Shown here: piece after piece, positions 1 to 64,000 of the stretch
Numbering within the stretch: the stretch's first letter is position 1
Layout: each line of letters starts with the position of its first letter
Assembly: GCA_048938385.1 (NCBI GenBank)
Contig: JBHLMG010000001.1
Coordinates: 192,001-256,000, forward strand
Length of the DNA stretch: 64,000 nucleotides
Reading direction: 5' to 3'
Source of the DNA: Promethearchaeota archaeon
Lineage (GTDB): Archaea > Asgardarchaeota > Hermodarchaeia > Hermodarchaeales > Hermodarchaeaceae
The notes under the pieces: generated by a model
Seen by the model: only the letters and a program-made list of their open reading frames with translations
Database searches by the model: none
What the model was told of the DNA's origin: nothing
Made by a program: the position numbers and the translations under genes

Positions 1-41261: not shown

Positions 41262-41543
41262 ATGCAGGTTGTTGTTCGAACAATCGGACCATTTACTGAA
41301 ACTTTAGGCTTTCACCAGATTACTCTAGCCCTGAAAGGACATACTGTACAAGACCTCCTACAACAACTCTGTACAGAACGCGGAAAGGGATTCTGTAATG
41401 CAGTTTTTGATGAAAAGGGAAAACTCCGTCGTTATATCAAACTCCTTGTGAATGGGCGCGGGTTGCATGTGTTACAGGGATTGGATACACCATTATCCGA
41501 TGGGGATGTCATCGCAATATTTCCACCCGTCGCCGGAGGCTAA
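41262..41543 (+). CDS. MoaD/SAMP1-like ubiquitin-fold sulfur carrier, copy A
   Basis: LVNGR, LSDGDVIAIFPPVAGG with C-terminal GG. Confidence 0.9.
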   Translation: MQVVVRTIGPFTETLGFHQITLALKGHTVQDLLQQLCTERGKGFCNAVFDEKGKLRRYIKLLVNGRGLHVLQGLDTPLSDGDVIAIFPPVAGG

Positions 41544-42871
41544 AGGGTGATTCCTAATTTCTCCCAGAGGACTGGAACAACACGATTCAAGGCTTTTTCA
41601 ACCATTTCTGGCTTAATTGTCACTACTTGATGATTATTCACAATATGTTTGCCATTTACAAAGACATGCTCAACATCATGAGCGGTGCATCCATAGACGA
41701 TGTATCCATAGACTCCGGCGGGTAATATTGGGGTGACTCGTGGCTTGGGGTGAAGGATGACGATATCGGCGCGCTTCCCTGGTTCGATGGATCCGAGTTG
41801 GTCGCTTAATCCATAAATCTGTGCACCGTTTATTGTTGCCATTTCAATGACTTGTTGTGGTGTTGTCACTCGAGGATCGAGGTGGTGGACTTTGTGAATG
41901 AGGTACGCCGTACGAATGTTTTCGATCGCGTCGAAGATAAACCCGTCATTGCCTAAACAGACCGGAATCCCAAGCTCGTACATCTCTCGGACTGGGGCGA
42001 CACCGACAGCATTGTTCATGTTGCTCATTGGATTATGCGCCACTGTGGCCCCACTACCCCGAATTAATTCGAGTTCATCGCGGTTGATGTGAACACAGTG
42101 GGCTAGCACTACATCAGAACCGAGTACTCCGAGGTCAAACAGGCGTTCAATAGTGCGTTTATCGTATCGTTCGATGTTATGATAGACATCGATAAGCCCT
42201 TCACTAGTATGGATAGTAATCGGTGCGTGCAGTTCATCTGCTTGGGTACGAGTTTTTTGAATTAATTCATCACTGAGCGTAAAGGAGGCATGCAGACTAT
42301 ACATGCCATTTAGCAGCTCATCTGGGTTTTGCTCCAGTTTCTTTAGGAACCTAATGTTCTCTTTTAGTCCCCGTTCGCCTTCCTCCTTGGAGTTGCGTTC
42401 TGTCGCTTCAAAACCAAGGATGCCACGAATACCGACCTCCCTTACTCCCTTTGCTATTGCGTCTAATACCCCTTCTATTGAGTTAGGTCCTGAATATGTA
42501 TCGGCAAAACATGTTGTGCCACTTTTAACAAACTCGTAACATGAAGCTAAGGCGCTAGCATTAGCATCTTCATTTACGAAAGCGGTATCAACTTTCCACC
42601 AAATCCGGTCTAATATTTGTAAAAAATCCGTAGTGGGTTTAATATCGAGGGGTGCCCCTCGGAGCATTATTCCATAGAGATGCGTGTGCCCACAAATGAA
42701 CCCTGGCAAAACTATGCGGCCACGGCCATCAATTTCGTGATCGGCTCTATCCTTGATGTTTTTCCCGATTTTAGCGATCATCGAATCTTCAACAAGAACA
42801 TCGGTATTTTCTAGCACTTGCCGGTGTGCATTCATCGTTACGACGAGTGCGTTTCGAATCAGAATTTTCAT
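41540..42871 (-). CDS. ssnA: SsnA-like amidohydrolase
   Basis: GHTHLYG, DFLQILDRIWWKVD, GFEATERN, ENIRF, HASFT and HNPMSNMNNAVG match SsnA signature segments (from memory of the family). Confidence 0.82.
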   Translation of the reverse strand: MKILIRNALVVTMNAHRQVLENTDVLVEDSMIAKIGKNIKDRADHEIDGRGRIVLPGFICGHTHLYGIMLRGAPLDIKPTTDFLQILDRIWWKVDTAFVNEDANASALASCYEFVKSGTTCFADTYSGPNSIEGVLDAIAKGVREVGIRGILGFEATERNSKEEGERGLKENIRFLKKLEQNPDELLNGMYSLHASFTLSDELIQKTRTQADELHAPITIHTSEGLIDVYHNIERYDKRTIERLFDLGVLGSDVVLAHCVHINRDELELIRGSGATVAHNPMSNMNNAVGVAPVREMYELGIPVCLGNDGFIFDAIENIRTAYLIHKVHHLDPRVTTPQQVIEMATINGAQIYGLSDQLGSIEPGKRADIVILHPKPRVTPILPAGVYGYIVYGCTAHDVEHVFVNGKHIVNNHQVVTIKPEMVEKALNRVVPVLWEKLGITL

Positions 42872-42977
42872 GATAGCCCAACTCAAAGGATTAGAAAGAG
42901 GCTGAATTTCAGAAACTCTAGATAGTTGAGCAAGCCTTTAAGCCTTCCAATCCTCTTTTTTCTGGGCGTGTGTTTTC

Positions 42978-43475
42978 ATGAACAAATCACCCAACAAAGT
43001 TCTGGTCGTTGATCCAGAGAAATGCACAGGTTGTGGCATCTGTTCTCTCGTGTGTTCCTTTCGGCATACTCAAGAATACAATCCCGCACGAGCGCTACTT
43101 ACGATTATTCGAGATGAAAAGCACGGAATCAACATACCTGTCATTTGTCAGCATTGCGATGTACCGCTGTGTATGGAAAGCTGCCCGGCAGATGCAATAT
43201 TTCGTGATACCGAAACTAATGCTGTCTGTATCAACCAAACAAATTGTATTGGTTGCCATCAATGTCTAGTTGCCTGTCCATTTGGAGGAATCCATATCGA
43301 TCCTGCAGATGGACGCACAGTGAAATGCGACCTTTGTGAAGGTTATGCTATGTGCGCCCAATTTTGTCCCAGAGGAGCGTTGCTATATTTAAAGCCGGAC
43401 GAATTGACCGCTCGGCTTCGAGAGAAGGGGATTAAACGCGCTGCGGAATATCTTCATGTAATTACGAGGAAGTGA
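42978..43475 (+). CDS. Four-cluster 4Fe-4S electron-transfer subunit (DmsB/CooF-like)
   Basis: CTGCGICSLVC, CQHC..C..CP, CIGCHQC..CP, KCDLC..C..CP; 4 bp before the AOR gene. Confidence 0.92.
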   Translation: MNKSPNKVLVVDPEKCTGCGICSLVCSFRHTQEYNPARALLTIIRDEKHGINIPVICQHCDVPLCMESCPADAIFRDTETNAVCINQTNCIGCHQCLVACPFGGIHIDPADGRTVKCDLCEGYAMCAQFCPRGALLYLKPDELTARLREKGIKRAAEYLHVITRK

Positions 43476-43479
43476 AAAA

Positions 43480-45417
43480 ATGAGTGAAAATCACCCATAT
43501 TATGGTTATGCCGGTCGTATTGCGGAAGTCGATTTAACGAAATCCGAGGTGAAAATCACGCCCTTAGACCGAGATTTTGCCCGAAAATATCTCGGCGGAA
43601 CTGGGTTTGCGGCTCGGATCTTGTGGGATCGAGTGAAACCATCGACTGAGCCCCTCGATCCTGATAATCCCTTATTTTTCGGCATCGGACCAGTTACAGG
43701 CGCTTTCTTTTCACCCTCTGGGCGTTTTATGGTTGCCTATAAATCTCCTCTCACAGGGTTTTGGGGTGAAGCCCACTGTGGAGGCCATTGGGGACCCCAA
43801 CTCAAGTATGCTGGCTTTGATGCACTAGTTATTCAAGGAAAGGCATCATCACCAGTCTATCTCATGGTCCAGGACAAAGCTGTTTACATTCGTGATGCCG
43901 ACCACTTGTGGGGGCGTGACACCATGGAAACCACCGATACGATACGCGAGCTACACGGAGATAATGACATTGAGGTTGCAGCTATCGGAATAGGCGGAGA
44001 GAACCTCGTTCGGTATGCAGCCATAATCGGCTCTTATTATCGAGCTGCAGGTCGGGGAGGTGCGGGCGCGGTCATGGGCAGCAAGAATCTGAAAGCCGTG
44101 GCTGTCCGTGGGCTGGGAGGAGTCAAGGTGGCAAATCCCGGGAAGTTCATGGCTGCGGCTCGGAAAGCTTACAACCAGATGACCACTGGAAAATGGGGCG
44201 AGATGAATGAGGAATCTCTGGGAAAATATGGGACTACAAACCTCGTGACAGCAATTGGTGAAATCGGACGGCTTCCAACAAAGAATCACACGACAGGTGT
44301 GTTCGAAGATGCTGATGCTATTGGACCTGAAACAATTCGCCAAAAATACCGGACAAGCCGCGAATCGTGTTTTGGTTGTGCGTTACAATGCAAATTCACA
44401 TCTGAGGTTAAATCAGGTCCTTATCAAGTAATTACAGGAGGTCCTGAGTATGAAACACTCATGGCCTTCGGTAGTAATTGCCTGAATAGCAACATTGAAT
44501 CAATTCTGTACGCAAACCAGTTATGCAATAGGTATGGTCTAGACACAATCAGCACTGGCTGTACTATCGCCTTTCTTTTTGAAGCAGCCGAAAACGGCAT
44601 CATTACGCCAAATGAAGTAGGTGGACTTGACCTCTCTTGGGGTAATGATAAAACCATTATTGCTCTCGTCGAAAAAATTGCACACCGAAAAGGGATTGGA
44701 GACCTACTCGCTGAGGGATCATTACGCGTGGCACAAAAAATAGGTAAGGGTGCCGAACGGTTTGCTATCCATGTAAAAGGTATGGAGGCTTCTGGGCAGG
44801 ATCCACGGCCACAACAAAGCGTTGGCCTTACATACGCGACCAATGTACGCGGTGCCGATCATTTAAGGAGCCTCAGCTGCTATGAGGAGTTGGGTTTTCC
44901 GGATGTCGCAATAGAACGATTCGGAGAGGACCATGCTACTGAAGTCATGGATTTGCATACTACTAGCTTCAAAGGACATCTCATCAAGGATCAAGAGGAC
45001 CTGTACGTACTCGTTGATAGCATCATTCTTTGCAAGTACGGGACAATGTGGCCTCCTGTCTATTACTTTGATATCATGGCAGAAATGCTCAAACCCCTAA
45101 CTGGTTTTGACGAATTCAGTGAGGTACAACGACTTCGACTGGTTGCGGAGCGCATTAGTAATCTTAGGCGTTGTTTTAATGTCCGCGAAGGGGCAACACG
45201 CAAGAACGAACAGCTCCATCCCCGGTTTACCGAGGAGCCAATGCCTGAAGGGCCTGGCAAAGGGCGTGTCTGTAATCTAGATCCCATGCTTGACGAATAC
45301 TATGAAGTGAGAAACTGGACAAAAGAAGGACTCCCAAGGCGTTCCGAATTAAAACGGCTTGGTTTAGAAGATGTTGCTGATGAATTGGCAAAAACAGGAA
45401 AGGTGGTAGACGAATAA
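43480..45417 (+). CDS. Tungsten aldehyde:ferredoxin oxidoreductase family (AOR/WOR), copy A
   Basis: KSPLTG, GAVMGSKNLKA, CFGCALQC, GPEYET, YGLDTIS, RGADHL, LDEYY..R.W. Confidence 0.95.
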   Translation: MSENHPYYGYAGRIAEVDLTKSEVKITPLDRDFARKYLGGTGFAARILWDRVKPSTEPLDPDNPLFFGIGPVTGAFFSPSGRFMVAYKSPLTGFWGEAHCGGHWGPQLKYAGFDALVIQGKASSPVYLMVQDKAVYIRDADHLWGRDTMETTDTIRELHGDNDIEVAAIGIGGENLVRYAAIIGSYYRAAGRGGAGAVMGSKNLKAVAVRGLGGVKVANPGKFMAAARKAYNQMTTGKWGEMNEESLGKYGTTNLVTAIGEIGRLPTKNHTTGVFEDADAIGPETIRQKYRTSRESCFGCALQCKFTSEVKSGPYQVITGGPEYETLMAFGSNCLNSNIESILYANQLCNRYGLDTISTGCTIAFLFEAAENGIITPNEVGGLDLSWGNDKTIIALVEKIAHRKGIGDLLAEGSLRVAQKIGKGAERFAIHVKGMEASGQDPRPQQSVGLTYATNVRGADHLRSLSCYEELGFPDVAIERFGEDHATEVMDLHTTSFKGHLIKDQEDLYVLVDSIILCKYGTMWPPVYYFDIMAEMLKPLTGFDEFSEVQRLRLVAERISNLRRCFNVREGATRKNEQLHPRFTEEPMPEGPGKGRVCNLDPMLDEYYEVRNWTKEGLPRRSELKRLGLEDVADELAKTGKVVDE

Positions 45418-46604
45418 TGGCAGTGGATTTAAGCGTAAATATTGCGGGGATTCCTCTTCGTAATCCCGTTCTTACGGCTGCTGGACCCACAAGTCGTGAT
45501 GGTGAAACACTCGTCAAAGCCGCTAGAGGTGGGGTAGGCGGTTTAGTGGCGAAAACCATTAGCGTGAAACCTGCCGCAGTTCCCCGACCTAACATGCAGA
45601 CACTCGACAGAGGACAAAGCCAATGGTTGCTTGCGACAGCAATGCAACATCAAGTAGTACACCTTGAACGTATCAAGGTTCGTGGTGCTTACGGGTTACT
45701 AAATCATGAATTATGGAGCGATAAGCATTATCAAAAATGGCTCGATCACGAATATCCTCGTGCAAAGGAAACCGGCCTATCGCTCATCGCCTCGGTCGGA
45801 TATACACCCGAAGAACTAGCAAAGCTTGCCCCCCTCGTTCAAAAGGCTGGTGTCGATGGAATTGAGTTCAGCACCCATTATCTCGAAACGGACCCCAAAG
45901 TCTTTAATGAAGTAGCGAAAACGCTGCAAGAGGCGGTAGATATTCCGATTTTTGCTAAGATGAGTCCCCATGTGAAGGATTTAACCATCTTCACAAAAGC
46001 GGTGGATCGGTATGTGGATGGTTTTGTCGCCATCAATACACTTGGACCGTGTCTTCACATTGACATAGAAACAGGTCGTCCTTTACTTGGTGGACCGGGT
46101 GGGGTTGGATGGCTTTCAGGACCGGCTATAAAACCACTTGCAGTTCGGTGCGTTGCTGACATCGCTCAGGGCACATCCAAACCAGTTGTCGCTGTAGGTG
46201 GTGTTAGCACTGGAGCTGATGCCATTGAGTTCTTTATGGTTGGAGCTTCAGCAGTTCAAGTTTGTACTGCTGCCATCCTCGAAGGGCATTCAGTTTACGG
46301 GCGTATTGCTAGAGAGATCGCAGCATTCCTTGAGTTGCATGATAAAGCATCGCCTGAAGATATTCGAGGACAAGCGTTGAAGCATTTACCAAGAGACACA
46401 CTGCGTGTTGAAAGCCTTCCCCCAACAGTGAATGAAGAATCCTGCTCTGGCTGTGGGTTATGCACTACATCCTGCACATATTCAGCAATTTCTGTCAATC
46501 CAGAAACGACAAAGGCTCAAGTAGACTCTAACCTGTGTTATGGGTGTGGTGTGTGTGTAAGTATCTGTCCTCACAGAGCCCTTTCTTTTAACCCATCAAA
46601 ATAA
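45417..46604 (+). CDS. FMN-dependent dihydroorotate/dihydropyrimidine dehydrogenase-like reductase with a C-terminal 2x[4Fe-4S] domain (PreA/YgfK-N-like)
   Basis: NPVLTAAGP, KTI, KMSP, AINT, LSGPAIKP, GGV, GASAVQVCT and two CxxCxxCxxxC motifs. The ELNxSCP loop is replaced by EFSTHY. Confidence 0.85.
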   Translation: MAVDLSVNIAGIPLRNPVLTAAGPTSRDGETLVKAARGGVGGLVAKTISVKPAAVPRPNMQTLDRGQSQWLLATAMQHQVVHLERIKVRGAYGLLNHELWSDKHYQKWLDHEYPRAKETGLSLIASVGYTPEELAKLAPLVQKAGVDGIEFSTHYLETDPKVFNEVAKTLQEAVDIPIFAKMSPHVKDLTIFTKAVDRYVDGFVAINTLGPCLHIDIETGRPLLGGPGGVGWLSGPAIKPLAVRCVADIAQGTSKPVVAVGGVSTGADAIEFFMVGASAVQVCTAAILEGHSVYGRIAREIAAFLELHDKASPEDIRGQALKHLPRDTLRVESLPPTVNEESCSGCGLCTTSCTYSAISVNPETTKAQVDSNLCYGCGVCVSICPHRALSFNPSK

Positions 46605-46619
46605 GGTGAACTTGACGCG

Positions 46620-46907
46620 ATGTTAAAAAAACCAAAAGTTACCGTTCGTATGTTCACGAGCCTCCGAGCCTTAACAGGAACCAGAGAAACGGAATTGGAA
46701 GCATCTGATGTGCAAGAGGTCATTGATATTCTAGGTAACCGTTTTGGAGAGAAGTTTAACCAAATGCTACTTGAACCCGATGGGTCGTTAAAAAGATACT
46801 TCCATGTTCTCGTTAACGGACGGCACATTCGGCTTCAACAAGGGCTACAAACATGCCTCTCTGATGGTGATGTTGTAGCGATTTTTCCTCCGATTGGAGG
46901 AGGTTAG
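46620..46907 (+). CDS. MoaD/SAMP1-like protein, copy B
   Basis: LVNGR, LSDGDVVAIFPPIGGG. Confidence 0.9.
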   Translation: MLKKPKVTVRMFTSLRALTGTRETELEASDVQEVIDILGNRFGEKFNQMLLEPDGSLKRYFHVLVNGRHIRLQQGLQTCLSDGDVVAIFPPIGGG

Positions 46908-46920
46908 CTAAACAGCTTGC

Positions 46921-47691
46921 TTACACTTTCTTTGCTTTGCGTATTGCTGTAATTGTTTCTCTTAGGGCTTTACCTTTGTCCCGTAAGATATTTCGTTCAA
47001 TGACTGTTCCCTGAACGATAATATTCGCTCCTGCTTTAGATACAGCTGCAGCTTGTGAAGGCGTGTTGATTCCTCCCCCCACAGCGAGAGGGGTGTCTAA
47101 TTTACTAGCTACCGCTTTTACCATTGGCAGGGGGACTGCGTTTTCAACACCTGATCCTGCTTCGAGGTAAATTAATTGAAATCCCATGTATTGGGCTGCG
47201 AGTGCGTATCCAAGGGCGATTTCGGGCTTGTCTCTAGGAATCAGACGTGCATCACCGACATATCCTGCAGTACCTCCTGGCTGAACAATAAGGTAAGCCA
47301 TTGATATCGGTTCTAAGTTAAACCCCTTGATGTACCGAGCTGCCAAGGTTTGAGCATCAATCATCCAATAGGTTGTTCGTGAGTTCAACAAACTCATGAA
47401 AAAAACAGCGTCTGCATTTCGAGACAGACCTGATACATTTCCTGGAAAGAGAATAACGGGGATATCTACTTGTTCTTTGATTCTTGTGAGAGTTTCATCA
47501 ACAATCCCTAAAGCTGTAGACCCTCCAACCATTATACCATTTGTACCAGCGGCTTCAGCAAAATGAGCGATTTGAGCCGCTTCTGTGGAGGATTGTTTTG
47601 CAGAGTCAGGATCAATAAGGGTGAGATGAACCACTCTCTCTTTTTGAAGAGTATTAAGAATCGTTTTCCAGGTAGGACCCATAGCAGTCAT
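46921..47691 (-). CDS. Geranylgeranylglyceryl phosphate synthase
   Basis: LTLIDPD, IMVGGS, LFPG, FFMSLLNS, YLEAGSG, VGGGI. Confidence 0.93.
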   Translation of the reverse strand: MTAMGPTWKTILNTLQKERVVHLTLIDPDSAKQSSTEAAQIAHFAEAAGTNGIMVGGSTALGIVDETLTRIKEQVDIPVILFPGNVSGLSRNADAVFFMSLLNSRTTYWMIDAQTLAARYIKGFNLEPISMAYLIVQPGGTAGYVGDARLIPRDKPEIALGYALAAQYMGFQLIYLEAGSGVENAVPLPMVKAVASKLDTPLAVGGGINTPSQAAAVSKAGANIIVQGTVIERNILRDKGKALRETITAIRKAKKV

Positions 47692-47737
47692 TTTTCCACC
47701 CTAATTTGATGCATGAGGTCTTGGACTTTTAAGTATG

Positions 47738-48415
47738 CTACCGTTGAGCCAAGATTTTAGCAATTCCTGGGAAAACCTGTGCAGTTCGCTTATCCCAGTC
47801 CACAGTGACCATTTTGCGCAATTCGAACCAGCGAAGGTAGCTTTGTACTTTCATTTCTGTTGTTCTGAGATTTTTCGCCAAATCAATAAAGGATATTTTT
47901 CCACTCGTCCCGAAGGCTCGTAATATGGGACTCCATTCATAGGTGATGAGCATCACCATGGCTGGAAGTAACTTCTCCAGGTTATACTTGGATTTACAGC
48001 TAATTGGAATGATTGGAACTCCGACCATGAAACTCAAATCATGGCGAATCCGTTCAGGACTTCGAGCCGCACTCAAATCTTGCTTGTTAGCTACTACGAT
48101 ACAGGGAACATTCGGAAGTAAGTCGCTGATTTCAGTCCAAATGTATCGAGCTTCCCCGTCTCCCTCCGGATTACTTGCATCAACCACAAATAGAATTCCA
48201 TCTGCCCCCTCCGAAATAATACGGCGTAAGACTTTGAACCTTACTAGCCCGGGCGTTCCGAATAGTCGAATAGGAACCTGGTGAACCTCTGCCACACCGT
48301 GATCAAGACCAACAGTTGTGCCATTTGCTTGAATATTAATGACCTTACCCTTAGCTAGGCGTTCGATTAATGTGCTTTTTCCAGAAACATGAGGCCCTGT
48401 CACCAGCACTTTCAC
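47738..48415 (-). CDS. MglA/CvnD-like small GTPase with a C-terminal winged-helix-like extension
   Basis: G1 GPHVSGKST, TTVGLDHG, FGTPGLVRF, G4 NKQD, G5 SCK; C-terminal ISFIDLAKNL...VQSYLRWFELRKMV. Confidence 0.85.
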   Translation of the reverse strand: MKVLVTGPHVSGKSTLIERLAKGKVINIQANGTTVGLDHGVAEVHQVPIRLFGTPGLVRFKVLRRIISEGADGILFVVDASNPEGDGEARYIWTEISDLLPNVPCIVVANKQDLSAARSPERIRHDLSFMVGVPIIPISCKSKYNLEKLLPAMVMLITYEWSPILRAFGTSGKISFIDLAKNLRTTEMKVQSYLRWFELRKMVTVDWDKRTAQVFPGIAKILAQR

Positions 48416-48526
48416 AGTAATTCAGCTCCGTAAGTAGGGCAGGTGCTTGCTCCTAATTATCCCCGGATAAGACTCATTCTTGTAAGACTTCATTTAAACC
48501 TTGCTTATCAAGAGTTGTCACAATTT

Positions 48527-50452
48527 TCATTCCGGCAGTTCGATCCCCTGAGTAGTAAGATCGCGCACTACATCCTTAAGTCCCACACGCTCAAGGGTTT
48601 GCTTAGTTGGCAGCCCATCTCTTAACCGCCAACCTCGCTGTTCATAGTATTCATCCAGCATTTGGTCAAGTTCAACTACTTGGCCCTTTGACGGTCCCTC
48701 TGGGGCGGGTGTGTGGGTTAGTCGTCGTGGAAGCGCATCATCTTTTCGGCGAATCCCTTCTCGAACATTGAATCCGCGATTTAAGTTAACGATTCGCTCG
48801 CCAATTAATCGAAACTTGGCTTCTGTAAATTTTATTCCGACAGTCACATCAAAGGTCGCTACTACATCCTCGTAAAAGAGGACTGGGGGGATTAATGTTC
48901 CATACTTGCACACACCTAAAGATTCGACGACTGCACAAAAATCCTCGTTCTCCTTTACCATGACACCTTTATACTTCGGATTCAATCGGTCACCGATTTC
49001 AGGTAAATACGCTCTCCCATAACGAATACCTATCTCCTCATCAAACCCAACTTCATCCAGGACCGGGAAGGCATACAGATGGTCTGCACCCCGCGCTGCC
49101 GTCGCCGACGCTAAACCCATCGACTTTTGTGCACGAGGTTCTTGCCCTGCAATTTCTTGTTTCTTGCAGTGCATCACGAATTTCTCAGTTCCTCGACCAA
49201 TTTTTTGCGCGGCACGATAACTTCCTTCAGCCAGGATATCGCCGAACCCTTCACGCTTGGCAATCATGTGAATTAGTTTGATTATGGTTTTGTGGTTTCC
49301 CCAGCTCAAATCAATCCCACCAGTATCTTCAGCAGTAATTAATCCTTCATCCCAGGCTTCCATCGCCCAACTTATCGTAGCACCAGTTGAAATTGTGTCG
49401 AGTCCGTATAGATTCGAGATGTGATGTCCATACAATATTGATTCTAGGTTATCATTACCACAACGACTCCCTAGAGCTGCTTGGGATTCATATTCAGGGC
49501 TTCCACCACAATAGGCGTATGGACCAGTTTTGACGAGGGTGTATCTTCCACAGCGTTGTAAACAAGCGTAATCTGCCCTAGGCTTCACAAGGTACTGGTT
49601 CTTAATAGCTTCACCACTAATCTTTTGGTATTGAGCAAAAACTCCTGATCGCATGTTGTAACTAGGAAGTCGACCAATTTCTTGCATCAGTTCAACAAGA
49701 TTCGTCGTTCCGTACTTAGCCCGGCTCGCTGTAAAAGGACTATCCAACATTTTTTGGTGTAATTTTTCTATTACCTCAAGGTATCTGTCAGGTTTGGCTA
49801 TTGAAATATCTTGACTCCCACGGACAGCTACGGCTTTCAGATTCTTGCTCCCCATGACCGCCCCCAAGCCCGTTCTTGCTGCGGCACGATCATAATCGTT
49901 AATTATGGCTGCATAGCGAACGAGGTTCTCCCCAGCTTGACCAATGCATGAGACTCGAAGACCCGGATCACCTTGGTTTTCCTTAATTATCTCCTCTGTT
50001 TCGTTTGTATCTCGACCCCACAACTCCGTGGCATCTAACAGACGGGCAACACCGTTGTCAATGAATAAATACACAGGACTCCTTGCACGCCCTGTAACGA
50101 CGATAGCATCAAATCCAGCGAATTTTAATTCAGGTCCCCAATGCCCTGCTGAATGGGCTTCTCCAAAGATGCCTGTTAACGGGGATTTTGCGGCTACCAC
50201 ATAACGTGAAGCTTGGGGCCAAAGGGTTCCAGTAAAAGGTCCTGTTGCCCAAATCAGGACATTTTCGGGAGTGAGGGGATCTATTGAGGGTCCTACCTTG
50301 TCGTATAAAATTCTAGAAGCGAATCCTTGACCACCCAAGTAGGTAAGGGCGAACTCTCGGTCCAGTGGAATGGGCTTACAATGACCCTTTGTCATATCAA
50401 CATGTAATAGTTGTCCAGCATATCCACCAAGTTTTGTTTTCGACTTCGTCAT
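48527..50452 (-). CDS. Tungsten AOR/WOR family oxidoreductase, copy B
   Basis: KSPLTG, GAVMGSKNLKA, PEYES, YGLDTIS, RGADHL. The Fe-S motif reads DYACLQRC. Confidence 0.95.
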   Translation of the reverse strand: MTKSKTKLGGYAGQLLHVDMTKGHCKPIPLDREFALTYLGGQGFASRILYDKVGPSIDPLTPENVLIWATGPFTGTLWPQASRYVVAAKSPLTGIFGEAHSAGHWGPELKFAGFDAIVVTGRARSPVYLFIDNGVARLLDATELWGRDTNETEEIIKENQGDPGLRVSCIGQAGENLVRYAAIINDYDRAAARTGLGAVMGSKNLKAVAVRGSQDISIAKPDRYLEVIEKLHQKMLDSPFTASRAKYGTTNLVELMQEIGRLPSYNMRSGVFAQYQKISGEAIKNQYLVKPRADYACLQRCGRYTLVKTGPYAYCGGSPEYESQAALGSRCGNDNLESILYGHHISNLYGLDTISTGATISWAMEAWDEGLITAEDTGGIDLSWGNHKTIIKLIHMIAKREGFGDILAEGSYRAAQKIGRGTEKFVMHCKKQEIAGQEPRAQKSMGLASATAARGADHLYAFPVLDEVGFDEEIGIRYGRAYLPEIGDRLNPKYKGVMVKENEDFCAVVESLGVCKYGTLIPPVLFYEDVVATFDVTVGIKFTEAKFRLIGERIVNLNRGFNVREGIRRKDDALPRRLTHTPAPEGPSKGQVVELDQMLDEYYEQRGWRLRDGLPTKQTLERVGLKDVVRDLTTQGIELPE

Positions 50453-58344: not shown

Positions 58345-60084
58345 ATGAAAGAAATGCTCTGGCATAAACACAAATGGCCTAAAGAAGTCAAGAAATCCCT
58401 CAAATACCATGAAGAACCTCTCTACGCAATCCTTGACAAAGCAGCGAAAGAAAGCGGTGACCGACCATACACAGCCTATTCAGGAATCTCCCAAACCTTC
58501 TCTGAAGTTCTCGAAAGCACTCACCGTATCGCGAATTTCCTCCACAGCAAAGGCATCAAGAAAGGAGACCGCGTCGCCATCTTCTTACCCAATTTCCCAC
58601 AATATCCACCAGTATTCTTCGGCATCCTCAAAGCAGGAGCAACGGCTGTAACCTGTAATCCTCAATACAAGGCCCCCGAACTTCATCACCAACTCAAAGA
58701 CTCCGGCGCTAAAGTGGTGTTCGTCGCTGACCACCCCCACCATGTTCCAATTACCTATGATGCAATAACAGACACCGATTGTAAACATGTAATCGTCTGC
58801 AGCATCAAGCCCTTCCTCCCCAAAGCTAAAGCTGCACTTGGAAGCCTTTTCGGAAAAATTCCCAAGAGCAAATTCTACAAAGACGAGATTACCACCTTCT
58901 ACCAAGACATCATGGACAACTACGAACCCAAACCTCCCAAAGTTACAATTAACCCCAAAGACGACCTCGCCCTCATCCTCTACACTGGGGGAACCACAGG
59001 TGTTCCTAAAGGTGCCATGCTCACCCACTACAATCTCTACGCCAATGTGATGCAATACGACGAATGGGTCAAACTCGAACCCAAGGGGGGAGGCGAAGCT
59101 AAACCCCTTGATTGTGGTAAAGAAGTCTACATCGGTGCCCTCCCCTGGTACCACAGCTACGGTCTCACCCTCACCATGATTGCCGCGGTACTTCACCAAA
59201 GCATGTGCGTCTGTGTCCCAGATCCTCGTGCTGGTAAACCTCCGCTTTCCGATCTCCTGAAAGATGTCCAAAATTACAAAGGCACGCTCCTCCATGCAGT
59301 TCCCACCCTCTACGCCGGTATGGCTTACCATCCTAACATTAGTAAATACGACCTCAGCAGCCTCAAAGCTTGTGGTTCAGGTGCTGCCCCTCTCCCCCCT
59401 GCAACCGCAAAAGCGTTCGAAGCCGCATCCGGTGCCATACTCTTCGAAGGCTACGGGCTCACTGAAACATCCCCCCTCGCTAGCGCTGACCCGTCACGAC
59501 TCAGCACGCGTAAATTCGGGTCCGTTGGTTTCCCCATGCCTGACACCAACATCAAAATCCTTGACCTTGAAACTGGCACCAAGGAAAAGAAAACCGGAGA
59601 AGACGGCGAAGTCGCCATTTCCGGACCTCAAGTCATGAAAGGCTACTGGGAAAAACCCGAAGCTACCAAAGAAGTCATACGAACCGTTGGTGGAGAACGC
59701 TTCTTCCTCACTGGTGATATCGGACACTTTGATGAGGAAGGCTACCTCCACATCACCGACCGCAAGAAAGACATGATCAATGTCTCAGGATTCAAAGCCT
59801 ATCCAGCTGAAATCGAAGAGGTTTTGACCGAACATCCGGCAATTCAGATGGCAGCAGTTATTGGCATTCCGCGCAAGGATGATCCCGCGAACGAGACAGT
59901 AAAGGCTTACATCGTTCTTGCCCCAGATGCGTCTGTAACTGAAGATGAACTAAAGGCGTGGGCGAAGGAACGAATGGCTGGTTACAAACGTCCCAAGATT
60001 ATCGAGTTTCGGGATTCGTTACCGACTTCTGCCGTTGGCAAAGTTCTTCGTCGTGTGTTACGAGATGAAGAAATGGCTAAATAA
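58345..60084 (+). CDS. Long-chain fatty acid-CoA ligase
   Basis: YTGGTTGVPKG, EGYGLTE, TGDIG, DRKKDMI, LPTSAVGKVLRR. Confidence 0.93.
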   Translation: MKEMLWHKHKWPKEVKKSLKYHEEPLYAILDKAAKESGDRPYTAYSGISQTFSEVLESTHRIANFLHSKGIKKGDRVAIFLPNFPQYPPVFFGILKAGATAVTCNPQYKAPELHHQLKDSGAKVVFVADHPHHVPITYDAITDTDCKHVIVCSIKPFLPKAKAALGSLFGKIPKSKFYKDEITTFYQDIMDNYEPKPPKVTINPKDDLALILYTGGTTGVPKGAMLTHYNLYANVMQYDEWVKLEPKGGGEAKPLDCGKEVYIGALPWYHSYGLTLTMIAAVLHQSMCVCVPDPRAGKPPLSDLLKDVQNYKGTLLHAVPTLYAGMAYHPNISKYDLSSLKACGSGAAPLPPATAKAFEAASGAILFEGYGLTETSPLASADPSRLSTRKFGSVGFPMPDTNIKILDLETGTKEKKTGEDGEVAISGPQVMKGYWEKPEATKEVIRTVGGERFFLTGDIGHFDEEGYLHITDRKKDMINVSGFKAYPAEIEEVLTEHPAIQMAAVIGIPRKDDPANETVKAYIVLAPDASVTEDELKAWAKERMAGYKRPKIIEFRDSLPTSAVGKVLRRVLRDEEMAK

Positions 60085-60093
60085 AACCTATGA

Positions 60094-60137
60094 GAAACTC
60101 TCCCGCCACTGGGAGGGTTTCCTTTCCTCTTTTTTTT
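60094..60137 (+). terminator. Hairpin plus T tract after the acyl-CoA ligase gene
   Basis: GAAACTCTCCC-GCCACT-GGGAGGGTTTC followed by T8. Confidence 0.65.
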
Positions 60138-60175
60138 CAATGTGATTTTTCTTATAGAGTAGAAGAAAATACTAG

Positions 60176-60982
60176 ATGGTGATGGTTGTGAATCACTTGG
60201 GTTCCTATTCGACGCTAACATCAGAAGAGATGTCACTGTTAGCGGAGCTGCTTGGTGATTCTCCTGAAACGATTCTGGCAGTGCATGCCCTTCGCCGGCA
60301 CGATTGTCAGGCCTTGGTTATCGGTGAGTTTTCTGCGATACAGGCCGCGGTAATCCAACGAACAGAGTTTCCGAGCGAGCCACAAGCCTTTGGTACTGAT
60401 GTCCGTGCAATATGGAAGTTACTACAAGCGATTCAGGGTTGGGATTGTGTGAATGTCGCTTGGGATGTTGCAGAATCGCTTGGAGTGCTTATCCATGAAA
60501 AACTGCGAATACCTGTCAGGTATTACGGGGATTTTTACTATACGCTGCCAAAACCTGTGGCTCAGTTTCGCCATGAACATGTTCGGCGTTTAGGGCTTGA
60601 GGATCTTGATTTGTTGGAGTCTGCGCCGAAAGAGTTTCGGGGGCACGGATATGGGTCTCCTCGTGGATTGTTAGAAGCAGGGCTGGTTGCGTGTGGCATT
60701 GTGTCAGGTAGGGTTGTTTCGATTGCACATACGGCTGGGCAGACAAAGAAATTTGCAGATATTGGGGTTATTACTCACAAAGATTGGCAGAATAAGGGCT
60801 TGGCAACCGCCGCAGCATCGATTGTTGCAAAGGTTCTACAAGAAAAAGGAATTATACCCGTATGGAGTGCAGGTGATGACAACCCGCCTTCTGTTCGTAT
60901 TGCCCAAAAGCTTGGATTTTCAAAGGTGTCTCAGCGGCAATATGTAATCTTAGAAAAGAAGGAAGGATACACTTCAGGGTAA
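60176..60982 (+). CDS. GNAT family N-acetyltransferase
   Basis: C-terminal motif A (IGVITHKDWQNKGLA) and NPPSVRIAQKLGF. The start is uncertain. Confidence 0.85.
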   Translation: MVMVVNHLGSYSTLTSEEMSLLAELLGDSPETILAVHALRRHDCQALVIGEFSAIQAAVIQRTEFPSEPQAFGTDVRAIWKLLQAIQGWDCVNVAWDVAESLGVLIHEKLRIPVRYYGDFYYTLPKPVAQFRHEHVRRLGLEDLDLLESAPKEFRGHGYGSPRGLLEAGLVACGIVSGRVVSIAHTAGQTKKFADIGVITHKDWQNKGLATAAASIVAKVLQEKGIIPVWSAGDDNPPSVRIAQKLGFSKVSQRQYVILEKKEGYTSG

Positions 60983-61147
60983 TATTTTGAATTTAGGGTT
61001 CTGTTTTAGGCTACAGGTTTCGTTTTGAACGATAGCAGTAATAGTAACTTGAAAGGGTGTACTCAGCTCCTGTGACCTTCACTATCAGATTGAAATAAAG
61101 GTCTTTGTTTCGAACATCAAGATCGAGCTTCTCGATAGCAGGTGCGT

Positions 61148-62227
61148 TTAGAAAGGTTTCTTTGCGCGCTGTTGTTGGCGTTCTTCACCAATCTTTTGAT
61201 AAAGTTCTAACGCGTTCTTAGGTGGAATGTGTTTTTCTTCTTTTTCTTGCAACGAAAGTGCGTCTGATGGACAAGTGGTCACGCATAAGCCACAACCAAT
61301 ACAGTAATCGAGATCAATGCTAGCAACATCCCTGTCTATTGTAATGGCATTCATTTGACATCGTTCAATACAGGTTTCACATCCAGTACACAACTCAGGA
61401 TCTACTTGCGCATAATAGTTACTAGCTACCAAGGTACTAGGTTTCGGGAGTTTTTTCAGGTTCGTTAAGATAGCACAACAACAACCGCAACAAAGGCATA
61501 TCACGAAGCTCTTTTGATCGTTGCTCGGACTGCAAACAAGACCTGCTTTCTCTGCTTCGTCAAGGATTTTCAGTGCTTCTTCTTGTGAAATCTCTCGACC
61601 TATTCCATTTTCGATGTATGCATAAGCGCCTGTCGAAAAAATAAGGCAGACCTCCCGAGGATTATCACAGCCCTCCCCGAGGAGTTCCTTTTCCTTCTTG
61701 CAAATGCATTCTGCCACAGCAATTTTACTCTGGCGCTTAACGATATCTCTAACATCATCATATGCAGCAACATCAATCGAATGATCGACACTTTCTGCCA
61801 CTGGTACTACGCGAAGTTGGGGAGTACGCATGGAAATGAGTTCGTCTCGAAGAGCTTCATCGATGTATTGTTCGAAATCCTCAGCAAACTCCTTTGTGAG
61901 AGTTCCCACTTGTCGTTCGTAGATGCCTACCACAAACCATTCGGCTCGGTATTGGGTTATACCTCCTTTCCTCGAACGAAAAATCAATCCCTTCTCAGCC
62001 ATGGTCTCAAGTAAGGGCTCGATCTCCTTTGCGGTGCGTTGAGTTTTCTGAGCAATCTGTTCAGCGGTTTCTGGAATGGGTGTTAGGCTAAGAGCCATTT
62101 GCGCTTCTTCCTCAGTGAAAAGATGGCGAAGAATGCGCATTTCTACTCCGGACTTTGTTTTGGGAAACCCGACGGGGAGGTTATCGAGGTGTGTTCGAAG
62201 GCGTTCATATACATCTTCAGTAGTCAT
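61148..62227 (-). CDS. Fe-S protein (N-terminal wHTH-like region, Cys-rich core, C-terminal 2x[4Fe-4S])
   Basis: ECICK, ICLCCGCCC, CTGCETCIERC, CIGCGLCVTTC. Confidence 0.85.
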   Translation of the reverse strand: MTTEDVYERLRTHLDNLPVGFPKTKSGVEMRILRHLFTEEEAQMALSLTPIPETAEQIAQKTQRTAKEIEPLLETMAEKGLIFRSRKGGITQYRAEWFVVGIYERQVGTLTKEFAEDFEQYIDEALRDELISMRTPQLRVVPVAESVDHSIDVAAYDDVRDIVKRQSKIAVAECICKKEKELLGEGCDNPREVCLIFSTGAYAYIENGIGREISQEEALKILDEAEKAGLVCSPSNDQKSFVICLCCGCCCAILTNLKKLPKPSTLVASNYYAQVDPELCTGCETCIERCQMNAITIDRDVASIDLDYCIGCGLCVTTCPSDALSLQEKEEKHIPPKNALELYQKIGEERQQQRAKKPF

Positions 62228-62310
62228 TTAGGTCCACCACAAATGGGGCTCCTATACTTCTGATACCTGAATGTCTTATGTAATAATGATATCTAATGTT
62301 CCTTGCCTAA

Positions 62311-64000
62311 TTAACGAGGAACTGGGATCGTTTCTTTGAAAAAGAAGCTGTTCTTTTTTACATAGCTCAGATATTGCTGGATTTCTTCATGGATTGTACT
62401 TGGGGACCATCCAAGAATTCCGCCCATCCGTTTTGCGACAGTGGCGGCAATTCGTCCTTGGTATTCAGGGCGAACCAGCCAGCAAATTTCCATACGACGA
62501 CAAAGTACATCTTCGAGGTGAAGGGGAGCCTCATGCTCAACGACGTAATCAATTTCAGCAATAATCCATGGAGCCACTTCTACAGGATATGCTGGATCAT
62601 CTAACAATCTAGCAGCCATTTCTGGGTGCTTGTTGGTACCCTGGAGGATTGTAAGGCCGCCACGGCCATATTGTTGATAGAGGTGAAGAAGAATGTGTGG
62701 ATCAAGATCAGAACTAGTCACTTCGGGGTGTTTTTGCCAGTCATCCCAGGTTATTGTGATGGCATAGGTGATCTTTGTGAGGTTTTTTTTACCTGAGAAT
62801 TTTGGTAGATTGAGTTCCTTCTGTGATTTTCGGATGTAGTTAACGAGTAAATCTTCTGCCATTTTTCGGAATATGGTTAACTTCCCTCCTAATAGGCTAA
62901 AGAGGCCATCTTCGCGTTCTAAAATAGTGTGTTTGCGTGAGACTTCACTTTCTGAGATACCCACCTCTGCCACTAAGGGTCGAAGGCCCGCGTATGTGCC
63001 TTGAATGTATTCATCACTGATTCTAGCCTCAGGGAAGAGAACCTGGATAGAGTTACGTAGGTAATCTGCATCCTCACCGGTGCAATAGCATTCAGCAGGG
63101 TTTCCTGAGAAATCCGTATCAGTGGTTCCCACAAGGACCCATTCGTTTCGACGGATTAAAAAGAAAAAGCGTTTATCATCGATTGAGTTCAGGGCAAAGG
63201 TGTCGTTGATAGGAAAATCCTTTCGATGGTATACAAGGTGTACTCCCTTTGTAGGGCGGAGTAATTTTTGGTGGGATTCATCATCTAAGGCAAGGAGTTC
63301 GTCAGCCCATACACCAGTTGTATTTACAATGACTTTTCCTTTGATTGTAATCTCTTCTTGTTGTAGTCTGCTCTGATCGATTGCTTGAACTCCTTCAATT
63401 CTTCCGCTTTCGTCATGGTGTAATCTAATGACACGTAAATAGTTCATTGCAGCAGCGTTCCCTTTCCAGATGGCTTCTTTCAGCGTTTCAATGACGAGTC
63501 GTGCATCATCGATGTTTGAGTCATACCACATTGCCGCACCGGTTAGCCGAGAAGTATCTAGTAACGGTTCAAGCTCATGGATTGCCTGAACATTTTTTGT
63601 AGTCTTTCCTCGCTTATAGCCGCCAAAACCACAGAGCAAATCATACATAAAGAAAGCCAATCGTAGTGTACGACGACTCCAACTCTTTGGTAGTTCTTGG
63701 GTTCCTCGTCTTCCAGCTTCAAGAAAGGGATAAAGGAACCGTGTTGGTCGGGTCATGTGCGACAGTCCATGATCACGTAACCAATTTCGCTCCGTAGCAG
63801 CTTCGCGTACTAAGCCGAACGCTCTTTGAGCTAGATAACGAATTCCTCCATGCGCAAGCTTTGTTGATCGACTGGAAGTACCATAAGCGAAATCGTGTTG
63901 ATCAATGACAGCGACGCTTAATCCCCTGTATGCGGCCTCGAGTGCAACACCTGCGCCATTAATCCCTGCGCCAATCACAACGACATCCCAGAGTCTATCT
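62311..64000 (-). CDS. glpD: FAD-dependent glycerol-3-phosphate dehydrogenase/oxidase (5' end beyond the window)
   Basis: DVVVIGAGING, GTSSRSTKLAHGGIRYL, DDARL, KGVHL, VGTTD, GLRPL, GGKLT; frame open to the window edge. Confidence 0.92.
   Translation of the reverse strand, partial: DRLWDVVVIGAGINGAGVALEAAYRGLSVAVIDQHDFAYGTSSRSTKLAHGGIRYLAQRAFGLVREAATERNWLRDHGLSHMTRPTRFLYPFLEAGRRGTQELPKSWSRRTLRLAFFMYDLLCGFGGYKRGKTTKNVQAIHELEPLLDTSRLTGAAMWYDSNIDDARLVIETLKEAIWKGNAAAMNYLRVIRLHHDESGRIEGVQAIDQSRLQQEEITIKGKVIVNTTGVWADELLALDDESHQKLLRPTKGVHLVYHRKDFPINDTFALNSIDDKRFFFLIRRNEWVLVGTTDTDFSGNPAECYCTGEDADYLRNSIQVLFPEARISDEYIQGTYAGLRPLVAEVGISESEVSRKHTILEREDGLFSLLGGKLTIFRKMAEDLLVNYIRKSQKELNLPKFSGKKNLTKITYAITITWDDWQKHPEVTSSDLDPHILLHLYQQYGRGGLTILQGTNKHPEMAARLLDDPAYPVEVAPWIIAEIDYVVEHEAPLHLEDVLCRRMEICWLVRPEYQGRIAATVAKRMGGILGWSPSTIHEEIQQYLSYVKKNSFFFKETIPVPR

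What the first reader, a model, noticed from the sequence alone, without database searches (positions are those of the whole stretch)
45417..46604. DHOD/PreA-like flavoprotein with no catalytic Cys, translationally coupled to a tungsten AOR
Seen: the FMN barrel and two 4Fe-4S motifs are intact, but the active-site loop ELNxSCP reads IEFSTHY (45861-45881). No PreT or PyrK partner is nearby, and the ATG overlaps the AOR stop. Established: the Cys/Ser of this loop is the general acid/base of DHODH and dihydropyrimidine dehydrogenase. Recalled, needs checking: the YgfK N-terminal domain has AAGP, NTEWS and STMH segments resembling AAGP, NHELWS and STH here. Inference: a ferredoxin-fed reductase for a non-pyrimidine heterocycle, forming a redox module with AOR.
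Basis: partly seen in the sequence, partly recalled or inferred. Interest (0 to 1): 0.7.

Follow-up and report, generated by a model that had tools for sequence, protein, structure and literature searches.

The report
Archaeal purine breakdown using tungsten enzymes
This gene is an archaeal version of a recently described enzyme that breaks open purine rings without oxygen, and its surroundings suggest that these archaea replace the usual molybdenum xanthine dehydrogenases with three tungsten-family enzymes, a job not reported for that enzyme family in the papers searched.

Summary
ORF 45417-46604 is an FMN barrel plus two 4Fe-4S sites with the loop IEFSTHY in place of ELNxSCP. The motif is a family trait (119/120 archaeal-side and 119/120 clostridial homologues). 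Its closest bacterial relatives sit at the UacX position of uric-acid clusters. C. difficile UacX is an assayed 2,8-dioxopurine reductase. So the flavoprotein is most likely an archaeal UacX (about 0.85), a new member of a known family. The host is probably Hermodarchaeota.

The context is the new part. The window also holds SsnA, two carbamoyltransferases, a PLP lyase and two AORs, but the genome has no xanthine dehydrogenase (XDH) family gene. Among 201 Asgard genomes, 76 carry UacX: 57 with one AOR subgroup, 18 with XDH, 1 with neither, none with both. This subgroup forms three cross-phylum paralogue clades. Some archaea carry all three in one complete purine cluster. Seven of 8 homologues picked from the AOR side lie beside UacX or purine-related genes.

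Inference (about 0.6): AOR-family enzymes do the purine hydroxylation and dehydroxylation steps. There is no biochemistry yet, and some non-Asgard genomes hold both enzyme types.

The parts
45417..46604 (+). UacX-type FMN/2x4Fe-4S reductase, predicted 2,8-dioxopurine reductase (395 aa)
45861..45881 (+). Active-site loop IEFSTHY replacing ELNxSCP; H154 and Y155 invariant
45702..45719 (+). NHELWS substrate-side motif (NxELWS in the family; NTEWS in YgfK)
46443..46568 (+). Two CxxCxxCxxxC 4Fe-4S motifs (C343-C353, C374-C384), all invariant
43480..45417 (+). AOR1: AOR/WOR-family catalytic subunit, purine-cluster clade 1; stop overlaps the UacX start
42978..43475 (+). Polyferredoxin small subunit of AOR1 (16 invariant Cys)
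46620..46907 (+). MoaD/SAMP1-type sulfur carrier for pterin cofactor synthesis
41540..42886 (-). SsnA-like amidohydrolase (best model SsnA, 382 bits, cut-off 444), divergent from the AOR1 operon; predicted first ring opening
41229..41543 (-). Second MoaD-like ORF (by C-terminal GG and likeness to the other copy; not scanned against families)
39748..41148 (-). Amidohydrolase of the purine/nucleoside deaminase group, conserved beside AOR1 in Hermod- and Thorarchaeota
38641..39714 (-). Carbamoyltransferase 1 (YgeW-like role predicted; 32% identical to YgeW)
37578..38597 (+). Carbamoyltransferase 2 (34% identical to YgeW)
33524..34795 (+). Threonine-synthase-like PLP enzyme, 49-54% identical to the PLP genes of ten other archaeal purine clusters; predicted stand-in for the diaminopropionate lyase YgeX
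48527..50452 (-). AOR2: purine-cluster clade 2
50449..50946 (-). Polyferredoxin small subunit of AOR2

Best explanation
The protein is an archaeal UacX. It takes low-potential electrons through its two 4Fe-4S clusters to FMN and reduces 2,8-dioxopurine to the 6,7-dihydro compound, using H154 and/or Y155 instead of Cys as proton donor. SsnA then opens the ring and pulls the reaction forward. A HyuA-like hydrolase (elsewhere in the genome), two carbamoyltransferases with carbamate kinase, and a PLP lyase finish the route to pyruvate, ammonia, CO2 and ATP. The steps that make 2,8-dioxopurine, done by Mo xanthine dehydrogenases (XdhA, XdhD) in bacteria, are done here by three paralogous AOR-family enzymes, each with a polyferredoxin subunit. 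The simplest assignment is one enzyme per position: C2 and C8 hydroxylation (hypoxanthine to xanthine to urate) and C6 dehydroxylation (urate to 2,8-dioxopurine). From hypoxanthine this is redox-balanced: four electrons out, four in. Shown: sequence, family placement, gene clusters, co-occurrence. Inferred: every activity, the metal, the acid residue, and which AOR does which step. Odds: UacX function about 0.85; AORs replacing XDH about 0.6.
For: The top bacterial hits (35-39% identity, E 1e-74 to 1e-94) lie in uric-acid clusters with ssnA, dpaL, ygeY, D-aminoacylase, hydA and XDH, with no ygfK in the stretches shown. That is the C. difficile layout in which UacX was named and assayed with SsnA and reduced viologen (PMC12507026). 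A tree puts the query with them in a 54-row NxELWS/ExSxH clade (SH-aLRT 92), apart from Cys-bearing PyrD and PreA. The genome has a separate Cys-type PyrD in a pyrimidine biosynthesis cluster. No XDH family in the own genome, in 0/18 of its family or in 0/43 of the Thorarchaeota-like family, while UacX is in 14/18 and 41/43, the AOR subgroup in 14/18 and 41/43, SsnA in 13/18 and 39/43. Per genome: 76 with UacX, of which 57 AOR subgroup, 18 XDH, 1 neither, 0 both. In family f4 the cluster holds XdhA- and XdhD-like genes beside UacX and SsnA. Three AOR clades span Asgard, Nitrososphaeria, Thermoproteota and (AOR1) Bathyarchaeia, and group apart from five other AORs of the genome (SH-aLRT 99). 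L195 holds all three in one cluster with SsnA, UacX, a hydantoinase-like gene, two carbamoyltransferases, carbamate kinase and PLP enzymes, and no XDH within the stretch. Reverse test on 8 AOR1 homologues chosen for long contigs: 4 have UacX next door; 3 more have adenine deaminases with SsnA, PurP-like genes with QueT, or a PRTase with an NMT1 transporter; the eighth has only an AllG-like gene. Three Desulfurococcales with UacX and SsnA have 3-4 XDH-family genes and no member of the AOR subgroup. AOR1 keeps the four second-shell residues and the cluster cysteines of P. furiosus AOR.
Against: No assay. The assayed C. difficile UacX sequence could not be fetched, so orthology rests on cluster position and motifs. 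SsnA scores below its curated cut-off. Kin are not independent: the Asgard pattern is about four AOR lineages against two XDH lineages, and genomes are 70-100% complete. Outside Asgard the exclusion breaks: three of four genomes with AOR-type clusters also hold XDH-family genes, beside allantoinase-like, FdrA or carbamate kinase genes, and two Hadarchaea hold both types. In Thorarchaeota AOR3 lies beside a branched-chain aminotransferase and glutamate dehydrogenase, which fits ordinary aldehyde oxidation; in the own genome it is on another contig. The intact AOR active site fits aldehydes equally well. No WtpA or TupA-type transporter was found in the own genome, so tungsten is inferred from the family only.
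Confidence: 0.6

Rival explanations
1. The protein is a UacX, but the AORs are ordinary aldehyde oxidases that only supply reduced ferredoxin to it. The 2,8-dioxopurine comes from outside or from an unrecognised enzyme.
For: AOR1 keeps canonical aldehyde-oxidising residues. Thorarchaeota AOR3 lies beside an aminotransferase and glutamate dehydrogenase. Some genomes hold both AOR clusters and XDH.
Against: It does not explain three dedicated paralogues kept in purine clusters when the genome has five other AORs. AOR1 stays beside purine genes where UacX is not adjacent. It does not explain the absence of XDH in all 57 Asgard genomes with UacX and the AOR subgroup.
Confidence: 0.22
2. The archaeal enzyme has drifted to another heterocycle (for example xanthine, urate, an 8-oxopurine, a pterin or a modified base) and the AORs act on aldehyde or ring intermediates of that variant route.
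For: Only 35-39% identity to bacterial UacX. The cluster differs: two carbamoyltransferases, no close YgeY, no YgeX, an extra deaminase, and an M24 peptidase in Thorarchaeota.
Against: The pocket motifs NxELWS and ExSxHY are shared with bacterial proteins in XDH-type uric-acid clusters. The same archaeal subfamily works with XDH-family genes in Desulfurococcales and Synergistales.
Confidence: 0.13
3. It is a ferredoxin-dependent pyrimidine reductase (PydAc/PreA type) or a PyrD.
For: Same fold and domain order; best family hit PreA; automatic names say dihydroorotate or dihydrouracil dehydrogenase. PydAc also lacks the FAD part (PMC7332683).
Against: No catalytic Cys; below all curated cut-offs; separate clade; a true Cys-type PyrD is elsewhere in the genome; the neighbours are purine genes.
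Confidence: 0.05

Closest known systems
UacX of Clostridioides difficile (Q181U4; PMC12507026)
   Same: PF01180 barrel with ferredoxin domain, no FAD/NAD(P)H part, clustered with SsnA; proteins at the UacX position of Cetobacterium and Clostridium clusters share NxELWS and ExSxHY and 35-39% identity.
   Different: Archaeal host; AOR-family genes instead of XdhD; two carbamoyltransferases instead of UacY and YgeY; a ThrC-like lyase instead of YgeX; an added hairpin of about 25 residues. Not compared directly with Q181U4.
YgfK / DOPOR of E. coli (bioRxiv 10.1101/2025.04.24.650524)
   Same: Same step (2,8-dioxopurine reduction); remote collinear likeness of the FMN domain, with no Cys in the loop.
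   Different: YgfK is 1032 aa with fused FAD/NADPH domains; the likeness is weak (probability 27%).
PydAc, PreA and dihydropyrimidine dehydrogenase
   Same: Fold, FMN-binding lysines, C-terminal 4Fe-4S domain; PydAc is ferredoxin-fed.
   Different: They use Cys in ELNxSCP and reduce uracil; PydAc has two ferredoxin domains; the query's loop is shorter and has no Cys.
Tungsten AOR/WOR family (P. furiosus AOR 1AOR, A. aromaticum AOR 8C0Z, WOR1 9MQX)
   Same: AOR1 has the same fold (TM 0.88-0.91, 36-39% identity), second-shell Thr/Tyr/Glu/His and a polyferredoxin partner.
   Different: Distinct clade with its own motifs (ESHxGG, GQDxR or GQEPR, RGADHL, W/IPP insert). Known members act on aldehydes, sulfonates or benzoyl-CoA; the 2025 review PMC12096430 has no mention of purines.
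XdhA / XdhD (DOPDH), Mo(-Se) xanthine oxidase family
   Same: Predicted same reactions and same place in the gene cluster.
   Different: Unrelated fold and cofactor family; this would be non-homologous replacement.

Membership tests
UacX (2,8-dioxopurine reductase) | PF01180 FMN barrel with ferredoxin domain, no FAD/NAD(P)H domain | tested here: met
UacX (2,8-dioxopurine reductase) | Lies in a cluster with SsnA and downstream uricolytic genes | tested here: met
   SsnA-like gene 2.5 kb upstream; two carbamoyltransferases and PLP lyase within 12 kb; HyuA-like gene and carbamate kinase on other contigs
UacX (2,8-dioxopurine reductase) | Groups with bacterial proteins at the UacX position | tested here: met
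   tree clade SH-aLRT 92 and shared motifs
UacX (2,8-dioxopurine reductase) | Direct orthology to the assayed C. difficile Q181U4 | not testable with these tools
   sequence not obtained
UacX (2,8-dioxopurine reductase) | Reduces 2,8-dioxopurine when coupled to SsnA | not testable with these tools
   needs an assay
2,8-dioxopurine pathway, canonical form | XdhD/DOPDH (xanthine oxidase family) makes 2,8-dioxopurine | tested here: not met
   no PF02738 match in the own genome (90% complete) or 18 relatives
2,8-dioxopurine pathway, canonical form | YgeX lyase and YgeY peptidase | tested here: not met
   no YgeX hit; M20 hits only 23-28% identical; ThrC-like enzyme and second carbamoyltransferase present instead
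PreA / PydA / PydAc | Catalytic Cys in ELNxSCP | tested here: not met
PreA / PydA / PydAc | Curated score cut-off (NF006183, 335 bits) | tested here: not met
   184 bits
PyrD (DHODH class 1) | Catalytic Cys, cut-off 270 bits, pyr gene context | tested here: not met
   171 bits; separate PyrD on contig C28
YgfK / DOPOR | Fused FAD/NADPH domains, about 1000 aa | tested here: not met
   395 aa; only remote likeness of the barrel
AOR/WOR family (for AOR1 and AOR2) | AFOR_N and AFOR_C domains, 4Fe-4S cysteines, second-shell Thr/Tyr/Glu/His | tested here: met
AOR/WOR family (for AOR1 and AOR2) | Tungsten as the metal | not testable with these tools
   family inference only; no WtpA or TupA-type binding protein found

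The most novel reading that the evidence does not exclude
Three paralogous tungsten AOR-family enzymes act as position-specific purine hydroxylases and a urate 6-dehydroxylase. They fully replace molybdenum xanthine dehydrogenases in a redox-balanced purine fermentation of Asgard and other anaerobic archaea, in which two carbamoyltransferases may yield two ATP per purine.
Probability: 0.55. Interest if true: 0.87.

Novelty: new variant of a known kind. Interest (0 to 1): 0.75.

Why it matters
Purine hydroxylation has been the defining job of the molybdenum xanthine oxidase family. If AOR-family enzymes do it here, an unrelated tungsten scaffold has arrived at the same chemistry, and a clade of orphan AORs gets a testable substrate. 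It would extend the 2,8-dioxopurine pathway, described in 2025 from gut bacteria, to Asgard archaea and other sediment and hot-spring archaea; neither paper read here mentions archaea. It would give Thor- and Hermodarchaeota a way to gain nitrogen and ATP from nucleic-acid debris. It also points to the His/Tyr loop as the likely replacement of the catalytic Cys in UacX and YgfK, and shows that many proteins now labelled dihydroorotate or dihydrouracil dehydrogenase are probably misnamed.

Tried and rejected
Complex prediction of the AOR1 polyferredoxin with UacX gave no verdict; it is not used as evidence. No RNA holder was listed. Promoter and terminator scans were at chance level. BLAST against YgfK found nothing significant; only the profile comparison gave a weak match. 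The C. difficile UacX sequence was not among named homologues or in the supplement. Paper searches on tungsten/AOR with purine degradation, and on Thor- or Hermodarchaeota with purines, listed no paper whose title or abstract reports this link; the library is incomplete and most hits were not read. AMP phosphorylase was not found in the own genome, so a link to the Rubisco nucleoside route was dropped; an adenine deaminase is present. Rejected: pseudogene or decay (motif invariant); PyrD and PreA (membership tests); translational coupling as proof of a complex (lineage-specific). The ESM Atlas gave only automatic DHODH-type names. Both trees are quick IQ-TREE runs with SH-aLRT only. Near-identical own-genus rows were left out of both, and some Thorarchaeota rows were left out of the flavoprotein tree. 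No characterised AOR was in the AOR tree.
Full report
Observation. The ORF, the loop IEFSTHY at 45861-45881, the two 4Fe-4S motifs and the TAATG overlap are all as stated. The protein falls below the cut-offs of PreA and PyrD. The predicted model (pLDDT 80) matches dihydropyrimidine dehydrogenase and DHODH-B. The lost Cys is a family trait: 119 of the 120 best homologues have an E-x-S-x-H motif and none has ExNxSxP. Read without gaps against the pig enzyme's loop (sequence), S152 falls on the substrate-binding Asn and Y155 on Cys671. YgfK's His falls on or next to that column. So either H154 or Y155 may be the acid; this is inference.

Host. The nearest named homologues (85-88%) are from Ca. 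Hermodarchaeota. The genome is 2.48 Mb and 90% complete.

What the protein is. The best bacterial matches, at 35-39% identity, are from Cetobacterium and Clostridium. They lie in uric-acid clusters with ssnA, dpaL, ygeY, D-aminoacylase, hydA and xanthine dehydrogenase genes. Li et al. named this gene UacX in C. difficile and showed that, with SsnA and reduced viologen, it converts 2,8-dioxopurine to ureidomethyl-hydantoin (PMC12507026). A tree joins the query with these proteins in one clade of 54 rows that share NxELWS and ExSxH, apart from Cys-type PyrD and PreA. The genome has its own Cys-type PyrD among pyrimidine biosynthesis genes. YgfK, which does the same step in E. coli, is only remotely alike. 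I could not fetch the assayed sequence, so membership rests on position, tree and motifs.

The surroundings. The window holds an SsnA-like gene, a deaminase-type amidohydrolase, two carbamoyltransferases, two MoaD-like genes, two AORs with polyferredoxins and a ThrC-like PLP enzyme that is 49-54% identical to those of ten other archaeal purine clusters. A HyuA-like gene, carbamate kinase and adenine deaminase are on other contigs. What is missing is any xanthine dehydrogenase family gene. In the known pathway that family makes urate and then 2,8-dioxopurine.

Test across Asgard. In 201 genomes the UacX gene is in 14/18 of the own family, 41/43 of the Thorarchaeota-like family and 17/21 of family f4. 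The XDH family is in 0/18, 0/43 and 20/21. The AOR subgroup is in 14/18, 41/43 and 0/21. Per genome, leaving out one Cys-type PreA hit: 76 have UacX, 57 with the AOR subgroup, 18 with XDH, one (81% complete) with neither, none with both. In f4 the cluster has XdhA- and XdhD-like genes beside UacX. In the other lineages AOR1 and AOR2 flank it. SsnA and carbamoyltransferase 1 follow the same lineages, and also occur in family f21, which has XDH. These counts come from about six lineages, so they are not 76 independent cases.

Beyond Asgard. AOR-type clusters also occur in Nitrososphaeria, Bathyarchaeia and other Thermoproteota. The AORs form three paralogue clades that cross phyla and group apart from five other AORs of the genome, with their own motifs near the active site. 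L195 carries all three with SsnA, UacX, a hydantoinase-like gene, two carbamoyltransferases, carbamate kinase, a deaminase and two PLP enzymes. Starting from the AOR side, 4 of 8 homologues have UacX directly downstream. Three more sit with adenine deaminases and SsnA, with PurP-like genes and QueT, or with a PRTase and an NMT1 transporter; the last has only an AllG-like gene. Three Desulfurococcales with UacX and SsnA use XDH-family genes and lack the AOR subgroup.

Against. Three of four non-Asgard genomes with AOR clusters also hold XDH-family genes near allantoin-related genes, and two Hadarchaea hold both. These could be Mo/W alternatives or serve other substrates. In Thorarchaeota AOR3 lies beside amino-acid catabolism genes. 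AOR1 keeps the residues used for aldehyde oxidation. No tungstate transporter was found. The gene overlap is not conserved beyond a few lineages, so a fixed AOR-UacX complex is not indicated.

Mechanism. From established chemistry (own knowledge), aldehyde oxidation and purine C-H hydroxylation are the same type of reaction, water-derived oxygen added to an electrophilic carbon, and the xanthine oxidase family does both. An AOR doing both is therefore plausible. Three steps lead from hypoxanthine to 2,8-dioxopurine and three paralogues are kept. Two oxidations give four electrons; C6 dehydroxylation and the UacX step take four, passed along 4Fe-4S chains. Two carbamoyltransferases and no close YgeY suggest that both ureido groups leave as carbamoyl phosphate. 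All of this is inferred.

Comparison and verdict. The flavoprotein is not PreA, PyrD or YgfK by the tests run; it is most likely a new archaeal member of UacX (0.85). The system works like the 2,8-dioxopurine pathway but fails its XdhD, YgeX and YgeY features, so it is a variant. A 2025 review of the AOR/WOR family does not mention purines, and five paper searches showed no report of this link. Interest 0.75; new variant of a known kind; the AOR-for-XDH reading has about 0.55-0.6 probability and can be tested directly.

Noticed in passing
window:37578-39714: Two convergent carbamoyltransferase paralogues (47% identical), both kept in several archaeal purine clusters with carbamate kinase; they may remove both ureido groups as carbamoyl phosphate.
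   Followed up: partly
window:45612-45692: A hairpin insertion of about 25 residues (residues 66-92) is present in Hermodarchaeota and several other archaeal homologues, and absent in Thorarchaeota and bacterial UacX; role unknown.
   Followed up: no
L061:7310-15053 (Thorarchaeota clusters): An M24 peptidase, a roughly 300-aa unassigned protein and PAS-domain sensor proteins are conserved around UacX and AOR1; the peptidase may replace YgeY and the PAS proteins may regulate the cluster.
   Followed up: partly
L050 and L194 (Asgard family f21): This family has SsnA, a carbamoyltransferase and XDH genes but no UacX hit above the threshold; L050 has a Cys-type PreA beside SsnA and L194 an unassigned 1074-aa ORF near it. 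A different reductase may serve there.
   Followed up: no
L047:9248-10426, L114:2453-3661, L115:9959-11185: A second Cys-poor or altered-loop DHOD-like clade (loop E-x-P-x-x), in two cases beside an SsnA-like gene; substrate unknown.
   Followed up: no
L111:4005-20284: An Anaerolineales cluster holds UacX, a YgfK-like gene and a third DHOD-like gene with loop ELSMMH side by side.
   Followed up: no
L107:8865-11068: In Anaerolineae, UacX follows a luciferase-like ORF (by its sequence start, not scanned) and a sugar/nucleoside-type ABC transporter; this may bear on the F420-type reductase proposed for Chloroflexota in PMC12507026.
   Followed up: no
L200:1-9085: An AOR1 homologue lies between two PurP-like genes and a QueT transporter, which suggests a role in purine interconversion or salvage as well as breakdown.
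   Followed up: no
L003:1-25071: The Clostridium novyi plasmid that carries a uric-acid cluster also carries an annotated C2 toxin component II gene about 10 kb away.
   Followed up: no
window:46921-48415: A GGGP synthase (PcrB family) and a small GTPase-like ORF separate the UacX operon from AOR2; with GlmS-like and TatD-like genes at 34860-37551 they look like unrelated housekeeping neighbours.
   Followed up: partly

What the first reader, a model, noticed from the sequence alone, without database searches (positions are those of the whole stretch)
45417..46604. DHOD/PreA-like flavoprotein with no catalytic Cys, translationally coupled to a tungsten AOR
Seen: the FMN barrel and two 4Fe-4S motifs are intact, but the active-site loop ELNxSCP reads IEFSTHY (45861-45881). 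No PreT or PyrK partner is nearby, and the ATG overlaps the AOR stop. Established: the Cys/Ser of this loop is the general acid/base of DHODH and dihydropyrimidine dehydrogenase. Recalled, needs checking: the YgfK N-terminal domain has AAGP, NTEWS and STMH segments resembling AAGP, NHELWS and STH here. Inference: a ferredoxin-fed reductase for a non-pyrimidine heterocycle, forming a redox module with AOR.
Basis: partly seen in the sequence, partly recalled or inferred. Interest (0 to 1): 0.7.

Follow-up and report, generated by a model that had tools for sequence, protein, structure and literature searches.

The report
Cys-less purine-ring reductase wired to tungsten enzymes
This gene of an Asgard archaeon encodes a flavin and iron-sulfur enzyme that most likely reduces an oxidised purine ring during anaerobic purine breakdown, and here it is joined to tungsten enzymes with an altered active site that sit where bacteria use xanthine-dehydrogenase-type enzymes.

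Summary
ORF 45417-46604 (395 aa) is a DPD/PreA-type FMN barrel with two complete 4Fe-4S motifs. It reads IEFSTHY where PreA and DPD carry ExNxSCP, and its ATG overlaps the AOR stop (TAATG). No PreT or PyrK lies nearby. The recalled YgfK segments (AAGP, NTEWS, STMH) exist and align with it.

The loop is a family signature, E-[FY]-S-x-H-Y plus N-x-E-x-W-S. It marks a well-supported clade (0.999) of archaeal and bacterial proteins that falls below every PreA and PyrD cut-off.

Across 80 genomes the gene lies directly after either an SsnA-like amidohydrolase or an AOR. Its neighbours are hydantoinase, carbamoyltransferases, carbamate kinase and M20 peptidase. In bacteria it follows XdhABC. This is the gene set of the bacterial reductive uric-acid (2,8-dioxopurine) pathway described in 2025, and the protein holds the YgfK/UacX position.

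Best reading: a ferredoxin- or polyferredoxin-fed oxopurine reductase.

The AORs in these clusters form three dedicated clades. All 73 carry Gln in place of the second-shell Tyr427. Genomes that have them mostly lack XDH-family enzymes. They may therefore replace the purine hydroxylases, but this is inferred and untested.

The parts
45417..46604 (+). Target gene: a Cys-less DPD/PreA-like flavoprotein (FMN TIM barrel plus a C-terminal 2x[4Fe-4S] domain), a member of the E-[FY]-S-x-H-Y family. Proposed oxopurine (2,8-dioxopurine-type) reductase.
45861..45881 (+). Active-site loop I-E-F-S-T-H-Y, which replaces ExNxSCP. E150, S152, H154 and Y155 are invariant. Position 153, the Cys column, varies (T/L/C/V/I/S).
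45702..45719 (+). N96-H-E98-L-W100-S motif (family signature N-x-E-x-W-S). It aligns with NTEWS of YgfK and with the N609 strand of DPD.
46443..46568 (+). Two CxxCxxCxxxC motifs (C343 to C384) for two [4Fe-4S] clusters.
45415..45419 (+). TAATG: the AOR stop codon overlaps the start codon of the target (translational coupling).
43480..45417 (+). AOR-family (tungsto)pterin enzyme of clade A, the clade that always lies upstream of the PreA-like gene. It has Gln at the PfAOR Tyr427 position.
42978..43475 (+). AorA-like polyferredoxin with 4x[4Fe-4S]. First gene of the operon.
46620..46907 (+). MoaD/SAMP1-like small protein, last gene of the operon. In related loci it mostly tracks the presence of an AOR.
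41540..42886 (-). SsnA-like cyclic amidohydrolase, divergent from the operon across a 91-bp gap. Proposed to open the ring of the reductase product.
41229..41543 (+). Second MoaD/SAMP1-like gene.
39748..41148 (-). TRZ/ATZ-type (deaminase-like) amidohydrolase, a paralogue of the SsnA-like gene. Possibly an aminopurine deaminase.
38641..39714 (-). OTC/AOTC-family carbamoyltransferase (32% identity to E. coli YgeW).
37578..38597 (+). Second OTC-family carbamoyltransferase (34% identity to YgeW by tblastn).
48527..50452 (-). Second cluster AOR, clade C, also with Gln at the Tyr427 position.
50449..50946 (-). Second AorA-like polyferredoxin, paired with the clade C AOR.

Best explanation
The gene encodes the ring-reducing (dearomatising) enzyme of an archaeal version of the anaerobic reductive purine pathway, known in bacteria as the 2,8-dioxopurine or 'yanthine' pathway. 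It is the functional counterpart of E. coli YgfK and C. difficile UacX.

Shown: it has a DPD-type FMN barrel with the FMN and substrate Lys/Asn residues kept (K46, N96, K181, N207) and a complete C-terminal 2x[4Fe-4S] domain. It lacks any NAD(P)H/FAD module. It belongs to a separate, conserved clade in which E-[FY]-S-x-H-Y and N-x-E-x-W-S replace the ExNxSCP and NxExxS motifs of pyrimidine and orotate enzymes. Across archaea and bacteria it is encoded next to SsnA-like, hydantoinase, carbamoyltransferase, carbamate kinase, M20 and XDH or AOR genes.

Inferred: low-potential electrons enter through the Fe-S chain. Here they would come from the co-translated AorA-like polyferredoxin that also serves the AOR; elsewhere they would come from free ferredoxin. 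FMNH2 delivers a hydride to the C4=C5 bond of an oxopurine, most likely 2,8-dioxopurine. The proton would come from the invariant His154/Tyr155/Ser152 cluster in place of the missing Cys. The unfavourable product is then pulled on by the neighbouring SsnA-like amidohydrolase. Hydantoinase follows, and two carbamoyltransferases with carbamate kinase yield ATP.
For: Fold and cofactor motifs are established. The protein is not PreA or PyrD: it scores below all curated cut-offs (PreA 183.9 against 335; PyrD 170.6 against 270), and a canonical PyrD and PyrK sit elsewhere in the genome.

The signature is invariant in 32 archaeal and 120 bacterial members, and the clade has 0.999 support against Cys-bearing PreA/PydA types.

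Context of 80 genome loci: 73 have an AOR or a cyclic amidohydrolase within 10 kb. The immediate upstream gene is SsnA-like in 22 and an AOR in 25. In Desulfurococcaceae the order is CT-CT-carbamate kinase-SsnA-like-PreA-like. Bacterial members lie in the orders XdhABC-PreA-like-M20-OTC-PALP-XdhABC and amidohydrolase-PreA-like-M20.

The window's own genome supplies the rest of the pathway: hydantoinase (496.8 bits, above the cut-off), an M20 peptidase, carbamate kinase (above the cut-off) and a PLP lyase.

YgfK is an experimentally shown 2,8-dioxopurine reductase that needs SsnA coupling. A PF01180 protein (UacX), proposed to be ferredoxin-dependent, replaces it in C. difficile (PMC12507026; bioRxiv 10.1101/2025.04.24.650524). 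A profile alignment to the YgfK N-domain gives probability 84% with matching AAGP, NxEWS, ST.H, K.NP and NTLG segments.
Against: No activity data exist for any member of this clade. The sequence of C. difficile UacX was not within reach, so orthology to it is untested.

Similarity to YgfK is weak (BLAST is not significant; hhalign 84%). YgfK also has G-C-P just after STMH, so the shared motif need not mean a shared Cys-less mechanism.

The SsnA-like and carbamoyltransferase genes score below their equivalog cut-offs (381.7 against 444; YgeW 167 against 453), so the exact substrate could be another oxopurine or a related heterocycle.

In this genome the hydantoinase, the carbamate kinase, an M20 peptidase and a PLP lyase are on other contigs.
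Confidence: 0.62

Rival explanations
1. It is a ferredoxin-dependent dihydropyrimidine dehydrogenase (PydAc-like) that reduces uracil or thymine. Dihydropyrimidinase would follow, and ureidopropionate would be cleaved phosphorolytically by the carbamoyltransferases.
For: DPD is the best structural and sequence match. Two of the three pyrimidine-binding Asn residues and both Lys residues are kept. Hydantoinase/dihydropyrimidinase genes are frequent neighbours. A ferredoxin-dependent PydA exists (PMC7332683).
Against: The catalytic Cys and the loop Asn are missing in every member, and the mobile loop is about 12 residues shorter. The clusters hold SsnA-like genes, two carbamoyltransferases, and XDH or AOR enzymes. 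This fits a bicyclic purine with two ureido groups, not a pyrimidine. The family is separated from the Cys-bearing PreA/PydA types with 0.999 support.
Confidence: 0.12
2. It is a third, electron-transfer subunit of the AOR complex, holding the place of the FAD subunit AorC. Its FMN would pass electrons to or from an unknown soluble carrier, with no heterocycle chemistry of its own.
For: The gene order polyFd-AOR-X-MoaD-like parallels the AorA, AorB, AorC subunit set of A. aromaticum AOR. The start and stop codons overlap. The order is colinear in 35 of 80 loci across several phyla, and the upstream AORs are monophyletic. The AorABC architecture is described in PMC10413684.
Against: The same protein occurs without an AOR of these clades, directly after SsnA-like or XdhABC genes. 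The substrate-site residues (N96, E98, W100, S152, H154, Y155, N207) are invariant, which would not be expected of a mere electron carrier.
Confidence: 0.12
3. It is a degenerate or inactive DHOD/PreA paralogue, or a second dihydroorotate dehydrogenase.
For: The canonical acid/base residue is lost.
Against: Conservation is strong across at least ten phyla, with all cofactor ligands invariant. Canonical PyrD and PyrK are present elsewhere in the genome. The gene is embedded in a catabolic operon.
Confidence: 0.03

Closest known systems
YgfK (DOPOR), the NAD(P)H:2,8-dioxopurine reductase of E. coli and C. sporogenes
   Same: Both have a DHOD-like FMN barrel fed by Fe-S clusters. Both are encoded next to SsnA within a purine-catabolic cluster. 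They share the AAGP, NxEWS, S-T-(x)-H, K-x-N/S-P and NTLG segments.
   Different: YgfK is 1032 aa and has its own GltD-like FAD/NAD(P)H module. It has long insertions in the barrel and a G-C-P after STMH. The relation is remote (hhalign 84%, BLAST not significant).
UacX of C. difficile (UniProt Q181U4), a PF01180 PydA homologue that replaces YgfK
   Same: Both are PF01180 proteins with Fe-S clusters and no FAD domain. Both have a presumed ferredoxin donor and lie in the SsnA neighbourhood. That neighbourhood is the criterion used in PMC12507026 to call UacX.
   Different: No direct sequence comparison was possible. UacX is said to resemble PydAc, which has two ferredoxin domains, whereas this protein has only the C-terminal one. 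UacX is not known to be linked to an AOR.
PreA/PydA (dihydropyrimidine dehydrogenase, FMN subunit) and clostridial PydAc
   Same: Same fold and domain order: barrel followed by a 2x[4Fe-4S] domain. Identity to E. coli PreA is 27% over the full length. The Lys and two Asn residues of the FMN and substrate site are kept.
   Different: No catalytic Cys, no loop Asn, a truncated mobile loop and no PreT partner. The score is below the PreA cut-off, and the protein belongs to a separate clade.
AorABC-type multisubunit tungsten aldehyde oxidoreductase (Aromatoleum aromaticum, PDB 8C0Z)
   Same: An AorA-like polyferredoxin (124.5 bits to 8c0z_C) and an AorB-like catalytic subunit (386 bits) are followed by a third redox protein in one operon.
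   Different: The third protein is an FMN/Fe-S DPD-like enzyme, not the FAD/NAD-binding AorC. The AOR carries Gln at the Tyr427 position, Asp at Cys447 and Leu at Tyr452.

Membership tests
PreA/PydA dihydropyrimidine dehydrogenase (FMN subunit) | FMN TIM barrel followed by a C-terminal 2x[4Fe-4S] ferredoxin domain | tested here: met
   Pfam DHO_dh plus Fer4. All 8 Cys are invariant. Foldseek top hits are pig DPD.
PreA/PydA dihydropyrimidine dehydrogenase (FMN subunit) | Catalytic Cys in the ExNxSCP loop (pig C671), together with the loop Asn (N668) | tested here: not met
   The loop reads IEFSTHY. Thr153 falls on the Cys column and the Asn is deleted. The Cys column is T/L/C/V/I/S across the family.
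PreA/PydA dihydropyrimidine dehydrogenase (FMN subunit) | Curated NCBIfam equivalog score | tested here: not met
   NF006183 PreA scores 183.9 bits against a cut-off of 335.
PreA/PydA dihydropyrimidine dehydrogenase (FMN subunit) | Partner PreT/PydA1 (FAD, NAD(P)H, Fdx1) encoded alongside | tested here: not met
   The only PreT-like gene of the genome is on contig C33, next to another AOR.
Class 1B dihydroorotate dehydrogenase PyrD | Curated score, catalytic Cys and an adjacent PyrK | tested here: not met
   TIGR01037 scores 170.6 against 270. There is no Cys. Canonical PyrD (204.9 bits) and PyrK are on contig C28.
YgfK/UacX-type oxopurine (2,8-dioxopurine) reductase of the reductive purine pathway | DHOD-like FMN domain supplied by Fe-S clusters | tested here: met
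YgfK/UacX-type oxopurine (2,8-dioxopurine) reductase of the reductive purine pathway | Encoded next to SsnA within a cluster that also holds hydantoinase, carbamoyltransferase or carbamate kinase, M20, PLP-lyase and Mo/W hydroxylase genes | tested here: met
   Window: the SsnA-like gene lies 91 bp from the operon, with two carbamoyltransferases and a deaminase-like amidohydrolase. Relatives.
YgfK/UacX-type oxopurine (2,8-dioxopurine) reductase of the reductive purine pathway | Detectable homology to the YgfK FMN domain | tested here: inconclusive
   hhalign gives probability 84%, E 7.6e-6, with shared motifs. Pairwise BLAST is not significant.
YgfK/UacX-type oxopurine (2,8-dioxopurine) reductase of the reductive purine pathway | Orthology to C. 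difficile UacX (Q181U4) | not tested
The papers give only the accession.
YgfK/UacX-type oxopurine (2,8-dioxopurine) reductase of the reductive purine pathway | Reduction of 2,8-dioxopurine, coupled to SsnA | not testable with these tools
   This requires an enzyme assay.
AorABC-type multisubunit AOR (as its third subunit) | AorA-like polyferredoxin and AorB-like catalytic subunit in the same operon | tested here: met
AorABC-type multisubunit AOR (as its third subunit) | Third subunit is an FAD/NAD-binding, AorC-like protein | tested here: not met
   The third gene is DPD-like (FMN), with no Rossmann/FAD domain.
AorABC-type multisubunit AOR (as its third subunit) | Stable physical complex with the polyferredoxin and AOR | not testable with these tools
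   Only synteny is available. The complex prediction gave no verdict (see Tried and rejected).

The most novel reading that the evidence does not exclude
In Asgard, Bathyarchaeia, Korarchaeia and related archaea, three dedicated clades of AOR-family tungstoenzymes replace the Mo/Se xanthine-dehydrogenase-type enzymes of reductive purine catabolism. All carry a Tyr427-to-Gln second-shell change, and each pairs with an AorA-like polyferredoxin. Under this reading they hydroxylate or dehydroxylate purine carbons and pass the electrons along the polyferredoxin straight to the Cys-less PreA-like reductase. For a 6-oxopurine such as hypoxanthine, two hydroxylations, one dehydroxylation and one ring reduction would balance. 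The module would then convert it to a dihydro-dioxopurine with no external electron donor.
Probability: 0.3. Interest if true: 0.9.

Novelty: new variant of a known kind. Interest (0 to 1): 0.7.

Why it matters
The bacterial reductive uric-acid (2,8-dioxopurine) pathway was worked out only in 2025. The papers on it that were read here, and the full-text searches made, mention no archaeal version.

This locus indicates that a homologous pathway is widespread in archaea, including Asgard lineages central to models of eukaryote origins. It would give these fermenters a nucleobase-to-ATP route through carbamoyl phosphate.

It also defines a sequence signature, E-[FY]-S-x-H-Y with N-x-E-x-W-S, for a Cys-less branch of the DHOD/DPD superfamily. 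Public annotation mostly calls these proteins 'dihydroorotate dehydrogenase', 'PreA' or '4Fe-4S binding protein'.

Finally, it points to a testable new role for the AOR family. No AOR is known to act on purines. Here, however, three AOR clades with an altered active site sit where bacteria place XDH enzymes.

Tried and rejected
1. Complex prediction of the polyferredoxin (alignment A2) with the PreA-like protein (A1) returned 'no answer', with scores of 0.00 and 0.00. This is not evidence either way. AOR plus the PreA-like protein exceeded the size limit and was not tried.

2. A search for longer, fused forms of the protein (693-2000 aa) found none at E <= 1e-40. This is weak evidence.

3. I tried to reach C. 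difficile UacX for a direct comparison. The papers give only the accession Q181U4. Cluster look-ups and context look-ups of candidate representatives led instead to other Cys-less subfamilies in unrelated contexts, and to a eukaryote-like contig.

4. Pairwise BLAST to YgfK was not significant. Only the profile comparison aligned the two.

5. Literature searches for an AOR paired with a DHOD-like protein, or for an archaeal dioxopurine pathway, found nothing.

6. The idea that the AOR is an ordinary aldehyde oxidiser that merely donates electrons was considered. It is not excluded, since Thr243, Glu313 and His448 are kept. It is judged less likely because of the invariant Tyr427-to-Gln change and the clade-specific synteny.

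7. Model coordinates could not be inspected, so the distances from His154 and Tyr155 to the FMN N5 were not measured.
Full report
**Observation**

The ORF at 45417-46604 (+) gives a 395-aa protein. It has a Pfam DHO_dh barrel (113.7 bits) and two 4Fe-4S motifs. Its best curated match is PreA, at 183.9 bits against a cut-off of 335. PyrD models also fall below their cut-offs.

The nearest solved relatives by sequence are pig DPD and L. lactis DHODB. An AlphaFold2 model (pLDDT 89.8) matches DPD domains IV-V and class 1 DHODs by Foldseek.

Bases 45861-45881 read I-E-F-S-T-H-Y. DPD has ELNLSCPHG here and E. coli PreA has ECNFSCPQ. The loop is about 12 residues shorter than in DPD. Thr153 occupies the Cys column, and the loop Asn is gone.

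The AOR stop and the ATG overlap as TAATG, behind a GGTGG run. No PreT or PyrK lies in the window. The genome's only PreT-like gene is on contig C33. PyrK-like genes are on C28, C33 and C2, and the canonical PyrD is on C28.

A profile comparison aligns them with AAGP, NHELWS and FSTHY here (probability 84%, E 7.6e-6). Two caveats apply. Pairwise BLAST is not significant. YgfK also continues STMH with G-C-P-P, so it may retain a Cys.

**The protein family**

The window comes from a roughly 90%-complete, 2.48-Mb archaeal genome. It carries GGGP synthase. The closest relatives of the protein (84-88% identity) are from Hermodarchaeota.

Homologues are abundant in Asgard lineages, Bathyarchaeia, Korarchaeia, deep Nitrososphaerota, Hadarchaea and Desulfurococcaceae, including the genome of Thermogladius sp. 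4427co. There is also a large bacterial branch that includes Zhuqueibacterota, Calditrichaeota, KSB1 and Spirochaetaceae.

In 32 archaeal sequences the following residues are invariant: K46, N96, E98, W100, E150, S152, H154, Y155, K181, N207 and all eight cluster cysteines. All 120 bacterial members read E[FY]S[IV]HY and NxExWS, and all have two CxxCxxCxxxC motifs. The Cys column itself varies: T 113, L 22, C 16, V 6, I 6, S 2.

In a tree, the family is separated from the Cys-bearing PreA/PydA types by a split with 0.999 support. Other short-loop, Cys-less subfamilies form a sister group. So the missing Cys is a defining and ancient trait of this family, not decay.

**Genomic context**

In the window the operon is polyferredoxin (42978-43475), AOR (43480-45417), the target, and a MoaD/SAMP-like gene (46620-46907).

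Divergent from the operon, 91 bp away, is an SsnA-like amidohydrolase. It scores 381.7 bits to the SsnA model, which is its best family, and is 28% identical to E. coli SsnA. Beyond it lie a second MoaD-like gene, a TRZ/ATZ deaminase-like amidohydrolase and two OTC-family carbamoyltransferases (32-34% identity to YgeW). A second polyferredoxin-AOR pair lies at 48527-50946.

Elsewhere in the genome there are a D-hydantoinase (above its cut-off) with an M20 deacylase nearby, and a carbamate kinase (above its cut-off) beside a PLP ammonia-lyase.

I examined 80 loci from other genomes. Of these, 73 carry an AOR or a cyclic amidohydrolase within 10 kb. The immediate upstream gene is an AOR in 25 and SsnA-like in 22.
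- Desulfurococcaceae show CT-CT-carbamate kinase-SsnA-like-PreA-like.
- Hadarchaea show hydantoinase, then SsnA-like-PreA-like.
- Bacterial members sit in XdhABC-PreA-like-M20-OTC-PALP-XdhABC (L096, L100) or amidohydrolase-PreA-like-M20 (L099).

This is the gene set of the reductive uric-acid, or 2,8-dioxopurine, pathway. In that pathway YgfK reduces 2,8-dioxopurine and needs SsnA to pull the reaction forward. HyuA, YgeW with YqeA, YgeY and YgeX then finish the breakdown. In C. difficile a PF01180 protein, UacX, takes the place of YgfK and is thought to use ferredoxin (PMC12507026; bioRxiv 10.1101/2025.04.24.650524). A ferredoxin-dependent PydA is also known (PMC7332683).

**Most likely function**

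The protein is best read as a ferredoxin- or polyferredoxin-fed oxopurine reductase in the YgfK/UacX role.

The fold, the cofactor ligands, the family signature and the conserved neighbourhood are shown. The substrate (2,8-dioxopurine or a close relative), the proton donor (His154, Tyr155 or Ser152) and the electron route through the polyferredoxin are inferred.

**The AORs**

The polyferredoxin is AorA-like (124.5 bits to 8c0z_C). The AOR resembles bona fide AORs (443 bits to P. furiosus AOR; 386 bits to AorB).

The genome has eight AOR paralogues. In a tree of 80 AORs, the cluster-linked ones form three clades:
- clade A lies upstream of the PreA-like gene and includes the window's 43480-45417 gene (support 0.984);
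- clade B includes the copy on the genome's own contig C29 (support 1.0);
- clade C includes the window's 48527-50452 gene (support 1.0).

Together the three clades have 0.99 support. The other five paralogues and the Thermogladius AORs fall outside them.

All 73 members of clades A-C have Gln at the position of P. furiosus Tyr427, Asp at Cys447 and L/I/F at Tyr452. They keep Thr243, Glu311, Glu313 and His448. The outgroup paralogues mostly have Y, H or W at the Tyr427 position. A 2025 review calls Tyr427 universally conserved in known AORs and says it positions the aldehyde. The review links changes at this position to loss of aldehyde activity (WOR4) or to a new activity (WOR5/ASOR) (PMC12096430).

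The distribution of XDH-family enzymes points the same way. Of 28 genomes whose PreA-like gene is linked to an A-C AOR, 20 have no XDH-family (PF02738) match. These include 15 of the 16 Asgard genomes sampled (the sixteenth has only a 34-bit fragment), and the window's own genome also has none. Of 22 genomes without such linkage, 20 have XDH, usually three or four copies. Fisher's exact test gives p = 1e-5, without correction for phylogeny.

Together with XdhABC lying exactly upstream of the PreA-like gene in bacteria, this suggests non-orthologous replacement of the purine hydroxylases by AORs. This is inference only. An ordinary aldehyde-oxidising, electron-donating role is not excluded.

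**Is it an AOR subunit?**

Synteny, start/stop overlap and monophyly of the upstream AORs favour a functional module. But the protein also occurs without any AOR of these clades. A complex prediction gave no verdict, and no fused forms were found. I therefore treat the physical complex as open.

**Novelty**

The reductase role itself was described in bacteria in 2025. What is new here:
- the Cys-less signature clade;
- its wide occurrence in archaea, including Asgard lineages;
- the operon fusion with an AorA/AorB-type tungsten module in place of an NAD(P)H module or an XDH.

Searches found no paper on an archaeal dioxopurine pathway or on an AOR paired with a DHOD-like protein.

Noticed in passing
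L094:9001-10137 and L095:7996-9132 (Hadza gut metagenome contigs): A member of the same family, with loop EFSCHY (Cys at the variable position), lies on contigs whose other genes look eukaryotic: bZIP, WD40, Mpp10, Sad1/UNC, PARG and a protein kinase. A Flavodoxin_2/FMN_red gene sits beside it. This may be a transfer into an anaerobic gut protist.
   Followed up: partly
own genome G000, contig C33:25254-32512: Another AOR paralogue (29175-30995), outside clades A-C and with His at the Tyr427 position, is followed by the genome's only GltD/PreT-like gene. A PyrK-like gene lies nearby. This looks like an AorABC- or Nfn-like NAD(P)-linked AOR module.
   Followed up: no
window 61148-62227 (-) and 62311-63978 (-): A 359-aa protein has a C-terminal 2x[4Fe-4S] domain and an N-terminal ~270 aa with no Pfam match. 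It lies next to a glycerol-3-phosphate-dehydrogenase-like FAD enzyme (DAO plus DAO_C).
   Followed up: no
L091:228-1316, L092:1722-2876 (relatives P0177, P0161): Further Cys-less, short-loop PreA-like subfamilies (loops such as ELVSYxx and EIPAYD) exist in quite different neighbourhoods (MatE and PfkB; LarA and LplA). Their functions are unknown.
   Followed up: partly
window 41229-41543 and 46620-46907; related loci: Two MoaD/SAMP1-like genes lie in the cluster. Across loci this small gene accompanies the AOR-linked clusters and is mostly absent from the AOR-free Desulfurococcaceae clusters. It probably serves tungsten-cofactor maturation rather than the reductase.
   Followed up: partly
L044, L049, L065, L071, L075, L079-L083, L088: Desulfurococcaceae clusters carry two carbamoyltransferases and a carbamate kinase directly before SsnA-like-PreA-like. 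This suggests that both ureido groups of the opened purine might be phosphorolysed, giving two ATP, unlike the E. coli scheme with one transferase and one M20 hydrolase.
   Followed up: no
window 45588-45692 (residues 58-92 of the target): A ~30-residue beta-hairpin insertion (lower pLDDT, 63-83) is present in the 395-aa forms (Hermod, Bathy, Kor, Desulfurococcaceae). It is absent from the ~364-aa Thorarchaeota and bacterial forms.
   Followed up: no
window 24150-32646 (-): An unrelated MoxR AAA ATPase, DUF58/vWA, DUF4350 and large transglutaminase-like gene set lies upstream of the cluster.
   Followed up: no

What the first reader, a model, noticed from the sequence alone, without database searches (positions are those of the whole stretch)
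45417..46604. DHOD/PreA-like flavoprotein with no catalytic Cys, translationally coupled to a tungsten AOR
Seen: the FMN barrel and two 4Fe-4S motifs are intact, but the active-site loop ELNxSCP reads IEFSTHY (45861-45881). No PreT or PyrK partner is nearby, and the ATG overlaps the AOR stop. Established: the Cys/Ser of this loop is the general acid/base of DHODH and dihydropyrimidine dehydrogenase. Recalled, needs checking: the YgfK N-terminal domain has AAGP, NTEWS and STMH segments resembling AAGP, NHELWS and STH here. Inference: a ferredoxin-fed reductase for a non-pyrimidine heterocycle, forming a redox module with AOR.
Basis: partly seen in the sequence, partly recalled or inferred. Interest (0 to 1): 0.7.

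Follow-up and report, generated by a model that had tools for sequence, protein, structure and literature searches.

The report
Archaeal purine-ring reductase wired to tungsten enzyme
This Asgard-archaeal gene is a relative of UacX, the recently named ferredoxin-type reductase of the anaerobic uric-acid (2,8-dioxopurine) pathway of gut bacteria. In these archaea its gene cluster holds tungsten aldehyde-oxidoreductase/polyferredoxin pairs where bacteria hold a molybdenum xanthine-dehydrogenase-type enzyme.

Summary
ORF 45417-46604 (+) encodes a 395-aa DHOD/DPD-fold FMN protein with two intact C-terminal 4Fe-4S motifs. Its ATG overlaps the AOR stop codon (TAATG). Where DPD/DHOD carry ELNxSCP it has a short loop, IEFSTHY, with no Cys.

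The missing Cys is a clade signature (ExSxHY, NxELWS, GW[LM]SG), invariant in 40 aligned homologues. The clade branches apart from PreA/PyrD. It includes the C. difficile protein that sits in the published uricolytic cluster, UacX (42% identity, E 9e-114).

E. coli YgfK is the proven 2,8-dioxopurine reductase.

The window also encodes an SsnA-like ring-opening amidohydrolase, a deaminase-like amidohydrolase and two carbamoyltransferases. A hydantoinase and a carbamate kinase lie elsewhere in the genome.

In bacteria the clade sits beside an XdhD-type Mo hydroxylase. In Asgard, Bathyarchaeia and Nitrososphaeria it sits beside polyferredoxin+AOR pairs, up to three per cluster. No XDH-family gene was found in the AOR-type Asgard genomes searched, with one exception.

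Best reading: a polyferredoxin/ferredoxin-fed oxopurine-dearomatising reductase working with SsnA in ATP-yielding purine fermentation. The substrate and the role of the AOR are inferred, not tested. It is a new variant of a known kind.

The parts
45417..46604 (+). UacX-type FMN / 2x[4Fe-4S] reductase (P0001, 395 aa), DHOD/DPD fold with no catalytic Cys
   Evidence: It is 42% identical to C. difficile UacX. It falls in the STHY clade, SH-aLRT 97.
45861..45881 (+). Active-site loop IEFSTHY (residues 149-155). It replaces ELNxSCP and the roughly 13-25 residue mobile loop of DPD/DHOD.
   Evidence: E150, S152, H154 and Y155 are invariant.
45702..45719 (+). NHELWS motif (residues 96-101). It is the counterpart of DPD NIELIS and of YgfK NTEWS.
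46443..46571 (+). Two CxxCxxCxxxC(P) motifs (C343-C353 and C374-P385) of the C-terminal 2x[4Fe-4S] ferredoxin domain
43480..45417 (+). Tungsten-type aldehyde:ferredoxin oxidoreductase (AOR1, 645 aa, cluster group A). Its stop codon overlaps the start of P0001.
42978..43475 (+). Polyferredoxin with four 4Fe-4S motifs, an AorA-like partner of AOR1
46620..46907 (+). MoaD/SAMP-like small protein, the last gene of the operon. It recurs beside AOR and the UacX-like gene in relatives.
41540..42886 (-). SsnA-like amidohydrolase, transcribed divergently from the operon. It is the likely ring-opening partner.
   Evidence: The best NCBIfam hit is SsnA, 382 bits against a cut-off of 444. It is 28% identical to E. 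coli SsnA, E 4e-58. SsnA-like genes lie within 10 kb of the reductase in 24 of 49 clade loci.
41229..41543 (+). Second MoaD-like small ORF, between the two amidohydrolase genes
   Evidence: tblastn gives 46% identity to the downstream MoaD-like protein. L010 has the same arrangement.
39748..41148 (-). TRZ/ATZ-family amidohydrolase (nucleobase deaminase-like, an SsnA paralogue)
   Evidence: It recurs in 6 archaeal loci.
38641..39714 (-). OTC-family carbamoyltransferase 1 (32% identical to YgeW)
37578..38597 (+). OTC-family carbamoyltransferase 2 (34% identical to YgeW)
48527..50452 (-). Second cluster-type AOR (AOR2, group C), 50% identical to AOR1
50449..50946 (-). Polyferredoxin partner of AOR2

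Best explanation
P0001 is an archaeal member of the UacX clade of the DHOD/DPD superfamily. It is a single-subunit enzyme with an FMN barrel and two [4Fe-4S] clusters.

Proposed mechanism: it takes low-potential electrons through its ferredoxin domain and delivers a hydride from FMN to an oxopurine, most likely 2,8-dioxopurine. This breaks the aromaticity of the pyrimidine ring. The neighbouring SsnA-like amidohydrolase then opens the ring and pulls the unfavourable reduction forward.

Downstream steps: a hydantoinase, two carbamoyltransferases and a carbamate kinase would turn the ureido groups into carbamoyl phosphate and ATP.

The catalytic Cys of DPD/DHOD is replaced by a short loop with invariant Ser, His and Tyr. 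These residues, or protonation on a ring nitrogen, would supply the proton.

In this organism the electrons are proposed to arrive through the AorA-like polyferredoxin from the translationally coupled tungsten AOR. This follows the AorAB-plus-third-subunit design, with the FAD/NAD subunit AorC replaced by this reductase.

Shown: fold, cofactor motifs, clade membership, signature residues and conserved gene context.

Inferred: the substrate, the proton donor, the coupling to SsnA, physical association with polyferredoxin/AOR, and what the AOR itself oxidises or reduces.
For: Fold and cofactors are covered.

Clade membership:
- The STHY clade of 53 rows (SH-aLRT 97) is separate from PreA/PyrD (SH-aLRT 99).
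- Its signature motifs are invariant.

Link to UacX:
- The C. difficile protein of this clade (P0362) lies in the order PALP, M20, Amidohydro_3, SsnA, permease, P0362, HyuA, XdhD. This is the cluster described for UacX by Li et al. (PMC12507026).
- P0001 is 42% identical to it over its full length, E 9e-114.
- C. perfringens and E. multiforme have the same cluster type.

Link to YgfK:
- YgfK is the experimentally shown 2,8-dioxopurine reductase. It has collinear AAGP, NTEWS and STMH motifs.
- Its N-terminal domain scores 19.3 bits (E 2e-8, single comparison) against the clade HMM, and 2.2 bits against a PreA/PyrD HMM.

Gene context:
- The window holds an SsnA-like gene, a deaminase-like gene and two YgeW-like carbamoyltransferases.
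- Elsewhere in the genome are a hydantoinase above its curated cut-off, an M20 deacylase, and a carbamate kinase 48% identical to YqeA.
- Archaeal relatives place the SsnA-like gene directly upstream of the reductase, with two OTC-family genes and a carbamate kinase nearby.
- A separate genuine PyrD exists on contig C28.

AOR link:
- The order polyFd-AOR-reductase, with a MoaD-like gene following in most loci, recurs in Hermod-, Thor-, Heimdall-archaeota, Nitrososphaeria and Bathyarchaeia. That is 13 of 23 archaeal loci.
- The polyferredoxin and AOR are homologues of AorA and AorB (E 3e-35 and 2e-114). In AorABC the polyferredoxin cluster FS4 feeds the flavin of the third subunit (PMC10413684).
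- Li et al. note that reduction of 2,8-dioxopurine with NAD(P)H is detectable only when coupled to SsnA. A low-potential donor would therefore make sense.
Against: No biochemical data exist for this protein. I read no result for UacX itself: Li et al. describe a UacX assay in their Methods, but the Results I read report only YgfK+SsnA.

The genome is 89.8% complete and shows no XDH-family enzyme that could make 2,8-dioxopurine from urate. The true substrate may therefore differ.

The SsnA-like protein is below both NCBIfam cut-offs and only 28% identical to E. coli SsnA.

No clear YgeX orthologue was found. Only ThrC-like and Ser/Thr-dehydratase-like PLP enzymes are present.

An Anaerolineaceae subclade with the same signature sits beside MTHFR, with no SsnA within 10 kb.

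Thorarchaeotal loci have deaminase-like and hydantoinase-like amidohydrolases near the gene, but no best-hit SsnA within 10 kb.
Confidence: 0.6

Rival explanations
1. The three polyferredoxin-coupled tungsten AORs replace the molybdenum hydroxylases (XdhD/DOPDH, XDH) of the bacterial pathway. They would hydroxylate or dehydroxylate the purine ring itself. The interconversion of urate and 2,8-dioxopurine is formally like that of an acid and an aldehyde. They would exchange electrons with the UacX-type reductase over the polyferredoxin. On this reading P0001 has the same function as in the best explanation, but the AOR is a pathway enzyme rather than a mere electron source.
For: XDH and AOR occupy the same cluster position and exclude each other.
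- Of 23 archaeal clade loci, 13 have an AOR and none an XDH. Of 26 bacterial loci, 9 have an XDH and none an AOR.
- Within Asgard, families f1 and f6 carry the reductase (own genus 13 of 14 other genomes, f6 24 of 26), and no XDH domain was found in 0 of 18 and 0 of 26 genomes. Family f4 has a divergent STHY-type gene directly beside XdhABC.
- The own genome, a Heimdall genome and a Thor genome have no PF02738 match. Thermogladius and Hadarchaeum, whose clusters lack an AOR, have 3-4 matches.

Three orthologous AOR groups, each with its own polyferredoxin, are conserved in the cluster. Together they are monophyletic against the five other AOR paralogues of the genome.

Without a hydroxylase, the cluster has no route from common purines to a C6-unsubstituted oxopurine.
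Against: No AOR-family enzyme is known to act on N-heterocycles; a 2025 review of tungsten enzymes does not mention heterocycles or purines.

AOR1 is a close relative of canonical broad-range AORs (E 1e-131 to P. furiosus AOR). All three groups keep the PEYE and RGADH motifs that hold the catalytic Glu and His.

The polyFd-AOR-DHOD-like order also occurs with a Cys-bearing, DPD-like protein in a deltaproteobacterial contig (L062), where no hydroxylase would be needed.

One Asgard genome (G009) has both the reductase and an XDH.
Confidence: 0.3
2. The protein is a ferredoxin-dependent dihydropyrimidine dehydrogenase (PydAc/PreA-like) that reduces uracil or thymine. The hydantoinase elsewhere in the genome would act as the dihydropyrimidinase.
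For: The best NCBIfam model is PreA and the best solved structure is pig DPD. The architecture without an FAD domain resembles the PydAc variants. The genome has a dihydropyrimidinase-type hydantoinase above its curated cut-off.
Against: The PreA score of 184 bits is far below the 335-bit cut-off. The catalytic Cys and the mobile loop are missing, and the Asn of ELN is a Ser. The clade is separate from E. coli PreA and from Cys-bearing relatives. PydAc has two ferredoxin domains, whereas P0001 has one. The neighbouring amidohydrolase is SsnA-like, not a dihydropyrimidinase. The bacterial members sit in uric-acid clusters.
Confidence: 0.07
3. It is a reductase of the same clade that acts on a different heterocycle. 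Candidates include another oxopurine such as xanthine reduced at C8, an oxidised base such as an 8-oxopurine after deamination, or a hydantoin- or pterin-like ring. On this reading the archaeal pathway only resembles the 2,8-dioxopurine pathway.
For: The genome has no enzyme known to produce 2,8-dioxopurine. It shares only 42% identity with C. difficile UacX. The neighbouring deaminase-like gene has 8-oxoguanine- and guanine-deaminase-type hits. A subclade is linked to MTHFR rather than SsnA. The accessory genes differ from the bacterial set: two OTC-family genes and a ThrC-like PLP enzyme in place of YgeY and YgeX.
Against: The substrate-facing signature residues are invariant between the archaeal proteins and the bacterial proteins of proven uric-acid clusters. 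A divergent STHY-type protein occurs in an Asgard cluster with SsnA, HyuA, OTC, YgeY and XdhABC.
Confidence: 0.2
4. It is only an electron-transfer cap of the AOR/polyferredoxin complex, functionally like AorC. Its former substrate pocket would be vestigial or would bind a soluble carrier.
For: It is the third gene of an aorAB-like operon and is translationally coupled. The catalytic Cys is lost.
Against: The pocket residues (K46, N96, E98, W100, S152, H154, Y155, K181, N207, W232) are invariant across phyla. This includes organisms where no AOR is nearby, such as Clostridia, Hadarchaea and Desulfurococcales. That pattern argues for a conserved substrate site. The gene tracks SsnA more widely than it tracks AOR: SsnA is found in both domains, AOR only in archaeal loci of this clade.
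Confidence: 0.08

Closest known systems
UacX of Clostridioides difficile (UniProt Q181U4; Li et al. 2025, Life Metab, PMC12507026): the proposed ferredoxin-dependent 2,8-dioxopurine (yanthine/isoxanthine) reductase
   Same: The architecture is the same: a DHO_dh barrel plus one C-terminal 2x[4Fe-4S] domain, with no FAD/NAD module. The two proteins are 42% identical over 389 residues (against the strain orthologue P0362). They share the clade and the ExSTHY, NxELWS and GWLSG signature. Both have an SsnA-type amidohydrolase in the neighbourhood.
   Different: The organism is an Asgard archaeon, and the published survey covered bacteria only. The cluster has polyferredoxin+AOR pairs and MoaD-like genes in place of XdhD. 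It has two OTC-family transferases in place of UacY and YgeY. It has no YgeX orthologue. P0001 also has a 30-residue beta-hairpin insert (residues 60-92). I compared it with a strain orthologue, not with Q181U4 itself.
YgfK / DOPOR of E. coli and C. sporogenes: the NAD(P)H:2,8-dioxopurine oxidoreductase
   Same: The proposed reaction is the same, and both are coupled to SsnA. The N-terminal domain of YgfK has the collinear motifs AAGP, NTEWS, STMH, VKLNP, SGxAxxPL and SGGAS. It also has a short loop where DPD has its Cys loop.
   Different: YgfK has 1032 residues, with a GltD-like FAD/NAD(P)H module and further domains. Similarity to P0001 is remote: 19 bits against the clade HMM, and BLASTP finds only short segments. 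YgfK has a Cys two residues after STMH, and P0001 has none.
PreA/PydA dihydropyrimidine dehydrogenase, and the ferredoxin-dependent PydAc of Clostridium chromiireducens (PMC7332683)
   Same: All share the FMN TIM barrel followed by a 2x[4Fe-4S] domain. The FMN and pyrimidine-site Lys and Asn residues are conserved (K46, N96, K181, N207). Pig DPD is the best structural match. Like P0001, PydAc lacks the FAD/NADPH domains and uses ferredoxin.
   Different: P0001 has no catalytic Cys, lacks the mobile loop, and has Ser where ELN has Asn. It falls in a separate clade and scores below the PreA cut-off. It has no PreT partner. PydAc carries two ferredoxin domains. The gene context points to purine-type rather than pyrimidine degradation.
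AorABC tungsten aldehyde oxidoreductase of Aromatoleum aromaticum (PDB 8C0Z; PMC10413684)
   Same: The operon order is polyferredoxin, then W-AOR, then a flavoprotein. A MoaD-like gene follows here, where aorD and aorE follow aorC there; I did not check what those two encode. The polyferredoxin and AOR are clear homologues of AorA and AorB. In AorABC the polyferredoxin feeds the flavin of the third subunit.
   Different: The third subunit here is not a Rossmann-fold FAD/NAD protein. It is an FMN barrel with its own two Fe-S clusters and a heterocycle-type pocket. No complex has been shown.

Membership tests
UacX (PF01180 protein of the reductive uric-acid cluster, sensu Li et al. 2025) | A PF01180 (DHO_dh) protein encoded in the neighbourhood of SsnA. 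This is the operational criterion used in their genome-neighbourhood survey. | tested here: met
   PF01180 scores E 1e-32. The SsnA-like gene lies about 2.5 kb upstream on the opposite strand.
UacX (PF01180 protein of the reductive uric-acid cluster, sensu Li et al. 2025) | An FMN domain plus a ferredoxin domain, with no FAD/NAD(P)H domain or subunit | tested here: met
   No Pyr_redox or PreT-like gene is present in the window.
UacX (PF01180 protein of the reductive uric-acid cluster, sensu Li et al. 2025) | Sequence relationship to the C. difficile protein | tested here: met
   P0001 is 42% identical to P0362 at E 9e-114. P0362 is the only PF01180 gene in the C. difficile cluster. Both fall in the same clade. 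Q181U4 of strain 630 itself could not be fetched.
UacX (PF01180 protein of the reductive uric-acid cluster, sensu Li et al. 2025) | Reduction of 2,8-dioxopurine with a low-potential donor, coupled to SsnA | not testable with these tools
   This needs an enzyme assay.
PreA / dihydropyrimidine dehydrogenase | A score above the curated NCBIfam cut-off for PreA (NF006183) | tested here: not met
   184 bits against a cut-off of 335
PreA / dihydropyrimidine dehydrogenase | The catalytic Cys on the mobile active-site loop (pig DPD C671, motif ELNxSCP) | tested here: not met
   The loop reads IEFSTHY and is about 13-25 residues shorter.
PreA / dihydropyrimidine dehydrogenase | A PreT (GltD-like FAD/NAD plus Fe-S) partner encoded alongside | tested here: not met
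   There is none in the 64-kb window. The only GltD-like hit is on contig C33.
PyrD class 1B dihydroorotate dehydrogenase | A score above the curated cut-offs, a catalytic Cys, a PyrK partner, and the biosynthetic role | tested here: not met
   TIGR01037 scores 171 bits against a cut-off of 270. There is no Cys. A separate PyrD scoring 205 bits lies in a pyr-type context on contig C28.
YgfK / DOPOR | A roughly 1000-residue fusion that includes a GltD-like NAD(P)H/FAD module | tested here: not met
   P0001 has 395 residues. BLASTP and hhalign match only short motifs and the Fe-S part.
YgfK / DOPOR | Signature of the FMN substrate domain (AAGP, NxEWS, STxH, short loop) | tested here: met
AorC-type third subunit of multisubunit AOR | A Rossmann-fold FAD/NAD-binding protein that caps the AorA polyferredoxin | tested here: not met
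   The fold is an FMN TIM barrel plus a ferredoxin domain. Only the position in the operon is shared.
AorA/AorB-type AOR protomer (the neighbouring genes) | A W-AOR catalytic subunit with the conserved Glu and His, plus a polyferredoxin with four 4Fe-4S motifs | tested here: met

The most novel reading that the evidence does not exclude
Asgard archaea and some Bathyarchaeia and Nitrososphaeria would run a tungsten-dependent version of the anaerobic purine (2,8-dioxopurine) pathway. Three specialised AOR-family enzymes, each on its own polyferredoxin, would carry out the ring hydroxylations and dehydroxylation that bacteria perform with Mo/Se xanthine-dehydrogenase-type enzymes. They would pass the electrons directly to the UacX-type reductase. 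From hypoxanthine this would form an internally redox-balanced nanowire-like module. It would be the first AOR-family enzyme acting on N-heterocycles, and the first purine-fermentation route in Archaea.
Probability: 0.3. Interest if true: 0.85.

Novelty: new variant of a known kind. Interest (0 to 1): 0.62.

Why it matters
The anaerobic uric-acid/2,8-dioxopurine pathway was worked out only in 2025, and only for gut bacteria.

This locus shows three things. First, the ferredoxin-type reductase of that pathway forms a well-defined clade with its own active-site signature: no catalytic Cys, and invariant Ser, His and Tyr. That signature is shared with the FMN domain of YgfK. Second, the clade and most of the pathway reach into Archaea: Asgard, Bathyarchaeia, Nitrososphaeria, Hadarchaea and Desulfurococcales, including a cultured Thermogladius. 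Third, in the Asgard families f1 and f6, where no xanthine-dehydrogenase-family domain was found in any genome searched, the hydroxylase slot is filled by tungsten AOR/polyferredoxin pairs.

If the AORs feed the reductase, this is a new output module for the AOR 'nanowire'. If they act on the purine ring, it is a new chemistry for tungsten enzymes. Either way it offers a testable ATP-yielding use of nucleobases by sediment Asgard archaea. It also gives sequence markers (ExSTHY, NxELWS) for separating purine reductases from PreA/PyrD in annotation. At present these proteins are labelled 'dihydroorotate dehydrogenase', 'PreA' or '4Fe-4S binding protein'.

Tried and rejected
Co-folding of the polyferredoxin (alignment A3) with P0001 (alignment A2) scored 0.00, which the tool reports as no verdict. 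It counts neither for nor against binding. AOR plus P0001 exceeds the 1000-residue limit and was not sent.

In the search for sequencing runs, no RNA holder was listed. Only sediment and mangrove DNA runs came up, so nothing can be said about expression.

BLASTP and hhalign of P0001 or A1 against full-length YgfK gave only short segments and the Fe-S part. The relation became visible only with a clade HMM against the N-terminal domain.

The UniProt entry Q181U4 could not be fetched. The supplement of Li et al. holds no sequence. A strain orthologue was reached through cluster look-up instead.

The PLP enzyme at 33524-34795 was considered as a YgeX candidate. It is ThrC-like, not a diaminopropionate ammonia-lyase.

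The own-genome PyrD row in the first tree was extracted wrongly, giving a branch length of 10. It should be ignored; the clade supports do not depend on it.

The idea that the beta-hairpin insert (residues 60-92) docks the AOR was dropped. Thorarchaeotal proteins beside an AOR lack it, and Desulfurococcales proteins without an AOR have it.

The third polyFd-AOR pair, on contig C29, has no pathway genes around it.

Literature searches for AOR together with DHOD, SsnA, purine, archaea or dioxopurine found no prior description.

Full report
**1. The observation**

The ORF 45417-46604 (+) encodes 395 residues. Its ATG shares one base with the TAA of the preceding gene, read as TAATG. That gene (43480-45417) is a full-length aldehyde:ferredoxin oxidoreductase with AFOR_N and AFOR_C domains. 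It is preceded by a 165-residue polyferredoxin with four 4Fe-4S motifs and followed, after P0001, by a MoaD/SAMP-like gene.

P0001 matches Pfam DHO_dh. It also matches the NCBIfam PreA model over residues 3-386, but far below the cut-off: 184 bits against 335. The best solved relative is pig dihydropyrimidine dehydrogenase, domains IV and V. An AlphaFold2 model built on 40 homologues has pLDDT 90.5, and Foldseek again returns DPD and then DHOD B.

Two complete CxxCxxCxxxC motifs are present. Where DPD reads ELNLSCPHG followed by a mobile loop, P0001 reads IEFSTHY (45861-45881) followed by a much shorter stretch. There is no Cys. No PreT- or PyrK-like gene is in the window. A separate genuine PyrD lies on another contig.

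**2. The missing Cys is a clade signature**

In 18 and then 40 aligned homologues from archaea and bacteria, E150, S152, H154 and Y155 are invariant. So are N96, E98 and W100 (the NxELWS motif; S101 is invariant in the 18 and at least 90% conserved in the 40), K46, K181, N207, W232 and all eight Fe-S cysteines.

A tree of 86 DHOD-like proteins taken from 80 genome loci puts these 'STHY' proteins in one clade (53 rows, SH-aLRT 97). It is separate from the Cys-bearing PreA/PyrD proteins, E. coli PreA included (SH-aLRT 99). One row of that tree, the own-genome PyrD, was mis-extracted and should be ignored.

**3. What the clade is**

Two 2025 studies worked out the anaerobic uric-acid pathway. XdhD/DOPDH reduces urate to 2,8-dioxopurine. 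YgfK/DOPOR reduces that compound. SsnA opens the pyrimidine ring and HyuA the hydantoin. YgeW with YqeA, or UacY, together with YgeY, remove the ureido groups. YgeX gives pyruvate.

[quoted passage not shown] I could not fetch Q181U4. A cluster look-up found the C. difficile member of the STHY clade. It lies in the order PALP, M20, Amidohydro_3, SsnA, permease, STHY gene, HyuA, XdhD(853 aa). This is the published cluster, and it holds only one PF01180 gene.

P0001 is 42% identical to that protein over 389 residues (E 9e-114) and shares its VELSTHYV, LNTELWSE and GWLSG motifs. C. perfringens and Eubacterium multiforme have the same cluster type.

E. coli YgfK has AAGP (58), NTEWS (106) and STMH (226), then VKLNP, MSGRALFPL and SGGAS in the same order. 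Its N-terminal domain scores 19.3 bits (E 2e-8 for the single comparison) against an HMM of the STHY clade, and 2.2 bits against an HMM of PreA/PyrD. Two independent lines thus tie the signature to the 2,8-dioxopurine reductases.

**4. Context in the window and genome**

Divergent from the operon lies an amidohydrolase whose best NCBIfam hit is SsnA (382 bits, cut-off 444; 28% identical to E. coli SsnA, E 4e-58). Next come a MoaD-like ORF, a TRZ/ATZ deaminase-like amidohydrolase, and two OTC-family carbamoyltransferases that are 32-34% identical to YgeW.

Elsewhere the genome has a D-hydantoinase above its curated cut-off with an M20 deacylase nearby. It also has a carbamate kinase 48% identical to YqeA. 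It has no XdhA/XdhD homologue and no MoCoBD domain, at 89.8% completeness.

Archaeal relatives show the same parts more compactly:
- OTC, OTC, carbamate kinase, SsnA, reductase, PLP enzyme in Desulfurococcales.
- SsnA followed by the reductase in Hadarchaea.
- A similar cluster in the cultured Thermogladius sp. 4427co.

**5. The AOR link**

| Clade loci | Total | AOR within 10 kb | XDH-type gene | SsnA-like gene |
|---|---|---|---|---|
| Archaeal | 23 | 13 | 0 | 12 |
| Bacterial | 26 | 0 | 9 | 12 |

In most of the 13 archaeal loci the AOR lies directly upstream on the same strand. The XDH in bacteria and the polyFd-AOR pair in archaea occupy the same place next to the reductase.

In a sample of 151 Asgard genomes:
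- The reductase is present in 13 of 14 other genomes of the own genus and in 24 of 26 genomes of family f6.
- No MoCoBD domain was found in 0 of 18 (f1) and 0 of 26 (f6) genomes.
- Family f4 has a divergent STHY-type gene directly beside XdhABC, SsnA, HyuA, OTC and a YgeY that is 60% identical to the E. coli protein.
- One genome (G009) has both the reductase and an XDH.

These genomes are related and partly incomplete, so the counts describe a pattern rather than a test.

The cluster AORs fall into three orthologous groups, each with its own polyferredoxin. Together they are monophyletic against the five other AOR paralogues of this genome. All three groups occur in one ten-gene cluster in L095. 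All keep the PEYE and RGADH motifs that hold the catalytic Glu and His of P. furiosus AOR.

The polyferredoxin and AOR are homologues of AorA and AorB. In AorABC the polyferredoxin feeds the flavin of the third subunit, encoded by the third gene. Here the third gene is P0001.

**6. Mechanism**

Shown: the fold, the cofactor motifs, clade membership, the signature residues and the conserved context.

Inferred: electrons enter through the two clusters of P0001. FMN gives a hydride to C6 of an oxopurine, most likely 2,8-dioxopurine. The proton comes from the Ser/His/Tyr loop, or goes to a ring nitrogen. SsnA-like hydrolysis pulls the reaction forward. Li et al. saw product from YgfK only in the presence of SsnA. 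The two carbamoyltransferases and the carbamate kinase would conserve energy as ATP.

The role of the AOR is open, with two readings:
- (a) It is an AorAB-type electron source in which P0001 replaces AorC. This is favoured by the operon design, the canonical AOR active site, and the recurrence of polyFd-AOR-DHOD-like arrangements with two other DHOD-like clades (L056, L058, L062).
- (b) The AORs replace the Mo hydroxylases. This is favoured by the complementary distribution, the three conserved paralogue groups, and the lack of any other route to a C6-unsubstituted oxopurine.

The two readings do not exclude each other.

**7. Caveats**

- Nothing here is biochemical.
- UacX itself has, in the text I read, an assay protocol but no reported result.
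- The SsnA-like and carbamoyltransferase genes are below the equivalog cut-offs.
- There is no YgeX orthologue.
- An Anaerolineaceae subclade with the full signature sits beside MTHFR without SsnA.
- Thorarchaeotal loci have other amidohydrolases, not a best-hit SsnA, within 10 kb.

**8. Novelty**

The protein is a new, archaeal member of a kind named in 2025. The cluster, with tungsten AOR/polyferredoxin pairs in place of XDH, is a new variant. I found no paper that links this pathway to Archaea, tungsten or AOR.

Noticed in passing
window 48527-50452 (-); also L011, L003 and L001 group-C AORs: The AOR2-type group has Asp where the first Cys of the catalytic subunit's 4Fe-4S motif should be (ADYACLQRC against CFGCALQC in AOR1). 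This implies a cluster bound by three Cys and one Asp, as the tungsten-enzyme review reports for WOR5/ASOR.
   Followed up: partly
window 41229-41543 (+): A second MoaD/ThiS-like small ORF, 46% identical to the one at 46620-46907, is wedged between the deaminase-like and SsnA-like genes. L010 has the same arrangement. Two such sulfur-carrier-like proteins in one catabolic cluster remain unexplained.
   Followed up: partly
window 33524-34795 (+); L004 7351-8628; also L023, L080, L011, L033, L039: A ThrC-like PLP enzyme (NF006050, above its cut-off) recurs beside or near the reductase in archaea and bacteria. It may be a pathway member, perhaps replacing YgeX, rather than a threonine synthase.
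   Followed up: partly
L028 9995-12053 (Leptolinea tardivitalis); also L029, L031, L032, L048: An Anaerolineaceae subclade with the full signature (EFS[IF]HY) is followed directly by a methylenetetrahydrofolate reductase gene. No SsnA, XDH or AOR lies within 10 kb.
   Followed up: partly
L052-L055 and L057; L056, L058, L063 and L065: Two further DHOD-like clades accompany SsnA. One has a P[ST]xCPHM loop and sits with XDH in Clostridia and Anaerolineae. The other has an even shorter loop (IEC..VAY) and sits with AOR+polyFd+MoaD in Anaerolineae. Neither appears to be described.
   Followed up: partly
L043 9995-12400; L044; L047: Chloroflexota carry tandem STHY-type paralogues. One of the pair has a roughly 25-residue insert after STHY. 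In L047 a full-length YgfK lies between them.
   Followed up: no
window 45594-45692 (residues 60-92): A 30-residue beta-hairpin insert is present in the Hermod, Nitrososphaeria, Bathy and Desulfurococcales proteins. It is absent from the 364-aa forms of Thor, Loki, Heimdall, Hadarchaea and bacteria. Its presence does not track AOR adjacency.
   Followed up: partly
L008 5033-8315 (own genome, contig C37); L002 1-1941; L018 5226-7086: The carbamate kinase is repeatedly paired with a radical-SAM gene (MSMEG_0568 family in the own genome). In the own genome a Ser/Thr-dehydratase-type PLP enzyme is also adjacent.
   Followed up: no
L094 (Asgard family f4, complete genome) 5771-19901: This cluster is a bacterial-style uricolytic cluster with XdhABC. 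Its YgeY is 60% identical to the E. coli protein, which suggests transfer between domains.
   Followed up: no
one search places such as G123:C61:41234-42421 and G048:C102:7825-9009: Many genomes of the own genus and of family f6 have a second DHOD-like+Fe-S paralogue of about 410 aa (about 230 bits to the clade profile). It was not found in the own, incomplete genome.
   Followed up: no
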